In this document: piece after piece, positions 1-64,000 of the stretch | How the letters are laid out: each line of letters begins with the position of its first letter | How positions within the stretch are numbered: the first letter of the stretch is position 1 | DNA from: a virus | Direction: 5' to 3' (one strand) | IMG/VR virus record: IMGVR_UViG_3300005288_000003 | Location: 33,841 to 97,840 of that record | DNA length: 64,000 nt | The notes under the pieces: model-generated | Databases searched by the model: none | What the model was told of the DNA's origin: nothing | Seen by the model: only the letters and a program-made list of their open reading frames with translations | Program-made: the position numbers and the translations under genes

Positions 1-674
1 CCGATACCACCGGGAAAACCCTCAGTAGCAAATACACGATCAGATTGGAACTCAGAGTAGGAGTATTCAACACCAACAGTTTTAGGAAGAAGGTTCCCAA
101 CGCCACCAAGCCCGAACAGAAGTCCTCGCTCGACAGCGGATAGAATTTTACCGATACCAATACGGGCACGAGCGCCCGTAAGTTCGGTGATTGTTACTTG
201 CGAAGCTCCGAAGAGGAACTTGTAAGCTTCAATGACATCCTCTGGAGTTGCCATTGTTCTGTTCTTGATGATCTTGGCCTTGAGCAGCAATCTATATTCA
301 TCATCAGATGGTTCACGGCTCAATCCAGTTGGAGCGCCAATAGAGTACCAAGGGGCACCAATGGAAGGGTCTGTAAGAGAACCGAAGCTCCCACCTTGTG
401 TTGCACCTTGGAACCCGAAGTATTCAAATAGCTCAGAGTAGACAAGACCGCGTGGGCGCCCAATGATGATGCCAATGACATCCAACTGAACTCCTACCGC
501 TGTATCCAGAGAGCGAAGAGTCATTACATCTTCCATTACTTCCTGTAGTTCGCTCTTGCCTTCGATAAGCAGTTTCAGGTACTTGTCCATAACGGGCTTA
601 CCACGGAACTCATCGGTGATCCGCGCTCTTGCAACGTCTAGAAATTGTTCAGTTTGAAATTCATTAATAGCCAT
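1..674 (-). CDS. Baseplate protein (DUF2612-like), runs off the window edge
   Basis: Own translation MAINEFQTEQFLDVARARIT...LDTAVGVQLDVIGIIIGRPR...YFGF; follows baseplate J. Confidence 0.75.
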   Translation of the reverse strand, partial: MAINEFQTEQFLDVARARITDEFRGKPVMDKYLKLLIEGKSELQEVMEDVMTLRSLDTAVGVQLDVIGIIIGRPRGLVYSELFEYFGFQGATQGGSFGSLTDPSIGAPWYSIGAPTGLSREPSDDEYRLLLKAKIIKNRTMATPEDVIEAYKFLFGASQVTITELTGARARIGIGKILSAVERGLLFGLGGVGNLLPKTVGVEYSYSEFQSDRVFATEGFPGGI

Positions 675-687
675 CTTGCCTCCTGCG

Positions 688-2142
688 TTATGAAATTGTT
701 ACGGTGATGTTAGCTGGAAGGAAGGTAGCAACTTCGTCGAAGTCGATAGCGATGTTACTTGTTCCAGTTGGACTTGGACTTGTGCCGATGTACAGCGAGT
801 TGACCATGTGTCCCGGTACAGCGTTGATCGGAGTGTAAAGACGTGAATAAACTACATCGTCACTGATGAAGTTACCTGCCTCGCCGAAGTCAATCAAGTT
901 CTGTCTGATCTGTGCAGTAGCATCACCCGCCAAAGTCCCCAAGCTTGTGATGTCTACGGAGATATAGATTGGAACCTCTGTAGGACGCTTGTACGAAACG
1001 TTATGTACAAATCCAATGCTGTCTACAATCTGCACCGTAGTTTCGCCGTAAGAAAGAATACCCGTTGGCTTGTTTGTCCAGATGGCTTTACCGATATCAG
1101 TTGGAAGTCCACCAAGAACAATCGGCATGAACGCTTTAGGCGGAACACCTTCTGCGCTTGTGAACTCTGTGTCGTTCTCGTAAACGATAACGTCTGTGAC
1201 ACCTGCAACGTTACGAAGGGCGTCGATCAGGGCTTCAAGGATATTGGTCGATTGAACGAACTTGCTGTTACGGAAGCGCTCGCGAAGCTCAGGGTCAGTT
1301 TCTTGGAGACGACCTGTAGTCGCAGCTACTGGGTTGACGATACTATCCCAGCCAGAGATAGGCACGGAGATTGTGTCGATGGACATTGTAGGTTGCGGGA
1401 ACGGGCCAACCTGATCATCCTGTGCAATCCCAAGCTTAATCACTTTCTCAATGCGAAGGTTCAGGCTAACAGAGAACGTGGCGATCTGGAATGGATCTGT
1501 ACGTGATACGAATAGTCTACCATCCTGATAGTAAGTTGTAAAGAGGGAAGAGAACAAAGTATCGATTTCTGCCTTCAAAAGTGCCAAAATAGATGATTGT
1601 GTCGCTCCAACTCCAGAGTTTACCGTTGCATCGATATAGTTCACACCGTCTGTTGAGTAGCTGAATGTGTAGTCTGTGTTGTCCAATGTTGAAAGAACTA
1701 CCAGACCGACGCCAGAAGCATTCTGCGGAGACAGCACTACTGGGTTGAGGATGCTGAACACACGCTGTGTAGTGCTGCTGTAAGCCTTCCCAAGCGGGCT
1801 TGAGATTATAGCGTTGATATCCCCTTCCAACAGCACTTGGGCACGAGTAGGCTGAGCAACAAGGCGGTTGATGCCTGACAAAGCAACGATGTTATCCAGC
1901 GATACACCGATGGCTGTGTTTGGGTTGAAGCTGTTGTAGATTTGTTGAAGAGCTTCCCATAGAGAAGCTTCCGATGGTGCCATAACGCCGATCATACGAC
2001 CGAGAGCAGAGTTGTCACTTACGTCAACAACATCCCCAGCAGGTACAAGGTCAGCGAAGATATCTGCTGCACGTGTACGGCTGTCGTTAAGTACATCATC
2101 AATTGTTTTGATTTCCAAGCCAGTTGCGGACAAACCTGCCAT
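688..2142 (-). CDS. Baseplate J-like wedge protein
   Basis: 484 aa; ETDPELRERF and VAGVTDVIVYEN motifs; position in baseplate module. Confidence 0.85.
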   Translation of the reverse strand: MAGLSATGLEIKTIDDVLNDSRTRAADIFADLVPAGDVVDVSDNSALGRMIGVMAPSEASLWEALQQIYNSFNPNTAIGVSLDNIVALSGINRLVAQPTRAQVLLEGDINAIISSPLGKAYSSTTQRVFSILNPVVLSPQNASGVGLVVLSTLDNTDYTFSYSTDGVNYIDATVNSGVGATQSSILALLKAEIDTLFSSLFTTYYQDGRLFVSRTDPFQIATFSVSLNLRIEKVIKLGIAQDDQVGPFPQPTMSIDTISVPISGWDSIVNPVAATTGRLQETDPELRERFRNSKFVQSTNILEALIDALRNVAGVTDVIVYENDTEFTSAEGVPPKAFMPIVLGGLPTDIGKAIWTNKPTGILSYGETTVQIVDSIGFVHNVSYKRPTEVPIYISVDITSLGTLAGDATAQIRQNLIDFGEAGNFISDDVVYSRLYTPINAVPGHMVNSLYIGTSPSPTGTSNIAIDFDEVATFLPANITVTIS

Positions 2143-2143
2143 G

Positions 2144-2512
2144 TTAGACTCCTACGTCGATGGTAATTGGAAGCGATGCCGTGTTATCTGACACTCGCAC
2201 TTGGAATGTCATGGAATAGCCACGGTCGCTTGGTGATAGTGAGGATTCAAACGATAGGATTTCAATTACGTCGGTATCCGTAGAAATGATCCGTTGGAAG
2301 ATCAAATCGATTGTTACCTTGCTTCGAATCTTACCGAAGATTTGTTGGAAGTATGGAACCCCGACTGTTGTGTCAAGGAACCATTCCCCGAGGAACGTGT
2401 ACATTGTGATCTTTAGGCGCTGTGCCACAACATCAACAAGAAGCTGTGTAACTGGGCACTTACCGTTCACGAACACAATGTCGTGTGTATCTTTGTTGAG
2501 TAGCAAATCCAT
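2144..2512 (-). CDS. Baseplate wedge / sheath initiator (gp25-like)
   Basis: Start moved to MDLLLNK after AAGGA; GEWFLDTTVGVPY motif. Confidence 0.75.
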   Translation of the reverse strand: MDLLLNKDTHDIVFVNGKCPVTQLLVDVVAQRLKITMYTFLGEWFLDTTVGVPYFQQIFGKIRSKVTIDLIFQRIISTDTDVIEILSFESSLSPSDRGYSMTFQVRVSDNTASLPITIDVGV

Positions 2513-2522
2513 CTTGTATTCC

Positions 2523-3284
2523 TTATGCGGTTGGGATGCCAGAAGTACCAGACCCCGGAGTGACGCCAATGTGTTTGTGCGTTGCGAACACAATACCGTT
2601 GAAGGTCGATGTACCAGTCTGTGTATAGTTGCCAGAGTGAGTGATGTTACCCGCCCATGTCGTTGTGTCTGCGTTGATGTTCAACTGTGGTGTGTTGATT
2701 GTGTATGACTCTGTTGCGTTGATAACACCAGTCTTACAGTTGACAGTAACAGCCTGTTCGGTGTTGATGATCAGTTGTCCATCTTGTTTCAACTGGATCA
2801 TCACTTCTGTTCCAGAAGCAAGGTTGTGAGCAATTACCAAGTCTGTCTTTGGGTTGTGTGGATACTTGCGGATCGATGGTCTGTTTGGACTACGGGAGAA
2901 CGAGAACAGGCCGGGAATAGCTACAGCATCTTGGTCAGAGAACTTTCGGTAATCGTTTGGTGTTGTTGGTTGTCCGTTGCCAATCTTGAAGTTATCCATT
3001 GAGCGTTGGGAGAAGACACACATTACTGTATCACCAACATTAACTGGAAAGCTTACAAGGCTTGTGGACGAACCGGGAAGAAGAACAGGTACACCAAGAA
3101 TCTGTGTGTGTTCATCAGATGTACCGTCTTTGTATAGGGTGTTGATGCTTGGTTGGACATCAACCCGTTGGTTTTCAAATGTACCGCTTACATTCGTGAC
3201 CACGCATGGCAGAGCTGTGTAAATCTCTGCCATGTTAATCTGGAACTGAGTCTGAATGAAGTCGGTCAATAGAGCTTCCATCAT
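2523..3284 (-). CDS. Baseplate central spike (Gp138-like)
   Basis: N-terminal OB-like VDVQP...PVNVGD...FSQR, beta-helix repeats, C-terminal HKH metal motif. Confidence 0.85.
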   Translation of the reverse strand: MMEALLTDFIQTQFQINMAEIYTALPCVVTNVSGTFENQRVDVQPSINTLYKDGTSDEHTQILGVPVLLPGSSTSLVSFPVNVGDTVMCVFSQRSMDNFKIGNGQPTTPNDYRKFSDQDAVAIPGLFSFSRSPNRPSIRKYPHNPKTDLVIAHNLASGTEVMIQLKQDGQLIINTEQAVTVNCKTGVINATESYTINTPQLNINADTTTWAGNITHSGNYTQTGTSTFNGIVFATHKHIGVTPGSGTSGIPTA

Positions 3285-3300
3285 AGTAGGAATTCCTTCT

Positions 3301-4221
3301 TCATAGGAGGTCTTGTGCCTCTACTTCGGATGTGAAACATTCAACATACCAATCGTTCCCACGGAAGTCTCCAGAGAAACGAGTAGAGTTGATACGGTAG
3401 ACGCCAGTGATAAAGTCAGATTCGATCTTCACGATTCGTCCGGGGATGCACTCTGTGTTCAACAGAGCTTTGAATTGCACACCTTTACGGCGCTTCTTAT
3501 CCTTCTTCATCTTTCTACCTTGTTCAGTTGTATGGAACGGAGCATCGATCAAGCCAGTCTGTTCGCTGATGACAGGAGCAAGGACAGTATCTTTTGTGTA
3601 GAGTCCGTTTTCATCTGAGACGCTGAGTACGCCACCAGAGACAGTGAACTCCATATTCTGTGCTTCACAGAGCTTCCGCAGCATCTGTGCAGGCGTTCCG
3701 TTGAGAGTCCAGCCAAACACGATAGGGTTGTTCAAGTTCGTGCCTGTGTAAGCTCCACGAGCGACGTTAGGCATCTGCTTACGAATCTCTTCGATCACTT
3801 GTTCAACTGTCTCACCGGGAGATACCAGACCCTTCAACTTCTCATGGTTGAGGTCGCTGTAACCTTCACCCATCCGCACCTGAGTTACAAACTCAGTGCC
3901 ATGCTTTACTGTCTTCACTTCTACTACATTTCCTTGTGCAACTACCCTTGCACCTTCATCCTCATACCCGACAGAGAAAGTGCATTCGAGGTAATCGCCT
4001 TGCAGAAGCTGGATATGATCACGAGACAGATTGTAGATTTCGATTGTGGCTGAATTACCGTTGGTGCGTTTTGAGTCGGATGTTTTGGAAATGTCGAAGG
4101 TGATTTGAAGTCCTGTGTTAACGGCACCATCCGCATCAGGGATTCCACCAGTGATTCGAATACCATTACCAGTTTTATAGTCACCAACAATCAGGTCATA
4201 CACTCTGTTTCGTTGTGTCAT
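3301..4221 (-). CDS. Baseplate hub protein
   Basis: 306 aa; ATIEIYNLS and TGLIDAP motifs; upstream of spike. Confidence 0.75.
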   Translation of the reverse strand: MTQRNRVYDLIVGDYKTGNGIRITGGIPDADGAVNTGLQITFDISKTSDSKRTNGNSATIEIYNLSRDHIQLLQGDYLECTFSVGYEDEGARVVAQGNVVEVKTVKHGTEFVTQVRMGEGYSDLNHEKLKGLVSPGETVEQVIEEIRKQMPNVARGAYTGTNLNNPIVFGWTLNGTPAQMLRKLCEAQNMEFTVSGGVLSVSDENGLYTKDTVLAPVISEQTGLIDAPFHTTEQGRKMKKDKKRRKGVQFKALLNTECIPGRIVKIESDFITGVYRINSTRFSGDFRGNDWYVECFTSEVEAQDLL

Positions 4222-4222
4222 T

Positions 4223-4567
4223 TTATACCTCCGTTAGATAGACGTAGTAGAGTTTGAAGAACTCCGGTACGACACTGGAGTCCTGTGTGATTTGTACATC
4301 GATAGCTGCGTTAACTGGCATCAACAGGAAGTAACCAGTAAGGCCACTCTCTTCGAGGCTATAATCGACCAGCATAGGATACTGAGCAACTAGAGCAACA
4401 CCAAGAACAAGCGGAGTCTGATCCTCTCTTCGGATATCCATGTGCCACTGTCCAGCTCTTCCATTCCAATAGAATGTGAACTGCCATGAAACACCTTCAA
4501 GAGAGATACCGTAGCGGTACTTATCTTCATCGTACAACGGCATTTCAACGTATACGGTACTTGTCAT
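4223..4567 (-). CDS. Virion/baseplate protein
   Basis: 114 aa; FYWNGRAGQWHMDI; synteny. Confidence 0.65.
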   Translation of the reverse strand: MTSTVYVEMPLYDEDKYRYGISLEGVSWQFTFYWNGRAGQWHMDIRREDQTPLVLGVALVAQYPMLVDYSLEESGLTGYFLLMPVNAAIDVQITQDSSVVPEFFKLYYVYLTEV

Positions 4568-5310
4568 GGTGTTCTCCCGTCGTCAAAAATCTTAGCAGCA
4601 CTAGATTTCTTGGCGTTTTTAGTTGGACCGTTCGCAGCGTCGTCACCAGACTTAGTTGAAGTCTTTGTTGTCGCTCCAGTCTTACGTCCCTTGTTTGGTG
4701 TTGTCTTGATCTTGATGACTACGTTCTCGACATTCGTGTAGACAGCTTGCTCCATTGTCATGTTGGGGAACAAACCTTCACCTGTGTCAGTGTCCTCTGC
4801 AAAAGAGAGCGATGTAAACGAGACATTAGCCCAAGAGCGAGATACAAGGTTGGTATTGTACTCTACCAAAGTGAACGACTCTTTCTTCTCGAACATGTCG
4901 ATGAGGTCGAATCGAACAGCATGTGCCGTCTTCACTTTTGTCTGCGGAGTTACTGTGACAGTTGGGATTGTGTTTGCTGTAAACTGCGATACAATCTCAG
5001 GAAGAAAACTTCGCCACTTAGCGCCTTCGTTGGTAATCTTAACTGGAATCGTTGTTTGTGTGTTGTTTGTAAACTGCTTATCTGTAACACTTACCCAACC
5101 TTCATCGGATGGTCTGTTCAAATTGAAGTCAGCATCAGACAATACAGCTTTCAGTGTAAACTTCTTGTTATCCGTAATCGTGTGGTCAGAAATAAATGCA
5201 CCCCTTGCCAATGGATGCTTTGTGATTGTGGCGTTGTACTGTTCCTCGACGTTTGTAATAGCGTCGAAGTAGAGCACATCGCCGTTGTCACGGCGAATAG
5301 CGTAAGTCAT
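4564..5310 (-). CDS. Distal tail / tube initiator-like protein
   Basis: ITKHPLARGAFISDH motif; directly after tape measure. Confidence 0.65.
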   Translation of the reverse strand: MTYAIRRDNGDVLYFDAITNVEEQYNATITKHPLARGAFISDHTITDNKKFTLKAVLSDADFNLNRPSDEGWVSVTDKQFTNNTQTTIPVKITNEGAKWRSFLPEIVSQFTANTIPTVTVTPQTKVKTAHAVRFDLIDMFEKKESFTLVEYNTNLVSRSWANVSFTSLSFAEDTDTGEGLFPNMTMEQAVYTNVENVVIKIKTTPNKGRKTGATTKTSTKSGDDAANGPTKNAKKSSAAKIFDDGRTP

Positions 5311-7664
5311 TATTTGGTTTCCTTGGTGTTGATCATCGCGTCACGAAGAACGTTAGCCATAGCCTCTTTAACCATTCCGGGCATCAGTGCCATGTTACTG
5401 GTCAGCTCTTGTGCGTTAGCACCCCCGATGGTTACAGGCATTGTCACTTCGATTGGAGGAATACGCATAGCATCTTGCACAATGAATGCTTGTTTCAGTT
5501 CTTCCAGTTTCGCCACCAGCTCTTCCGGGTTGAACGAGTTAGTTGGAACATCTGTCTGCCCCGGCAATGAAGCTGCTGATTCTGCTGTGTACTTCTCTTG
5601 CAGTTGAGCGTCTACCCACTCTGGCCCCATTACAGTAGCTAGCATGTTACGGGCGTTGGCCTCGACTGTTGTACCAGAAGAGTTTGTTTGCTGAGCGTAT
5701 TGTCCGGCCTTCACAAATCGAGTAACAGCAGCGTTGAAAGTTTCCATCAAGGCCGTCAATTCACGCATTGTGTTGACCAGCATTTCAGGGAAGCTCAATC
5801 CCTGCAAGCCGCCAGCAAGTTCTATCGCCATGTCCAGTGCAGCTTTCAGGTTGTCTCCGAAAGTCTTAGCAGCAGTTGCCATATTGTCCATAGCAGTCTG
5901 TGCTTCTGGCGACTGAGAAAGCCAACGGCCAAACAGGGAATCACCTCCCTCTGAATAAGTGATCAAGTCGTCCAGTGCAAGAGCGATCAATCCGATAGCA
6001 GCAGCGACACCACCAAATGGCATCATTACAACTCCGGCTGTTACGCCTAGAGCTGCAAGTTGCCCACCAGTCATTCCAAACAAGGCAGCGATACGTGGAA
6101 GTTGTCCAAGCAAAGTACCACCAACGTTGATAACTGCGTTGATAGGTTCGATCAGCAAGTTGAATGCTTCCCCTAGTGCTTTCACACCCGGCTCTGCGTC
6201 CCGCATACCATCTGCCATTGCTCTAAAGAACTTACCCATACCCTTGTCGAAGCCAGCGTCGGAGAAGACCGCTACAGTGTCAGAGAAGGCGTTGTTCATA
6301 CGGGCTTGTTCAGCAGCCGTAGATTTCATAGCCTTTTCAAGAGCACCACCCTGACGGGCACGAGCAGCAAGAATAGCAGCAAACTTCTCTAGAACGGCGC
6401 CAGACTTAACGTCACCATTCTTCATTGCATCCATCAACTTACCAACAGCCTTATCATCTGTACCGAATCCAGCAGCCTCGGCCATCGCTGACTCTGCCCC
6501 CGGCATACGTTCCGAAAGTTGTCCTTTCAGTTCTTCGGACATTACTTGGCCTTTGTTCATCATCTGTTCAATGGCTTTCATCGAACCTTTCATGGACTCT
6601 GTATCAAGACCCATTACACGTCCGTATTCAGAAACACCTTGGAATACAGATTGAACACCTTCCGTTGACATGCCAGATGTTTTACCAGAAGCAAGCATCT
6701 TGTTATACGATGGAGCGGTTTGACGGTAGTCCATACCAATCTTATTGGACAGGTCTTTCACCCACTTGCTTTGTTCCTGACCAGCTTCCTCGCTGCCCAT
6801 TACGGCAGTCATGGCGTTCTTCTGGCCTTGCATTTGTTGGTTGATCTGGTTGAGCTGACTGAATGCGAATGCAGCACCAAGGCCGGGAATCGCTCCACGC
6901 ATGAAGCCCATACCTGCACCAGCGATACCACCGCCTAGAGCGCCTTCACGTGCGACTCTACGGGCAGCTCCAGCCTTACCACCGCCACTGCCCCCACCAT
7001 TAACTACTTTCGTGCGAACAGTGAACTCGTGGTTGCTGATAGCTGCTCTGATTTGGGCACGTAGTGCTTGTTGGTCAACAGCCAGTTTCAGTTTCGGGTC
7101 TTTCAAGTCGATTGTCATTGCACCGACCTTGCCCTTCGCTGCCATCAAACTTCTACGGACGTTGGCAATGAAACGAGCTTGGCTAATGTCAGCATCGATC
7201 TTGAGTTTGTATTTAGATTCAGTACCTTTCTTCCAGCTACGAAGTGTAGCGTCTGCCACCTTTGTATCGATCTGTAGAGGAATCTTAACTTGCATCTGGC
7301 TAAGTAGGGTACGGATGAAACGCTTCTGTCCTACAAGGTCTGCCACATCAACTTTGATGTTGGACAAACGGATCGGAGTCTTGTCGAGGCGATCACAGAT
7401 TTTCTTGCTGGCCGCCATCAGAGCTTCTTCGCTTACAGCGAAGTTTCTGAAAGTGATCTTAGCATTGGTAGCCTTTTCCAGTTGGGCACGTAGCGTTCTT
7501 GAGTCGAGGCTGACCTTGATGTTGAATTTCTTATTTGCTGCAACTCCGAATTGTTGGAGCATGGTTGTTACACCAGCCAATCTCTTTTCGAATGCAGCAA
7601 GAGGACGGGCGTCTACGTTAAACTTCAACGTACCCGTTAGTCTTGCGATTTCTTCTTGGATCAT
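5310..7664 (-). CDS. Tape measure protein
   Basis: 784 aa, Ala/Gly-rich; QMMNKGQVMSEELKGQLSERMPGA motif; hydrophobic segment. Confidence 0.9.
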   Translation of the reverse strand: MIQEEIARLTGTLKFNVDARPLAAFEKRLAGVTTMLQQFGVAANKKFNIKVSLDSRTLRAQLEKATNAKITFRNFAVSEEALMAASKKICDRLDKTPIRLSNIKVDVADLVGQKRFIRTLLSQMQVKIPLQIDTKVADATLRSWKKGTESKYKLKIDADISQARFIANVRRSLMAAKGKVGAMTIDLKDPKLKLAVDQQALRAQIRAAISNHEFTVRTKVVNGGGSGGGKAGAARRVAREGALGGGIAGAGMGFMRGAIPGLGAAFAFSQLNQINQQMQGQKNAMTAVMGSEEAGQEQSKWVKDLSNKIGMDYRQTAPSYNKMLASGKTSGMSTEGVQSVFQGVSEYGRVMGLDTESMKGSMKAIEQMMNKGQVMSEELKGQLSERMPGAESAMAEAAGFGTDDKAVGKLMDAMKNGDVKSGAVLEKFAAILAARARQGGALEKAMKSTAAEQARMNNAFSDTVAVFSDAGFDKGMGKFFRAMADGMRDAEPGVKALGEAFNLLIEPINAVINVGGTLLGQLPRIAALFGMTGGQLAALGVTAGVVMMPFGGVAAAIGLIALALDDLITYSEGGDSLFGRWLSQSPEAQTAMDNMATAAKTFGDNLKAALDMAIELAGGLQGLSFPEMLVNTMRELTALMETFNAAVTRFVKAGQYAQQTNSSGTTVEANARNMLATVMGPEWVDAQLQEKYTAESAASLPGQTDVPTNSFNPEELVAKLEELKQAFIVQDAMRIPPIEVTMPVTIGGANAQELTSNMALMPGMVKEAMANVLRDAMINTKETK

Positions 7665-7679
7665 AACAGCCTCGCTGAA

Positions 7680-7922
7680 TTATCTCTGTGCCGCTTGAGC
7701 CTGTTCTGCTTTGATGCGAGCTAGTTCATCAAACTCCATCTTCACTTCAAGGATTTCAAGCATGTTGTGTAGGTCTTCCACGTTGCAAACTGTGTCAAGC
7801 TCCACGTAAGTTGCCATCGGTCTTTCGGCAGTCAGGACAAGATAGATTTCCCAGTCTTGTCCGAACTTCTCTTGTAGCCGAGCTACACGGGGATGAACAG
7901 TCTGTGGCTCCCCGCTATTTAC
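7680..7922 (-). CDS. Tail assembly chaperone, -1 frameshift extension (gpGT-like)
   Basis: 80-codon open -1 frame (VNSGEPQTVHPRVARLQEKFGQDWEIY...AAQR) reachable from G-GTT-TTT at 7943-7949; absent from the ORF track. Confidence 0.65.
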   Translation of the reverse strand, partial: VNSGEPQTVHPRVARLQEKFGQDWEIYLVLTAERPMATYVELDTVCNVEDLHNMLEILEVKMEFDELARIKAEQAQAAQR

Positions 7923-8275
7923 ACGGCGGAACCGAGTAGAGTAAAAACCGAGCCGAAGTTGAATTCGACTACCTCCTTCACCAACAGGAATAGTTTGTCG
8001 TACTCACCAGCAAACTCCATGTCGAAGTTGATGCCAACACTGCCCTTCGAGCATGTGCTAACCAGTTCAACGATCAGTTGTTCAACGTTCTGGTCGAGAT
8101 TATCGAACAGGATATTCAGAGCTGCACCAAGATCACCACCACCTTGCAATGTTGCAAAGGAAGGGCCGATCAGTTTGGTAAGTTGTTTCAGTACGCGAGT
8201 ACCACGCATTGCAGGGAAGTGTGTGAGTAGGTATTCTGTGCCAAGGATGGTCACGTGTTTTTGGCCGATTGCCAT
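7919..8275 (-). CDS. Tail assembly chaperone
   Basis: 118 aa between tube paralogues and tape measure; slippery site near 3' end. Confidence 0.75.
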   Translation of the reverse strand: MAIGQKHVTILGTEYLLTHFPAMRGTRVLKQLTKLIGPSFATLQGGGDLGAALNILFDNLDQNVEQLIVELVSTCSKGSVGINFDMEFAGEYDKLFLLVKEVVEFNFGSVFTLLGSAV

Positions 8276-8289
8276 ATTATGTTCTCCTG

Positions 8290-8820
8290 TTATAAATTAA
8301 GGAAGTCAGTAGCTGAATCGACAAGCTCAGCGCCTTTGCCAGAGATATAGTCGATAGCACCAGATGCAGTGTCGAGTAAGTCGAATCCTTGTCGTGCGTT
8401 ACCGCCAATACCACCTGCGAGGAAGTCTAGGCATTCGATTTCCCACTTGTATGTCGCCATGTCACCACACAATCCGATGTCTGGATAGGCGCCAAGGAAG
8501 CATTCCGTGGATTGGTAATACGTTGATCCACTTTTGTCGCTCACAGCGAACTCAAGGCGTGCAGATTGTGTGCGACGGTCTTGGACAAGGATCGAGGTAA
8601 AGATGTCGTTCGTGATGGAGGTTTGCAATGTTTCGACAGTAACAGTTGCATACAGGTCGCGGTTATACACACGGGTGTGTTTCCCACGGATTCCACGGAC
8701 CACTCTGAAAGGGCGGGCGCCCTTCCATTGAAGATTTACAGACACAATGCCTGTGAGAATGTAACCGCAAAGGATGAGTTTAACATCCGCTGGGCTATAT
8801 GTCAAGATATCAGAAGCCAT
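8290..8820 (-). CDS. Tail tube-like protein (DUF3277-like paralogue)
   Basis: TYSPADV N-terminus and LQTSITN motif shared with neighbours. Confidence 0.7.
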   Translation of the reverse strand: MASDILTYSPADVKLILCGYILTGIVSVNLQWKGARPFRVVRGIRGKHTRVYNRDLYATVTVETLQTSITNDIFTSILVQDRRTQSARLEFAVSDKSGSTYYQSTECFLGAYPDIGLCGDMATYKWEIECLDFLAGGIGGNARQGFDLLDTASGAIDYISGKGAELVDSATDFLNL

Positions 8821-9324
8821 TTAAAATACCCCGAACTGTTTAAGGATTGGAAGGGTGCTGCTGGCAACCAACAGGGAATCTTCGATAGCGCTGGTGTCTT
8901 CGTTACCGCCGATGGTGAACACCACATCTGAGCAGCCGAATACCCATTTACGTTCTGACATTTCAGTTCCAAAGTCTACGTCTGGAATCGATTCTACCCA
9001 CGCCGAAGCTGCTAGGAAGTTTGTCTGTCCACGTCCATCTTTGATGAACAATGGGAATTTACCCATGTGGGTAGTTGAGTCAATGTTGTAAAGCATGGAC
9101 AGGATGTTGTTGCTGGATGATGATTGCATCAGCGTCAGTTCAACTCTGTATCCTGTGTCGTCGAAGTACATGCGGGCAATCTCACCGTCCATAGCTCTTA
9201 CCTTATAGAACGGTTTGCAGTCTTTTATAATTCGAATGAATGTGCCGTCAATGTATCCTGTAACGGAGTGCATCCCCGCGAGGGTAACTGTTACGTCGGA
9301 AGGCGAGTATGTCGATAGTGCCAT
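8821..9324 (-). CDS. Tail tube-like protein (DUF3277-like paralogue)
   Basis: TYSPSDV, LMQSSSSNNILS, IKDGRG motifs. Confidence 0.7.
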   Translation of the reverse strand: MALSTYSPSDVTVTLAGMHSVTGYIDGTFIRIIKDCKPFYKVRAMDGEIARMYFDDTGYRVELTLMQSSSSNNILSMLYNIDSTTHMGKFPLFIKDGRGQTNFLAASAWVESIPDVDFGTEMSERKWVFGCSDVVFTIGGNEDTSAIEDSLLVASSTLPILKQFGVF

Positions 9325-9338
9325 TTTATTTTCTCCAA

Positions 9339-9373
9339 TAAAAAGGGGCCGCCATCGTTAGATGGAAGCCCCA
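9339..9373 (-). terminator. Intrinsic terminator after tail tube gene
   Basis: GGGGC/GCCCC hairpin followed by T-run on - strand. Confidence 0.7.
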
Positions 9374-9379
9374 GCGATG

Positions 9380-9907
9380 TTAACCAATCCACTTAGCGTC
9401 GATTGAACCACCCAGTGTCGTAATAACGTCTTGGTCTTCTGGTGAGAGAACCGCGTTACCACCGATGTAGGTGTCAAGGTTGTGAGCGTGCAATACCCAG
9501 TCACGTGTCTGCATCGAGTTAGCGAATGCAGAGTTTGGAACTACACCAACATAAGCGTCGTCGCTAAAGAAGCGGCTACGGCCAGAGGCGTCTGAGATTT
9601 GCAGAGAGAACAAACCAGAGCTGTTACGGGTAGCCGCGTCGTTTGCGTAAAGCAAAGACAGGATATCGTTAGAAGCAGAAGTTTGTTGCAGGCTCAAAGT
9701 GACTTTAGCACTTTTGTTTGCGTTGTAAATACGTGTCGATGTGTTGTCAGCACCAGTGTACATGGTGAATGTTTCAGCAACACGTTCGATTTGTACAATG
9801 CTGTCTTCACTGTACCCGCTCACAATGTGAGCAATACCCGAAGAGCGTTGTGTGATAACGACGTTCACATCATTTGGAGCGAACGTTGCTAGACGTTGAG
9901 TAGCCAT
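9380..9907 (-). CDS. Major tail tube protein (DUF3277-like)
   Basis: Directly after sheath; TFAPNDV and LQQTSASNDILS. Confidence 0.8.
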   Translation of the reverse strand: MATQRLATFAPNDVNVVITQRSSGIAHIVSGYSEDSIVQIERVAETFTMYTGADNTSTRIYNANKSAKVTLSLQQTSASNDILSLLYANDAATRNSSGLFSLQISDASGRSRFFSDDAYVGVVPNSAFANSMQTRDWVLHAHNLDTYIGGNAVLSPEDQDVITTLGGSIDAKWIG

Positions 9908-9938
9908 TGATTATCTCCTGTTAGGGATGTAACCGTAA

Positions 9939-11225
9939 TTAAACGGTTACAGTTCCACGGATTTTGACGAAGTGGATAGCACCAGCCAGACGTGCTTCGA
10001 ATGTGATGCCGTCGAAGATACGCTGCGCTCGCAGGTTAGCCGAAACAGACAGTACATCTGGAACAGTAACGATTGGAGCTGGGCTTTCGGCCAGACCACC
10101 TGCACGAATACCATCATTCAACTGGGCACGGATTTCGGCCTCGATGATTGCAGCACCGGCTGATGTGTAAGGGATTTTCTTGCTGTTTGCCATACGGAAC
10201 CACAGGCGTTCTTTCATGCGTTGTTCCAGCCAGTCAACGAAGACCATAACGTCGATCCACTCACCACCGAACATCTTACCGCCGATAGTTGTGTTCAGAC
10301 CACCAACAGTTTCGTAGGTGTTCCCGTTTTTGCCTTGGATGTGCTGTGCTTCGGTATCCGACAACTTGCTGACCGAGAAGCCGCTCAGTGTCTTATACGC
10401 CCATGTGTTCGAGCCCGGTTGTTCTTGCAGTTGGTATCCGACCCACGAGCATTCAGGGAACATTGTATCAGCGTCAGCCGACCATAGTCCGAATGTACGT
10501 TGGTATGTCAGAGCTTTCAACTTGCTGAATACATCGTCTGTAGCAGTTCCTTTGACATCTAGATCAGCAGATGAAGTACCGAATACTTTCTTCTGTGCTT
10601 CGATAACACCAGCTACGGCCAGTACATCAGCTTCGAGGTGAGATTCGATTGTCAGAGCATACCAAGTGTTGTTAGCACTTTGAACTGCTGAGATGGTGTC
10701 TGGCCAGCTTTCAGTAGATGGCTGCGAAGACTTGCTCAGGTTAGGTGAGACTTTCAACGACCAATCCACAGTCGAAGTGATTGTCAGAGTACCGTCGAGG
10801 TTGTCTACAACACTAACGCCAGTAACTGGAGTAACAGTGTAGGCTGCTTTCAAACCTGTAGCGATCTGAATAGCTGTGTCAAGTGCTGCTGCTGTGTACG
10901 AGATAGTTACGCCACTGATTGTCAGAGTGTAGCTAGTCGAAGCGATAACGCTTACCACGTTAACAGTTGCACCCGGAATCTGACGACGACCGATTACAAT
11001 GTTGGCAGGCTTGAGGGTTTGTCCGAACAGTTTGCTAGCCGCGATGTAAGCTGTGTCCGTCGAGGCGAAGTCATCAGCTACAGCAAGCAAGCTGCTGTAT
11101 ACACGGGCACGTTCAACAAAGTTGGTGTGTGCAGAAATGAATAGAGGGACGTTGAAATTGGTCTGAGCAACCGCAGCAGTTTCGCGGCTGATCTGGATGT
11201 CAATGATGTCCGTAAGTTGAGTCAT
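9939..11225 (-). CDS. Tail sheath protein (DUF3383-like)
   Basis: TWAYKTLSG, GEWIDVM, KIPYT, LAGAIHFV motifs. Confidence 0.9.
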   Translation of the reverse strand: MTQLTDIIDIQISRETAAVAQTNFNVPLFISAHTNFVERARVYSSLLAVADDFASTDTAYIAASKLFGQTLKPANIVIGRRQIPGATVNVVSVIASTSYTLTISGVTISYTAAALDTAIQIATGLKAAYTVTPVTGVSVVDNLDGTLTITSTVDWSLKVSPNLSKSSQPSTESWPDTISAVQSANNTWYALTIESHLEADVLAVAGVIEAQKKVFGTSSADLDVKGTATDDVFSKLKALTYQRTFGLWSADADTMFPECSWVGYQLQEQPGSNTWAYKTLSGFSVSKLSDTEAQHIQGKNGNTYETVGGLNTTIGGKMFGGEWIDVMVFVDWLEQRMKERLWFRMANSKKIPYTSAGAAIIEAEIRAQLNDGIRAGGLAESPAPIVTVPDVLSVSANLRAQRIFDGITFEARLAGAIHFVKIRGTVTV

Positions 11226-11239
11226 GTTGATGCTCCTGA

Positions 11240-11818
11240 TTATGGATTAGGGTTTGTTGTAACGTCAATGTCATTGATGATGATATGATCCGGTTCTCGC
11301 CCAGCATCATGGTAGATGCCTGTAAGTCCAGTGAACTCAATCCAGTCAATGTCATCTACTGTCATCGAGCAGTATGCGAATGTCACGTCCAGTTGATAGA
11401 CCATGTACATATCTGTTTCGCGTCTGACGGGCAGCCGTCTTGCTGACATCTTCTTGTGCAAAGACAAGTTGTTCAGCTTCATCAGCTCAAACCCTTTCGG
11501 GGTTCTCATTGCTAACTCAAGTTGCTGTGCCATTTCCGCAGTTGTAGTGTTTGCATCATACTTCCCATGGAACTCGAACCTGACTTGCGTCAAACTGTCC
11601 TGAATGGTTGTAGTGATGGCATCGCCTGTGAGCGGGTTGATCTTCCCAAGGTGGGATGTGTATTGCTGTCCAATGACATCAAGCTTTCGCACGTTAATTA
11701 CGCAATAAGGCGTCGTGGGTTCAGGGCCGTTGGTGTATGCAAAGATCGTTGTCCACGTAGGGAACAATCCATTCACAAGTTTGTATAGAGCGTCTTCGAG
11801 GTCTTGATAGATGTTCAT
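11240..11818 (-). CDS. Tail terminator / neck protein
   Basis: Start MNIYQ; position before sheath. Confidence 0.65.
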   Translation of the reverse strand: MNIYQDLEDALYKLVNGLFPTWTTIFAYTNGPEPTTPYCVINVRKLDVIGQQYTSHLGKINPLTGDAITTTIQDSLTQVRFEFHGKYDANTTTAEMAQQLELAMRTPKGFELMKLNNLSLHKKMSARRLPVRRETDMYMVYQLDVTFAYCSMTVDDIDWIEFTGLTGIYHDAGREPDHIIINDIDVTTNPNP

Positions 11819-12183
11819 GTCAGTTCCACCCGCATGCAAATTGCTTTGTAGTGGTTAAGGACACCCATCGCGTAGTTGATGACTTTCATCACCTCGTATT
11901 TATCGCCTTGCCAAATGAACTGGTCAGCAGCGTGACCGTTTGGCCCCTCTTTCAGTTCGAACAGTTCAGTCCCTTTAGTGTAAATCTTCAAGCAGGCTTT
12001 CGATCTGTCCGACTCTGGAAGTAGGATGGTGTCGGATGATTTCAACACCGGCTGTACGTTGCATACAACCTGAACAAGCGAATCAGTACCGGGGACAGGA
12101 CGACCGTTGACATACGTCGTAGATGTTCTGCGGGTAATGTCGAGTGTTACTCGCCCGGTAGAGAGCAATGGTGGGTAAAGCAT
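11815..12183 (-). CDS. Head closure / head-tail adaptor
   Basis: VQP...LLPESDR...DQFIWQGDKYEV pattern. Confidence 0.7.
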   Translation of the reverse strand: MLYPPLLSTGRVTLDITRRTSTTYVNGRPVPGTDSLVQVVCNVQPVLKSSDTILLPESDRSKACLKIYTKGTELFELKEGPNGHAADQFIWQGDKYEVMKVINYAMGVLNHYKAICMRVELT

Positions 12184-12193
12184 GGTATCACTC

Positions 12194-12658
12194 CTATCGG
12201 TGGATTTGGAACTTGACCGAATTCATCATGAACTCTGTGTCTCGTAGTGGCGTGTTACGTCCACCTTTCTTCTCGATAGTCTTCGGAGAGTTGCTACCGG
12301 GATAGTTGAGGATCGTTGTTTTCATTTGCTCGGCAACACCGTCACCAAGTTGTTGAAGCAATCTTTGAATTGCACGACCGTTAGTCAATGCACTCTCGAA
12401 GATGGCCTTCATCATGCTAGTCATGTGCTTCTGTGTTGAGGCAGCCATGAAAGTCTCTTCCATAAATGGTCGAGTTGGGTTATGTACAGTACCGAATTCG
12501 TTGTAGTAGGCAACTTGAGCGACAGGCAGGTTATCATTCTCAGGACCGTATCTGTCTTCCTCAAAGAAACCGATATCGACTTCCGTACCATTTAATTGGG
12601 CCAGCCGCTTTTGCAGGGCTGGAAGCTTTCGAGTTTCTACTTTAAAAGTAAAGCCCAT
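12194..12658 (-). CDS. Neck / tail completion protein
   Basis: Start MGFTFK after AGGAG; NEFGT...PTRPFM...NSPKTI...PLRDT. Confidence 0.7.
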   Translation of the reverse strand: MGFTFKVETRKLPALQKRLAQLNGTEVDIGFFEEDRYGPENDNLPVAQVAYYNEFGTVHNPTRPFMEETFMAASTQKHMTSMMKAIFESALTNGRAIQRLLQQLGDGVAEQMKTTILNYPGSNSPKTIEKKGGRNTPLRDTEFMMNSVKFQIHR

Positions 12659-13097
12659 TGCAGGCTCCTTCGCAGTTTCCCGAAAGCAGGATGTTTCGTT
12701 GTTCGATCTTGTAGACACCAATTCCAATACGGAAGTTGTCAGGATCGTTTCTGTTAGCTAGCATGTCTGAACGAGAGATACCACCAGCATATGGAACAGC
12801 TAGGCTGATCGCAATGTTCGGGTCTTTCAGAATCAGTTGCAATGCTTTCATGTAGTTGCTGAACCAGTCACCACCATAGACTTCAATGTCTCCAGTGCGT
12901 TCACGGGTCATGCGAGTTAGTTTGAACAGGATGGCCCGTACAGCATCCATCGTTGCTCTGTTCTCATTCCCGTTGGCTGCGTCCAAGAAGTATTGGTAAT
13001 CAGCATCCGTCAGGTATTCGATGTCATCCCAAATATCTCCGACATTCAAACGAATGCGGTCAACTGGGTTGTTCTGTGGATCGCCTGTATATGGCAT
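12642..13097 (-). CDS. Head-tail connector
   Basis: YTGDP...DRIRLNVGD motif; follows capsid gene. Confidence 0.7.
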   Translation of the reverse strand: MPYTGDPQNNPVDRIRLNVGDIWDDIEYLTDADYQYFLDAANGNENRATMDAVRAILFKLTRMTRERTGDIEVYGGDWFSNYMKALQLILKDPNIAISLAVPYAGGISRSDMLANRNDPDNFRIGIGVYKIEQRNILLSGNCEGACNGLYF

Positions 13098-13117
13098 GGT
13101 GTTCTCCTAAAACAATG

Positions 13118-13141
13118 AAGGGGCGCTACAAGAGCGCCCCG
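13118..13141 (-). terminator. Terminator after major capsid gene
   Basis: GGGGCGCT/AGCGCCCC hairpin. Confidence 0.65.
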
Positions 13142-13146
13142 TTCAA

Positions 13147-14205
13147 TTAGGCACCAACGATACCCTTAACGATCAACTGTGGGCGACGTAGGACGCTCAG
13201 GAAGTTGGACTCGGTTTGGATTTCGATCATTTGACCACGACCGTCACCGTATTCAAAGGCGTACATTTCTTGCCCTTGGGTGTTGATGAAGTCGAAGTGA
13301 TCCGCTGGAGCGTGGTAAGTAACGAAGTTGTCGCTCGAACCTTGGTTGCTTGGCAGGAAGTAGCACTCGCCAACTGGGATGTAACGCACGCCATCTGGAC
13401 CAACACCACGGTATTCCACGTAGGTGATGTTCGCGATAGTGAACTCACGGTAGCGGTCGTCGTAGCCATTGGCTTTCAGACGATCTTTCAGGATTTGTGG
13501 CGATTGCTGGTGAGCAAGGTACAAAGCCTTCATGGTTGGGTGGCCGATCAACTTCGAGAAGAACTCTGGCGAAGCGATAGCGTAGATGTCACCACGGATT
13601 GAACCGTCGTGTGCGTTGTCCTGAATCGCAGCGAAGACTTGTTCGGTCTTGGCGATGATGTCAGTTGTTGCTGTGTTCAGTTCGAAGTCAACAGTTGTAC
13701 GTGTTGCACCGAATTGAGTGTACCAGTCGTAAGTGACTGTGCCGTTTGGAGCGTAGGCAGTACCAGTTGTGATGGTGTGCCAGATAGCTTTTTCTTTTGT
13801 AGCCGACCAGCTTTGACGGATGGTTTCCAGTTTACGGGCACGAACTGCTGCCAGTGTTTCCAGAACGTCTTGACCGAACGCACGCTTACCTTGGATGTCA
13901 CGCGGGGTGATAGCATCGTCAAGTGTGAAGTGTGGAACAGCAAAGCTCATCATACGACGGCTGTGGTCTGCCGACACTTGGTGACGTTGGCCACGGTGTA
14001 CGTCAGTTACCAGACCGAAGCCCTTGGTGATTTCTTCCAGAGTGATCGACTCTTGGTTAGTCGTATCCATGTTGAAGATACCGAGTTGTTGGCCCAGTCC
14101 CCAAACGTTCGGGATGATCATCAGTGGAGCTGTCAGGTCGGTGTATTCGTAGTTGTCGCCATTGAAGCTACGAACTGCGGCCTTAGCGATTTGAACTTGA
14201 GACAT
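13147..14205 (-). CDS. Major capsid protein (lambda gpE-like)
   Basis: 352 aa; IQGKRAFG and IQTESNFLSVLRRPQL. Confidence 0.9.
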   Translation of the reverse strand: MSQVQIAKAAVRSFNGDNYEYTDLTAPLMIIPNVWGLGQQLGIFNMDTTNQESITLEEITKGFGLVTDVHRGQRHQVSADHSRRMMSFAVPHFTLDDAITPRDIQGKRAFGQDVLETLAAVRARKLETIRQSWSATKEKAIWHTITTGTAYAPNGTVTYDWYTQFGATRTTVDFELNTATTDIIAKTEQVFAAIQDNAHDGSIRGDIYAIASPEFFSKLIGHPTMKALYLAHQQSPQILKDRLKANGYDDRYREFTIANITYVEYRGVGPDGVRYIPVGECYFLPSNQGSSDNFVTYHAPADHFDFINTQGQEMYAFEYGDGRGQMIEIQTESNFLSVLRRPQLIVKGIVGA

Positions 14206-14221
14206 TTATATGCTCCTTGAA

Positions 14222-14605
14222 TTAGTGGATTGCAACGTCGATTTGATCGACAGCGAAGATTTGCAGGGTAGCCAGCTTGGTGAAAGCCGTTGCCTTGTTG
14301 GCGTCCGATACACCAGCTCCGAATACCAAAGCACGCTTACCAACTTTCGCTTTACCGCGAGCCAGTAGCAAGGCTTTGCTGAATTCAGCAGCAGATGGAC
14401 GAGTCAGGTCGTCGATCAGAATGTAAGTTGCGTCACCTACAGTTGCAGGAACAACCAGTTGGAAGGCGCTGTCCAATACCGAACCAGTGAGGGTGGCGTT
14501 GGTTTGTGACTTGTTGATCACTTCGCGAGTAGTACCGCTGTCAGGGAATTCTTCCCATTTCAGCCAGTTGCTCAGACGCTGAGTGTCAGATGCGTAAATA
14601 GCCAT
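14222..14605 (-). CDS. Head decoration protein
   Basis: 127 aa directly upstream of MCP. Confidence 0.7.
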   Translation of the reverse strand: MAIYASDTQRLSNWLKWEEFPDSGTTREVINKSQTNATLTGSVLDSAFQLVVPATVGDATYILIDDLTRPSAAEFSKALLLARGKAKVGKRALVFGAGVSDANKATAFTKLATLQIFAVDQIDVAIH

Positions 14606-14624
14606 TGTTTATTCTCCGTAGAAA

Positions 14625-15509
14625 TTATTTGCCGTATTTGGCTTTGAGGATGCGAGTTGTTGCGTCAACTTCATCGGCAGTTTTTGCACCGTCACCAGCA
14701 ACGCCAGCTTCGTTAAACATTTCCGACTCGGATTCAGCAGCTTTTTGTACAGCGAAAGTTTCAACAACAGCAGCGAATGCTTCTGCGTCCAATGGAGCCA
14801 GAGACTTCATCAGTGCTTCAACTTTGTCAGCAGCGACTACAGCAGCTAGTGCTTCTTGACGTGATTTTTGAACAGCGGCAACAGCAGCAGTTTCGAATTC
14901 AGCAAGTTTGGCTTCGGCAGCTTTCAGCACTTCTGCTTGAGCGTCCAGCGACTTCTGTACTTCGGCAACAGCATCAGCCACAGCTTTGGTCACGAATTCT
15001 TCGTGAGCCGATTTCAGGATGGTTTCCAAGGGAGTGTCCTCTTGTTCGATTTGGGTTTGTTCTGGAAGAGCAGCGAACGCTTTCTCCAGCATTTCTTGAT
15101 CAGCCATAAGGGCCAGATGTTGTTCTGGAGTCAGAGCTGCAAGAGCCTTCTCCACGTCTTGAGCTTTGTATACCGATTTCATAATGCTGATGGATTCAAC
15201 ACGAGAGTCGATGTAATCTTTCTCGTTGGTATCAGGATACTCGGTGCGGCCATAGCCCATAACAGCAGAAAGAACTTCTGCATCATCCCAGTAGAGTCCG
15301 AAGAACTTACGAAGGAATTCAGGGAATTGCATTTCGACAGTAACCGATGTGGCCTTGTCTACTTGCTCTTGTGTAATGTCGAATGTCGCTTTGGTGATAA
15401 GAGTTGTGATCCCATTGGCTGGGCCACCTTGGTGCTTACCGACCAGAGCTACGTGAGCGCCTTCGTGTTCGAACTTGATGTCCGTTAGGCGACGTGTGGC
15501 TTTTGTCAT
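14625..15509 (-). CDS. Scaffolding / head maturation protein
   Basis: HVALVG...GPANG N-terminus; Ala/Glu coiled-coil C-terminus. Confidence 0.65.
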   Translation of the reverse strand: MTKATRRLTDIKFEHEGAHVALVGKHQGGPANGITTLITKATFDITQEQVDKATSVTVEMQFPEFLRKFFGLYWDDAEVLSAVMGYGRTEYPDTNEKDYIDSRVESISIMKSVYKAQDVEKALAALTPEQHLALMADQEMLEKAFAALPEQTQIEQEDTPLETILKSAHEEFVTKAVADAVAEVQKSLDAQAEVLKAAEAKLAEFETAAVAAVQKSRQEALAAVVAADKVEALMKSLAPLDAEAFAAVVETFAVQKAAESESEMFNEAGVAGDGAKTADEVDATTRILKAKYGK

Positions 15510-15967
15510 TCTGTAAGTTCCTCTACGGTTGCCATAGCGCCAATAGAGACGCCATTGATATCACCTGTCTTCACACCTTCCCACATAGCATCAGAGGCTT
15601 CTGTACCTTCGGGGAAGTGCCACCATTGCAGCCATGTACCCTTCTGTACAGTCACTCCGTTATCCAGATTGAAAGTTGCAGGGGCGATGAACGATTGAAC
15701 AATGTCAGCAGATTGTGTTTCGATCTGGTGGAAAAGGTTAGCTACTTGACAGTGTGTGTTGAAGTTGTTGCAAGCCTTCTCTACTTCGACTGCGGTATAT
15801 GTATCACCGTGCAAGTCTACAGTGTCAGGCTCCAACACAACAAAGAGCGCCATGCGCTTTTCATCATCAAGTGCTTTTGTAACTTCTACTTGAGGCTCTT
15901 CTTTGGCTGAACCGCCGAAGTGCTTCTCAATGAGGGCTGCGATGCCCTCAATAAGTGCGTTGCTCAT
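15506..15967 (-). CDS. XkdF-like prohead protease
   Basis: VLEPDTVDLHGD, NLFHQ, VKTGDINGVSIG motifs. Confidence 0.75.
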   Translation of the reverse strand: MSNALIEGIAALIEKHFGGSAKEEPQVEVTKALDDEKRMALFVVLEPDTVDLHGDTYTAVEVEKACNNFNTHCQVANLFHQIETQSADIVQSFIAPATFNLDNGVTVQKGTWLQWWHFPEGTEASDAMWEGVKTGDINGVSIGAMATVEELTE

Positions 15968-15975
15968 GATAACTC

Positions 15976-17418
15976 CTATGCGTTATTCGCGGCAGAGTTA
16001 TCTCGGCCACTAGCTGTTTTGGATGCACCATTACCAATTCCGGCTTGTCCAGCTTGGCTTTGTCCGCCCATGATTTCATCTTCCTTTACAGGAGCGTCAT
16101 CAGGACGACGAACGATCTTGAGACTATCGCGAATCTTGTTCATAACAGGACGGTCGCGTTCAAGACCACCAACACTGCCAATACGTTGAATGGCTTTGGA
16201 GAACTCATCAAGGTCAACTTCGTCAAGATCACCGTAGACTAGCTTTGGAAGCTTAACGTCTGGAGATACACCGTTCATTGCGAACAGTTGTTTAACGAGG
16301 TCGTTGTTCAGCACATCTTGGATTTCTTGTAGGCGGGCTTCGATAGCCATCGCCATGATGTTTGTTTTTGCACCAGCCAGAGAGTAAGAACCAACTTGGT
16401 CTTGACCCATCTTCAACATGTCAGCAAACAAGACCATTAGGATTTTGTTGTCCCAACGCTTGATGATTGCGTCCGTGTCGTACATCTTCCCGCCCATAGT
16501 CGAAGTTAGTTCGAACTTGAACAGAGGTTGACGTGAATCAGGATCGAATGCTTGGGGAAGGATCAAACCACTTTGTTCGTTCATCTGGATATTCCGAATG
16601 ACGTTCTTGTAGTATTCGTAGATCGCTTTCTCAGCGTCAGTTGCGTCTGCACTCATGTAACGTGGCGGAAGATACAGGGTTGGCATACCGTTCATGTCAC
16701 GGGTCACACCAACTGCTTCCTGTTCTTCGATCAGGGTACGATATTTCCAAGCGTGGTATGCAGCACGGAGAGGACTATTTCCTTCCGGGTTGTCACGCTT
16801 TACATCGACTCTGAAATGCAGGAATTTCTTGCGAGGGATGTCAATTGTTCCCGTTGCGTTCAGTAGCTTGGCATAACGGTCTGTACCGTCTGTGATGCAC
16901 GCTAAGCTCTGCTGGACACCGATAAGGTCACGCCCGTCATCCGAGTATAGCCATTTGTTTACCGTTGCCTGTGAGCGAACTGGGAGCTTCTTGAAGCCTA
17001 CCTTGTTGTCGTTGTATTGGGAGCCATTGTCCCATGTGCGACGGCGGTAGACTTTCTCGTTAATGCAATACCCGTAGGTAAATGCACTGGTAACTTCTTG
17101 GATGAAAGATCGCCAACTGTGATCCATGTCGTGCATGGCTTCTTCGAGGAATTTGGCATTGGCTTTCATTTCAGCGGATGGGTCGATTCCAGTATCAACG
17201 ATCCATTCAACGCGGCTCACCATCATTTCGAACAACGAAAGAGCGGCTGCGATTGTGGCATCTTGTGCCATAAGTTGGAAAGTTCTGTTGGCTTCGGGGA
17301 AGCGAAGTTCTTTACGAGCTTCTTCCTGAATTCGACCACCGTGTTGTTTGAGTCCTACGACACCCAACTCACCCAGTCGAAGACGGGGGATAGATGCCTT
17401 TTCGATAACTTCGGTCAT
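15976..17418 (-). CDS. Portal protein
   Basis: 480 aa after TerL; NPEGNSPLR and GSYSLA motifs. Confidence 0.9.
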   Translation of the reverse strand: MTEVIEKASIPRLRLGELGVVGLKQHGGRIQEEARKELRFPEANRTFQLMAQDATIAAALSLFEMMVSRVEWIVDTGIDPSAEMKANAKFLEEAMHDMDHSWRSFIQEVTSAFTYGYCINEKVYRRRTWDNGSQYNDNKVGFKKLPVRSQATVNKWLYSDDGRDLIGVQQSLACITDGTDRYAKLLNATGTIDIPRKKFLHFRVDVKRDNPEGNSPLRAAYHAWKYRTLIEEQEAVGVTRDMNGMPTLYLPPRYMSADATDAEKAIYEYYKNVIRNIQMNEQSGLILPQAFDPDSRQPLFKFELTSTMGGKMYDTDAIIKRWDNKILMVLFADMLKMGQDQVGSYSLAGAKTNIMAMAIEARLQEIQDVLNNDLVKQLFAMNGVSPDVKLPKLVYGDLDEVDLDEFSKAIQRIGSVGGLERDRPVMNKIRDSLKIVRRPDDAPVKEDEIMGGQSQAGQAGIGNGASKTASGRDNSAANNA

Positions 17419-17427
17419 GGCCTCGCC

Positions 17428-18903
17428 TTAATAAAGTCTGAATGGGTTCGTCTGTGTCATCACTGGAACAGTGAAGTCAGGCAAGTGAATGTCTGTAGAC
17501 AAGTTGTTGAATGCGTCCGATGTGGCGTCCACCATGTCGTCTTTGATGTTGCGAGAACCGTCAAAGCGAACTAGCTCAGAAATGTAATCTCCGTTCCATT
17601 CTCCAACTACCATCTGCACGCCACCAGCTTCTGCAACAGCAGCGAAGGGAGCGAATCGGGTAACTTTGGATTTGTTGGTGGCTTTCATTCGAGCGTAATA
17701 GCCATAGTCGGCCAAGTCTCGAATCAACTGGGCAGCATAAGCTTTACCAGCAGCACCGGGGTCTTGCGGAATGATGATAGTTACATCGTCGCCATCTTGT
17801 TTGGCAGTTTCAAGGATGAGGTCGAATACGCCGCCATGCCTGCGTCTGTCACGCACCACATGTTCGATGGTATACATACCGGATCGATCTTTCGACATCA
17901 ATACACCAGCAGTCCAGTCGGGCTCAGGGTTCGTGTCGGAAGGCATTGTACCGCTAATGTCCCAAGCTCTTACACGCTTACCTGCGTTCAGGGGCGGCAT
18001 TGGAATCTTGTGAACCCACTCTTCTTTGAAGTATCCGCTACCTTCTTCTCGGGCAAGCCAACTACCGTGAAGTAGACGTGCTTTCTCTACACGACCCAAA
18101 CCTTTGAGCATCGCAACATAGCCGGGATCGGCTTTGCACAATACAGGGTTGTCGTATACGTTACCTGAAATGAAGCAGAAACTAAGAGGTTGACATTGAT
18201 CGTGGTGATCGACTGGAAGGCCGGGAGTGTGATACTTCTCATACACTTCTTCCCATGAAGCACCCCAGTGCATCTTGTCGTTCAAACGGACAAACCATCT
18301 TGTAACGCCGTCACGTTCGGGGATTGGAATTCCAGTATCTGGATCAAGCCACCATTCGAGCCAATGACGCAAGAAGCTGTCATAGTCCGGGTTACATGTG
18401 ATTTTCATGTGTGGTTTTACGGAACAAGCCGGGTTACGCATACGAGATAGCAAGTATACGACCATAGCTTCTTCGAATTGTTGTCCTTCGTCAACGAGGA
18501 ACTTACTTACCTCCCAACCTTGGAAGTTGTCCTTGGCTTTGAGGTCTTGGAAGTGACGGAGGAATACCTTAGCTCCGCTAGAGAAAGCGAAGTGGTCTTG
18601 TTTTGCTCTCCACTTAACCTTCGGATCAATCAACGAGAAAAGAGCCATTGCTTTTTCTAGAAGACCACCGGGGCCAGTGAGTTGTGGGGTTGTTCTACGA
18701 ACGAGAACGCCACGGAAATTTGGATCGTGGACATGTTTCAGAAAGTCCATTACGCCTAAGTAGGATTTACCTGCCCCAGCCGCTCCACCAAATACAGTGA
18801 TGTTTGCGTCTGCGTGCATGAAGTCATATTGCTTTGGTGACTTTGGCCCGATGATGTTTGGGTTCAAATCGAATACTGGATATTCTTTTGGCTTGAGAAC
18901 CAT
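17428..18903 (-). CDS. terL: Terminase large subunit
   Basis: Walker A GGAAGAGKS, Walker B FLVDE, RAWD and DDMVDA nuclease motifs. Confidence 0.95.
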   Translation of the reverse strand: MVLKPKEYPVFDLNPNIIGPKSPKQYDFMHADANITVFGGAAGAGKSYLGVMDFLKHVHDPNFRGVLVRRTTPQLTGPGGLLEKAMALFSLIDPKVKWRAKQDHFAFSSGAKVFLRHFQDLKAKDNFQGWEVSKFLVDEGQQFEEAMVVYLLSRMRNPACSVKPHMKITCNPDYDSFLRHWLEWWLDPDTGIPIPERDGVTRWFVRLNDKMHWGASWEEVYEKYHTPGLPVDHHDQCQPLSFCFISGNVYDNPVLCKADPGYVAMLKGLGRVEKARLLHGSWLAREEGSGYFKEEWVHKIPMPPLNAGKRVRAWDISGTMPSDTNPEPDWTAGVLMSKDRSGMYTIEHVVRDRRRHGGVFDLILETAKQDGDDVTIIIPQDPGAAGKAYAAQLIRDLADYGYYARMKATNKSKVTRFAPFAAVAEAGGVQMVVGEWNGDYISELVRFDGSRNIKDDMVDATSDAFNNLSTDIHLPDFTVPVMTQTNPFRLY

Positions 18904-18952
18904 CGTGCCTCCTTGCTGTAAGGTTAATGGGAATGTCCCGCTTTATGTGAGT

Positions 18953-18980
18953 AGTATAACCCGGAAGTTGAGTTTGTCAA
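18953..18980 (-). promoter_or_regulatory. sigma70-type promoter upstream of terL
   Basis: TTGACA-N16-TATACT. Confidence 0.7.
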
Positions 18981-19012
18981 CCCCCGAGTGTAACATTTAT
19001 CCAATCAGACTG

Positions 19013-19225
19013 TCAAGCCTTCAATGCAGCAATAATTGCGTTAATAGCAACCTTGTTTGCATTCGCCAAAGCTTGTGCCGTTGGTAGGTCAGTAGCGTTC
19101 GCAGTTGTAACTGGAGTTAGGGCAGCAACAGCAGCAGCCACTCCAGAGTCGATGAACGCTCCAGCTTTGATACCTTCAAGCAGTCCAAGTTGTGCAACCA
19201 GTGCGTATTGTTCCGATGTAGTCAT
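19013..19225 (-). CDS. Small Ala-rich protein, head-fibre-like
   Basis: Start MTTSEQ; ATDLPTAQALANANKVAINAIIAALKA tail. Confidence 0.55.
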   Translation of the reverse strand: MTTSEQYALVAQLGLLEGIKAGAFIDSGVAAAVAALTPVTTANATDLPTAQALANANKVAINAIIAALKA

Positions 19226-19275
19226 TTTGATTTCCTTGAGTTGAGTGTGCCGTGATGGCAAATTGTAGAAACGAG

Positions 19276-19296
19276 AAAACCCACGCGAGGTGGGTT
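19276..19296 (-). terminator. Terminator closing the tRNA array
   Basis: AACCCAC-CTCGC-GTGGGTT followed by T-rich tail. Confidence 0.7.
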
Positions 19297-19362
19297 ATCT
19301 TGACAAGACGTATCGGCTAAGGTAGCTCTTGGCTACATGCGAGTGCTCCGATTGTCTATGTT

Positions 19363-19434
19363 TGGAGCAGAATGTCAGAATCGAACTGACCTCATCAGCT
19401 TGGAAGGCTGGGCGCTCACCTTGAGCAATCCTGC
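19363..19434 (-). tRNA. tRNA-Gly(TCC)
   Basis: Acceptor GCAGGAT/ATTCTGC, loop CT-TCC-AA, GTTCGATT, TCCA end. Confidence 0.85.
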
Positions 19435-19788
19435 ATGAATTTCTCTATGACAGTTGGCACAGACCAGAATACACTTATCAACTTCTGCTAGCATCCTTTC
19501 GACGGTAGAGTAGTTGTTGATCAGACTCGATGGTTTGTTCTCTTTAACAGACGGGTCTACATGATGGAACTCCAGAGCCGCACTGCACTTATCGTATCCA
19601 CAGATAGAACAACTATCTCCGAACAGCTCGTACAGAATGCGACGCTTTTCTTCCACAAAAGAACGTCTGTTGTTTTCCTCGCAAGGTATGCACAAAGGTT
19701 TGTACTTTTGCTTACCGGAGGTTTGTTTGCCATTTGTATAGAACTCTGTCAAAGGTTTCACATCGAGGCAGGTTTTACACTGCTTCAT
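19375..19788 (-). CDS. HNH endonuclease with Zn ribbons; 3' end overlaps tRNA-Gly
   Basis: CxxC pairs, LEFHHVDP, CILVCANCHREIH; start MKQCKTC after GAGG. Confidence 0.85.
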   Translation of the reverse strand: MKQCKTCLDVKPLTEFYTNGKQTSGKQKYKPLCIPCEENNRRSFVEEKRRILYELFGDSCSICGYDKCSAALEFHHVDPSVKENKPSSLINNYSTVERMLAEVDKCILVCANCHREIHAGLLKVSAQPSKLMRSVRF

Positions 19789-19812
19789 GTTTACCTCATT
19801 CAGTTTGTAATT

Positions 19813-19889
19813 TGGTGGGGCCGGAACGAATCGAACGTTCGACCTGTGGGGTTTCAAGCCACCGCTCTAACCTACTGAGCTACAACCCC
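19813..19889 (-). tRNA. tRNA-Phe(GAA)
   Basis: Cloverleaf; loop TT-GAA-AC; ACCA end. Confidence 0.85.
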
Positions 19890-19894
19890 TTGTG

Positions 19895-19970
19895 TGGAGC
19901 CATCTATGGGAGTTGAACCCATCTATTACTGGTTTGCAATCAGCACCCTAGCCGCTCAGGCAAGATGGAC
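19895..19970 (-). tRNA. tRNA-Cys(GCA)
   Basis: Loop TT-GCA-AA; U discriminator; CCA. Confidence 0.85.
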
Positions 19971-19976
19971 ATAATT

Positions 19977-20053
19977 TGGTGGATACAGGTGGGGATCGAA
20001 CCCACGACATCCGCATTGCAAGTGCGGCGCTCTCCCATCTGAGCTACTGACCC
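19977..20053 (-). tRNA. tRNA-Ala(TGC)
   Basis: CCGCA-CT-TGC-AA-TGCGG; G3:U70; bulged acceptor stem. Confidence 0.9.
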
Positions 20054-20060
20054 ATGTGTT

Positions 20061-20134
20061 TGGGGTGACGCAGAGATTCGAACTCTTTCAACCGGGTCAC
20101 AACCGGAAGTCTCAGCCAGAGAGAACGACGCCAC
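20061..20134 (-). tRNA. tRNA-His(GTG)
   Basis: CCGG-TT-GTG-AC-CCGG; C discriminator; CCA. Confidence 0.85.
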
Positions 20135-20136
20135 AG

Positions 20137-20248
20137 TCAAGCGTGTTGCTTATCGCGTTTGCTGCCGCTTTCTCCCAGCGATACCCGAAGGCTTGATAGG
20201 ACGGTACGATGTCTGCCCTCACTGCACGAATGCTTTCGGGTATAACAC
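20137..20248 (-). ncRNA. Putative structured RNA in tRNA spacer
   Basis: ATACCCGAAAGC/GCCTTCGGGTAT stem, GTGTT/AACAC closing stem, extra hairpins; no ORF. Confidence 0.45.
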
Positions 20249-20262
20249 CTTTTCAACAAAAT

Positions 20263-20324
20263 TGGGTGCAGGACCGGGAGTGCATGCCCGAATTTCCCAA
20301 CCGTCTCCTTGACAGTTGCCTACA
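20263..20324 (-). ncRNA. tRNA-like mini-RNA lacking a D-arm and anticodon loop
   Basis: TGTAGG/CCTGCA-C-CCA, T-like arm TCGGG/CCCGG, one 8-bp hairpin with AAGGA loop. Confidence 0.55.
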
Positions 20325-20328
20325 TAAT

Positions 20329-20402
20329 TGGTCAGGGTGGAAGGTAACGCTCCTTCTTCTCAGGATTCCAAATCCAGCACATCACTTTAATGCTTCACCG
20401 AG
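20329..20402 (-). tRNA. tRNA-Pro(TGG), atypical T-loop
   Basis: Loop TT-TGG-AA; T-loop AGCGTTA; ACCA. Confidence 0.75.
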
Positions 20403-20407
20403 ATAAA

Positions 20408-20533
20408 TCATTTCGTGATTCGAATACCGAACCACCAGAAGTCGATCCTTACGGACCAACGAGAATCGTTTTGTCCAAAGCCAACTCGCACCATACGGTT
20501 GTTGGGTTCCATTTGCACTTTATTGAATCTCAT
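20408..20533 (-). CDS. Small hypothetical protein (41 aa) inside the tRNA array
   Basis: AGGAG RBS; MRFNKVQMEPNNRMVRVGFG. Confidence 0.55.
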   Translation of the reverse strand: MRFNKVQMEPNNRMVRVGFGQNDSRWSVRIDFWWFGIRITK

Positions 20534-20552
20534 TTCATACTCCTGTTTAAAT

Positions 20553-20637
20553 TGGTGGTTGTTCAAGGACTCGAACCTTGGATGTATCATTGTGCCGGGT
20601 TACAGCCGGTTCTCTTCGCCGCTAGAGTAAAACAACC
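20553..20637 (-). tRNA. tRNA-Tyr(GTA)
   Basis: CCGG-CT-GTA-AC-CCGG; long variable region; ACCA. Confidence 0.9.
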
Positions 20638-20645
20638 ATTTAAAT

Positions 20646-20722
20646 TGGCAGGCAATAGAGGACTCGAACCTCCCATCTGCTGGTTAACAGCCAGCGACCC
20701 ACGCCCGGTGAGATCATTGCCT
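20646..20722 (-). tRNA. tRNA-Asn(GTT)
   Basis: GCTGG-CT-GTT-AA-CCAGC; GCCA. Confidence 0.9.
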
Positions 20723-20729
20723 AGAAATC

Positions 20730-20799
20730 TTCCACGTATGTTTTGGCTCGCCGTGGAACGAGGGGCCGAGATTTTTATTCCGCTTCGGACGCAGAGCGG
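20730..20799 (-). ncRNA. Two tandem H-type pseudoknots
   Basis: CCGCT/AGCGG + CCGA/TCGG; CTCG/CGAG + TTCCACG/CGTGGAA; A-rich linkers. Confidence 0.5.
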
Positions 20800-20823
20800 T
20801 ACAGTGGGGAGCAACCCAGTGTT

Positions 20824-20904
20824 TGGTTGCGAAGGGTGGAATCGAACCACTTGCGTCCGGTTATGAGCCGGTTGACACTTGCCTTGCGTCTTAGCGCCCT
20901 CGCA
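20824..20904 (-). tRNA. tRNA-Met/Ile2(CAT)
   Basis: CCGG-CT-CAT-AA-CCGG; enlarged D region; ACCA. Confidence 0.8.
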
Positions 20905-20910
20905 TTTGTT

Positions 20911-20986
20911 TGGTTGCCGGAGCAGGGCTTGAACCTGCGACCTACCGCTTATCAAGCAGTTGCTCTACCAACTGAGCTATCCGGCA
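20911..20986 (-). tRNA. tRNA-Ile(GAT)
   Basis: Canonical cloverleaf; loop TT-GAT-AA. Confidence 0.95.
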
Positions 20987-20992
20987 TTAAAT

Positions 20993-21066
20993 TGGTGCCC
21001 CATCACGGAATCGAACCGCATTCTCAACGTTACAAAGGTCATGTAATACCAATATACTAAAAGGGC
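20993..21066 (-). tRNA. tRNA-Thr(TGT)
   Basis: Loop TT-TGT-AA; ACCA. Confidence 0.85.
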
Positions 21067-21070
21067 ATGT

Positions 21071-21207
21071 AGCCCCTTACGAGGGCCATGCGGGCGTAGT
21101 TGCATCATGCTTGAGCCTTACCACAGGCCCACTTTACCGCGTTGATGTTTGCGGGATAAGCCTACCGAGATGGCTTTCTCATTGCGACATTTCTGTCCTC
21201 GGGCAAC
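21071..21207 (-). ncRNA. Putative multi-stem structured RNA in tRNA spacer
   Basis: CCGAG/CTCGG enclosing GACA-GAAA-TGTC; CCGC/GCGG; GCCCTC-GTAA-GGGGC; GTTGC/GCAAC. Confidence 0.5.
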
Positions 21208-21211
21208 AAAT

Positions 21212-21286
21212 TGGCGGTTTATAAGGGAGTTGAACCCTTCCCTCTGGCGTGACAGGCCAGTGTACTAACCGATATACTAATAGACC
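21212..21286 (-). tRNA. tRNA-Asp(GTC)
   Basis: CTGGC-CT-GTC-AC-GCCAG; GCCA. Confidence 0.9.
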
Positions 21287-21290
21287 AAAT

Positions 21291-21367
21291 TGGTACTCTG
21301 CCGGGGACTCGAACCCCGTTCATGAGGGTGAAAACCTCATATCCTAAACCGCGTAGACGAGCAGAGC
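21291..21367 (-). tRNA. tRNA-Glu(TTC)
   Basis: TGAGG-TT-TTC-AC-CCTCA. Confidence 0.9.
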
Positions 21368-21377
21368 ATTTGTTTCT

Positions 21378-21503
21378 TTACTTGGCAGAAGGTGGTTTAC
21401 CCGGCTTGCCTTTGTTCGGATGACGACCTTTAGGGTCTTTGCGAGAAGCCTTGTCAACCGGAGCGTGTTCTTTTGTAGCATCGTAATACTTCGACATCTT
21501 CAT
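21378..21503 (-). CDS. Small basic protein (~40 aa) inside the tRNA array
   Basis: AAGGAG RBS; MKMSKYYDATKEHAPVDKASRKDPKGRHPNKGKPGKPPSAK. Confidence 0.55.
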   Translation of the reverse strand: MKMSKYYDATKEHAPVDKASRKDPKGRHPNKGKPGKPPSAK

Positions 21504-21522
21504 TTCTCCTTTGTTTTGAATT

Positions 21523-21598
21523 TGGTACAGATGATAGGATTCGAACCTATCTGGTACGCCTTCGTAGGGCGCTGCCTATCCAATCGAGCCACACCTGT
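21523..21598 (-). tRNA. tRNA-Arg(ACG)
   Basis: GCGCC-CT-ACG-AA-GGCGT. Confidence 0.9.
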
Positions 21599-21620
21599 AT
21601 ATCTTGTTGCTATAAGGAGG

Positions 21621-21648
21621 ATTCTACACGACATTTGCACAATGTCAA
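21621..21648 (-). promoter_or_regulatory. sigma70 promoter inside the tRNA array
   Basis: TTGACA-N16-TAGAAT with AT-rich upstream element. Confidence 0.75.
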
Positions 21649-21662
21649 GCGTTTATTTAAAA

Positions 21663-22113
21663 TTATTTTAGATTGTGATCAAATTCCCAATGGCAGTTCG
21701 GACAAAGAAGCATCAGGTTACTGCGGGCATTGATCACACTCAGCATCGTATCGTCAGGGAAGTCAGCCACTGCTCTGATATGTGCAACCTCTACGTGCTT
21801 ATCATATCCACACTTTTGACATAAAAACAGGCTCAGCAGCTACAGAGGCTCTTGCTCGACTGCGAACTAAAGCATAGGCGGAAGACCTATGATGTTTCTC
21901 GTAGATAGCTTCTGCAAGCGTCATATCCTTCACGATGTGAGCACTATGTTCATCACAGACAGTTCTTCGACCGCTTACAGGGATTGAACATACTTTACAC
22001 GCTCTTTGTACTCTGGCTCTCTTCGGCGTCTTGTTCGTCACTGTTGTGGCACAAGTCCTACTGCAATATTTTCTATTCTTTGTGGGCGTTCCACAATTTC
22101 CGCAATCGATCAT
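21663..22113 (-). pseudogene. HNH endonuclease split by a +1 frameshift
   Basis: Removing one T from GTTTTTA (~21822-21828) restores LCQKCGYDKHVEVAHI...NLMLLCPNCHWEFDHNLK. Confidence 0.75.
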
Positions 22114-22126
22114 GATGCTCCTTATT

Positions 22127-22201
22127 TGGTAGACCTGCTTGGGATCAAACCAAGACTAACTCTTTAGAAGAGAGTTGTGCGATTCACTACACTACAAGTC
22201 C
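22127..22201 (-). tRNA. tRNA-Arg(TCT)
   Basis: ACTCT-CT-TCT-AA-AGAGT; T-loop TTTGATC. Confidence 0.85.
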
Positions 22202-22223
22202 AGAAGGCTCCTGCACATCCACT

Positions 22224-22346
22224 GTACCAATCCAGCATGCTGCTATCACAATCAAGACCCTTAATTCGAGGACGACATTTATAGCACGCAGTCGTCTGTG
22301 CGTCAACACCCTGAGTTGGTTTCAGAGTCATACCAAGGCGCGGTAC
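22224..22346 (-). ncRNA. Pseudoknot-containing structured RNA
   Basis: ACGCA/TGCGT + GACGAC/GTCGTC; TTGGT/ACCAA + ACTCTGA/TCAGGGT; GTACC/GGTAC closing. Confidence 0.5.
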
Positions 22347-22349
22347 GTT

Positions 22350-22425
22350 TGGAAGAGGATACTGGAATCGAACCAGTCTAAACGGAGTCAAAGTCCGGTG
22401 CCTAACGCCAATCGGCCAACCCTCA
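22350..22425 (-). tRNA. tRNA-Gln(TTG)
   Basis: CGGA-CT-TTG-AC-TCCG. Confidence 0.9.
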
Positions 22426-22480
22426 ATTAAATAGTACCGGCCATCAGGAAAGACATGGCCATGCCCTCCATCCGACCTAG

Positions 22481-22563
22481 TTGACTTCCTCTGTATTCTT
22501 TGTAGGCTCCAATACCCAGTATCACCTGCCGGGGCTCGAACCCGGTATACAGTTACTCATCAA
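22481..22563 (-). ncRNA. Circularly permuted tRNA-like RNA (YrlA/Y-RNA-like)
   Basis: T-arm CCGGG-TTCGAGC-CCCGG lies 5' of a short hairpin and a D-like arm; all closed by CTGTAT/ATACAG. Confidence 0.55.
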
Positions 22564-22567
22564 TGTT

Positions 22568-22654
22568 TGGTGCCCCCAGTCGGACTCGAACCGACACGCA
22601 TATTTCAGCCACAGGGTCTAAGCCTGCTACGTCTACCAATTCCATCACAGGGAC
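22568..22654 (-). tRNA. tRNA-Leu(TAG)
   Basis: GCAGG-CT-TAG-AC-CCTGT; variable arm. Confidence 0.9.
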
Positions 22655-22668
22655 GTGATATTTCAATT

Positions 22669-22742
22669 TGGTGCTTCTTGATGGAATCGAACCACCGTAG
22701 CCACCGTGTAAGGATGGCGTTCTACCATTAAACTAAAGAAGC
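22669..22742 (-). tRNA. tRNA-Val(TAC)
   Basis: CCATC-CT-TAC-AC-GGTGG. Confidence 0.9.
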
Positions 22743-22743
22743 T

Positions 22744-22828
22744 TGGTCGGGATAGTGAGACTCGAACTCACATGGCCGAAGCCCACAGGGTTTGAACCTG
22801 CTGCGAATACCAGTTCCGCCACATCCCG
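22744..22828 (-). tRNA. tRNA-Leu(CAA)
   Basis: GCAGG-TT-CAA-AC-CCTGT; variable arm GGC-TTCG-GCC. Confidence 0.9.
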
Positions 22829-22834
22829 TTTATT

Positions 22835-22923
22835 TGGAGGCTAGTGTGAGATTCGAACTCACGAGCCGTTTCCGACTGTCGGTTTTCAAGACCGGTGCTT
22901 TTTATCCACTCAGCCAACTAGCC
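22835..22923 (-). tRNA. tRNA-Ser(TGA)
   Basis: CGGT-CT-TGA-AA-ACCG; long variable arm. Confidence 0.9.
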
Positions 22924-22929
22924 ATGTTT

Positions 22930-23019
22930 TGGTAGCGGATGTAGGATTCGAACCTACGGGGCCATTTCTGACCCGACGCTTTAGCAAAGCGTTAGATTAA
23001 GCCACTCTCTCAATCCGCT
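22930..23019 (-). tRNA. tRNA-Ser(GCT)
   Basis: ACGCT-TT-GCT-AA-AGCGT; long variable arm. Confidence 0.9.
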
Positions 23020-23026
23020 ATAAATT

Positions 23027-23103
23027 TGGTCGGACGCCTCGGACTTGAACCGAGTAAGGCCGGATTAAAAGTCCGGTGCCGGGACCACTTTAGCTTGCGT
23101 CCA
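23027..23103 (-). tRNA. tRNA-Lys(TTT)
   Basis: CCGGA-CT-TTT-AA-TCCGG. Confidence 0.9.
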
Positions 23104-23137
23104 ATGTGGAGCATTAAATCACATGGGATATATCGTG

Positions 23138-23455
23138 TCAACCATGTAGTTGGAAAATTGTTGCTGATGGTGCTTCACCGTTGCCGACATCTTCACCCTC
23201 GCCACGAGCGATAGCCTTCAAAGCCTTGTCAGCCTTCAATAGAGCTACATACATGTTGGCGATGTCCTGTGCCATTTTGAATTGCTTCTCTGGCGTCAGG
23301 TTGTCTGCGGTTGCTGCTTCGACCATACGATTCAGAGCAGGGCCAAAGGCGCGCTTGAGGATTCGTAGGCCACCATCTAGTTCTGAGCGTTCTGCTGACT
23401 TCGCTAGAGCTTCCTCTCGCGTCGGTCTGCCACCCTTGTTTGGTGTTGTTGACAT
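23138..23455 (-). CDS. Hypothetical protein, possible terminase small subunit
   Basis: N-terminal KGGRPT, helical, same strand upstream of terL; function is a guess. Confidence 0.45.
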   Translation of the reverse strand: MSTTPNKGGRPTREEALAKSAERSELDGGLRILKRAFGPALNRMVEAATADNLTPEKQFKMAQDIANMYVALLKADKALKAIARGEGEDVGNGEAPSATIFQLHG

Positions 23456-23568
23456 ATGTCATCGTTCCTTCAAATAGGTGTGATCCGTGGAATTACTCGG
23501 TGAAAGGAGGAGAACACCAAAACCCGGATCACATAAACTGTAGAGACATTATCTGTCTGTATGTGATG

Positions 23569-23597
23569 ATTGTAACATCAGTTCTTGCACCTGTCAA
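23569..23597 (-). promoter_or_regulatory. sigma70 promoter
   Basis: TTGACA-N17-TACAAT. Confidence 0.75.
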
Positions 23598-23618
23598 TAG
23601 CACAGAAGAAATATAATG

Positions 23619-23819
23619 TCAATAATCTGTTGTTGATGATTTCATGGCTGTCACACCATCGATGGGATACCGCCCGCCTACATACTCTCTTTCAGGTGCG
23701 GAATGCTTGCTCATAAATTGGCATGCAAAACACAAATCTTCTTCTTGTTTTGTATCTGGATTATATCGAGGGATTTCATGTTTTGTTAGCGCGTTATTAC
23801 ATGCTCTGCATCGGGACAT
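23619..23819 (-). CDS. Small zinc-finger protein
   Basis: CRAC...LCFAC; AAGGA RBS. Confidence 0.65.
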   Translation of the reverse strand: MSRCRACNNALTKHEIPRYNPDTKQEEDLCFACQFMSKHSAPEREYVGGRYPIDGVTAMKSSTTDY

Positions 23820-23901
23820 GGATTGGTTCCTTCTATTGGTTTGTTATTTCACATAGTCTCCTTCTATATTTCATATGATGATGGATTGTATGTGGATGGG
23901 T

Positions 23902-23929
23902 TAAGTGGTTGATTTATAAGATGTTGATC
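23902..23929 (-). promoter_or_regulatory. Two tandem IHF-like sites
   Basis: AATCAA-CCAC-TTA (matches WATCAAN4TTR) and GATCAA-CATC-TTA. Confidence 0.4.
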
Positions 23930-23950
23930 TTATGGGGATAGATTCTTAAC

Positions 23951-24224
23951 GGAAGGTAGACTCAGCCCAAGGGATCGCCATACACAAAAGTGCCTAAGAC
24001 GAAACCTTGGTCTACCTTCCACAAGTTCTCATGAGGATGAGTTCTTGAACGGCCTGTATGGACAGGAGACAGCGTTTGCTGTCAGGTTCTGGTCATTCCC
24101 TCCGAAGAGGTCAGCTCCACGCTATAACCAGATGAGACTCAGCTTGCCCGTGTGGAATCCTCTTCATGGGCTACATCGTTGGCCGGTGAGTGATGCTTTC
24201 GCAGACATATCTCTCCAACGACAT
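23951..24224 (-). ncRNA. Large multi-hairpin ncRNA or leader
   Basis: Seven consecutive stems, including cTTCGg and GAAA tetraloops, right after a consensus promoter. Confidence 0.6.
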
Positions 24225-24229
24225 TCACG

Positions 24230-24258
24230 ACTATAACCGACAAGCGGCTTAATGTCAA
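24230..24258 (-). promoter_or_regulatory. sigma70 promoter (leftward)
   Basis: TTGACA-N17-TATAGT. Confidence 0.8.
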
Positions 24259-24281
24259 GCAATATATCTCATTCCAGTGTA

Positions 24282-24310
24282 TTGACAACTCAGATAGGCA
24301 GTGTTACTAT
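24282..24310 (+). promoter_or_regulatory. sigma70 promoter (rightward)
   Basis: TTGACA-N17-TACTAT. Confidence 0.75.
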
Positions 24311-24341
24311 CGAGCTTCAATTCACAGAAAGGAGAACTACA

Positions 24342-24776
24342 ATGACAGAATTCGTTGATGTAGTAGAAGTCAATCCGATAGTGTTTGTCAACAAAATTGT
24401 TGAACAGATTGCGAAAGGCTTCTACGTGCAGAACACAATCGCTGGATACCCGCTGGTTGGCCTGCCTTACCAAATCCGGCTCTTCGAGACTGACGAACCA
24501 GAAGTCCGCAACAAACTGGACAGCGAGGTTCACACAGTCGTCGTTGAAGGCTACGACATCATGCGTTGGTTGCTCGACGTGCAAGACGTGGCCCTGCAAG
24601 GATTCGTTATGTCGCTCACAGGAGCCTCTGTAGACAACTACAAGAGCGTTACGATGTCCAAGCCTGCACCCGTCAAGTTCGACCTCGGAATCGTCGCAGA
24701 GAAGCCTGTAGAAGCTCCAGCAGCTAAACCGAAACGTACAACCAAATCTAAACCAACTCAAGGAGAAACAGAATGA
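24342..24776 (+). CDS. Hypothetical protein
   Basis: Start MTEFVD after AAGGAG. Confidence 0.75.
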   Translation: MTEFVDVVEVNPIVFVNKIVEQIAKGFYVQNTIAGYPLVGLPYQIRLFETDEPEVRNKLDSEVHTVVVEGYDIMRWLLDVQDVALQGFVMSLTGASVDNYKSVTMSKPAPVKFDLGIVAEKPVEAPAAKPKRTTKSKPTQGETE

Positions 24777-25165
24777 CCGAACAAACCAAGCCAGTAAAAC
24801 TGACCAAAGCTCAGAAAGAGTTCTTCGGAACTTTCGCATCTAATGCTGTCGAGAACATCCTCGGCCCAGTGCTGGAATTCAAAGGTGTTGAAATTACCGC
24901 TGAACAAGTGCGTGAAGTTGTTAAGACTTTGGATCTGACCGACCTGACCAACGCAATTGGCCGTGCATTCATCGAACGTGTGGACTTCAAAACCATCCTG
25001 AAAGTTGACAAGTTCATGAAGAGCGAAGAGTTTGCCAGTGTTGTTGCAGCTTCTACCGAAGTGAACGGATTGGTGCAAGGTGAGCTGGTACAAGTTGTTG
25101 CTCCGCTCATCCCAAGTGATGAACCCGAGCCAAGTGCAGAAGAACTGGCCGATCTGGCCGCGTAA
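24773..25165 (+). CDS. Hypothetical protein
   Basis: AAGGAG RBS; followed by GGGCGC-TTCG-GCGCCC hairpin. Confidence 0.75.
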   Translation: MTEQTKPVKLTKAQKEFFGTFASNAVENILGPVLEFKGVEITAEQVREVVKTLDLTDLTNAIGRAFIERVDFKTILKVDKFMKSEEFASVVAASTEVNGLVQGELVQVVAPLIPSDEPEPSAEELADLAA

Positions 25166-25204
25166 TCCATAAGGGCGCTTCGGCGCCCTCTGTTCGGAGG
25201 TGAC

Positions 25205-25963
25205 ATGAAACGCAATCAACAACAAGTCAAAAGTCGTCGTGAAGCAACCAAAGAAGAACGTGGCCGCACCGTCAAAGAGAAGTTTGTAGAAGCTCGTGAA
25301 GATGGACGCACCAAAGCCAACACCAAGCCTCTGGTTCCACGCAACGAGAAACAAGCACACTACATCCGCTCCATCAACGAAAACCCGCTCACCATCGCCA
25401 CCGGCTACGCTGGTACTTCCAAGACCTATATCCCTACTGTCATGGCCTGTGACGCCTACCTGAAAGGCGAAATCGACAAGATTGTGTTTGTTCGTCCGAA
25501 CGTATCCAACTCCAAGTCGCTCGGTATGTTTAAAGGGTCGGCTGTAGAGAAGATGGAAATGTGGCTGATGCCTGTTATCAACATCCTCCGTGATCGTTTG
25601 ACCGCTGGTGGACTTGAAACAGCAATCGAGAATGGCAACATCCAGTATGTTCCTCTGGAAGTTATCAAAGGTTTCAGTGCTGAGAATTGCTTCTTTATCG
25701 TAGACGAAGGTGAAGACATCACCATCGAAGAAGCGATCAAGATCGTAACTCGCCAAGGCCGTAACTGCAAAATGGTTATCTCGGGTGACGTTGGACAATC
25801 TGAACTGAAAGAACGCAGTGGTTTGAAATTCATCACGCACATGGTGCAAAAGTACAGCAACTTGAAGGCTGGCTTTGTTGACTTCAACCACGTAAACGAT
25901 ATCGAACGTGATGATTCCTGCAAACAATGGATCATCGCTCTGGCGAAGGAGGGTGTACAATGA
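25205..25963 (+). CDS. phoH: PhoH family ATPase
   Basis: GYAGTSKT, FIVDEGED, MVISGDVGQSE, DIER motifs. Confidence 0.9.
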   Translation: MKRNQQQVKSRREATKEERGRTVKEKFVEAREDGRTKANTKPLVPRNEKQAHYIRSINENPLTIATGYAGTSKTYIPTVMACDAYLKGEIDKIVFVRPNVSNSKSLGMFKGSAVEKMEMWLMPVINILRDRLTAGGLETAIENGNIQYVPLEVIKGFSAENCFFIVDEGEDITIEEAIKIVTRQGRNCKMVISGDVGQSELKERSGLKFITHMVQKYSNLKAGFVDFNHVNDIERDDSCKQWIIALAKEGVQ

Positions 25964-26541
25964 GTGAGAAACCAAGTCGTATTCTTGTAAAAGAACACAT
26001 CAGCAACGAATACAATTGCCGTATCGCACGGTACATCACAGACGCAGACGACTTCGATGATGAATTCGCCCTGATGTTCGGTGCTGGCCCTAACGATAGC
26101 ATCAAGTTCATGATCACTTCTGGTGGTGGTAGCCTTGACACGTGCAACCTACTGACCAAAGCAATCCGTGAAACTCAAGCTCACACCATCGCGTATATCG
26201 GCTCTACCTGTGCTTCTGCTGCTACCGCTATCGCCCTCGCGTGCGAAGAGTGGGAAGTGGACAGCCAATCGAGCTTCATGATCCACACCGCTTCGCTGGG
26301 TGTGTTTGGTAAGGCTCCAGAGATTGAAGTGGAACTGGCTCACAAGCTCAAACTGGTCCGTCGTTTCATCGAGGACACCTACACAGGCTTCTTGACACCA
26401 GATGAAATCGAGGAAGTGCTGCGTGGACAGGACAAATACTTCGAAGGCGATGAGCTGGTAGCTCGCCTGACAGGGTACGCCGAATACCGTGATGCTCTTC
26501 GTGAAGCACAACGGCTTGACAGCCAAGCAGAAGCAGCATAA
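25960..26541 (+). CDS. ClpP-like protease
   Basis: ITSGGGS, CASAA (catalytic Ser), FMIH. Confidence 0.85.
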   Translation: MSEKPSRILVKEHISNEYNCRIARYITDADDFDDEFALMFGAGPNDSIKFMITSGGGSLDTCNLLTKAIRETQAHTIAYIGSTCASAATAIALACEEWEVDSQSSFMIHTASLGVFGKAPEIEVELAHKLKLVRRFIEDTYTGFLTPDEIEEVLRGQDKYFEGDELVARLTGYAEYRDALREAQRLDSQAEAA

Positions 26542-26607
26542 GATGCGCCCCATAGCTCGTTACCTACAAGGTAGCGGGCTTTCTTTACGCCTTTAGAAGA
26601 GGTACAG

Positions 26608-27081
26608 ATGCAGTATTGTGAAAACAGTCCGAGTGGATTGGTAGATAACTCCGGTAACGTTATTGGTTGGCAGAAAAGCCGAGGAAATTGGCACGTAAAA
26701 GTGGATGGCGTAGATACAGAAGCACATAGAGTTATATGGGAAATGTTCCATGGGCCTATTCCTGACGGGATGGTGGTAGATCATGAAAACAGGGATGCTT
26801 CTGATAACTTAATCTCGAACTTGAGAATTGTGACTCAAGCAGTTAATACTCGAAACCGTAGAATGAGTAAACGGAATGTATCCGGTCACACGGGAGTATT
26901 TCACAATGAAAAGAGAAATCGATGGGAAGCCTCGTGGCGAGAGGATGAAAAGACTCGCACAAAGACGTTCTCATGTTCCACGTATCATGATGCAAAGGAG
27001 AGAGCGATTGCTTACAGAATTATGCAGATTGACAGATTAAATACATTAGGGTATGGTTACACCGCCACACATGGCGTATAA
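26608..27081 (+). CDS. HNH endonuclease with AP2-like domain
   Basis: AHRVIWEMFHGPIP, VDHENRDASDNLISNLR, SGHTGV. Confidence 0.9.
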   Translation: MQYCENSPSGLVDNSGNVIGWQKSRGNWHVKVDGVDTEAHRVIWEMFHGPIPDGMVVDHENRDASDNLISNLRIVTQAVNTRNRRMSKRNVSGHTGVFHNEKRNRWEASWREDEKTRTKTFSCSTYHDAKERAIAYRIMQIDRLNTLGYGYTATHGV

Positions 27082-27107
27082 TTCTCACCTGTAATATAGG
27101 AGTAGGC

Positions 27108-27377
27108 ATGAGCAAGCAGAAAATCACCACCGTAACATTCGCTGAGTTCGCACATTATGAGTTCATTCCACCAGCCACGTTCTTCATTCAGAACGCACTG
27201 GGCGAGTACATCTTCATCCATACAGCAAATCGTGCAACAGCACAAGCATGGGTCGACGAAAACTACGGCAAGGGTCGCTACACTGTGAAAGCTTCGAAGC
27301 TCCAGAAAGGCAAAGAACTTGGGGAAGGCAGCAAACCTGCTTTCGGAACCGCAACCCGCAGAGGGCAAAAGAAATGA
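27108..27377 (+). CDS. Hypothetical protein
   Basis: AGGAG RBS; 89 aa. Confidence 0.7.
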   Translation: MSKQKITTVTFAEFAHYEFIPPATFFIQNALGEYIFIHTANRATAQAWVDENYGKGRYTVKASKLQKGKELGEGSKPAFGTATRRGQKK

Positions 27378-27583
27378 TCCTGATCGACGACGCAATTCAA
27401 CAACTGCTTGACGTTCGTAAAGAACATGGTAACATCCCGCTGATCTTCGGTGACTGCAATGCGATGCACAAGGTCAACTGGATCGAACCCGTCGCTATCG
27501 AAGACCTGAACGAGTTTTACCTCGAAACAGCACCAGATGATGGCGAAGACGAAATAGAAAAGAACGCGGTACTGATCGGATGA
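27374..27583 (+). CDS. Hypothetical acidic protein
   Basis: Start MILIDD in ATGA overlap. Confidence 0.65.
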   Translation: MILIDDAIQQLLDVRKEHGNIPLIFGDCNAMHKVNWIEPVAIEDLNEFYLETAPDDGEDEIEKNAVLIG

Positions 27584-27783
27584 ACCGTGCCAAGGCAAAG
27601 CTCATGCGAGCCAGACGGAAGCGAGGACGCTGCCATTGCAGCGGCCCTGAACACTCGAATTGCGAAGTGACTCAGGAAATCCGACAGCCGGGAACCCGTG
27701 ACATGGATCGCCGCGACTACGAGAAAGACCTCGCAGAAGCAGAGCGTGAAATGGAGGATACATTCAATGATGAACAAGTATGA
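27580..27783 (+). CDS. Hypothetical protein
   Basis: Coupled ORF, 67 aa. Confidence 0.55.
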   Translation: MNRAKAKLMRARRKRGRCHCSGPEHSNCEVTQEIRQPGTRDMDRRDYEKDLAEAEREMEDTFNDEQV

Positions 27784-28180
27784 CAAGCTCTACATGTCGT
27801 TTGCCGAGGCGGCAGCCTCTGAGTCTCACTGCCCTCGCACGCAGGTTGGCTGTGCTGTGGTATTGGACTCGGGAGTCGTCAGTCCCGGTTTCAACGGTCA
27901 CGCCTCGGGTGGCCCTAACGTATGGGAATATTCAGAAACTGGGAATCCAGAGGTCGTCCATGCTGAGCTTAATGCTTTGGGAAAATGCTTGGAGCAGGGA
28001 CTCTCCGCGAAAGGTGCAAGTGTCTATGTCACACTCAGTCCTTGCCTCCCTTGCGCGATGCTGCTAGTCCGTGCAAAAGTTAAGCGAGTGGTGTATCGTG
28101 ACGATTACCGTCTGACCGAAGGGTTGGACTACCTGAAAAAATACAACGTGGAGGTGGATAAATATGTTGACCCTGAATGA
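27767..28180 (+). CDS. dCMP deaminase
   Basis: HAELNA and PCLPC zinc motifs. Confidence 0.9.
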   Translation: MMNKYDKLYMSFAEAAASESHCPRTQVGCAVVLDSGVVSPGFNGHASGGPNVWEYSETGNPEVVHAELNALGKCLEQGLSAKGASVYVTLSPCLPCAMLLVRAKVKRVVYRDDYRLTEGLDYLKKYNVEVDKYVDPE

Positions 28181-28688
28181 CCGCTGGGAAGCAATGACCA
28201 GCCAAGAGCAAGACGCTGTTCGTGCATTGCACGCTGTGTTGGCTCAAACGAAAGCACATCCAGAGCTGCATGCTGATCCTGTGCAAGTGATCGAAGATAT
28301 CGAGTTCACCCTGCAAGGGTTGTGGAAATTCGACCGTAGTGTTAACCACCACACTCACTGGCTCGACATAAAGGGCTGCAAATGTCCTAAAATGGACAAC
28401 CGTGATCACTGGGGCACTGGACGTATCACTGTCAGCAACTGCAAATGGCACTGGGAAGAACCAGAACCGAAGACCTATGTTGTTGCATTGATTTCCAGTT
28501 CGTGCGATCATTACCTCGACACCTTCAAAGTGAAGCACCCGAACGATCTGGTTGAAGCGATGAAGGAACACTACGGTGATGAGTTCTATCACATGGATCA
28601 AGTGGACATCACATCCCCTGACGGCGGTAACGCTGCTCGTGCAGAACGTGCTGTATTGAATGCAATTGAAGAAGGAGAAGACGAATGA
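28164..28688 (+). CDS. Hypothetical protein
   Basis: GGAGG RBS; GCKCPKMDN motif. Confidence 0.7.
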   Translation: MLTLNDRWEAMTSQEQDAVRALHAVLAQTKAHPELHADPVQVIEDIEFTLQGLWKFDRSVNHHTHWLDIKGCKCPKMDNRDHWGTGRITVSNCKWHWEEPEPKTYVVALISSSCDHYLDTFKVKHPNDLVEAMKEHYGDEFYHMDQVDITSPDGGNAARAERAVLNAIEEGEDE

Positions 28689-28921
28689 TCGTTGTAGACG
28701 TTTCCGGCCAAGCACTGGCCGTTGGTGACAAGGTGGCATACTGCCTCGGCGGCAAGGGCACGCAAATGCGTGTTGGTGAAGTGTTGCGAATGACGACCAA
28801 ATCGGTTATCATCAGTGGTTCTGAAATGCGCTATCAGTGGGCAGACGGCAAGTACAATCACGTCCTCACGCCAGTTGAAACAGTGCGTGCGTTTGACGCC
28901 GTATCGAGGATCATCCAATGA
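28685..28921 (+). CDS. Small SH3/KOW-like protein
   Basis: DVSGQALAVGDKVAY. Confidence 0.65.
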   Translation: MIVVDVSGQALAVGDKVAYCLGGKGTQMRVGEVLRMTTKSVIISGSEMRYQWADGKYNHVLTPVETVRAFDAVSRIIQ

Positions 28922-30120
28922 TGCTCGTTGAACTGTTCGGCAAAGACAAAGGTGGCAAGTACAAGGTTTGGGCTATCGGGACAACCGAAAGCGGCGACCT
29001 GACCATTGCCCACGGCCAAGAAGGCGGTAAGATGACCGTCAAGATGGAAAAGATCAAGCCGAAGAATGTGGGCAGAGCAAACGAAACCACGCCTGAGCAA
29101 CAGGCAGACCTCGAAGCTCAAGGTCGTATCAAGAAGCAGATCGACAAGGGCTATCGCCACACCAAAGAAGAACTGGAAAACCTCCCTGTTCTGGCTATGC
29201 TGTCGAAAGACCATACCAAAGACGGCAAGGAAGAAAACATCGACAAAGGTGTGTTCATTTCCGATAAGCTGGACGGTGTACGCTGCCTTGCGAAGTGCAA
29301 GCTGGCAGAAGGCATCAAGGTCGTCACTCTGGAAAGCCGTACCGGCCAACCCTACGATGTGCCTCATGTCGTCGAAGAGCTGATGAACATTATGGAGCCG
29401 GGGGACATTCTAGATGGCGAGCTGTACGTTCATGGCCCAAGCCTGCAAGAAATCACATCTGCTGTGAAGCGTACAGACCCTGAAAAGAAGATTGCTGCTG
29501 CCTACAAGAAGATGCAGAAGGCTTGCGGTGGAGACGGTTATGCTGATGCAGAGGCTGAATATGCCGAAGCGATTATGATCGAATCCTTGAGGAAGGACTT
29601 GGAATTCCACGTGTTCGATTTGGTTGTGATGGACACTCCGTTCGAAGAGCGGCTGGAAATGCTTACCGAGTATGCGAATAGCCGATTCCTCAATGATGTG
29701 TATTCCTATGTAACAATGGTCACATATCGGTACGTTGACAACCTTGCAGACCTGACAACACAGCTTCACTGGTGTATCGAACGTGGCTACGAAGGTATCA
29801 TGTATCGCACCAAAGACGGCCTGTACGAAAGCGGCAAGCGTTCTGCTGGTCTGTGGAAGTTCAAGCTGTTCATGGACTCCGAGTTCCTGATTCTGGACGT
29901 TGAACCGAAGAAAGATGACGGCTCTGCGTTTGTTGTGCGAAATGACTTGAATGAAAGAACGTTCTCGGTTACACTGGGCTCCATGCTTGAACGAGCTGAG
30001 TTCCTTGCGAACAAAGAGCTTTACACCGGTAAGCTGATTACTGTACAGTATCAGGCTCGCTACAAAGATACGCTCCTGCCACAGTTCCCGACTGGCAAAG
30101 CAATCCGTGACTACGAATAA
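28918..30120 (+). CDS. lig: ATP-dependent DNA ligase
   Basis: KLDGVRC, LDGELY, FHVFD, EGIMYR, KFK motifs. Confidence 0.95.
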   Translation: MMLVELFGKDKGGKYKVWAIGTTESGDLTIAHGQEGGKMTVKMEKIKPKNVGRANETTPEQQADLEAQGRIKKQIDKGYRHTKEELENLPVLAMLSKDHTKDGKEENIDKGVFISDKLDGVRCLAKCKLAEGIKVVTLESRTGQPYDVPHVVEELMNIMEPGDILDGELYVHGPSLQEITSAVKRTDPEKKIAAAYKKMQKACGGDGYADAEAEYAEAIMIESLRKDLEFHVFDLVVMDTPFEERLEMLTEYANSRFLNDVYSYVTMVTYRYVDNLADLTTQLHWCIERGYEGIMYRTKDGLYESGKRSAGLWKFKLFMDSEFLILDVEPKKDDGSAFVVRNDLNERTFSVTLGSMLERAEFLANKELYTGKLITVQYQARYKDTLLPQFPTGKAIRDYE

Positions 30121-30130
30121 GGAGAAACAA

Positions 30131-30571
30131 ATGACTGATGCAAATGCTGTAATTGATACTGTAGCAGAAGAATTCATCCCGGTAGATACCACTGTAGTTC
30201 AAGTGCGTTCGATCCTGAACTTCATGTACGCACTCGGGTACGTTCTCGATGGGACTGTTAAGACTGCCCGCTTCTTCACAGAAGCTGCTGATGGTCAAGC
30301 TAACCGCTACCTGAGCGTGAACACAGCCATCCGCCTGCACAACATGCCAGCTCATGGTTGGGAGTTGGTTGAAGTGAAGGGCGACTTGGTTGCAAAGCCG
30401 AAGGGCGTGAATCTGAAAGCTGGCTACACTCCAATCGGTGTGCGTCTCGCTATCGCCAGTAAGCTGGTAGATAAGGCAAAAATCAGTGTTAACCGCACTG
30501 GACAGATCGTGACACAAGATGTTATGATCAAACCTCTGAACGTAGCTGTACTCCAGCTCGTAGAAGGTTGA
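30131..30571 (+). CDS. Hypothetical protein
   Basis: Start MTDANA after AAGGAG. Confidence 0.7.
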   Translation: MTDANAVIDTVAEEFIPVDTTVVQVRSILNFMYALGYVLDGTVKTARFFTEAADGQANRYLSVNTAIRLHNMPAHGWELVEVKGDLVAKPKGVNLKAGYTPIGVRLAIASKLVDKAKISVNRTGQIVTQDVMIKPLNVAVLQLVEG

Positions 30572-30578
30572 TGCACAC

Positions 30579-30605
30579 GCCCGCCCACAAGGCGGGCATT
30601 CCTTT
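30579..30605 (+). terminator. Terminator (same hairpin as at 38705)
   Basis: GCCCGCC-CACAA-GGCGGGC. Confidence 0.65.
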
Positions 30606-30627
30606 GCCTATAGAAAAGGAGAGACAC

Positions 30628-31086
30628 ATGATCGAACTGACACCAGAAGTGATCCTGATCAATAAAGCCAAACGCTTCGCTACAGAGAGACACGCAGGGC
30701 AGATGTATGGCAATGAGAAGTACACGTACCATCTGGAGCAGGTTGTCGCCAACGTTGCAACTCGTATGAAGGGCGATCCTTTACTCTCGACGTATATTGC
30801 TGCGGCTTGGCTGCATGACGTCATGGAAGATTGTGGCGTAAAATACGACGAGATTAAAGAGCTGTTCGGGAGTACTGTAGCCAATGCAGTTTACCGCTTG
30901 ACTAGGACAGATGACCTGTCTTATAATGAATACTTAGTCCAGTGCATTGAGTTCCATGTGTCGCGGGAAGTGAAAATCTGCGACACTATGGCCAACTTAA
31001 CGGAGAGCTTCAAGAGTGGCAACGCCAAAGGGCTTGCGAAGTATCCGAAACAACTCGATATGCTGCTGAAAGGAGAAGTAGAATGA
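30628..31086 (+). CDS. HD-domain small alarmone hydrolase (SpoT/Mesh1-like)
   Basis: FATERHAGQ...YTYH...AAWLHDVMED...VKICD. Confidence 0.8.
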   Translation: MIELTPEVILINKAKRFATERHAGQMYGNEKYTYHLEQVVANVATRMKGDPLLSTYIAAAWLHDVMEDCGVKYDEIKELFGSTVANAVYRLTRTDDLSYNEYLVQCIEFHVSREVKICDTMANLTESFKSGNAKGLAKYPKQLDMLLKGEVE

Positions 31087-31262
31087 GTGAACTGACAGAC
31101 GAAGAACGCGCAGTCTTATTGATGCAGCTTCGTACACAATTGAAACGTGCCCGAGAAGACTTCAAATACTTGGGCTTCGGCTATGAAGTGCTGGACGCCG
31201 TGAGCGAACTACGAGATTTCGTGGAATTTGAATTGGACGAAATGGAGGTGGAATATGAGTGA
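31083..31262 (+). CDS. Hypothetical protein (59 aa)
   Basis: AAGGAG RBS; MSELTDEERAVLLMQLR; below track cutoff. Confidence 0.6.
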   Translation: MSELTDEERAVLLMQLRTQLKRAREDFKYLGFGYEVLDAVSELRDFVEFELDEMEVEYE

Positions 31263-31830
31263 CGTACAAAAGTGGTGGACAAGTGACCTGCATGTTGACC
31301 ATCGAAACATTATCGAATACTGCAACCGTCCGTGGACGTTTGACCAGCAAGCAGAAGAAATCATCAAGCGCTGGAACAGCCGTGTCGGCCTGTACGATGA
31401 CGCATACCACTTGGGCGACTTCGTGTTCGCCGGTAGCAAGGGCTTGCAGAAGACTTTGGATGTCATTAAGGAACTGAACGGCAACATCACGTTCATCCGT
31501 GGCAACCACTGTCAAGATGGCCTGTGGGAACTGATCGAGCGTGCTAACCTGCCACACGTGAAGGAGATTTGCCACTACAAGGAAATCACCGTCGAGCGTA
31601 CCAAGATTTGTATGTTCCATTATCCAATGGAAACTTGGAACAAGGCACACCACGGTGCATGGCACTTGCATGGTCACTGTCACGGTAGCTTACCACCACG
31701 AGGAAAAAGATTGGACGTAGGGATTGACAACCACCCTGATCGTCAGATATTCTCGCTGGCTGAAATCAAAATTCACATGGCGAAACAAGAGTTCGCTGTA
31801 GTCGACCACCATACGGGAGAACGCGAATGA
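31255..31830 (+). CDS. Calcineurin-like metallophosphoesterase
   Basis: SDLH, LGD, GNH, HYP, HGHCH motifs. Confidence 0.9.
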   Translation: MSDVQKWWTSDLHVDHRNIIEYCNRPWTFDQQAEEIIKRWNSRVGLYDDAYHLGDFVFAGSKGLQKTLDVIKELNGNITFIRGNHCQDGLWELIERANLPHVKEICHYKEITVERTKICMFHYPMETWNKAHHGAWHLHGHCHGSLPPRGKRLDVGIDNHPDRQIFSLAEIKIHMAKQEFAVVDHHTGERE

Positions 31831-32024
31831 ACGAATATGTCTACGTTGTAACTAGCGTTGAAATGGGTTGGGATTGCGTTTGCGGTGTTTACAAAACAGC
31901 AGAAGCAGCGTATCGTAGCTGCTTTCGCTACGACGAAACTGGCATGACGCTGGAAGAAATGGAAGCTCTCGTTGAAGATGGCGACACTTCCTATGTAGTC
32001 CACACCAAACGACTGGAGGCATAA
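31827..32024 (+). CDS. Hypothetical protein
   Basis: Coupled 65-aa ORF. Confidence 0.6.
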   Translation: MNEYVYVVTSVEMGWDCVCGVYKTAEAAYRSCFRYDETGMTLEEMEALVEDGDTSYVVHTKRLEA

Positions 32025-32025
32025 A

Positions 32026-32925
32026 ATGTTTCAAGAACTGATTGACCAAGGGCTGGTAAAACAAAAGCGCTACGACAACGGTCTTTCCGTTTTCAAGTAT
32101 TCTCGTGAAGTGTTCTACCGTGCCCTGTGGAACACCAACCCTCTGCTGCTGGAAGCTCGTGGCATGGTGCTGGCGGACGATGGAACCAAGGTCATCTGGC
32201 CTTTCACCAAAGTCTTCAACCATCACGAGAACGGCACTGAGCTGGACTTGGATACTGTGGTCATTGCTCCACGTAAAGTGAACGGCTTCATGGCTGCTGC
32301 TCGTTACTGGAATGGTGAGCTGGTTGTCTCGACGACTGGTACACTCGATAGTGACTTCGCCAAACTGGCACGTACACACATCGAAGCGTTGCCAGAATTT
32401 GAATTCGTGAACGGTTTGGCTACAAACTATACACTGTTGTTTGAAATCTGTGATGTCTCTGATCCGCATATTATCGAAGAAGAGGCTGGTGCATACCTGA
32501 TCGGCGCTCGCGACATGGCAACTGGACAAATGCTGACAGAAGGGCATCTGGACATTATGTCTCGCGCTTGCGGTGCTAAGCGTCCTGCTCTGTTTCACGG
32601 TACGTTCCGCCAAGTGCTTGAACTGTTAGACGACTGCAAGCACGAAGGCTACATGGTAAGGCTGGCTACGCCAGAACAGACAACAGTCATGAAACTGAAA
32701 TCGCCACATTACCTCACGAAGAAATTCCTGATGCGGATGGGGCAAAAGAAAGTGGATGCGATGTTCGATGACAAGGAAGAATTCCTCAAGACGATTGACG
32801 AAGAGTTTTACCGTGTCGTGCACTTCATCACTCGCTGGTTCACAGCGGACAACTGGATAGCATACAGCGACCAACAACGTCGCGAGGTTATCGAAGCCTA
32901 TTTCGAAGGACTAAGGGGAGAATGA
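32026..32925 (+). CDS. RNA ligase 1 (T4 Rnl1-like)
   Basis: EARG, PFTKVFN, KVNG adenylation motif, LLFE, EGY, KLKS. Confidence 0.85.
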   Translation: MFQELIDQGLVKQKRYDNGLSVFKYSREVFYRALWNTNPLLLEARGMVLADDGTKVIWPFTKVFNHHENGTELDLDTVVIAPRKVNGFMAAARYWNGELVVSTTGTLDSDFAKLARTHIEALPEFEFVNGLATNYTLLFEICDVSDPHIIEEEAGAYLIGARDMATGQMLTEGHLDIMSRACGAKRPALFHGTFRQVLELLDDCKHEGYMVRLATPEQTTVMKLKSPHYLTKKFLMRMGQKKVDAMFDDKEEFLKTIDEEFYRVVHFITRWFTADNWIAYSDQQRREVIEAYFEGLRGE

Positions 32926-32926
32926 A

Positions 32927-33346
32927 ATGACTATCAAAATGCGTTTGGACACTGAAGGGTTGCGTGCCCTGATCAAAGAAAACCCGCAACTCGAAATCGA
33001 GATTGGCAAGGAAGTGCTGAATAATATCAACACTGACACCATCAAGGGCAAGATCGAAGGTCAGATTGAGTCCTGCCTGAAAGGCTTGGTTCAAAACGCT
33101 GGCACAAGCTGGACTCCGCGTTGGGTTGCGAAAGCCCCTGAGCTGACTCAGGCCGTGAAAGATGCTGCTCAAGTGGTTATCAACGAGCAACTAGAAGCGA
33201 GTATTGCTCGTGCAGTCGAACAAGCTGTCGGTCGTGAGATTGGTGTACAAACTGCCCGTCTCCGTCGTGAAATGCTCGATGCAATCCGTGAGCTGATCAC
33301 TCCAGAAGTGGCACGTGACATCGTTCGGGAGAAGATTCTGCCGTGA
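32927..33346 (+). CDS. Hypothetical protein
   Basis: 139 aa, helical. Confidence 0.7.
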   Translation: MTIKMRLDTEGLRALIKENPQLEIEIGKEVLNNINTDTIKGKIEGQIESCLKGLVQNAGTSWTPRWVAKAPELTQAVKDAAQVVINEQLEASIARAVEQAVGREIGVQTARLRREMLDAIRELITPEVARDIVREKILP

Positions 33347-33573
33347 CCGTCCCGTTGGAAGAGCTGAAAGAATTCCAGAAGAAGTTGGCTGCTTCGGTAG
33401 CCTTCTCTGGTGATGTCGAATATGGGCTGATTGCAGCTGTGCTGCATCCCCTGAACAAATACGTGGAGGAAATTGAACGTGTCGAAGCTCTATTTGATTC
33501 GAGGGCTTCCCGGCAGCGGGAAGAGTACACTGGCTGCGGAACTGGCGACTGCCTTGGGTGTGCCACATTATGA
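33343..33573 (+). CDS. Hypothetical protein overlapping the kinase gene
   Basis: GTGA-coupled start; 100-nt overlap with next gene. Confidence 0.45.
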   Translation: MTVPLEELKEFQKKLAASVAFSGDVEYGLIAAVLHPLNKYVEEIERVEALFDSRASRQREEYTGCGTGDCLGCATL

Positions 33574-33874
33574 GCATGACGCTTATCTGTACACAGACGA
33601 AGGTGAATACCTTTGGACAGAGGGTCGGATGGCTTACGCCTATCGGGCTTGCCTACGGGACACAGCGGCTGCGATGGGCACAGGTAATGACGTTGTTGTC
33701 TCGAACGTGTTCCCGACCAGCCGTTCCATGCGGAACTACCGCAAGCTAGCAGAGAAATACGGCTATGCCGTGGCATATGTCGTCGTCGAGAATCGCCGTG
33801 GCGGAATGAACATACACAATGTCCCTCAAGAAGCTCTTGACGGAATGCGTGCATCGTTTCAGGTGGAACTATGA
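33473..33874 (+). CDS. P-loop kinase (polynucleotide kinase-like)
   Basis: LIRGLPGSGKST; VVSNVF; HNVP. Confidence 0.85.
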   Translation: MNVSKLYLIRGLPGSGKSTLAAELATALGVPHYEHDAYLYTDEGEYLWTEGRMAYAYRACLRDTAAAMGTGNDVVVSNVFPTSRSMRNYRKLAEKYGYAVAYVVVENRRGGMNIHNVPQEALDGMRASFQVEL

Positions 33875-34083
33875 GCCAGAGTAAAGCACAGTCGCTGAAA
33901 GAGACGCTATCGAACACCTTCATTGGTACAATCGGCAGCTTCTTGATCACATGGGTGACGTTATTCTTCATCAAAGACATCGTTCTTGCCTCTGCAATCA
34001 CCACAATCGCTTGCACAGTCTGGAGTATCACACGCGGGTACGCTGTACGTCGCTATTTCAACAACAAACAGGAGGCAAAATGA
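33871..34083 (+). CDS. Small membrane protein
   Basis: Two hydrophobic segments; RGYAVRRYFN. Confidence 0.7.
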   Translation: MSQSKAQSLKETLSNTFIGTIGSFLITWVTLFFIKDIVLASAITTIACTVWSITRGYAVRRYFNNKQEAK

Positions 34084-34478
34084 GCATCGTAAGAACCCGC
34101 ACCGAACAAGTGATCGACGTTTCTGACTGGGATCAACTGGTAATCGACACCTACGGGCGTCCGTACAGCTTCCAGCAACAAGATGGCTGCAAATATCGTG
34201 GGCGTGAAACCCTGCACGTTGTATCCGATCCAGATCACGTTGACGAATACGAGAACGAAACTGTCCCCGAGATTGTAAACGGTGATGAAATGGGTGTAAG
34301 CTTTGCAGCATGGCTTGCCCGTGACCCGAAACAAGGCTTGCCGGGACGGGAAGACCGTTTTGGACTGGAGCTATGGTGGGAGCGTAACTTCTATCCGACT
34401 GCCGAGGCTATCGCTCACGACCTGTTCAAGCGCGGTTTGCTGCCAGAAGGTACTTACACAATCGACATCGATTGGTGA
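34080..34478 (+). CDS. Hypothetical protein
   Basis: Start MSIVRT after GGAGG. Confidence 0.7.
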   Translation: MSIVRTRTEQVIDVSDWDQLVIDTYGRPYSFQQQDGCKYRGRETLHVVSDPDHVDEYENETVPEIVNGDEMGVSFAAWLARDPKQGLPGREDRFGLELWWERNFYPTAEAIAHDLFKRGLLPEGTYTIDIDW

Positions 34479-34507
34479 TTGACAACAGGGGCCAGACTCG
34501 CTACACT
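34479..34507 (+). promoter_or_regulatory. sigma70 promoter
   Basis: TTGACA-N17-TACACT. Confidence 0.7.
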
Positions 34508-34535
34508 GGCCCCCACACAAACAAAGGAGAACAAC

Positions 34536-35375
34536 ATGACAGACTTCAACGAAGACCTGTTCCACACAACCAACCTTGCACCACGTACACGAATCTCCAC
34601 TCGCCAATTCCTGTTTCCGGGCGGTGAAGTAGGGATCAACATGAACGTAGAGGCATCTGGCTTTACCTTAGTCACCGATGTCACCCTACACGCAAGAGCC
34701 TCTAGCTCGGACAACTTGATGGGTATGTTCATGGCTACTGACGCTCTTGAGCGAATCTACCCAAACGCACGTATCCACCTTGACCTCCCATACATTCCGT
34801 ATGCCCGTCAGGACCGCGTATGCAACGCTGGAGAGGCTTTGAGCATCAAGGCTGTAGCTCGGCTCATCAACGCACAGAACTACGCCTCAGTGACCGTTGT
34901 AGACCCTCACAGCCCCGTTAGCGTAGCGCTCATCGACCGTGTACGAGTGATGGATCAGTTCGAGGTATTCAGCAGCATCAAACAAGACTGGCACAACTGG
35001 ACAATCGTCGCTCCTGATATGGGTGCATCGAAAAAGGTCGAAGACTTCGCCAAGCGTGTCGGTGCAGCGGGCGTCATCTGCTTCAACAAGACGCGTGAAC
35101 TGTCAACTGGCAAAATCACCGGCATGAAATGCCTTGACGTGATCGAGCCAAATGGGCGATACTTGGTGCTCGACGACATCTGTGACGGTGGCCGGACATT
35201 CATTGAGCTGGCGGAACACTTCAACCACGGCATTCCTCTGGAACTGGCTGCAACCCACGGGATTTTCTCGAAAGGTGTTGACTGTGTGACTAAGGTGTAT
35301 GATAAGGTACACACCACCAACTCGTTCCACGGCGGTTTGCTCCCAGCAGACAAGCTGAACATCATCACTGTATAA
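34536..35375 (+). CDS. PRPP synthetase-like protein (Adps of NARP1)
   Basis: FPGGE, PYARQDR, DPHS, APDMGA, LDDICDGGRTF, THGIFS. Confidence 0.9.
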   Translation: MTDFNEDLFHTTNLAPRTRISTRQFLFPGGEVGINMNVEASGFTLVTDVTLHARASSSDNLMGMFMATDALERIYPNARIHLDLPYIPYARQDRVCNAGEALSIKAVARLINAQNYASVTVVDPHSPVSVALIDRVRVMDQFEVFSSIKQDWHNWTIVAPDMGASKKVEDFAKRVGAAGVICFNKTRELSTGKITGMKCLDVIEPNGRYLVLDDICDGGRTFIELAEHFNHGIPLELAATHGIFSKGVDCVTKVYDKVHTTNSFHGGLLPADKLNIITV

Positions 35376-35385
35376 GGAGAGAAAC

Positions 35386-35886
35386 ATGCTCGAAGGTATT
35401 ATCGTTTGCGTAGTTCTGATTCTGGCTCTGGTTGTCGTGTATCTCTTCAACCGTCCGAAGATTGTCGTAGATAATCTGCCACCAGTGACTGTGAAAGTTC
35501 CAATGCCAGAAGTGAAAGCTCCGCGTCAACCTGCTGCAAGCACGAAATACGGAGTCCCTTATGGCACGTACAAGACTCCCGAGAAGATTCAGGAGGAACG
35601 TGAAGAGCGTGAGTGGATTCGTAGCTCGGCTCTGCGTCAACAACAACGCGAGGAAGAGGAAGATCGTCGCCGCCGTGACCGTTATGACGACATTGCGTAT
35701 GATTCGACTCCTGACCTGTTGACCACTGCCGTCACTGCAGCTGCTGCTGTAATCGTTGCAGAAACTTTGTACGATTCTTTTGTTGACACGAGTCCAGCGC
35801 AGGAGTACAGTTCTCCTACACCGGCTTACGAGCCAACTTACAGCGAACCATCTTCGAGCTACGACAGTCCGTCGAGCTGGGACTAA
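35386..35886 (+). CDS. Membrane-anchored protein with Ser/Asp-rich tail
   Basis: N-terminal transmembrane segment; low-complexity C-terminus. Confidence 0.7.
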   Translation: MLEGIIVCVVLILALVVVYLFNRPKIVVDNLPPVTVKVPMPEVKAPRQPAASTKYGVPYGTYKTPEKIQEEREEREWIRSSALRQQQREEEEDRRRRDRYDDIAYDSTPDLLTTAVTAAAAVIVAETLYDSFVDTSPAQEYSSPTPAYEPTYSEPSSSYDSPSSWD

Positions 35887-35901
35887 CACAGGAGAAACAC
35901 A

Positions 35902-36678
35902 ATGTTCAAACGTACTGCACTGATTGCCCTCGCCGCTGCGGTTATTGGCTACGCTGCCATGCCGCACACGGCGGAAGCTGCTGGATACAAGAGCAGCCGT
36001 TCCAGTTCGTTCAGCTCTAGCCGTTCTTCGTCTTCGTACTCTCGCCCAAAGGCCATTGCACCTAGCCGCAGTTCAACACCGTATAGCCGGCCAACGCCAG
36101 TAACAACACCGATTCGTCGCCCAACAGCTTCGAGTCCATATCGTGGGCAATCAGCGACTGACGGCTATCGCAAACCGAGCACACCTTATGGCGGTCGTCC
36201 TGCCTATCGTGCCCCAGCTCGCCAAGTATCCTCGCCTTTGGCTCGGTCGCGGTCAAGCTACGCCCCGCGTACAACTGTGATCAACAACTACGGCTCACGT
36301 AATAGCTACAGCCGTGGATACGGTGGTTATGATCGTGGTCACTACGGCGGTGGTTACGGCGGTGGCATGATGGGTGGCGGTGGTCCCGGTCTTGGTTCGA
36401 TGTTGCTGGCTGGCGCTGGTGGTGCAATCGTAGGCAACATGCTCTACAATAGCTTCCATACTCCAACTGCAAGTGGAACAACCCGCACCACGGACACTGT
36501 AACTCCTGTGCAAGCTGACGAAATCCGTCAGGAACAACGCATCGAAGACAAGCTGGATCAAGTGAACGAGAAGTTGGACAACCAAGCAGCTCCGGCTGGC
36601 ACACAGGGCTATTCTCTGCCGTCTGATGCACCGTTGATGATGTCTCCATCGTTTTACCAACTGGGAGGTGGTCTGTGA
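35902..36678 (+). CDS. Exported Ser/Arg/Gly-rich low-complexity protein
   Basis: Signal peptide ending AEA; SR-rich tract; glycine-rich hydrophobic segment. Confidence 0.75.
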   Translation: MFKRTALIALAAAVIGYAAMPHTAEAAGYKSSRSSSFSSSRSSSSYSRPKAIAPSRSSTPYSRPTPVTTPIRRPTASSPYRGQSATDGYRKPSTPYGGRPAYRAPARQVSSPLARSRSSYAPRTTVINNYGSRNSYSRGYGGYDRGHYGGGYGGGMMGGGGPGLGSMLLAGAGGAIVGNMLYNSFHTPTASGTTRTTDTVTPVQADEIRQEQRIEDKLDQVNEKLDNQAAPAGTQGYSLPSDAPLMMSPSFYQLGGGL

Positions 36679-36851
36679 TTATCCCAACAGCGCTTGCAAG
36701 TACACCAGCAAACGGTGAGATTGAAGTGAACAACTATCACGTCGATCCGAAGTACATTTCGCTGTGGCAAGACTCTGATCTGATCATTGTCTACGCTGAC
36801 CAAGTAGACTCTCTGATCGAAGAGCTGCAAAAGTTCAAAGAAAACGCTTGA
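36675..36851 (+). CDS. Hypothetical protein (58 aa)
   Basis: GGAGG RBS; GTG start; below track cutoff. Confidence 0.5.
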   Translation: MIIPTALASTPANGEIEVNNYHVDPKYISLWQDSDLIIVYADQVDSLIEELQKFKENA

Positions 36852-36875
36852 CCTGACGGGCTAATCTGCTAAGAT
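36848..36875 (+). promoter_or_regulatory. sigma70 promoter
   Basis: TTGACC-N16-TAAGAT. Confidence 0.6.
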
Positions 36876-36904
36876 GGCCCAACACAAACACAAAGGAGAG
36901 ATAA

Positions 36905-38698
36905 ATGAAACCTTTTGCACCCCACATGGTTGACGTATACAAGATTGGTCATGCGGACATGTACACCGAAGGCACCGACTTCCTGTACAGCAACTTAACC
37001 CCGCGTTCTGACAAATACTTCCGTGCTTCTGGTGTCTCGAAGATGTACGACGGCAAGATGGTCGTCTTCGGTACTCAAGGCTCGATCATGGAAATCGCTG
37101 AAGACTGGAACGATTCGTTCTTCTCGCAACCAAAAGAGAAAGTGATTCGCCGCTACCGCCGCCGCGTCAATGGCGTGATCGGTGAAGGCAAAGTGTCTAC
37201 CGCTCGCATGGAAGCTCTGCACGACCTCGGCTACCTGCCGCTGGAAATCAAGACCATCGACGAAGGCGCTCGCATCGGGATGAAAGTTCCAATGCTGACC
37301 ATCAAGAATACCCTGCCTGAATTCTTCTGGCTGGTGAACTATCTGGAAACCGCTCTGTCCGATCAAATCTGGCAGCTCGCCACCAACGCGACTATCGCAT
37401 ACGAGTACAAACGTATTCTGATGGCAGCGGCTCTGCGTACTGGCGCTGCAACTGAAGGCGTGCTGTTCCAAGGTCACGACTTCTCGATGCGTGGCATGCC
37501 GGGTTACATCGCAGCTTCTCGTTCCGGTTCAGGTCACTTGGCCTCGTTCTCGGGTACTGACACTGTTGGTGCAATCGACTACATCGAAGACTATTACGGT
37601 GAAGGTCTGGATTTGGATGCCTACTTTATCGCTGGTTCGATCCCTGCAACTGAACACGCTGTTAGCTCTAGCAACATCCTGACTCGTGCTGCACGTCTGG
37701 AAGCTGCGTTCACTGGTGAGATGGGTGAAGAGTGCCGGGATCTGCGTCTGGAAGCTGAAACAGAGTTCCTGATTCACTACATCACCAAACTGAATCCGAA
37801 TGGCTTCTGCTCGTATGTAGCAGACACCTACGATTACTTCGGCGTACTGACAGAGGTGCTGCCACGGGCTTACCCTCAAATCATGGCACGTGATGGCCGA
37901 CTGGTGATCCGTCCTGACTCGGGTGATCCGCTGAGCATCATCTGCGGCACCATTGACAAGGTTTATGCGACACTGGGTGAAGCTCTCGACGAAGAGCGTG
38001 ACTCTCACTTCGAACGGGCTGCTGAAGACTGCGAAGGCTCGTATAATATGGGTGCAGACTACTACGAGACTCTGGTGTACATCACTGAAGAATCAAAGTA
38101 TTACAACATCAAGACTAAGTTCGAGTACAACCGTCACGACAAGCAATACTACTACATCGACAACTACAGTTCCGATTGTGGTGAGCCTGTTGCGACAGAA
38201 GTACAACCTTCGGCTGAAATGAAAGGCTCGATCCAACTACTGTGGGAAACCTTCGGCGGTACTGTGAACGAAGCTGGCTTCAAAGAACTGGACTCGCATA
38301 TCGGTCTGATCTATGGTGACTCGATCACTCTGTCACGTGCCCAAGCGATCACTGACCGTCTGGAAAAGCTGGGCTTTGCATCGACCAACGTTGTGTTCGG
38401 GATCGGTAGCTACACCTACCAGTGCAACACTCGTGATACCTTCGGTACTGCGATGAAAGCGACTGCCACTGCTATCAATGGTGAGCTGTTCGAGATTTAC
38501 AAAGATCCGGCGACCGGCGACAAACTGAAGCAATCTGCACGGGGGCTGTTGCGTGTTGATCTGATCGATGGCGAATACGTTCTCCGCGATCAAGTGTCTG
38601 CCGAAGAAGAGCATGGCGGTGAGCTGAAAGTTCGCTTCCGTGATGGCCACTTCTTCAACGTCACGAACATTGACACCATCCGCCAACGTTTGGCATAA
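36905..38698 (+). CDS. NAMPT-like protein (Namat of NARP1)
   Basis: DVYKIGH, HDFSMRG, SIPATEH, RPDSGDP, LIYGDSI, GIGSYTYQ. Confidence 0.9.
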   Translation: MKPFAPHMVDVYKIGHADMYTEGTDFLYSNLTPRSDKYFRASGVSKMYDGKMVVFGTQGSIMEIAEDWNDSFFSQPKEKVIRRYRRRVNGVIGEGKVSTARMEALHDLGYLPLEIKTIDEGARIGMKVPMLTIKNTLPEFFWLVNYLETALSDQIWQLATNATIAYEYKRILMAAALRTGAATEGVLFQGHDFSMRGMPGYIAASRSGSGHLASFSGTDTVGAIDYIEDYYGEGLDLDAYFIAGSIPATEHAVSSSNILTRAARLEAAFTGEMGEECRDLRLEAETEFLIHYITKLNPNGFCSYVADTYDYFGVLTEVLPRAYPQIMARDGRLVIRPDSGDPLSIICGTIDKVYATLGEALDEERDSHFERAAEDCEGSYNMGADYYETLVYITEESKYYNIKTKFEYNRHDKQYYYIDNYSSDCGEPVATEVQPSAEMKGSIQLLWETFGGTVNEAGFKELDSHIGLIYGDSITLSRAQAITDRLEKLGFASTNVVFGIGSYTYQCNTRDTFGTAMKATATAINGELFEIYKDPATGDKLKQSARGLLRVDLIDGEYVLRDQVSAEEEHGGELKVRFRDGHFFNVTNIDTIRQRLA

Positions 38699-38704
38699 TG
38701 AACA

Positions 38705-38729
38705 GCCCGCCCACAAGGCGGGCTTTCTT
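38705..38729 (+). terminator. Intrinsic terminator
   Basis: GCCCGCC-CACAA-GGCGGGC-TTTCTT. Confidence 0.8.
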
Positions 38730-38752
38730 ACCCCTAAATAAAGGAGAACACA

Positions 38753-38980
38753 ATGTCTGAAATGAAATCCCGTGTAAAACTGAAAGTAACTGGATTCGGT
38801 GATAACCATCGTTGCACAGTTCTCGGTCAAGTAAAGATCGGCTTCTTCTACGAGACAATCTACCAACGTGAGCTGACCTCTGGCGGGAATAACATCGATG
38901 TCCTAATCCAACGTGCGAAAGACGCTATCGCTGCCTTCAAGAGCGCGGGCTTCAACGAAGAAGGAGTGATCGACCTGTGA
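38753..38980 (+). CDS. Hypothetical protein
   Basis: AAGGAG RBS. Confidence 0.65.
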   Translation: MSEMKSRVKLKVTGFGDNHRCTVLGQVKIGFFYETIYQRELTSGGNNIDVLIQRAKDAIAAFKSAGFNEEGVIDL

Positions 38981-39450
38981 GCCTGACATACAAAGCTGGT
39001 TGCCTGATCGAAGCTCTGGACAAAGGTGAAGTGAGCGCTATCGCACACCAAGCCAACTGCCAGAACACCATGAAGAGTGGCGTTGCTAAAGCCATCGTAG
39101 AACGCTGGCCTGCTGTAGCAGAAGCTGACCAAGCCACGATCAAGGGCGACCCTGACAAGCTAGGTACTCTGAGCTTCACGCCTGTTTTCTGTGATGACTG
39201 CGAGATTCGTCCTGTGTTTAACCTCTACGGCCAGTACACCTACGGACGTGAGAAGGGCGTTGTCTACACTGACTTAAAAGCCCTCGGAAATGCTTTGCAT
39301 CAAATGAAACTTTTCCTTGACAGCATCGGCATCAAGCGCGTAGGATTACCGAAGTTGGGAGCAGGGTTGGGTGGTGCGAAGTGGGAGGATGTTGAATCCG
39401 CCATCATCACTGAACTCGCTGGTCTTGATGTAACCATTTATTCCAAATAA
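38977..39450 (+). CDS. Macrodomain protein (ADP-ribose processing)
   Basis: HQANCQNTMKSGVAKAI, NLYGQ, LPKLGAGLGGAKW. Confidence 0.85.
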   Translation: MSLTYKAGCLIEALDKGEVSAIAHQANCQNTMKSGVAKAIVERWPAVAEADQATIKGDPDKLGTLSFTPVFCDDCEIRPVFNLYGQYTYGREKGVVYTDLKALGNALHQMKLFLDSIGIKRVGLPKLGAGLGGAKWEDVESAIITELAGLDVTIYSK

Positions 39451-39460
39451 GGAGAACATA

Positions 39461-39811
39461 ATGAATCTGCAATCCATCCAAAAGCGTGTCGAAGAACTGT
39501 CAGCAGAGCTGATCACCATCAGCAACGATCTGTCCTTCCTGATTCAAGGCGATGTTCAACGCAATCCTGTAGAAGTCGAGCGTTTGCGTCACTTCTCCGA
39601 AGTCAAAGAGGGCGATAAGCTCCGCTTCGATGCCATCTTCAACGATATCTGCGGGCAACGCCACGATGCAGGAGAATACGAGGTATACGAAGTTGAAGAT
39701 GCAGGGTACGAAGGTTCCTATGATGTTGCACTTCGTCGAGGTGGCGGCCTCATGTGGCTGGACTTCTCGGACGTATCTTCTTCTGTCCGTGTAACCAAGG
39801 TGAGTGCATAA
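39461..39811 (+). CDS. Hypothetical protein (coiled coil plus SH3-like)
   Basis: AAGGAG RBS; VKEGDKLRF. Confidence 0.65.
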   Translation: MNLQSIQKRVEELSAELITISNDLSFLIQGDVQRNPVEVERLRHFSEVKEGDKLRFDAIFNDICGQRHDAGEYEVYEVEDAGYEGSYDVALRRGGGLMWLDFSDVSSSVRVTKVSA

Positions 39812-39812
39812 C

Positions 39813-40391
39813 ATGAAACTGTTGAAATTTGCTGGTCTGGCTGGCGCTCTAGCTTTCTCCACTATCTTCCTAACTGGTTGTGAACAGGAGAATCCAGAAG
39901 AAACAGCGAAGGACGAAGCGGACATCGACGCCAATACGCGTGCTGCAATGAACCAAGAAGAAGTGGAGCTGAAAGAAGAGCTTACAAAGGCTCAAGCCAA
40001 AGACCCTTCGATCAAGGATATGTACTACGGCACTGACGACGAAGGTAATAAGGTGGTTCACGTCATCCGTGAAGTGAAAGACCCTGCTACTGGTCAAGCA
40101 CAGGCACATGACACCACCGCTCCAATGCTGCAAGGTATGGTGCTGGGTATGCTGATGTCGAACATGATGAACGGTGGTATGGGTGGTGGCTACGCCACTC
40201 GCAGCTACCCAATGAGCGAAAGCCGTAACTACCGTAACCAAGCGACCAGCCGTTACAGTGGCTACACCCGTTCGATTCAGGCTCGCTCATATGTGTCCGC
40301 ACGTCCGGGTAGCGCCTACAGCACACGCTCCGCTGGTGCATTCTCCAGCAGCAACTCTGCCCGCTCTGGCGGTTACTCGGCAGGTGGTTAA
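39813..40391 (+). CDS. Lipoprotein, YgiB/DUF1190-like
   Basis: Lipobox LTGC; PMLQGMVLGMLMS; S/R/G-rich end RSGGYSAGG. Confidence 0.65.
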   Translation: MKLLKFAGLAGALAFSTIFLTGCEQENPEETAKDEADIDANTRAAMNQEEVELKEELTKAQAKDPSIKDMYYGTDDEGNKVVHVIREVKDPATGQAQAHDTTAPMLQGMVLGMLMSNMMNGGMGGGYATRSYPMSESRNYRNQATSRYSGYTRSIQARSYVSARPGSAYSTRSAGAFSSSNSARSGGYSAGG

Positions 40392-40569
40392 TGGAGTTCT
40401 GTATCTGGATGGCCTTAGCATTCTTCTGCGGATATATGATGGCGAAGGCTTGACACTAACCAAGGGATTCCGTAGAATCCCTCTCACACAAGGAGACAAG
40501 ACATGACTTTTGGTACTTTCCTGCTCATTCTTCTCATCATCGTCATCCTCTCGTAATAGGAGCCAGTAA

Positions 40570-41847
40570 ATGCAAGTAGTGACTAAGCCAATCAAGTTCG
40601 ATCTGGAAACTGTGGTAGCCGAGGAAGTTCCTTTTCTGTCCACGTTCTACCGCTATCGTGGCGAGCTGAACCAAGACGTTTGCGATCTGCTTGCATTTCC
40701 TGTGGCGAACAAAGCGGCTATGCCGTTCTACACCATCAAGGAATCGACCACATACACGCTGAACACGCAGTTCGAAGACTACTACAAAATGATGGTAGCC
40801 GCCCTCAAGATCGCTTTTGCGGATCGAGAGTTGATGGATAAGTATTTCGACTGCCACTTCTGGCGTAAACATGGTGATCGCTTCCTGCCTTATGCAAAGG
40901 CAACGTTTGACCGCAAGCATCCAGCCCTTTATGGCCGCTACGATGCCTGCTTTGATCCTGTAACCGAGAAACTGAAAGGTATCTACGAATTCAACGGTGA
41001 CACTCCTGTAATGCTGTTCGAGTCCGTAAACCTGCAAGCACGCTTGTCCAAGCAACTCGGGGCAGACCAATATAACAATTGGTGGGAAATCTTCGGACAT
41101 AAGTTCGCAGATGGTTATAAGAACGTGGCTGTAGCGTGTGGCACCGACTACGTTGAAGACATGGCAACCTGCGAAACCGTGGCACAAGCGTTTGGCGAGG
41201 CACGAAGCGACCGAAATGTCAGTTTCCTCGACCTGAAAGAGCTGGACTACGATCACATGAACCTGTCGAAGCCGTGGATCGCACGTGACAGCTTCAAACC
41301 GCTGGATGCAATCTATGTGCTGAGTCCATGGGAAGAAATGGTGGACAATTTCCCTACAATGTTAGATCACTGGGAACACTGGATCGACAATGTGCATCTG
41401 TTCGAGCCTGCATGGCGCTGGTTCTTGGCTCACAAAGGCATGACTGCCCTGTGTACCTACCTGTGCGATACACGTCCTGCTTTCTGCCGGGAACACCTTG
41501 CAGGGGCACGAATTCTACTACCGACCTACTTGAAGCGTCCTTCTGGTGCTTTGGGTAATCACTGGGTTGAAAAGCCTGTGGTTGGTCGTCTATCGAACAA
41601 CATCAGAATCTGGAAGGATGGCGTTGTTGTGAGTGACACTGGCGGATATTACAGCGACGAATGCACAGTGTTCCAAGAATACACGCCACCGCGTAAGGTG
41701 GAAGGCCGTAACAACTTCATCCTCGGGATGTGGATGTGTGGAGAGCATAGCGCTTCCCTGTGTGCCCGTGAGTTTGATAGTGAGGTTCTATCGATCAGCA
41801 ACGAACGATGGATTCCCCACATTGTGGTGCCAGATGCGGACGCCTAA
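40570..41847 (+). CDS. Glutathionylspermidine synthase-like ATP-grasp ligase (YgiC/YjfC-like)
   Basis: LYGRYD, EFNGDTP, PWE, EPAW, KPVVGR, VFQEY; no amidase domain. Confidence 0.85.
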   Translation: MQVVTKPIKFDLETVVAEEVPFLSTFYRYRGELNQDVCDLLAFPVANKAAMPFYTIKESTTYTLNTQFEDYYKMMVAALKIAFADRELMDKYFDCHFWRKHGDRFLPYAKATFDRKHPALYGRYDACFDPVTEKLKGIYEFNGDTPVMLFESVNLQARLSKQLGADQYNNWWEIFGHKFADGYKNVAVACGTDYVEDMATCETVAQAFGEARSDRNVSFLDLKELDYDHMNLSKPWIARDSFKPLDAIYVLSPWEEMVDNFPTMLDHWEHWIDNVHLFEPAWRWFLAHKGMTALCTYLCDTRPAFCREHLAGARILLPTYLKRPSGALGNHWVEKPVVGRLSNNIRIWKDGVVVSDTGGYYSDECTVFQEYTPPRKVEGRNNFILGMWMCGEHSASLCAREFDSEVLSISNERWIPHIVVPDADA

Positions 41848-42169
41848 CTATCCGATCCCGCTCCTTGCTGAGATAGTGCGGAACAAGTGGAAGGCGACTC
41901 CCGATCAAGTGATGCAAGTGATATCTGCCTTCGGGGACTACAGAAGCGCTTGCAGTCATTTTGAATCACAGGTATACTCGCTGACTCACGAAAGGAACCG
42001 TCTCAGAGCTGAGAATGAGTTCCTGATTCGGTTGTTCAATGTCAAACAGGAGGAATTCGATGTATCGGGATGCAGTGGAATACAAGCCGGGACACTGGCT
42101 GGCGCCGGGGAGCGAAGCTCTGGAGCTGTACAAAGCGAAGAAGTGGAAGGAACTGGAAGCCCTTCTTAA
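41834..42169 (+). CDS. Hypothetical protein
   Basis: Start MRTPNY. Confidence 0.5.
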   Translation: MRTPNYPIPLLAEIVRNKWKATPDQVMQVISAFGDYRSACSHFESQVYSLTHERNRLRAENEFLIRLFNVKQEEFDVSGCSGIQAGTLAGAGERSSGAVQSEEVEGTGSPS

Positions 42170-42209
42170 ACAAACAGACGCTGCATGGCGTAAACTGGAG
42201 GGACGATGA
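42060..42209 (+). CDS. Hypothetical protein (49 aa)
   Basis: AGGAGG RBS; MYRDAVEYKPGHWLAPGS; below track cutoff. Confidence 0.55.
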   Translation: MYRDAVEYKPGHWLAPGSEALELYKAKKWKELEALLKQTDAAWRKLEGR

Positions 42210-42778
42210 AGTTTTACACTGGCGTGGGGAGCCGCGAAACCCCTGACAACATCCTTGAAATGATGGAGAAACTGGGCAAGAAGCTCGCCACTGATGGCTG
42301 GACTCTTCGCTCAGGAGGCGCTAAGGGCGCTGATGCTGCATTTGAACTGGGATGGTTCGACTGGTATGCAAACCAAACTCCGTGGCCCGCTGCACCACAG
42401 GCAGAGATTTACATCCCGTGGCAAGGTTATAACGGCCATGATCGTGATGGTTGCTTTGGTGCGAACATCAACCCGGAACTGGACAGTCCAGAGCTGTACA
42501 TGGTAGCTACAGGCATTGCAGAGCATATGCACCCTAACTGGGCAGCTTGCAAGCGTGGAGCCAGAGCCATGCACTCACGTAACGTCTATCAGGTGCTGGG
42601 ACAAGACCTCAAAACTCCGAGCAAGATGCTTGTGGCATGGACGAAACTCACCCGTAAGGGCGAGCCAATGGGCGGAACAGCTACAGCGATCCGTTTGGCA
42701 GAAAGACACGGAATCGCTTGCTTCAACCTCAACAAAGAGGTAGACTTCGAGCGTATTCAAATTTACTTGGGAGGATAA
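42206..42778 (+). CDS. SLOG/DprA-like nucleotide-binding protein
   Basis: YTGVGSRETP, LRSGGAKGADAAFE, RNVYQVLG, GGTATA. Confidence 0.8.
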   Translation: MKFYTGVGSRETPDNILEMMEKLGKKLATDGWTLRSGGAKGADAAFELGWFDWYANQTPWPAAPQAEIYIPWQGYNGHDRDGCFGANINPELDSPELYMVATGIAEHMHPNWAACKRGARAMHSRNVYQVLGQDLKTPSKMLVAWTKLTRKGEPMGGTATAIRLAERHGIACFNLNKEVDFERIQIYLGG

Positions 42779-42779
42779 C

Positions 42780-42941
42780 ATGCTACGACTGATCAAATTC
42801 CTGTTCACAGGCTCTTGGCACGAACACAGTTGGAAAGTGATTCATCAAGGGACGCTTGGGCGTGGAGGCAACGTGCGAGGTTATCGCCACATCCTGCAAT
42901 GCACTGGCTGTGGTAACGTTAAACACAAGGATTCCATCTGA
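42780..42941 (+). CDS. Small Zn-ribbon protein (53 aa)
   Basis: GGAGG RBS; HEHSW...QCTGCG. Confidence 0.55.
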   Translation: MLRLIKFLFTGSWHEHSWKVIHQGTLGRGGNVRGYRHILQCTGCGNVKHKDSI

Positions 42942-43201
42942 TGAGCCACGGTGGAATGACAGCAGAACAGGCGGAAGCCTACAAGATTCAACTCGGCAGC
43001 TACGTGAAGCCTGCAAGTCGTGATAGAATCCATGAAATCCGTAACCAAACGGGCGAAGGACTCATGGCCTGCAAGCGTATGGAAGAAAAGGAACGCATGT
43101 TGGCAGCCATCGAGGAAGTGAGATTCGAGGCTGGAACAGACTACAATAGTGCTATGCACACCGTGCTAGACGTGTTACAATACCTCGTGGAACGCACGTA
43201 G
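42941..43201 (+). CDS. Hypothetical protein with EF-Ts-N-like motif
   Basis: IHEIRNQTGEGLMACKR. Confidence 0.6.
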   Translation: MSHGGMTAEQAEAYKIQLGSYVKPASRDRIHEIRNQTGEGLMACKRMEEKERMLAAIEEVRFEAGTDYNSAMHTVLDVLQYLVERT

Positions 43202-43224
43202 CGTTCCGTTTTAGGAGAAACACA

Positions 43225-43551
43225 ATGGCTACTCGTATTATCGTCGCAATGTACGCATGGATCGCAGAAAGCACCAACCAAATGCCTTCGAGTAACTGGT
43301 GGATCAATGTCACTGATGGTGGCTTGCCAGCTTGCGATCAATACGTCATCGACCGTAACGCTTCAACACCTTCAAACGTCAAGGCAGCCGTCTCACAGTA
43401 CCACGTGTACTTTGCTGATGGTGGTCATGCACGTTACAAGCTGCGTTACGATATCGTGAACGCTTGGAACAGCTACAGCCCAATCCAAGCTAATCTGGCT
43501 CCAGTTCCGTTGCTTCCTAAGCCGGAATGGGAAGTGCAGGAAGGTATCTAA
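43225..43551 (+). CDS. Hypothetical protein
   Basis: AGGAG RBS. Confidence 0.7.
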   Translation: MATRIIVAMYAWIAESTNQMPSSNWWINVTDGGLPACDQYVIDRNASTPSNVKAAVSQYHVYFADGGHARYKLRYDIVNAWNSYSPIQANLAPVPLLPKPEWEVQEGI

Positions 43552-44054
43552 TGCTCAGTCCCGAGGAACTTGAAGCTTTAAGCGAGCGAATCGGGGCGAA
43601 TGCAGATAGAATGATCAGTAGAGTGACAAGAAAGCTCTATTCGTTCAGTGAAGGGAGCGCTGGCCCAAAGCCAGCCTCCTTTATCAACTGCATTCAGCCT
43701 GAAATGACAGATGTTGTGTACGAAGATGATGAAAGTTGGCCTTTGTGGCTGGATGATGCTGTTCAAGGCGTTGCACGGTTGGATTGGTACGGCTTAAGGG
43801 AAGAACAACGTCCCTTATCTACCAAGAAAATTGTTCAATGTTTCGCTTTACTTGAGACTATAAACACGAGTACAATCTCGCATCTGTTGAAAGTGGAACG
43901 TAGACAGGCAGCACGGTACTTCAAAGCTTGCGAGCTTTTGCACGAAAGGCTGATTGACAACTACTGCGACGACAGTGTAAGATCGATGCGCTACCCTGCG
44001 GTGTTCATTTACCCACGGGAGCAACAACAAATTACAGACTTAGGGGAGGAATAA
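43551..44054 (+). CDS. Hypothetical protein, possible HTH
   Basis: INTSTISHLLKVERRQAARY. Confidence 0.6.
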   Translation: MLSPEELEALSERIGANADRMISRVTRKLYSFSEGSAGPKPASFINCIQPEMTDVVYEDDESWPLWLDDAVQGVARLDWYGLREEQRPLSTKKIVQCFALLETINTSTISHLLKVERRQAARYFKACELLHERLIDNYCDDSVRSMRYPAVFIYPREQQQITDLGEE

Positions 44055-44056
44055 CG

Positions 44057-44269
44057 ATGGAAGATTTATTTGGATGGTTAATTGGAGTGGTTCTGGGTTT
44101 TATTATTGGGGCCAGCGTTGTAATGGGCGTAAATAGCGTTGAAATCTCAAAGGCCCAAACTGCATGTGCAGACAATGGTGGCCTTAGTAAGATCACTGGT
44201 GCCTTGCTCAGCTCGACGAGCTGGAAATGCAATAACGGTGCTGTGTTCAGCCCTAAAGCGGAGGAATGA
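44057..44269 (+). CDS. Small membrane protein
   Basis: N-terminal transmembrane segment; CADNGG...CNNG. Confidence 0.65.
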   Translation: MEDLFGWLIGVVLGFIIGASVVMGVNSVEISKAQTACADNGGLSKITGALLSSTSWKCNNGAVFSPKAEE

Positions 44270-44272
44270 AGA

Positions 44273-44563
44273 ATGAGTAAGCAAGTATTGGTACAGTTCT
44301 TTTGGGACTGCGGGCGCATGGGCGATGTTGAGGGTCTGTTCGTAACAACCGAAGAAGAGCTGGAGCGTGCCTATGGCAAGCAAGTCTATTTCGGTGAAAT
44401 CCTTGGCAAGCACAGTGAAGTGTACGGCACTCTGGATCGTGAAGACATCACTCTCGTGACTGATGATCAAGACTTCATCACTCGCATTGTAGACTTGCTT
44501 GGCACTGACCTTTCGGGCTACAATCCGCTCGATAAGCTTCAAGAGTCGGACGAAGAAGAGTAA
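44273..44563 (+). CDS. Hypothetical protein
   Basis: WDCGRMGDVEGLF...YFGEILGKHSEV. Confidence 0.7.
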   Translation: MSKQVLVQFFWDCGRMGDVEGLFVTTEEELERAYGKQVYFGEILGKHSEVYGTLDREDITLVTDDQDFITRIVDLLGTDLSGYNPLDKLQESDEEE

Positions 44564-44625
44564 TTCGGAATCCCTTTCACGCAAAATTTTCGGGGCCAGT
44601 GGCCCCCTCATAAAAGGAGAGAATA

Positions 44626-45150
44626 ATGATTCGATATTTCAACGTAGGTGATCGCGTAGAGCTGATCGAAGATTACGGCACCCGTAAACGCGGAGCGCGT
44701 GGAACTGTTCGGAAAGTAGATGGTCCGTATGATCACGACATCATCAGCGTAACTATGGACGAAGCCAACATCCACGGCGACTCTACTATGGATTGCTTTA
44801 ATCGTCGGTTGAAACTGGTGCCACAAGTGACTATTGCTCCAGCACCCCGTGCCCCTCTACCAGATGCCCTGTACCTCGTAACACAATCGGCTGATCGCAT
44901 CTTCCCACGCCGTTCGTATGATACCATCCTCAAATCGTTGATGGAAGAAATGGGCGAGCTGTCTACTGAAATTGCGATTGCACAGGGCACCAAGAAACGC
45001 GCTCCTTCTTCTGACGGTGTAAAGGGCGAAGCGGTTGATGTGTTCGTAGTTGCTGTAGACATGCTGCGTGCAGCTTGGGGCGATGAACTGTTCACCACGG
45101 CCTTCACTGATAAAGTGAAGAGCAAGCTTGCGAAATGGGAGCGTGTGTAA
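44626..45150 (+). CDS. SH3/KOW domain fused to MazG-like NTP pyrophosphohydrolase
   Basis: FNVGDRVEL N-terminus; LMEEMGELS...GEAVDV. Confidence 0.7.
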   Translation: MIRYFNVGDRVELIEDYGTRKRGARGTVRKVDGPYDHDIISVTMDEANIHGDSTMDCFNRRLKLVPQVTIAPAPRAPLPDALYLVTQSADRIFPRRSYDTILKSLMEEMGELSTEIAIAQGTKKRAPSSDGVKGEAVDVFVVAVDMLRAAWGDELFTTAFTDKVKSKLAKWERV

Positions 45151-45575
45151 TGGTTGAAACAACCTACCGTCTCGCGCTGATGCTCTTGTTTGTCCTGATG
45201 TTCTTCGGCGGTGGAAGCATGCAATCGAAGACGTACAGATTCGAAGTGGAGAAGCCACGTCAGATGTTGATGGTGGACGCATTCGAATACTACAATGATA
45301 CGGGCAAGCCCGGTTGGACAGGTATCTTCCGCGATAAAGAGTTCAACACACGGATCGAGAATCCAATTGAGCCAAAGACATATCGTGACTTTGTAGCCAG
45401 CAACTCTGCACCAAGAGACATGGTAGTGAAGGCCAGCCTGATGGAAGTGAAAGATCCAAAGGCACCACACGCGAGTGCGGTGATTGCCAAGACATTCATG
45501 TTCTTCGGCTTCGTGGGTTTCTTCTGGAACCTCATTGCTGTATTCTTCTACCGTGATCCTTGGAGGTTTAACTGA
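45150..45575 (+). CDS. Membrane protein
   Basis: Hydrophobic segments at both ends. Confidence 0.65.
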   Translation: MVETTYRLALMLLFVLMFFGGGSMQSKTYRFEVEKPRQMLMVDAFEYYNDTGKPGWTGIFRDKEFNTRIENPIEPKTYRDFVASNSAPRDMVVKASLMEVKDPKAPHASAVIAKTFMFFGFVGFFWNLIAVFFYRDPWRFN

Positions 45576-45664
45576 TAGTGCGTGCGTGTGCGGCACGCGT
45601 AAGCGTGCTGTGTAAATGAACAATAGGGAGGCATGGTGCCTCCCTTTTTCAATGGAGAAATAAA

Positions 45665-46021
45665 ATGGCTATTCCAGAATTCAACTGTGTGGACATCGAC
45701 ACACCTATCTATCCGAACCCTTCAATGGGCCACTTCGGGCAAGTGATCAACCTGTATGTGGAAAACCCTGAATGCACAGATGCTGAACGCTCTGCCTTCT
45801 CTGCTCTGGTGCTACAGCTTCCACCACCAATGCAGCACGGAATCCGCACACGTGTATGGCGATTCTTCTACCCTGATGTTCCATATCCGGGCTTGACAGT
45901 GGGTATGCGTGATGTTACAGTGACGGCTTCAAACGAGGTGCTTGTCCCTTACGATGATTTCGTCATGGCTAACGTGCCGTGGGATAAGCTGGGGATGAAT
46001 CTTTGTGGAGGAATCTGTTAA
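45665..46021 (+). CDS. Hypothetical protein
   Basis: GGAG RBS. Confidence 0.65.
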   Translation: MAIPEFNCVDIDTPIYPNPSMGHFGQVINLYVENPECTDAERSAFSALVLQLPPPMQHGIRTRVWRFFYPDVPYPGLTVGMRDVTVTASNEVLVPYDDFVMANVPWDKLGMNLCGGIC

Positions 46022-46215
46022 TGACTACCGTGTGCTCAGTCTGTTCCGCGATTGAGCCAGAGCCGTGGTTTGAACAACCGATGAATGAGACTATACGTGC
46101 CTACGCACATGCATACGTGCTCCCTGTGTGCGTGTATTTTCCTTCAATGGAAGCGGCCCTTGCACACTGGGGCAATGATTTCAACAAGGAGGATTTCCCT
46201 GATGAGCTGGCTTGA
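46021..46215 (+). CDS. Hypothetical protein
   Basis: GGAGG RBS; MTTVCSVC. Confidence 0.5.
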   Translation: MTTVCSVCSAIEPEPWFEQPMNETIRAYAHAYVLPVCVYFPSMEAALAHWGNDFNKEDFPDELA

Positions 46216-46447
46216 AGTAACATCCATGATGGCACCAAAAGAAGAACGTGCGTATTGGCTTGCACGTATCACCGAGGCAACAGAAGAGTGGGGAGGAATG
46301 CCTGTGAACTGTCGATACATGCCGTCCCTTGAACGCACTCCTGCATTGCGTCAGATGTTGAAAGATAAGGTGGTGGTACAAGTGCGACTCGAAAGGCAAT
46401 GGGCACGTAGTCGTTCCCGAAGAACTGTATTGAGGATTCCAGAATGA
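46202..46447 (+). CDS. Hypothetical protein
   Basis: AAGGAGG RBS; MSWLEV. Confidence 0.55.
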   Translation: MSWLEVTSMMAPKEERAYWLARITEATEEWGGMPVNCRYMPSLERTPALRQMLKDKVVVQVRLERQWARSRSRRTVLRIPE

Positions 46448-46568
46448 AACAGGCAGGTGATACAATAGGTGGGTGGATGTGGTATGTCGCACAAGTGAAG
46501 GCAGCCAATCCAACAGCGATCATTGACTATAAAGTCTTAATGCAACAATACATAAAAGGAGTGAAACT

Positions 46569-46751
46569 GTGAACACTGTATACATCGTAGGTGAAGCTGA
46601 AATCGGCACAGAAGAAATCGTTGCAACCATCCGTGTTATGGATAGCGAAGAAGCAGCGGAGGCTGTACGCTTGGAATGGGTCGATCACTTGAAGCGACAC
46701 AATCTGAGTGACAAATACCAAGCTGTTGTGCAAGAATGGGCCATCCTGTGA
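46569..46751 (+). CDS. Hypothetical protein
   Basis: AAGGAG RBS; GTG start. Confidence 0.55.
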   Translation: MNTVYIVGEAEIGTEEIVATIRVMDSEEAAEAVRLEWVDHLKRHNLSDKYQAVVQEWAIL

Positions 46752-46969
46752 TGTGTCCTGAATGCGGCTTATCTGACACACACAAAATGTCTTGCAGTAA
46801 GAGACATGCGAGTCTGAAAGCTATCCGGGATCGTATCGCAGGTGCTGTGCAATTCATGCACCCAACACGAGGCATGGTGTGGCTGTTGAAAGACGGAAGC
46901 ATCATGTCAAAAGAAGAATACAAGAAGCTCATGAGACAGACGTGGGCTTTCTGGTTAGGAGGGAGATAA
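46751..46969 (+). CDS. Hypothetical protein with CPEC...HKMSC motif
   Basis: Coupled ORF. Confidence 0.55.
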   Translation: MCPECGLSDTHKMSCSKRHASLKAIRDRIAGAVQFMHPTRGMVWLLKDGSIMSKEEYKKLMRQTWAFWLGGR

Positions 46970-47187
46970 TGAAACATCCTGATATACGTGTGAACGGATA
47001 CCCTGTTGTCATGTCGTTGATGATGGTGACAGAACCGGGAGAGGGTTGGAAGGGCAGCACCTTCATTGGAGAATATCGCTGCACCAAAGACTTGAACGCT
47101 GCAATTGCGGAACACAAAGACAATGTACCAATCGGGTGGATGTTAGAAGTTGACTTTCAGGATGACATCGACTACCCTCTCTCCTGA
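46969..47187 (+). CDS. Hypothetical protein
   Basis: GGAG RBS; MKHPDI. Confidence 0.6.
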   Translation: MKHPDIRVNGYPVVMSLMMVTEPGEGWKGSTFIGEYRCTKDLNAAIAEHKDNVPIGWMLEVDFQDDIDYPLS

Positions 47188-47215
47188 TTTCTACCCCCCG
47201 CCGAAATTTTAAAAT

Positions 47216-47242
47216 AGCCTCCTTCATTGGGGGCTTTCTTTT
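47216..47242 (+). terminator. Terminator ending the + strand block
   Basis: AGCCTCC/GGGGGCT hairpin + TTCTTTT. Confidence 0.7.
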
Positions 47243-47411
47243 GTCTGGTTAAAAAGTAACCACTGGCGTTTAGCTAGCCACCAAGGCCATTCCTCCCCAA
47301 ACCCAGTTTTACATTTCAGGTACTCTCCTAAATCCTAATCGGATTTATATTTTAGGGACTTAACAAAAGCTAAGCACCCCTATAGCTGGCCGCCGTAATT
47401 TGAAAATAAGT

Positions 47412-47427
47412 TGGCACGCATCCTGCA
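47412..47427 (+). promoter_or_regulatory. sigma54 -24/-12 motif
   Basis: TGGCACGCATCCTGCA (GG-N10-GC). Confidence 0.6.
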
Positions 47428-47454
47428 TAAATCATCACTCATTCGCTAGTGGTT

Positions 47455-47470
47455 CGTTCCACGTGGAACA
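47455..47470. promoter_or_regulatory. parS: parS site
   Basis: CGTTCCACGTGGAACA; one mismatch to TGTTCCACGTGGAACA. Confidence 0.75.
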
Positions 47471-47669
47471 TAGCCCGCCCGGTGATGCCTTCGGCGTCAA
47501 ACCTTCTGCCCTTTGCACACATACAAACACTTATAACAAAAGGGGTATATAAGAACTGATATTGTGGTCGCACTATATATAGAGAGCTGTACACCTCGGA
47601 TAGCTCGCACTCTGAGGGACATACACACCACACTACGGTAGCACACCATAGGACATTGCACACACAACA

Positions 47670-47765
47670 TGGCACACTGTGTGCATCACTACACATGGCA
47701 TGCCCTATGCATAGCGTTTCATTTATCGTGTGCGATATTGCGATTGACATGCATATTATGTGCCA
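47670..47765. promoter_or_regulatory. Three clustered sigma54 -24/-12 motifs
   Basis: TGGCACACTGTGTGCA (+47670), TGGCATGCCCTATGCA (+47696), TGGCACATAATATGCA (-47765..47750). Confidence 0.55.
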
Positions 47766-48208
47766 CTCACACACCACACCCCTCCATAGGCTACCCCTAT
47801 CACCCTGTTCGCATCGATTGGAATGTATTTCTTGACACGCCAGTGTAAGTGTGATCGTTTTGCTTAGACATCACGTGGTGCTGCCCAAGCTCCGGCGAGT
47901 GAGAAACCCATATAGCATGTTTTGAAGGGTTATTGACCTATGGCCAGCCATAGGGCGAGATTCACTGTAGGCCACGGCCTACGGGGCTCACAGAGCTTTA
48001 TAGAGGGTTATTTAGGGCTCCGCCCTGATGGTCATACTCTGTCGTCTTCGACAGGTTTTGAAACCCTTTTCAAATGGTATAACAATATATTTATTTATAT
48101 GTATCCCTTCTATAGAGGGTAATGCTTTCGCCTTCGGCTTGTGGTGCAAAACCTACAGCGGAGCTGTGAGGGTATACCCTTTCACCTTCGGTTAATGTGC
48201 AAGAATGC

Positions 48209-48233
48209 AAAAGCCCCGCACTAGCGGGGCTTT
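48209..48233. terminator. AAAAGCCCCGC/GCGGGGC terminator family (also ~51378, ~53001, ~57556)
   Basis: Same stem repeated after - strand genes. Confidence 0.75.
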
Positions 48234-48248
48234 GTTTCACGTGGAACA
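48233..48248. promoter_or_regulatory. parS: parS site
   Basis: TGTTTCACGTGGAACA; fits TGTTNCACGTGNAACA. Confidence 0.8.
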
Positions 48249-48250
48249 TT

Positions 48251-48523
48251 TCAAGGCAAACGCAAACCCTTGCCATCGGTGATGATGATTTGAGAGCCAA
48301 ACCCAACGACACAACCTGTCTCGCCTTGCGAGTGTGCTTTAAGGCATGTTTCGATTACAGACATGCTATCTGAGGTTGTTGGCACTTCTTGCCATTTGGT
48401 TGTAGTCCAGCCGAAAGAGGAGTGATAGAAACCCTCCTTCACAAACCATACGCCATCCTCACGACGAGCGTATTTATAGCCGTCATTGCCGATGCGAGTG
48501 AAAGCTAAGTTTGCCTTTGCCAT
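48251..48523 (-). CDS. Hypothetical protein
   Basis: GGAG RBS; own promoter and terminator. Confidence 0.7.
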   Translation of the reverse strand: MAKANLAFTRIGNDGYKYARREDGVWFVKEGFYHSSFGWTTTKWQEVPTTSDSMSVIETCLKAHSQGETGCVVGFGSQIIITDGKGLRLP

Positions 48524-48613
48524 AACGTGCTACTCCGTCAAGGGGGCGAACCATTTCGCCTCTTCCTTGGTTAGCATTCTACACACGTGCAAACCACTGT
48601 GCAACATTCTTTT

Positions 48614-48898
48614 TCACGGAATGTCGTTATCTGCTACTTTCTCACAAGTGAAGTCATAGTCTGTCAACGTGCTAAGCTCTTCACGAACGCCGAAACGATC
48701 AAGGTATTTTTGGGCTAACTCTTGGTTCAATGCCTTGAGCTTGCCGGACTGTTCAAAGGTGAAAGCTTTCCCGAATAGGTCGCTTTCTACATACAATGTT
48801 TCATTGCATGGGGCTTGTGTGTGCCACTCTGTATCTGTGGCGATAACGTAGCCATTGCAGTTGGCGAAAGAGCACAGGGTAAGAATCAGAGCGTACAT
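48614..48898 (-). CDS. Exported protein (DUF1482-like N-terminus)
   Basis: MYALILTLCSFANC; AAGGAGG RBS. Confidence 0.65.
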   Translation of the reverse strand: MYALILTLCSFANCNGYVIATDTEWHTQAPCNETLYVESDLFGKAFTFEQSGKLKALNQELAQKYLDRFGVREELSTLTDYDFTCEKVADNDIP

Positions 48899-49134
48899 TA
48901 TTTAGCCTCCTTTGAGCGAAGCGAAACACCTTTCGAAAGGTTGCACAGAGTCAGAAGGATGAAAGCCCCAAGACAGATAGCGATAATATCGTACATTACG
49001 AAAGACTCCACAAGGTGAACAGGACAACAATGAAAGCGGGATAAAGGAGAATGGTACGTGTGGATAACATTTTGAAGCCTCCTAAGTGTGTGAAGCCATT
49101 GTACCAACTTCACACACAAGATGGAAGCTTTATT

Positions 49135-49332
49135 TCACACTACTCGCCAGCCTTCCAAGGTATGACGGCAAGACAGAGCGGCGGCGTTGTAGCCATTTGC
49201 TTTAGCTTCACGTTCGATAATGGCACGCACTTTGCGGGTATTTTCTTTGCTGTAGGTTGTACCAACTTCGGCAAGAATTTTTGCATCGGTGGCGTCTTTG
49301 AAGGCTTCGAACTTAGCGTGAGATTCGTTCAT
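49135..49332 (-). CDS. Hypothetical protein
   Basis: 65 aa, downstream of a promoter and structured leader. Confidence 0.6.
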   Translation of the reverse strand: MNESHAKFEAFKDATDAKILAEVGTTYSKENTRKVRAIIEREAKANGYNAAALSCRHTLEGWRVV

Positions 49333-49482
49333 GTTCTTTACTCGTTTGTGTGTGGGTGTGCTAGGCGCTGTAACCGCTTTTCTGCCTAGCTCGCGGGATG
49401 GTTCTGACGGCCATCAAGTCGGAGGCTTCTGCCACCCTATCAGCGCTTTTTAAGAGTTATCGCTGCTTTCTCTGTATGGCCC

Positions 49483-49510
49483 ATTCTACAGGAACTAGAA
49501 TGGGCGTCAA
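49483..49510 (-). promoter_or_regulatory. Early-type sigma70 promoter (representative of ~10 in 48.5-57.9 kb)
   Basis: TTGACG-N16-TAGAAT; shared CCTG-TAGAAT. Confidence 0.75.
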
Positions 49511-49522
49511 CCATTTATTTCA

Positions 49523-49768
49523 TCAACCCGAAACTATTTTACACAGCATTCCCCGAGGCATGATGAACTGCAAAGCGAATTGCTGTGCATCCTCAAGCTG
49601 TGCAAAGCTTTCAAACTTCCAACCAACATCAACGCCACCCGAAGAAGTCGAAACTTCATAGGATGGCACGTGGATTGCTTCCATACCCGGCTGTGCCGTT
49701 GTTTGAAAGATGTTCGCCACTTTGACGGATTCAAGGTTAGCGTTGGTGAACGTTTGAATCTTTTTCAT
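49523..49768 (-). CDS. Hypothetical protein
   Basis: 81 aa; own promoter. Confidence 0.65.
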   Translation of the reverse strand: MKKIQTFTNANLESVKVANIFQTTAQPGMEAIHVPSYEVSTSSGGVDVGWKFESFAQLEDAQQFALQFIMPRGMLCKIVSG

Positions 49769-50017
49769 GGCCCTAGCCTCATTGGTTGGGTGGCTGTTTG
49801 CTTCCCTATGTCGGCCATTCTACAGGATTGGTCTACCCTGTAAACAACTATTTTCGTATAAGCACACGAAAAACCCAAACCCAAAAGCATAAGGCGAATA
49901 CAGCTAGAACAGGGTGCTCAATTCCACACATTTCAGAGTCTCACATTTTTCGATGTTGTGTCAATAGGCTTTTTAAACGCTCTGTAGTGCGTTCCATTCG
50001 TTTGCTTTTTTTTCATG

Positions 50018-50200
50018 TCACGCCTCTTTCGGCTCATAAGGCCAACCCTGTCTAGACCATGCTTTAAAGCGTTCCTCTGTAGCTAGAACATGGTTAGCGT
50101 CAAAGCATAAACCTTGCGTAAAGGGGGAGCCGTACAGGGTACGGCTGACAGTCAACCAAACCCCCGCCCTACGTGGCAACCGTTTAAAGACTAGCCCCAT
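50018..50200 (-). CDS. Hypothetical protein
   Basis: Coupled ORF. Confidence 0.5.
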   Translation of the reverse strand: MGLVFKRLPRRAGVWLTVSRTLYGSPFTQGLCFDANHVLATEERFKAWSRQGWPYEPKEA

Positions 50201-50658
50201 TACAGGGATTGGCCCTTGGCCCTTTCTGTGCCTTTCTTCGCTTCTGGCGTGGCCTTGGGGGCTTCTGGAACGTCGCCTAGAGCGTCGTCAAGCTTCTTTT
50301 CCAAGAAGTCTATGGCCTTACCGCCAATGCGTTGCCCTGTCTCACTGGTGACGGCCTTGTAAGTTACGCCACTGCCGACGATGATAGCCAAATCCTTTTG
50401 GGATGGCACAAGGTAAGTTAGGCAACCGAGGACTAGACCAACGATCATAGACCACTTAGACAACGTGGCAAACGTTTTAAATCCGGGTTGTTTCATCTGT
50501 TCGGCGGTTGTCCGCTTCGTGTCAATGGCAGAGAAAGAAGCGGCAAACAAGATGATACCGAACAACAAAGCGCCTCCCCAAAAGGCGCCCCAACCGAGGG
50601 CCAGCAACGCAGCAAGCTTTTCAACCATTACGAAAACATAGATTACAAACCATTCCAT
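50200..50658 (-). CDS. Membrane protein
   Basis: 2-3 hydrophobic segments. Confidence 0.7.
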   Translation of the reverse strand: MEWFVIYVFVMVEKLAALLALGWGAFWGGALLFGIILFAASFSAIDTKRTTAEQMKQPGFKTFATLSKWSMIVGLVLGCLTYLVPSQKDLAIIVGSGVTYKAVTSETGQRIGGKAIDFLEKKLDDALGDVPEAPKATPEAKKGTERAKGQSL

Positions 50659-51173
50659 TACAGCAAACTCCTAAGGATTAGAGGGATAAAAGGTGTTACA
50701 GGGTAAAAGGTTTCACATTGGCACGCTTCAAAGCTTCCATTGCTACCAGCCTTACGGCGTGCTTGAGCTTCTGTCATACCGTAGTGGACTGCTGCCGTAG
50801 GTTGAACCCCAGCCACGTCAGACAATTCAGTGTATTGTGACGATGCTTGATAGGTGGCGAGAAACTGTTCAAGCGTTGTATATTTCCAGTTTGCACCACG
50901 TAGCGACCACGTTGGGCATTCGTTGAACATATCTTGATAGGTGCGGTTGTCACCTTGTACCAACTGCCAGCCTGTGCCAGTGCTACGGGGTTGGTCTGTC
51001 TTATAGTTGCCGGTAAAGTTGAAACCGCCCAAATCGAGTTGAAAACTCACAACCTTAGAACCTTCGGCGTCTGTGTAGAAGCCATAAGTGCCGCTCTTAG
51101 CGATGAACACGCGAAAGCCAGAAGCTTTGATGTTCTTTGCCAGTTCGCTGGTAGCTTCGATTTTCCAAGACAT
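50658..51173 (-). CDS. Hypothetical protein
   Basis: Start MSWKIE after AAGGA; promoter at 51225-51252. Confidence 0.65.
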   Translation of the reverse strand: MSWKIEATSELAKNIKASGFRVFIAKSGTYGFYTDAEGSKVVSFQLDLGGFNFTGNYKTDQPRSTGTGWQLVQGDNRTYQDMFNECPTWSLRGANWKYTTLEQFLATYQASSQYTELSDVAGVQPTAAVHYGMTEAQARRKAGSNGSFEACQCETFYPVTPFIPLILRSLL

Positions 51174-51416
51174 GATTGCGTTTCCTTTCAATTGGTAGAA
51201 GCTTATTCGCTTCTGATGTTGGTCATTCTACAGGGTGTGACATCCGTGTCAACACAATTTTAAAGCGAAGTTGAAAACATTATGAACAGAGATATCAGCC
51301 ATACAATGAACAATGTTGTCAAGATGATTATTGTGATTTTCTCTATAAGCGTCATACAACCTACCTCCCTAGAGACGAAAAAGCCCCGCTGGTTAGGCGG
51401 GGCGAAGGGTTGTAGC

Positions 51417-52874
51417 TTATGCCGCTTCTGGTTTTTCAGCGGTGCGGCTTGGTAGTTTCAACATCCAGCGAATCATGTCACCGATGATCGGGTAGATATC
51501 GTTGTGGCGAGTGGCGAACCGCATCCACTTATTCTGGACATCAAAGACACCGATAGAGCGTGAACTGTCACCGCCATCCGGCAGGTAGTCACGAAGGCCG
51601 GTAAGCTTGGCTCTGATGCGTTCTTGCTCAGTCATTTCATAGAACCGCCATACCGGATTAGTGTGGCTGAAATTGACTTGACTCAAGTTTTGCAGAAGGC
51701 GTTCCAAGTCTTCTGTAGCTGTTTCATCCCGACGACGACCGTACCCAAGGTCGTACACGAGTTTTGCAATGGCCTTGACGACTACAGGCTGTGCTAGCAC
51801 CGTGTTAGCCTTTGCCCCTTGCTCACCAAACCCCGGAACGTTAGCAATAGCGCCCCACATACGGCACGCTGTAGCATATTTCTCTTCTACATCGGCAGGC
51901 GTGGCACTGGCGATGCTGGTTTTGTTCAGGAACAGGATAGCGTTTGTTGCTGCCAAGTCGCGGAACGTCCAGCGGCCTGTATCCTTTGCCCAGTTGGTTT
52001 GGTCGCCATCTGCTACATCGTCCCAATCCAGAATGTGAGGTAACAATTCACTCTGGATAAACTGGTTAACAGGGTTGGCGCTGTCAAACTTAAGTGCTAG
52101 ACTACGCTCCACCTTTTTAGCAAGGTTGTTCAGGTCGTGAAACAGTTGTTGCTCTTCCCGAACGCCAAGCCCTAGATGAATCTCGACAGCCACCTTACTG
52201 AAACCCCGTGCCACTTCGTCGCATTCGTCCCAAGCTGCCAGCACTTCGGTTGGAATGGTTTCCTTGAAATTACCTTCAAAGAGTTTCGGCTTGCGTGGAT
52301 ATTTCCGATTCAACCTGATTTCAGTCAGGAATTCGAAAACCAAATCCATCGCATAGCGTCTGTGCTGGCCATCGATCACGTACAGCATGTCACGTTGCCC
52401 GAGGAACACCTTGAAGCATGCGGTTTCGCCGTCCGCTTCCATTCGTTTACCTTCGATGCCAGCGCCACCGGGTTCAACGGTGCGAAGGTTGCACACGATA
52501 GGCTGCAAGCTCATGTAGGTTTGTGGCCCCATTACCCTTTGCAGTTCGTGCAGTGCCGGCGACTCAGGCTTGTGGAAGTTGCGACGGTATTCAATAGCCG
52601 CTGCAATCATGCCCCGAAGGATGTACTTAGCAAGGCCGGTGGCGTGAGCTTCGTTCAATGGCCGCTGTGTGGCTGGCGAGCCATCGGGTTGACGTTCGTT
52701 CGCTACCTTGCTCATAGCGTAGAAGTCTTTCATTGGAATCAGGGCGATAAAGGTACGGTGCCCCAAATTGTGACCAATGAACACCTTTTCAGGTCTGACT
52801 TGAGAGTCAGCTTCTTTCAACAGGTTGTCGATGGAAGTGAGTGGAGTAGGGAGCGATTCATTTGGCATGAACAT
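51417..52874 (-). CDS. DGQHR/DndB-family protein (ParB/Srx-like fold)
   Basis: QRPLNEAH, YVIDGQHRR, EQQLFHDLN motifs; AGGAG RBS; own promoter and terminator. Confidence 0.85.
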   Translation of the reverse strand: MFMPNESLPTPLTSIDNLLKEADSQVRPEKVFIGHNLGHRTFIALIPMKDFYAMSKVANERQPDGSPATQRPLNEAHATGLAKYILRGMIAAAIEYRRNFHKPESPALHELQRVMGPQTYMSLQPIVCNLRTVEPGGAGIEGKRMEADGETACFKVFLGQRDMLYVIDGQHRRYAMDLVFEFLTEIRLNRKYPRKPKLFEGNFKETIPTEVLAAWDECDEVARGFSKVAVEIHLGLGVREEQQLFHDLNNLAKKVERSLALKFDSANPVNQFIQSELLPHILDWDDVADGDQTNWAKDTGRWTFRDLAATNAILFLNKTSIASATPADVEEKYATACRMWGAIANVPGFGEQGAKANTVLAQPVVVKAIAKLVYDLGYGRRRDETATEDLERLLQNLSQVNFSHTNPVWRFYEMTEQERIRAKLTGLRDYLPDGGDSSRSIGVFDVQNKWMRFATRHNDIYPIIGDMIRWMLKLPSRTAEKPEAA

Positions 52875-53040
52875 GGCATTTCTCCTAGAACGTTTGGTTT
52901 GCCTTTCGGCTTGGGCTCGGCTGTTTGCCTTGCTTGATTAAGAGACTAGCACCCCTAGAATGAGAGTCAAGGATTATTTTCAATTATTTTCTATGGAATG
53001 AAAAAGCCCCGCTAGGCGGGGCTTTCCTCAGGCTATTGCA

Positions 53041-53346
53041 TCAATCATGCCAATCTACATCAACATCGTTCGAAGCGGCTAGCTGGCCCTGCAAGCTGTT
53101 TTGTAGCTCTTCTTGAAACTCTACCTTGATCGCCTCAAACATCCCCGGCGACAGTTGGCGAAGAGCGCCCCCCGGCTTGACGTTCAAACCACAAATCGTC
53201 ACTTCGCTATAAGTGGCGTTCAAATGCTCTTCAAGCTCCTGATCCGTCACTTGCACAACCCCCAGCTTCACGTCATACCCACGGAAAGCCTTAACAGCAC
53301 CTAACGACAGCAAAACAACCTTATTCATACTGCCCAATCTATACAA
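53041..53346 (-). CDS. Hypothetical acidic protein
   Basis: EVTICGL...ALRQLSP; promoter at 53401-53428. Confidence 0.65.
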   Translation of the reverse strand: MYRLGSMNKVVLLSLGAVKAFRGYDVKLGVVQVTDQELEEHLNATYSEVTICGLNVKPGGALRQLSPGMFEAIKVEFQEELQNSLQGQLAASNDVDVDWHD

Positions 53347-53469
53347 CTCCTATGGTTGCCGGTGGCTGCCTTTCTGGCTTATTCCTTCCCGGTGACGAAC
53401 ATTCTACAGGGAATCAGGGCCACGTCAACTAGAAAAACTCTAATTAAATCAGTGGCCCTAGATGGTTAG

Positions 53470-53808
53470 TTAATCTTCTTTGTCGTCTTCAAAGATGTAT
53501 TCGGTGCCACCTACCTTGCAACTGGTCATTTTCGACAGCGTGACGTTAACCCAAGGATAGGGATTGCCCGCTGCGATTTTGTCCGGGTCGGCGGCGGTAT
53601 ACATGTCCGGGTTAGCTGCTACCGGGTTGGCCTTGACATCATCTTTCGTGCCGCTTGTCAAGGCTTTATTCATCCATTGTTTCAGAACCCGATGCGTGGT
53701 AGTGCCATCCTTTTTAATCCACGTCACACCCATCATCTGGCCTTTGTTGCCGTCCAGAATTTCCCGCTTCTGTTTGATGGTAGCGCCTTTGATAACTACT
53801 GTGTTCAT
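53470..53808 (-). CDS. WYL_2/DUF2693-like SH3-fold protein
   Basis: GVTWIKKDGT motif. Confidence 0.6.
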   Translation of the reverse strand: MNTVVIKGATIKQKREILDGNKGQMMGVTWIKKDGTTTHRVLKQWMNKALTSGTKDDVKANPVAANPDMYTAADPDKIAAGNPYPWVNVTLSKMTSCKVGGTEYIFEDDKED

Positions 53809-53996
53809 GATCTGTAAGCCTCGGTTAGTCTTCGGAGTCAGCCACTAGCAGGATAGGGAAATCGAAGTTATCAGACTCGGCTTCGAAGACTTCCTGTGTG
53901 TCTGTGGTGAAAGGATACCACACCTTCGCCACCTGTACACAACTATTTTTACGGTAAATTTTCCAATACATTTTGTTATCTTATAACCTTTACATT

Positions 53997-54332
53997 CTAG
54001 GCGTAGCAGGCGGCTCCCGCTGGCGTTACATACTGTGAACTATGCCAGTATATGCCCCACACTGTTAGCAGGGCTTGTAAGTGGCGTGTAGTGCCTTGCC
54101 CGCGCATCTGTGGGCATGTTCTCTTATAGTAAATCTCGCCATCTGGATTCAGTAGAACACCGCTGTATCCGATGTTATGCGCTACTGACTTGAAAACTAC
54201 AATCCGATACCGCCCTACATGGTCACGAAAAAGCCTGATAACGCGGCCATCTGCTAGGGTAGAGACTCTTTGCAGGGTCTCAAGGCCGGTTAACATACAC
54301 TGATTCAGCGCGTTATAAACCGATTGATTCAT
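53997..54332 (-). CDS. Hypothetical protein with GNAT-like acetyl-CoA motif
   Basis: TCPQMRGQGTTRHL. Confidence 0.5.
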   Translation of the reverse strand: MNQSVYNALNQCMLTGLETLQRVSTLADGRVIRLFRDHVGRYRIVVFKSVAHNIGYSGVLLNPDGEIYYKRTCPQMRGQGTTRHLQALLTVWGIYWHSSQYVTPAGAACYA

Positions 54333-54338
54333 GCCCTA

Positions 54339-55031
54339 TCAACCCCGTGCTATCACTTCAACGGACTTTGCCGCTGTACCATGAGCGCGAAAGCCGATAA
54401 TATAATCACGTTTTGCATCTTGACAAAGGCCACACTTAACGCAATTCACTTTGTCGGTATTCTCAGCAGGGCAGATAACAACCTTATTCCCGGCTGGAGT
54501 GTAGGACACTTTCTCAGCATCACGCGGCATAATTACAACAACTGGAGCAACATTTAAAGCTTTCAACTTATCAGCATGATTAACATCGTTGCCGCTTAAG
54601 TTGATTGTAAAGCCTTTAGCGTTTGCATCTTTCACACAAGCACGATTCAAACCATTTTCAAGTGTATCGTAGTGTGTATATGTAAAGCCACGTTTGCCCT
54701 TGTTTGCGTTTACAAGTTCAAGCAACTTGACATGATCGATACGGCCTGTACCTTCTACGCCGTTCAAATCACCGGCCTGATTGTGACGCCACAAACTGCC
54801 ACGCGACAGCGCTTTAACTTGCTTGATGAATTGCGGCCATTCTACAGCGTTCTTACTTTCACCAGCATCCAGCTTGCGCCAGTGCATACCGACAGGACCA
54901 TACTTTGCATAACAGCCTTTCACCTTAATAGGGCAAGCATCAGGGCATGTCGAACTATTCGAGGTGGATACTGGCATTGGACCGGTCTTAGTGTTGCCGC
55001 TAACTGGATTCAGAACGTAGAACGAAGACAT
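54339..55031 (-). CDS. Cys-rich putative Fe-S protein (gp88/radical-SAM-like)
   Basis: CPDACP..GCYA, RHNQAGD, FTYTH, ICPA..CVKCGLC, GFRAHG. Confidence 0.65.
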   Translation of the reverse strand: MSSFYVLNPVSGNTKTGPMPVSTSNSSTCPDACPIKVKGCYAKYGPVGMHWRKLDAGESKNAVEWPQFIKQVKALSRGSLWRHNQAGDLNGVEGTGRIDHVKLLELVNANKGKRGFTYTHYDTLENGLNRACVKDANAKGFTINLSGNDVNHADKLKALNVAPVVVIMPRDAEKVSYTPAGNKVVICPAENTDKVNCVKCGLCQDAKRDYIIGFRAHGTAAKSVEVIARG

Positions 55032-55099
55032 TAAAGCGTTTCCCGTGCATTGCTGTGTGTTTGTTTATGTCGCTGATTTTACAGGGTTTTTGTAGCTGG

Positions 55100-55501
55100 T
55101 CAAGCTTTATTTACACACCAGAACCAGAACAGAACCACGATAAACAACAACCATTTAAAAGATTTGTCATTGACATTTGACAGCAGCCAGAAGCGGGCTA
55201 GAGTTACTTTAGAAGGTGACGGATAAAACGGCATGGCGTCATAATCCGGCTCTTCTACTGGCTTCCCTTTGTCACGCTTTCGAATGATTGCAGCTCTATC
55301 AGCTTGCAGCCTTTCGAGTAATTCAAAATACAACTCGGACGGCATACCTTTTGCATTGTCTCGCTCTAGCTCTCTTTCGAGTTTATCTAGATCATCCAGC
55401 TTTTTAGCGGTTGGATCGATTCGATAACGCAAGGGTAAGGGAGGAACCTTTGAAGACTCCCCACTTCGACGGATAGCAGCCACTAGATAGCGACGTACCA
55501 C
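55100..55501 (-). CDS. Hypothetical protein with C-terminal membrane anchor (start uncertain)
   Basis: Helical body; WLLFIVVLFWFW. Confidence 0.55.
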   Translation of the reverse strand: MVRRYLVAAIRRSGESSKVPPLPLRYRIDPTAKKLDDLDKLERELERDNAKGMPSELYFELLERLQADRAAIIRKRDKGKPVEEPDYDAMPFYPSPSKVTLARFWLLSNVNDKSFKWLLFIVVLFWFWCVNKA

Positions 55502-55700
55502 GTGCCCTTCGACTTGTACAGTTTACACGGTGTGCCAGCCTGAGCGTGTGCGGCTGCTACTGTGAAAGCGGATACAGCGTTAGGGTGTGGAAGAATATTT
55601 GAGTACAAGCTGAGTACCTTGTCTAGTTGGTGTGCCGAAGATTCTACAGAGACAAAGAAGCCCCGTCAACCTCTTATTTACAGGTTTGCGGGGCTTTCTT

Positions 55701-55862
55701 TTATTCTTCTATGCCCATTGCCGGGGCTACAGGTTGAAACTCAAACGAGCGGCGACCTGTTGAAGATTGGCGGCGTGTACGGCTAGCCTTGCGGGTCGCC
55801 TTCTTGTATTGTTCGTATTCACGAGCTGTAGCGAAATCGTTTACAGTTGCTTTGCGAGACAT
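55701..55862 (-). CDS. Small basic protein (53 aa)
   Basis: MSRKATVNDFATAREYEQYKKATRKASRTRR; between a promoter and terminator; below track cutoff. Confidence 0.6.
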   Translation of the reverse strand: MSRKATVNDFATAREYEQYKKATRKASRTRRQSSTGRRSFEFQPVAPAMGIEE

Positions 55863-55932
55863 TTAAAGCCCTTACTTCTATTTATGATTTGGTTGTGCCG
55901 ATTGTATAGGGAACCGGCTACCCTGTCAACGC

Positions 55933-56481
55933 TTAGAAGCGCTTTTGAACGCGGCTCAATACTTCCAATACCTGAGCTTTGTCGAGGTCGCCCATTCGCA
56001 ACTCTTGCTCAATGCGTTCTGCCTTGCTGTCCAGCTTCTGAGCTACCCGCACATTGATAAACGCACGAGTGAGAAAGGATTGTGCGGCCACTTCGTCGGT
56101 AATGCCAATCTTTACCAACTGGCTAGCTGCGTGGTCGAAAGTGGCTTGCACTTCTTTGCAAACTTTGCTAGCGACCGGCGTGAAGACTTTAGCAATTACC
56201 ACACCCTTACCGCCAGCCATCCGCACCTTATCTGCTGCTACTTGACGTTTGAACGTAGACAGGCGATGAAAGTGCATACCATGCGTGCCGCCGATTTCCT
56301 TTTCCAGAATGGTGGCCAGTTGGCTTGGGGTTTTCTTTACACTTTCCATCGCACCGGCCAACAAAGTACGATCGTCTTTCTGAAACGCCAACCCGGCACC
56401 GTTGCCAGACATTGGGGCATTGCATACAACAGCACGGGCTTGAGCTTGGGCGTACATTTTAACAAAGGTAACTACTTGCAC
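55933..56481 (-). CDS. Hypothetical protein
   Basis: AGGAG RBS; own promoter. Confidence 0.7.
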   Translation of the reverse strand: MQVVTFVKMYAQAQARAVVCNAPMSGNGAGLAFQKDDRTLLAGAMESVKKTPSQLATILEKEIGGTHGMHFHRLSTFKRQVAADKVRMAGGKGVVIAKVFTPVASKVCKEVQATFDHAASQLVKIGITDEVAAQSFLTRAFINVRVAQKLDSKAERIEQELRMGDLDKAQVLEVLSRVQKRF

Positions 56482-56541
56482 TTCTAAATTCTCCTAATGA
56501 ATGATTGTGTGTCGCCATTCTATCGACGGCGATTCAGCATG

Positions 56542-56835
56542 TCAAGCGAAAGTTATACGGCGCCCGCCAATCGACAGTGCTTTGATTGTTTCCATGTTGA
56601 CATTCCGCACCTGATCGCGGCCTTGATCATCCTTTCTATTCAGAACGACCTTGACATATTTTTCAATGTGTGCGGTAGTGTCAGCACCACCTTTACCTAC
56701 CTTGCGAACATGCCCGTTCAAGGTACGCTCTGTGCCGTCCTTTTTAACGAACGTCACACCCAACCATTTAGAACCATTCGCCTTGATCATCGCTGCGATT
56801 TGCTGTGAGACAACATCTGTTTTCACTACTTGCAT
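56542..56835 (-). CDS. WYL_2/DUF2693-like SH3-fold protein
   Basis: GVTFVKKDGTERTL...RNVNMETI. Confidence 0.65.
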   Translation of the reverse strand: MQVVKTDVVSQQIAAMIKANGSKWLGVTFVKKDGTERTLNGHVRKVGKGGADTTAHIEKYVKVVLNRKDDQGRDQVRNVNMETIKALSIGGRRITFA

Positions 56836-57103
56836 TTGAAACTATTCCTCTTTGTTTGTGTGTGGCCCATTCTACAGGGTGGCTTTACCTTGTAAAGCAT
56901 TATTTTCATTCTTTCTACATTCTTTTTCGCCTCCTTACATACCAGCTTACATACCAGCGTGAGCGCATGCGAATACCACGAGAAATTATTTTCTGCAAGG
57001 GGTTGCATCGCTACGCTTGCCTAGGTAGAATCATACACAGCGGGCAACGGAGCACGGAGTGCGACCACCGGAGACAAACAGGGAGGGAGCCTGCGATTTA
57101 GGT

Positions 57104-57296
57104 TGGCATGGAAATTGCCTTGCTATAGTGTGCCAAAAGAATTTGAAAATAGTTGTTGACTCTGTGATTCAGGGGTGTAAAATTGGCCCATGATTTCAAG
57201 CTGGCCCTCGATGGGGTCGGTGCCCTCTCGCCTATAGCGCAGTCTAGCGAGGCGCATTCCTGCCCGAATGGTTTACATTCTGGCACGGGGATTGCT
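57104..57296 (+). promoter_or_regulatory. Two sigma54 motifs plus a rightward sigma70 promoter
   Basis: TGGCATGGAAATTGCC (57104), TGGCACGGGGATTGCT (57281), TTGACT-N16-TAAAAT (~57156). Confidence 0.6.
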
Positions 57297-57590
57297 ACCT
57301 CCTGTTCGTGACCAAAACGCTTTGTTCGGTCAAAAATAGATAGCTGCCTATTCAATTTAGTTAGCGGGCTAAGCAATTAGTTAGCTCCCTATCTACCGAA
57401 ATCTGCATATTATGCCCGTAATCTGAGAGGGCGTGTACAGAATTTCAGAAACCGTGAAACCCCTGTGAAAAACGCTTTAGTCCCCATTTTTCTGTAAAAA
57501 TCTGTCTAGTCCTAAAAATCTGCCCGGTCCCCATTTTCCTGAACAACACCCAACAAAAAGCCCCGCAGTGCGGGGCTTCTCTTTGTTCTG

Positions 57591-57800
57591 TCATCCGTTG
57601 GAACGCAGGCTCTCATCATAGGTATAGCCTGCTCCCAAAGCCACTGGAACACCGAAGCACAAGGCCAGAGTAACGAAGAGGAACCGACCTACCGGCTCCC
57701 ATGTCATTGGGTTCCAGACGCCACTGATGAAGGCACAGCAGAACCAGACGAAGACTACACAGGTAATTAAAGCGATGCCACAGACAGACAGAGTACGCAT
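57591..57800 (-). CDS. Small membrane protein
   Basis: Start MRTLSV after AAGGAG; two hydrophobic segments. Confidence 0.65.
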   Translation of the reverse strand: MRTLSVCGIALITCVVFVWFCCAFISGVWNPMTWEPVGRFLFVTLALCFGVPVALGAGYTYDESLRSNG

Positions 57801-57982
57801 TGGGTTGCTCCTTGTTAAGTTGATGTGGAGCATACTACAGGGTGTTAACGGGCTAGTCAAACCTTTTGCGAAAATAATCTGAGCCACAAAAATAATCTGG
57901 ATAAATAATCGCTTTGCTCAAAGTAATCTTTTGGTAAAAATAAAGCCCCACCATAAGTAATGGCAGGGCTTCAATGTGCGGC

Positions 57983-58222
57983 TCACGCCGCGTTCTTCTG
58001 GTTGACAATCTCTTGGACGGCTGCGATTCGAGCATCAATCCATCGACGGCGATAGAGATTGAAACACTTCACCAGTTCATCCTCTAGCGACTTGAGTTCC
58101 AGCTTCAAGTCTCGGATCGATTTCGCATGCAAGAGCGCCAACTCTCTTTCGGTTAGCATATCCGTTGCCTCTATAAAGAGAACATCATTGTCCTCGGGAG
58201 CATGATACCACGATTGGATCAC
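57983..58222 (-). CDS. Hypothetical protein
   Basis: 79 aa, coiled coil. Confidence 0.6.
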   Translation of the reverse strand: MIQSWYHAPEDNDVLFIEATDMLTERELALLHAKSIRDLKLELKSLEDELVKCFNLYRRRWIDARIAAVQEIVNQKNAA

Positions 58223-58236
58223 ATCGTCAAGCTATA

Positions 58237-58419
58237 TCACATTTCCTTGACAATTGCAAAGCACATCAGACCAGATAGCACCATTAGCAACGAGCAGAAG
58301 CCAGCGACGATGAACTCTGCACCATACATTGCAGGCATTTCAGATGCGATAGCACCGCCGATGAAGACACAGAACGCTCCGAAGAGGATCATGATCAGTG
58401 CCATAATAACGTCCGTCAT
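58237..58419 (-). CDS. Small membrane protein
   Basis: Start MTDVIM; hydrophobic. Confidence 0.6.
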   Translation of the reverse strand: MTDVIMALIMILFGAFCVFIGGAIASEMPAMYGAEFIVAGFCSLLMVLSGLMCFAIVKEM

Positions 58420-58613
58420 CACAATCCCCAAATCAGTGCGATGATGCCAATGACACCAGCAGCGATGAATGTAATACCAGCGATTGCGCCCGGTGCTGCG
58501 ATCCACAGGGGACTGCGACTGTAGTACGTGCCGTTGGCGTCGTCTACGAACATGATAACCAGTAAGATTGCCAGTGCAGTCATCGAGATTTTCAAGCAAG
58601 TCAGTGAAATCAT
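58419..58613 (-). CDS. Small membrane protein
   Basis: Two hydrophobic segments. Confidence 0.6.
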   Translation of the reverse strand: MISLTCLKISMTALAILLVIMFVDDANGTYYSRSPLWIAAPGAIAGITFIAAGVIGIIALIWGL

Positions 58614-58801
58614 TCTTTATCTCCTTCTAGATGTTGTTTGAGTGCCATGAGCGAGCTGAATTCCTCGCTGCGTATCTTTCCTTCACAACCACGTGGACGG
58701 TAATGCCACTTGCCATTCTCCTTGTATATCCGGCCTAGCTCTTTCTTGTGCCATTTGACCTTGATATATTCACCAGTTGGGATTGTTTGGTAGTTGATCA
58801 T
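58610..58801 (-). CDS. Hypothetical protein
   Basis: AAGGAG RBS. Confidence 0.65.
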   Translation of the reverse strand: MINYQTIPTGEYIKVKWHKKELGRIYKENGKWHYRPRGCEGKIRSEEFSSLMALKQHLEGDKE

Positions 58802-58853
58802 TCCGTTCTCCTTTCGTGAAGAAGCCCTGCGAAAGCAGGGCTCGTTGGGTTGA

Positions 58854-59846
58854 TTACGCTACGAGAGTGTAACCGGCCAGTTGTTCGTTCACCAGCCAGA
58901 AGCCGTAGCAATCGTTCGATTCCAGCTTGTAGGTGTGGTCGCTGTCATGGGCGTCAACACGAATCACAGCGTATTCCCGACCGTTGGTGTGCTCACTGCT
59001 ATCAGCAGTCGATACAGTCAGCAGCTTGGAACCCAGTTTCAGTACGCCAGCTTCGTGAGCTTGCAGACCAGTCAGAGTACCGGCAGACTCACCGATGAAC
59101 TGGATACCGTGCTTGGCCAGACGACCAACCAGAGCGATGCGACGAACTTCAACAGCATCCACCTTAGCTTGTGCAGCGGTTACAGCGGCTTCTGCTGCTG
59201 CCTTCTCGGCTTTCACACCGTCCAACTCGGTACGCAGTGCAGCCAGTTGTTCGTCGAGAGTTGGAGCTGGAGCTTCTGCAACCACTTCCCATACCCAGTC
59301 ACCCCAGTTCTGGCTACGGTGGATCACATCTTCTTTGGCAATGATTCCACCATCGATGCAATCATAAACCCCACCAATAACGAAGCCCCAGTGACGATGC
59401 CCACGGTTGTCGCTGACCAGTTTCACTTTCATGCCCTGCTTCACATCTTCACGCTTGATTCGACGAGCAGGGGCAGCGTCTTTCTCTACCACCAGTTCCA
59501 GTTCATCGATCAGACCGTAGTCACGACCACCTTCCTCGAAGACCACATAGATGGTACGCCCGGAAACTCGGTACACTTCGCCAATCTGGCCTTTGTACTT
59601 GCTCAGGAACACCACAGAGCGGATCACTTTCACTTTGGAACCTACGACGATAGAGGTCGAGGTTACACGTTCGAGGTCAACAGGACGACCGTAGTCTTCA
59701 ACACCATCGTCGAAACGGACGTGAACGATTTCATCACCGCGAGTCAGACGAGTAACAGTACCCAGTTTGCCTTTGTTACCCGAGTAGAACAGACTCCCGC
59801 CAGCGCCAATTACACGAACGCGAGTGCCAGTAGTGAATTGAGTCAT
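58854..59846 (-). CDS. Multi-KOW/SH3-repeat protein with coiled coil
   Basis: Repeated G-x-(R/K)V(R/K)VI...G.V...V.F...DYG...LE.V modules. Confidence 0.75.
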   Translation of the reverse strand: MTQFTTGTRVRVIGAGGSLFYSGNKGKLGTVTRLTRGDEIVHVRFDDGVEDYGRPVDLERVTSTSIVVGSKVKVIRSVVFLSKYKGQIGEVYRVSGRTIYVVFEEGGRDYGLIDELELVVEKDAAPARRIKREDVKQGMKVKLVSDNRGHRHWGFVIGGVYDCIDGGIIAKEDVIHRSQNWGDWVWEVVAEAPAPTLDEQLAALRTELDGVKAEKAAAEAAVTAAQAKVDAVEVRRIALVGRLAKHGIQFIGESAGTLTGLQAHEAGVLKLGSKLLTVSTADSSEHTNGREYAVIRVDAHDSDHTYKLESNDCYGFWLVNEQLAGYTLVA

Positions 59847-59925
59847 TTGTAATCTCCTTTGTTTGTTTGTGTTGGGCTATTGTGCCCGTTCAGATGTTTC
59901 GTGTCAACAACTTATTTCATGTTTC

Positions 59926-60360
59926 TTACTTTAGGTAAGAGAACTTCTCTTTGTACAGATGCACCAGACCATCTTGTGTTGCTGTGAGCTGGCTCATACA
60001 TGTGACGAACATGAAGCCCTTGGGACATACGACGTTGGTGGTGTCTACCAAAACTTCCACGGTGTTCTTGGTGCCGATATAAGTAATTGTAGTTTCCAAT
60101 TTCAAATTCATATCCCGTTCCAACATCGAGGTGCCTTCTACATCAGCCCAGCCAGCACTGATTGTACCAGCTACGTCAGCGATTGGATAGGTGCCCAGCT
60201 CATAACTTTTACCTTGAGTTTTGCCAGTGACTTTCACTACAGCTTGTTCTGCTGTAACTTCACCGACGTTTACAACACCAGAGTTGCTACGGATGATGAC
60301 ATCTTTTGTACAGGCTGTCAACATCAAAGCTGTGATGCCGATAAAGAGAAGACGTTTCAT
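59926..60360 (-). CDS. Lipoprotein
   Basis: Lipobox LTAC. Confidence 0.7.
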   Translation of the reverse strand: MKRLLFIGITALMLTACTKDVIIRSNSGVVNVGEVTAEQAVVKVTGKTQGKSYELGTYPIADVAGTISAGWADVEGTSMLERDMNLKLETTITYIGTKNTVEVLVDTTNVVCPKGFMFVTCMSQLTATQDGLVHLYKEKFSYLK

Positions 60361-60740
60361 GCGTCCAGCTCTTTCAACAGTGCAGCTACCAGAATCTGAC
60401 GCTGACGGTTCAGGCCGCTCTTCACGCGCTCAGCAGCTTCAATGGTAGCGTCTGCTTCTGCGATGCGAGTCTGCTCAGCCTTGATCAGTACGTTGATTGC
60501 ACGGATTTTGTCAGCGTTGCTCTCTGGCTTGACAGCTTCAAAGCTACGGCCATCTACACTTGTCTGGCGACCGACGTGCGGGAGTGTCGTGGTAGCGTCT
60601 GTTAGGGTTTCTTCGGTAGTGTACCGACCAGAGCCAGTGATGCTGTGGATGGTTACGATCTTGCCCTTGTGAACCGGATGGAAGCCCCAGCCACCAACAG
60701 TAATCTTTACTTTCTGTCCTACTGCGAATTGTTGAGCCAT
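60357..60740 (-). CDS. KOW/SH3 plus coiled-coil protein
   Basis: FAVGQKVKI...GKIVTI. Confidence 0.7.
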   Translation of the reverse strand: MAQQFAVGQKVKITVGGWGFHPVHKGKIVTIHSITGSGRYTTEETLTDATTTLPHVGRQTSVDGRSFEAVKPESNADKIRAINVLIKAEQTRIAEADATIEAAERVKSGLNRQRQILVAALLKELDA

Positions 60741-60940
60741 TAGATTGTTTCCTCCATTAAATCGTTAAGTTCCGTTTCGATTCCCTTGAACTGTTCATGG
60801 GTAATCGTCATATCTGCGAACCAAGCACCAGCAGCTCCACGAGCCATGCTGATATAGTGTCGCTTTGTTTCTTCGATGTCTGATTTGACCACTTGATCAA
60901 TATACCAGCGAACATGTGCAATCTTTTGATCGGTTGTCAT
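60740..60940 (-). CDS. Hypothetical protein
   Basis: Coupled ORF. Confidence 0.6.
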   Translation of the reverse strand: MTTDQKIAHVRWYIDQVVKSDIEETKRHYISMARGAAGAWFADMTITHEQFKGIETELNDLMEETI

Positions 60941-61302
60941 TTCTTGCCTTCGATTCGTTTGATGGTCTTCGAGAATACACGAACGCCCATCTTGAGTCCA
61001 GCAACACCAGCCTTTTCGACTTGTGCTTTCAGTTGATTTGCAGCGTAGCTACACGCTACCACGTTCCCTTTGATGTAACCCTTGTTGCAATCGATGCGGT
61101 CAATGGTTAGATCGCTACCACGAAGAGGCAAGCCATGTCGCGGTTTAGTCAAGCCCAAGCCAGTGTAATGACACTTCTTGGCACTCAGGATGTTCTTCAT
61201 CGACTGGAAGGTCATGTTGAACTCGATACCACGTTCCTTGGCGTTATCTGCTTTGCGGCGGAGCTTGTCAGCTACATACAGGTCGAAGGATGCGTCGGTC
61301 AT
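60937..61302 (-). CDS. HNH-like (His-Me finger) protein
   Basis: CHYTG...TIDRIDCNKGYIKGNVVAC...NQLK; start MTDASF after AGGAG. Confidence 0.7.
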   Translation of the reverse strand: MTDASFDLYVADKLRRKADNAKERGIEFNMTFQSMKNILSAKKCHYTGLGLTKPRHGLPLRGSDLTIDRIDCNKGYIKGNVVACSYAANQLKAQVEKAGVAGLKMGVRVFSKTIKRIEGKK

Positions 61303-61394
61303 TGTGTTTCTCCTAAGTGATGGTTGTTTGCGTATGCAGGCTATCTTAATGGGAGCTGACATCCTTGTCAACTACTTCTCCATTTATTTGTTGG

Positions 61395-62729
61395 TTATTT
61401 ACGAGCTACCAACTTGAACTCACTGGCTGGACGGCGACGTGGGTAATCAACATCGTCTTTGATGCGGATGTGTGGGCCGCTTGCGTTGCACATCGCAGTG
61501 ATAGTGTAGCGCTCGCCGTAGGTGATGTCCCAGCCAGCTTCCAGAGCCTGTACAGTGTCACCAGCTTTCCACTCGCTAGCTGGAACAGAAGCCAGATCAG
61601 GTGCAGCTTCGTGGAACTCAAAGCAACCACGCTCTACACAGCCACGCATTGCATCACCGCCGCCGTCAACAACACAAACAGCACCGTAACGCTTCGACAC
61701 TACATACACACCACCAACGGTGATGTTGGCAAGGCCCTTACCTTCACGGGTGATGCACTTCACTTTGTCGCCATCTTGCCATTCCGAGACTGGTTTACCA
61801 GTCTTCACCAGTTTGCCACCTTCGACCTTGAAACCACCGGCCTTGATTCGATCCAGCTTGGCTTGTTTCTCGATGTTCAGTCGAGCCACATCACGGTTCA
61901 GACCCTCAATGGTAGTCAGCCTGCCAGCAACTCGGCCTTCCAGAGCTTTCACTTCGTCCAGTACAGCGTTCAGTGGGTTGACATCAACCACAACACCCGG
62001 AATTGCAACCTGCGTCTCGGCGGTGGCGTAGCGTTGTTCACGATACGGTGTGAAACGACCACCATTGAAGTAGAACCAGTTGCCAGCTTCGTCCTGTTTG
62101 TGCCAATTAGAAGCGTGCTGTTCGTTCATGCTGTAGTGGGTTGCACCAACCGGAGCATCAGTCCATTTAACGCCAGCCTTCGGGCCTTCTGGAACCTTCT
62201 GTACATCGCTCAGTTTCAGCCACAGGCTCTTAGCACCTTCACCAAAACGCGGCGTGGTCGAACCATCGTCAAGCTTGAACTTGATATATTCGCTACCGAA
62301 GTAGGTGATGAACTCTTGATCCAACAGCTTCACGGTGTCGCCCACTTTCAGACCAGCTTTCTCGGCTGGAGTGCGAGTGTCTGGCTTGCGACCAATGGTG
62401 ATTTCGGTCAGGTCGAGGTATTGAGTCTCGCCATATTGTTCAAACAGTGGCGAACTCGAACGATCATCGCGTTTGAAGACAGCTTCTTCGCCAACTCGAA
62501 AGGCGTGTGGGCACTTGATGCCCACGCCAACAACAACGATGTCCCCGAGTTTCAGACCAGCACGAGTTGCTGGGGTTTGTTCCACCAGATCACTCTCATA
62601 CACAGCGTAGTAATTACGGTCTTTCATGCGGACGCCCCATAGGCCAGTACCAACGTCTTCAACGGTGCCGGTCATTGTTTCACCGTGACGACGGAAAGTG
62701 ATCGATTGGCCTTTTTCGAAAGTAGTCAT
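61395..62729 (-). CDS. Multi-module KOW/SH3-repeat protein
   Basis: Repeated GLK(L/V)GD.V and SEW..GD.V modules, APVGATHY module, coiled coil. Confidence 0.75.
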   Translation of the reverse strand: MTTFEKGQSITFRRHGETMTGTVEDVGTGLWGVRMKDRNYYAVYESDLVEQTPATRAGLKLGDIVVVGVGIKCPHAFRVGEEAVFKRDDRSSSPLFEQYGETQYLDLTEITIGRKPDTRTPAEKAGLKVGDTVKLLDQEFITYFGSEYIKFKLDDGSTTPRFGEGAKSLWLKLSDVQKVPEGPKAGVKWTDAPVGATHYSMNEQHASNWHKQDEAGNWFYFNGGRFTPYREQRYATAETQVAIPGVVVDVNPLNAVLDEVKALEGRVAGRLTTIEGLNRDVARLNIEKQAKLDRIKAGGFKVEGGKLVKTGKPVSEWQDGDKVKCITREGKGLANITVGGVYVVSKRYGAVCVVDGGGDAMRGCVERGCFEFHEAAPDLASVPASEWKAGDTVQALEAGWDITYGERYTITAMCNASGPHIRIKDDVDYPRRRPASEFKLVARK

Positions 62730-62743
62730 GTATTTCTCCTTTG

Positions 62744-62971
62744 TTAGTTAGTTTGGATTGTTACGTTGATGCCGAGATTGTACGTCCATTTCAGAAGTTG
62801 GTCAACAGAAAACTTGTCTAATTTCTCATTGAACAAGTCGCTAACACGGGGTTGGGAAGTCTCCAACAGATAGGACATATCCGTTTGATTCATCCCGTGC
62901 TTTACTGCATAACGTATGATCGAGTGTATCAGGTTCGATTTGGTGATGTCAATGAATTCTTCGACAATCAT
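62744..62971 (-). CDS. XRE-family HTH protein
   Basis: MNQTDMSYLLETSQPRVSDL...FSVDQL. Confidence 0.8.
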   Translation of the reverse strand: MIVEEFIDITKSNLIHSIIRYAVKHGMNQTDMSYLLETSQPRVSDLFNEKLDKFSVDQLLKWTYNLGINVTIQTN

Positions 62972-63189
62972 TTATGCTCCTGATATACATGAGTGTCAAC
63001 CGTCAAACTGAATGGTGACACTTTACACACGTTGTACATGCCTGTCAAGGCACACGCTAGAACAATTACACCAATGATCGATGTAATGCCTTCATTGAAT
63101 AGCTTGCCTGCGAAAGCCAGAGCGCCGCCGAGGATGATGAAGTACAGACAGACAACTACCAGTACGAGCCAGCCAAGGATAGCGAGCAT
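62968..63189 (-). CDS. Small membrane protein
   Basis: Two hydrophobic segments. Confidence 0.65.
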   Translation of the reverse strand: MLAILGWLVLVVVCLYFIILGGALAFAGKLFNEGITSIIGVIVLACALTGMYNVCKVSPFSLTVDTHVYQEHK

Positions 63190-63467
63190 TAGCCCACCAG
63201 TGCCTTGAGAGCAGCCAGAGCTTGCTCCACGTTAGCGATTGCAGCTTTGACAGTCTTCGCTTCAACAGCGGATTGTGCTACCAGTTCCAGTTCGCTTGCT
63301 GCACCGTAATCCCGTTCACCATCGTGGTCAAAACGGACGTAGACAGCGGAGCCACTCAGTTGTTCGACGGTGCCAACTTTACCGAAGTTACGATCATAGA
63401 ACGCACCCCCACGGTCGATCACTTTGACACGTTGGCCAACTTTCACATCACGGATATTCATGCTCAT
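63189..63467 (-). CDS. Single KOW/SH3 module plus short coiled coil
   Basis: KVGQRVKVI...GKVGTV...VYVRFD...DYG..ELELV. Confidence 0.75.
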   Translation of the reverse strand: MSMNIRDVKVGQRVKVIDRGGAFYDRNFGKVGTVEQLSGSAVYVRFDHDGERDYGAASELELVAQSAVEAKTVKAAIANVEQALAALKALVG

Positions 63468-63479
63468 TGTATTTCTCCT

Positions 63480-63704
63480 TTAAAGTGATTTGAGGGTTTC
63501 GATGGTGATTTGCACACCGTCTTGTACAATCAACGGGAAGCTCCGCAAGAAGCCGATTCCCATTTCAGAACACAAGTCTACCAATTGATCGACGTTGAAG
63601 TCAACATCCAATTGCTTGTATTCGTAGCTTACGCCCTTGGCGTCGAGGACGCTCTTTGCAGTGGTGCAAGAAGGGCAGTTTGTTTTACCGTAAATCGTAA
63701 TCAT
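63480..63704 (-). CDS. Glutaredoxin
   Basis: IYGKTNCPSC, SFPLI. Confidence 0.9.
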   Translation of the reverse strand: MITIYGKTNCPSCTTAKSVLDAKGVSYEYKQLDVDFNVDQLVDLCSEMGIGFLRSFPLIVQDGVQITIETLKSL

Positions 63705-63718
63705 TTATTTCTCCTGTG

Positions 63719-63934
63719 TCAATCGTTTTCTTGATCTTCATTTTCGCCTGCCATTTCTAGCAGATCGTTTATATGACGATCACCCAACCAAGTGCGAAGG
63801 TAGTGCAGCTCCTTGGCATCAGCGATCAATTGAACCACATCTTCGGGATCAATGCAACCGATTGCGTTGTAGTTATTTTCGACGGTTTCAATCGTCCATT
63901 CTTTCGTCCAGTGGCTCATACTAGCGTGGCTCAT
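63719..63934 (-). CDS. Hypothetical protein (start uncertain)
   Basis: MSHASMSHW start arises from a 15-bp tandem duplication. Confidence 0.5.
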   Translation of the reverse strand: MSHASMSHWTKEWTIETVENNYNAIGCIDPEDVVQLIADAKELHYLRTWLGDRHINDLLEMAGENEDQEND

Positions 63935-64000
63935 ACTAGCTTGCCAACGAGGCAGATAGTGAGGACACATGCAGCGAAGGTGTTTGCAACCCACGCCTTG

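Follow-up and report, generated by a model that had tools for sequence, protein, structure and literature searches.

Two 16-bp palindromes in a 64,000-nucleotide stretch of viral DNA (hereinafter the window) closely resemble parS, the chromosomal site at which host ParB loads. They raise the question of why a phage with no recognizable partition genes should carry, in duplicate, the segregation site of its host's chromosome, and whether, as the original prediction held, it does so to recruit the host's ParB. The answer depends on what kind of phage this is, on how closely the palindromes match the host site, on whether related phages have kept them, and on which protein could read them.

A virulent Otagovirus-like phage and its intergenic gap

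The window comprises bases 33841-97840 of the 97,840-bp virus genome IMGVR_UViG_3300005288_000003, which is a complete Otagovirus-like myovirus. When the intergenic gap holding the palindromes is used as a blastn query, it matches only Pseudomonas phages with genomes of 93-102 kb (ventosus, UAVern, Bitten, vB_PF_Y1-MI and UNO-G1W1), of which UNO-G1W1 is classified as an Otagovirus. All the related phages have Pseudomonas hosts, from which we infer the same host genus for the window phage; to our knowledge, this genus forms no spores. Among the sequencing runs listed, the stretch was recovered only in Logan contigs of a soil metagenome, its likely source, and in no RNA run, and two scans of IMG/VR with conserved blocks of the gap gave no matches.

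The phage had been predicted to be lytic and to have neither a parA nor a canonical parB in the window. The former is supported by the virulent group to which the phage belongs, and the latter holds for the entire genome. The annotation of Bitten is that of a typical virulent myovirus, with a DNA polymerase, a primase/helicase, a ribonucleotide reductase, a tRNA array, and sheath and baseplate genes, and with no integrase, repressor or partition gene. Likewise, phiPsa374, the type Otagovirus, is described as virulent, with neither lysogeny nor transduction detected (PMC9796965). Six-frame Pfam searches of the window's genome and its relatives, which covered integrases of the tyrosine type, found no tyrosine integrase. 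The same searches gave no match to ParB_N (PF02195), nothing above the cut-off for the ParB-type helix-turn-helix (PF17762) and no match to PF13614, the sole ParA-type profile used, so that neither the ParB (ParB_N plus helix-turn-helix) nor the ParA of a complete ParABS partition system was found; this absence of ParB comes with the caveat that a DndB-like gene, of a family that we take to belong to the ParB/Srx fold superfamily, lies 3 kb from the second palindrome.

The palindromes lie in a gap of about 1 kb that contains no credible genes and separates two converging gene blocks, the rightward one ending at 47187 and the leftward one at 48251 (Table 1). They bracket most of its length, and both are thus non-coding, as had been proposed.

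Table 1. Features of the intergenic gap and its surroundings, numbered from the first base of the window
Feature	Position	Strand	Remarks
Terminator-like hairpin closing the rightward block	47216-47235	+	conserved in the six-phage gap alignment
Inferred direct terminal repeat (DTR)	47379-47850		by homology to the UNO-G1W1 repeat; holds site 1, excludes site 2
Conserved motif GCTGGCCGCCGTAATTTGAAAATAA at the inferred left terminus	47385-47409	+	3-4 mismatches in ventosus, UAVern and Bitten
Sigma-54-like -24/-12 element, TGGCAC-N5-CTGCA	47411-47427	+	about 30 bp upstream of site 1
parS-type site 1, CGTTCCACGTGGAACA	47455-47470		1 mismatch to TGTTCCACGTGGAACA, at the outermost position
Conserved non-coding segment	47850-48232	+	between the inferred DTR and site 2; UUCG-type hairpins; ends at the two-way terminator
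Two-way terminator hairpin, AAAGCCCCGC / GCGGGGCTTT	48210-48233		inverted repeat
parS-type site 2, TGTTTCACGTGGAACA (reverse complement TGTTCCACGTGAAACA)	48233-48248		1 mismatch to TGTTCCACGTGGAACA
Last leftward gene, 90 aa	48251-48523	-	homologous annotated CDS in UAVern (1036-1308) and ventosus (39690-39935); stop codon adjoins site 2
DndB-like (DGQHR) gene, stand-alone, 485 aa	51417-52874	-	PF14072, E 3.7e-31

Two palindromes of the Pseudomonas chromosomal type

In P. aeruginosa, parS2 and parS3 are the perfect palindrome TGTTCCACGTGGAACA; parS1 and parS4, with a single mismatch at the outermost position, rank next in affinity for ParB, an intact CACGTG core is important for binding, and any single one of parS1-4 is enough for segregation (PMC4368675). 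The parS of P. putida has the same sequence, and both GTTCCAC and GTTTCAC half-sites are occupied by P. aeruginosa ParB in ChIP-seq (PMC7022226). The two palindromes of the window differ from the host-genus site by one base each, and both keep the CACGTG core. Site 2 consists of a GTTTCAC half and a perfect half, and against the palindrome TGTTNCACGTGNAACA it has no mismatch where site 1 has one. Given the outermost mismatch of site 1 and the two halves of site 2, both are plausible high-affinity sites. A gap of 2 bp separates site 2 from the stop codon that closes the leftward block, and immediately next to the site is a two-way terminator hairpin.

No further site with up to three mismatches is present in the window or in the whole genome. 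At up to one mismatch, 0.0011 sites are expected per genome, and the probability of two or more is about 6e-7 (about 3e-7, by arithmetic, for the 64-kb window alone); shuffle tests looked weaker only because they allowed 2-3 mismatches. The half-sites GTTCCAC and GTTTCAC on their own are not enriched relative to a third-order Markov model. The description with which we began, of two sites of the host-chromosome type about 780 bp apart (778 bp, start to start) and very unlikely to have arisen by chance, is thus borne out in position, type and statistics.

The perfect 16-mer also turns up in more than 120 unclassified IMG/VR contigs among the matches listed, and in these it is not concentrated at contig ends. 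Host-type parS may be widespread in viral DNA, in a listing that pools prophage ends, plasmid-like elements and phages with a ParB of their own.

Conservation of the sites in related phages

Sites that are unconserved and neutral had been named beforehand as one outcome that would refute the idea, and the sites are conserved. In genome-wide pattern scans, with copies in terminal repeats counted once and a threshold of one mismatch, 17 of the 21 complete genomes of the clade, the window's included, carry between one and five sites, each of which is expected only about once per thousand genomes; scans with the reversed pattern found none in any record. Ep020 has five sites, ventosus and UAVern four each, and Bitten, Y1-MI and REC two each, with Bitten having an additional palindromic site at two mismatches. 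Two complete IMG/VR relatives have two and one, and phiPsa374, 397, 267, 347, 300, 315, PN09 and PPSC2 have a single site each. The four genomes without a site are UNO-G1W1, phiK7A1, phiPsa381 and VCM, and the P. aeruginosa phages PAK_P1 and PaP1, which are further removed, have none either. As the site-less relatives still form plaques, the sites are dispensable for plaque formation and their role is accessory.

The pattern of change within the sites matches that of sites bound by ParB. Among the first 28 sites (56 half-sites), variation is confined to half-site positions 1, 5 and 8, which are those at which known ParB sites vary; the one later exception is PPSC2, at position 3. Altogether, more than 30 sites in about 20 phages retain a specific sequence of 14-16 nt, beyond what mere pairing of the two arms would require.

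Position is conserved as well. In an alignment of the gap from six phages, ventosus, UAVern, Bitten and Y1-MI all have site 1 in the column where the window has it, and UNO-G1W1 has a degraded form. Compared with the window, the site shows an identity of 0.89, whereas the adjoining 40 bases reach 0.44 on one side and 0.39 on the other. This is conservation beyond the neutral expectation, and site 1 is kept even in IMG/VR relatives whose neighboring non-coding DNA is otherwise unalignable. Ventosus and UAVern also have the slot of site 2, at a distance of 1-3 bp from where the homologous CDS is annotated to end; the equivalent in Bitten lies behind a terminator one gene further on. UAVern and Bitten have another slot in common, just after the stop codon of an RNA ligase gene and between converging genes. 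All the sites of ventosus, of UAVern and of Ep020 are grouped no further than about 7 kb from the repeat. Non-coding DNA is scarce in these genomes, and a concentration of sites in the repeat region could partly mirror where a palindrome can be accommodated. On this evidence, the best reading is that the sites are maintained by selection in a clade of virulent Pseudomonas myoviruses (Otagovirus and its kin) that lacks partition genes.

A probable terminal repeat and other features of the gap

The most conserved slot appears to lie in the direct terminal repeat of the phage chromosome. The DTR of UNO-G1W1 was reported as 544 bp by a terminal-repeat assembly pipeline (PMC11256812), and its record has 551 identical bases at the two ends. 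This repeat aligns to about 47379-47850 of the window and starts at a motif conserved in all six phages, the motif aligning with the bases that open the UNO-G1W1 record. If the homology is followed, the left edge of the DTR is probably about 77 bp before site 1, and the right edge about 390 bp before site 2. Each virion DNA would then probably carry a parS near both ends, with site 2 falling probably about 0.85 kb from the left end.

The phiPsa374 group offers independent support, its repeats having been determined with PhageTerm and annotated in the records. In phiPsa374, 397, 267, 347, 300 and 315 the only parS lies inside the annotated DTR of 510-529 bp, so that one copy is present at each end of the virion DNA. 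The phiPsa315 site is kept exactly, despite different flanks and a DTR identity of only 75%. The record of phiPsa374 runs in the opposite orientation to the window, and its site is about 120 bp from the equivalent boundary. Two of the Ep020 sites and one IMG/VR site are likewise in DNA homologous to the phiPsa374 repeat. The phiPsa381 record (MT670421.1, 1-701) is without about 280 bp of this repeat region, the parS included, which represents either a natural deletion variant or a problem of assembly or annotation, and potentially a natural control.

Two other indications of termini were set aside. The 105-bp overlap between the ends of the window's genome (1-105 and 97736-97840) is an assembly overlap rather than a biological repeat and is far from the inferred DTR, and the start of the UAVern record was rejected as evidence for a terminus since that record has no terminal repeat.

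The gap has further conserved elements. A sigma-54-like element of the form TGGCAC or TGGCAT-N5-TTGC is aligned in five of the six phages, including the site-less UNO-G1W1, and its copy in the window may be a real promoter firing into the terminal repeat. In the conserved segment between the inferred DTR and site 2, 17 of the 59 predicted pairs stay paired after changes on both sides. A search of the gap against Rfam returned no family at threshold, and the segment is probably an undescribed non-coding RNA of these phages. An inverted repeat (CCCTATAGCTGGCC / GGCCAGCCATAGGG; 47378-47391 and 47942-47955, with 550 nt between the arms) has its first arm at the inferred left end of the terminal repeat and could be a recognition element for the terminase or a chance occurrence.

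Host ParB and other candidate readers of the sites

The only protein known to us that reads the 16-bp parS in a Pseudomonas cell is the host's own ParB. The host type of the sites, their departure from chance and their conservation, in a virulent group with no ParA or ParB of its own, make recruitment of the host ParB the most economical reading. We posit, with a probability of roughly 55%, that the palindromes are genuine parS of the chromosomal type, kept by selection as loading sites for host ParB. ParB would bind the phage DNA at these sites, close around it as a CTP clamp, and build a small complex of the partition type. The prediction that the phage recruits host ParB is thus partly supported: its premises hold, and the binding itself is predicted from the sequence.

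A reading with a lesser though still appreciable claim also has host ParB bind, with the sites serving as elements at the borders of transcription units: a roadblock, a silencer or a timer responding to copy number. Such elements would stop read-through into the terminal repeat and its non-coding RNA region; in relatives they would also keep expression of the DndB-like gene low. The placement of site 2 between a stop codon and a two-way terminator fits this well, as do the slot behind the RNA ligase gene in UAVern and Bitten and a parS that at least eight relatives have within, or immediately before, the leader of the DndB-like gene. This parS lies between a sigma-70-like promoter and the ribosome-binding site of that gene in ventosus, UAVern and five IMG/VR contigs, and immediately before the gene in Ep020. 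Moreover, the phage sites are almost all intergenic, in contrast to the P. aeruginosa chromosome, where nine of ten sites are reported within coding sequence (PMC4368675), and P. aeruginosa ParB silences genes adjoining parS (PMC4368675, PMC7022226). Yet the most conserved slot, the one in the repeat, is at no obvious gene border, the DndB-like gene of the window has no site in its own leader, and ordinary terminators already stand at the borders concerned.

The same leaders give some appeal to a reader encoded by the phage, either the DndB-like protein or an unrecognized helix-turn-helix protein, acting in place of host ParB; on balance, we regard this as unlikely. The DndB of the dnd system is described as an autoregulator, and the gene is close to site 2. 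The protein belongs to a large family, with more than 1,200 relatives in the protein collection and full-length homologs of 43-67% identity in many bacterial phyla, and it has no sequence match in the PDB. However, Bitten, Y1-MI and the phiPsa374 group have parS and no DndB-like gene, and 80 bacterial and five distant viral DndB-like loci (about 21-67% identity) show no parS within 2.5 kb, which indicates that parS is not an operator of the DndB-like family. These two observations led us to reject the DndB-like protein as an obligate reader. As for a helix-turn-helix protein, none of the ParB type, and no ParB_N domain, was found in these phages, and for a DNA-binding domain of another kind to recognize precisely the host's 16-bp site, convergence would have been required. 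A simpler reading of the parS in the DndB-like leader of the relatives is that host ParB acts on the gene there.

Slightly less likely still is a takeover of the host by titration, in which the parS of replicating phage DNA drains ParB from the host origin and disturbs chromosome organization or division. Replicated phage genomes, at 2-3 sites apiece, would in a burst supply far more sites than the four near the host origin, and both lack and excess of ParB cause segregation defects in P. aeruginosa (PMC4368675). Against this, parB is non-essential in Pseudomonas, with only mild phenotypes upon its loss (PMC7022226), which leaves titration poorly motivated, and the conserved positions of the sites are left unexplained.

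It is improbable that the palindromes are RNA or DNA hairpins, or a packaging signal in the repeat, with an incidental likeness to parS. Perfect palindromes can fold, site 2 would be transcribed just ahead of a terminator hairpin, and one site is in the repeat, where the terminase must act; but the retained sequence is more than pairing would demand, sites occur outside the repeat too, and phages without a site still package their DNA. Chance, or a neutral scrap of host DNA, has nothing in its favor but the shortness of the sites and can be dismissed in view of the statistics given above, the recurrence at homologous positions amid diverged flanks in 17 of 21 genomes, and the fact that the flanks of the sites in the gap are phage sequence.

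What host ParB might do on the phage genome

If host ParB does bind, several purposes can be considered. Those named in the original prediction, namely recruitment of SMC, disguise of the DNA as chromosome and titration of ParB, are conjectural. The foremost, though still tentative, is that the phage chromosome is hitched to the host ParABS system, to be positioned and inherited when lysis is deferred, a use suggested by the precedent of Spo0J and the Bacillus phage phi29 (see below). A roadblock or silencer at the borders of transcription units would come second, at a clearly lower level of expectation, followed by a tethering or condensing of the two repeat-bearing ends or of genome copies, which we consider rather less probable, and then by the draining of ParB from the host origin, which is doubtful; the remainder falls to other uses.

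The presence of a site in each copy of the repeat leads to the idea that bridging by ParB joins the two ends. A speculative form of this proposal is that ParB on the parS of the terminal repeat draws together the ends of the linear chromosome, or else every phage copy, in a single complex that is itself linked to the host's partition apparatus. ParB-CTP clamps slide off free DNA ends, so that a site 77 bp from the terminus may load poorly before the ends are joined. Were such gathering to occur, a borrowed centromere would join or protect the ends of a virulent Gram-negative phage and carry it through divisions when lysis is deferred.

Comparison with known systems

The closest parallel is phi29, which has five parS sites of the host Spo0J, the latter taking part in carrying the phage genome into the forespore (Meijer et al. 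2005, as described in PMC2731898). Both are lytic phages with no ParB of their own that carry several copies of the host parS; the window phage belongs to a virulent group in which, like phi29, no lysogeny functions were found. A host partition protein handles the phage genome in phi29, for which ParB binding has been shown, and would do so in ours. They differ in that the host of phi29 sporulates, with entrapment in the spore as the benefit, as opposed to a Pseudomonas host that forms no spores. Furthermore, phi29 is a 19-kb podovirus with protein-primed replication, as against a 98-kb myovirus with a DTR that holds the most conserved site. The concept itself being known from phi29, the new elements here are the Gram-negative non-sporulating host, the conservation across a clade and the location in the DTR. 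Our literature searches found no report of parS in lytic phages of Pseudomonas.

With parS1-4 of the Pseudomonas chromosome, the phage sites share the 16-bp palindrome, and their mismatches are of types that ParB is known to bind, at the outermost position or as a GTTTCAC half-site. In contrast to the chromosomal sites, which are near oriC, mostly in genes and linked to a parAB operon, they are on a virus, almost always intergenic and without such an operon. The parABS of P1 and the sopABC of N15 are likewise centromere-like sites on phage genomes, but these phages are temperate and have their own ParA, ParB and centromere sequences, whereas the present phage has no such genes and copies the site of its host. 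KorB-OB of RK2 and Noc-NBS resemble the phage sites as sets of several parS-like palindromes in intergenic DNA with a possible regulatory effect. In those systems the element encodes the reader and its sites differ from the host parS, while here no DNA-binding protein of the ParB family was found alongside the sites, the DndB-like gene of the ParB/Srx fold being the only related one.

Implications

If host ParB loads on these sites, a strictly lytic family of Gram-negative phages would be exploiting host chromosome segregation, which is documented only for phi29, in sporulation. Current work is asking how "virulent" phages persist as carrier states or pseudolysogens (PMC12768965; bioRxiv 10.1101/2024.12.31.630880), a question to which such loading would be pertinent, as it would be to the behavior of the ParB-CTP clamp on linear DNA with free ends. 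Since these phages are candidates for biocontrol, a hidden mechanism of persistence would be of practical relevance. The system is amenable to experiment: the phiPsa374 family is in culture with its repeats mapped, phiPsa381, UNO-G1W1 and VCM offer site-less counterparts, and the host parB is non-essential.

A nicotinamide phosphoribosyltransferase gene in the window

Apart from the gap, the window encodes on its forward strand (36905-38698) a nicotinamide phosphoribosyltransferase with 48% identity to that of P. aeruginosa Pakpunaviruses. The homologous gene of Bitten is near one for ribose-phosphate pyrophosphokinase, and the proximity of the two suggests an NAD-salvage module of the phage.
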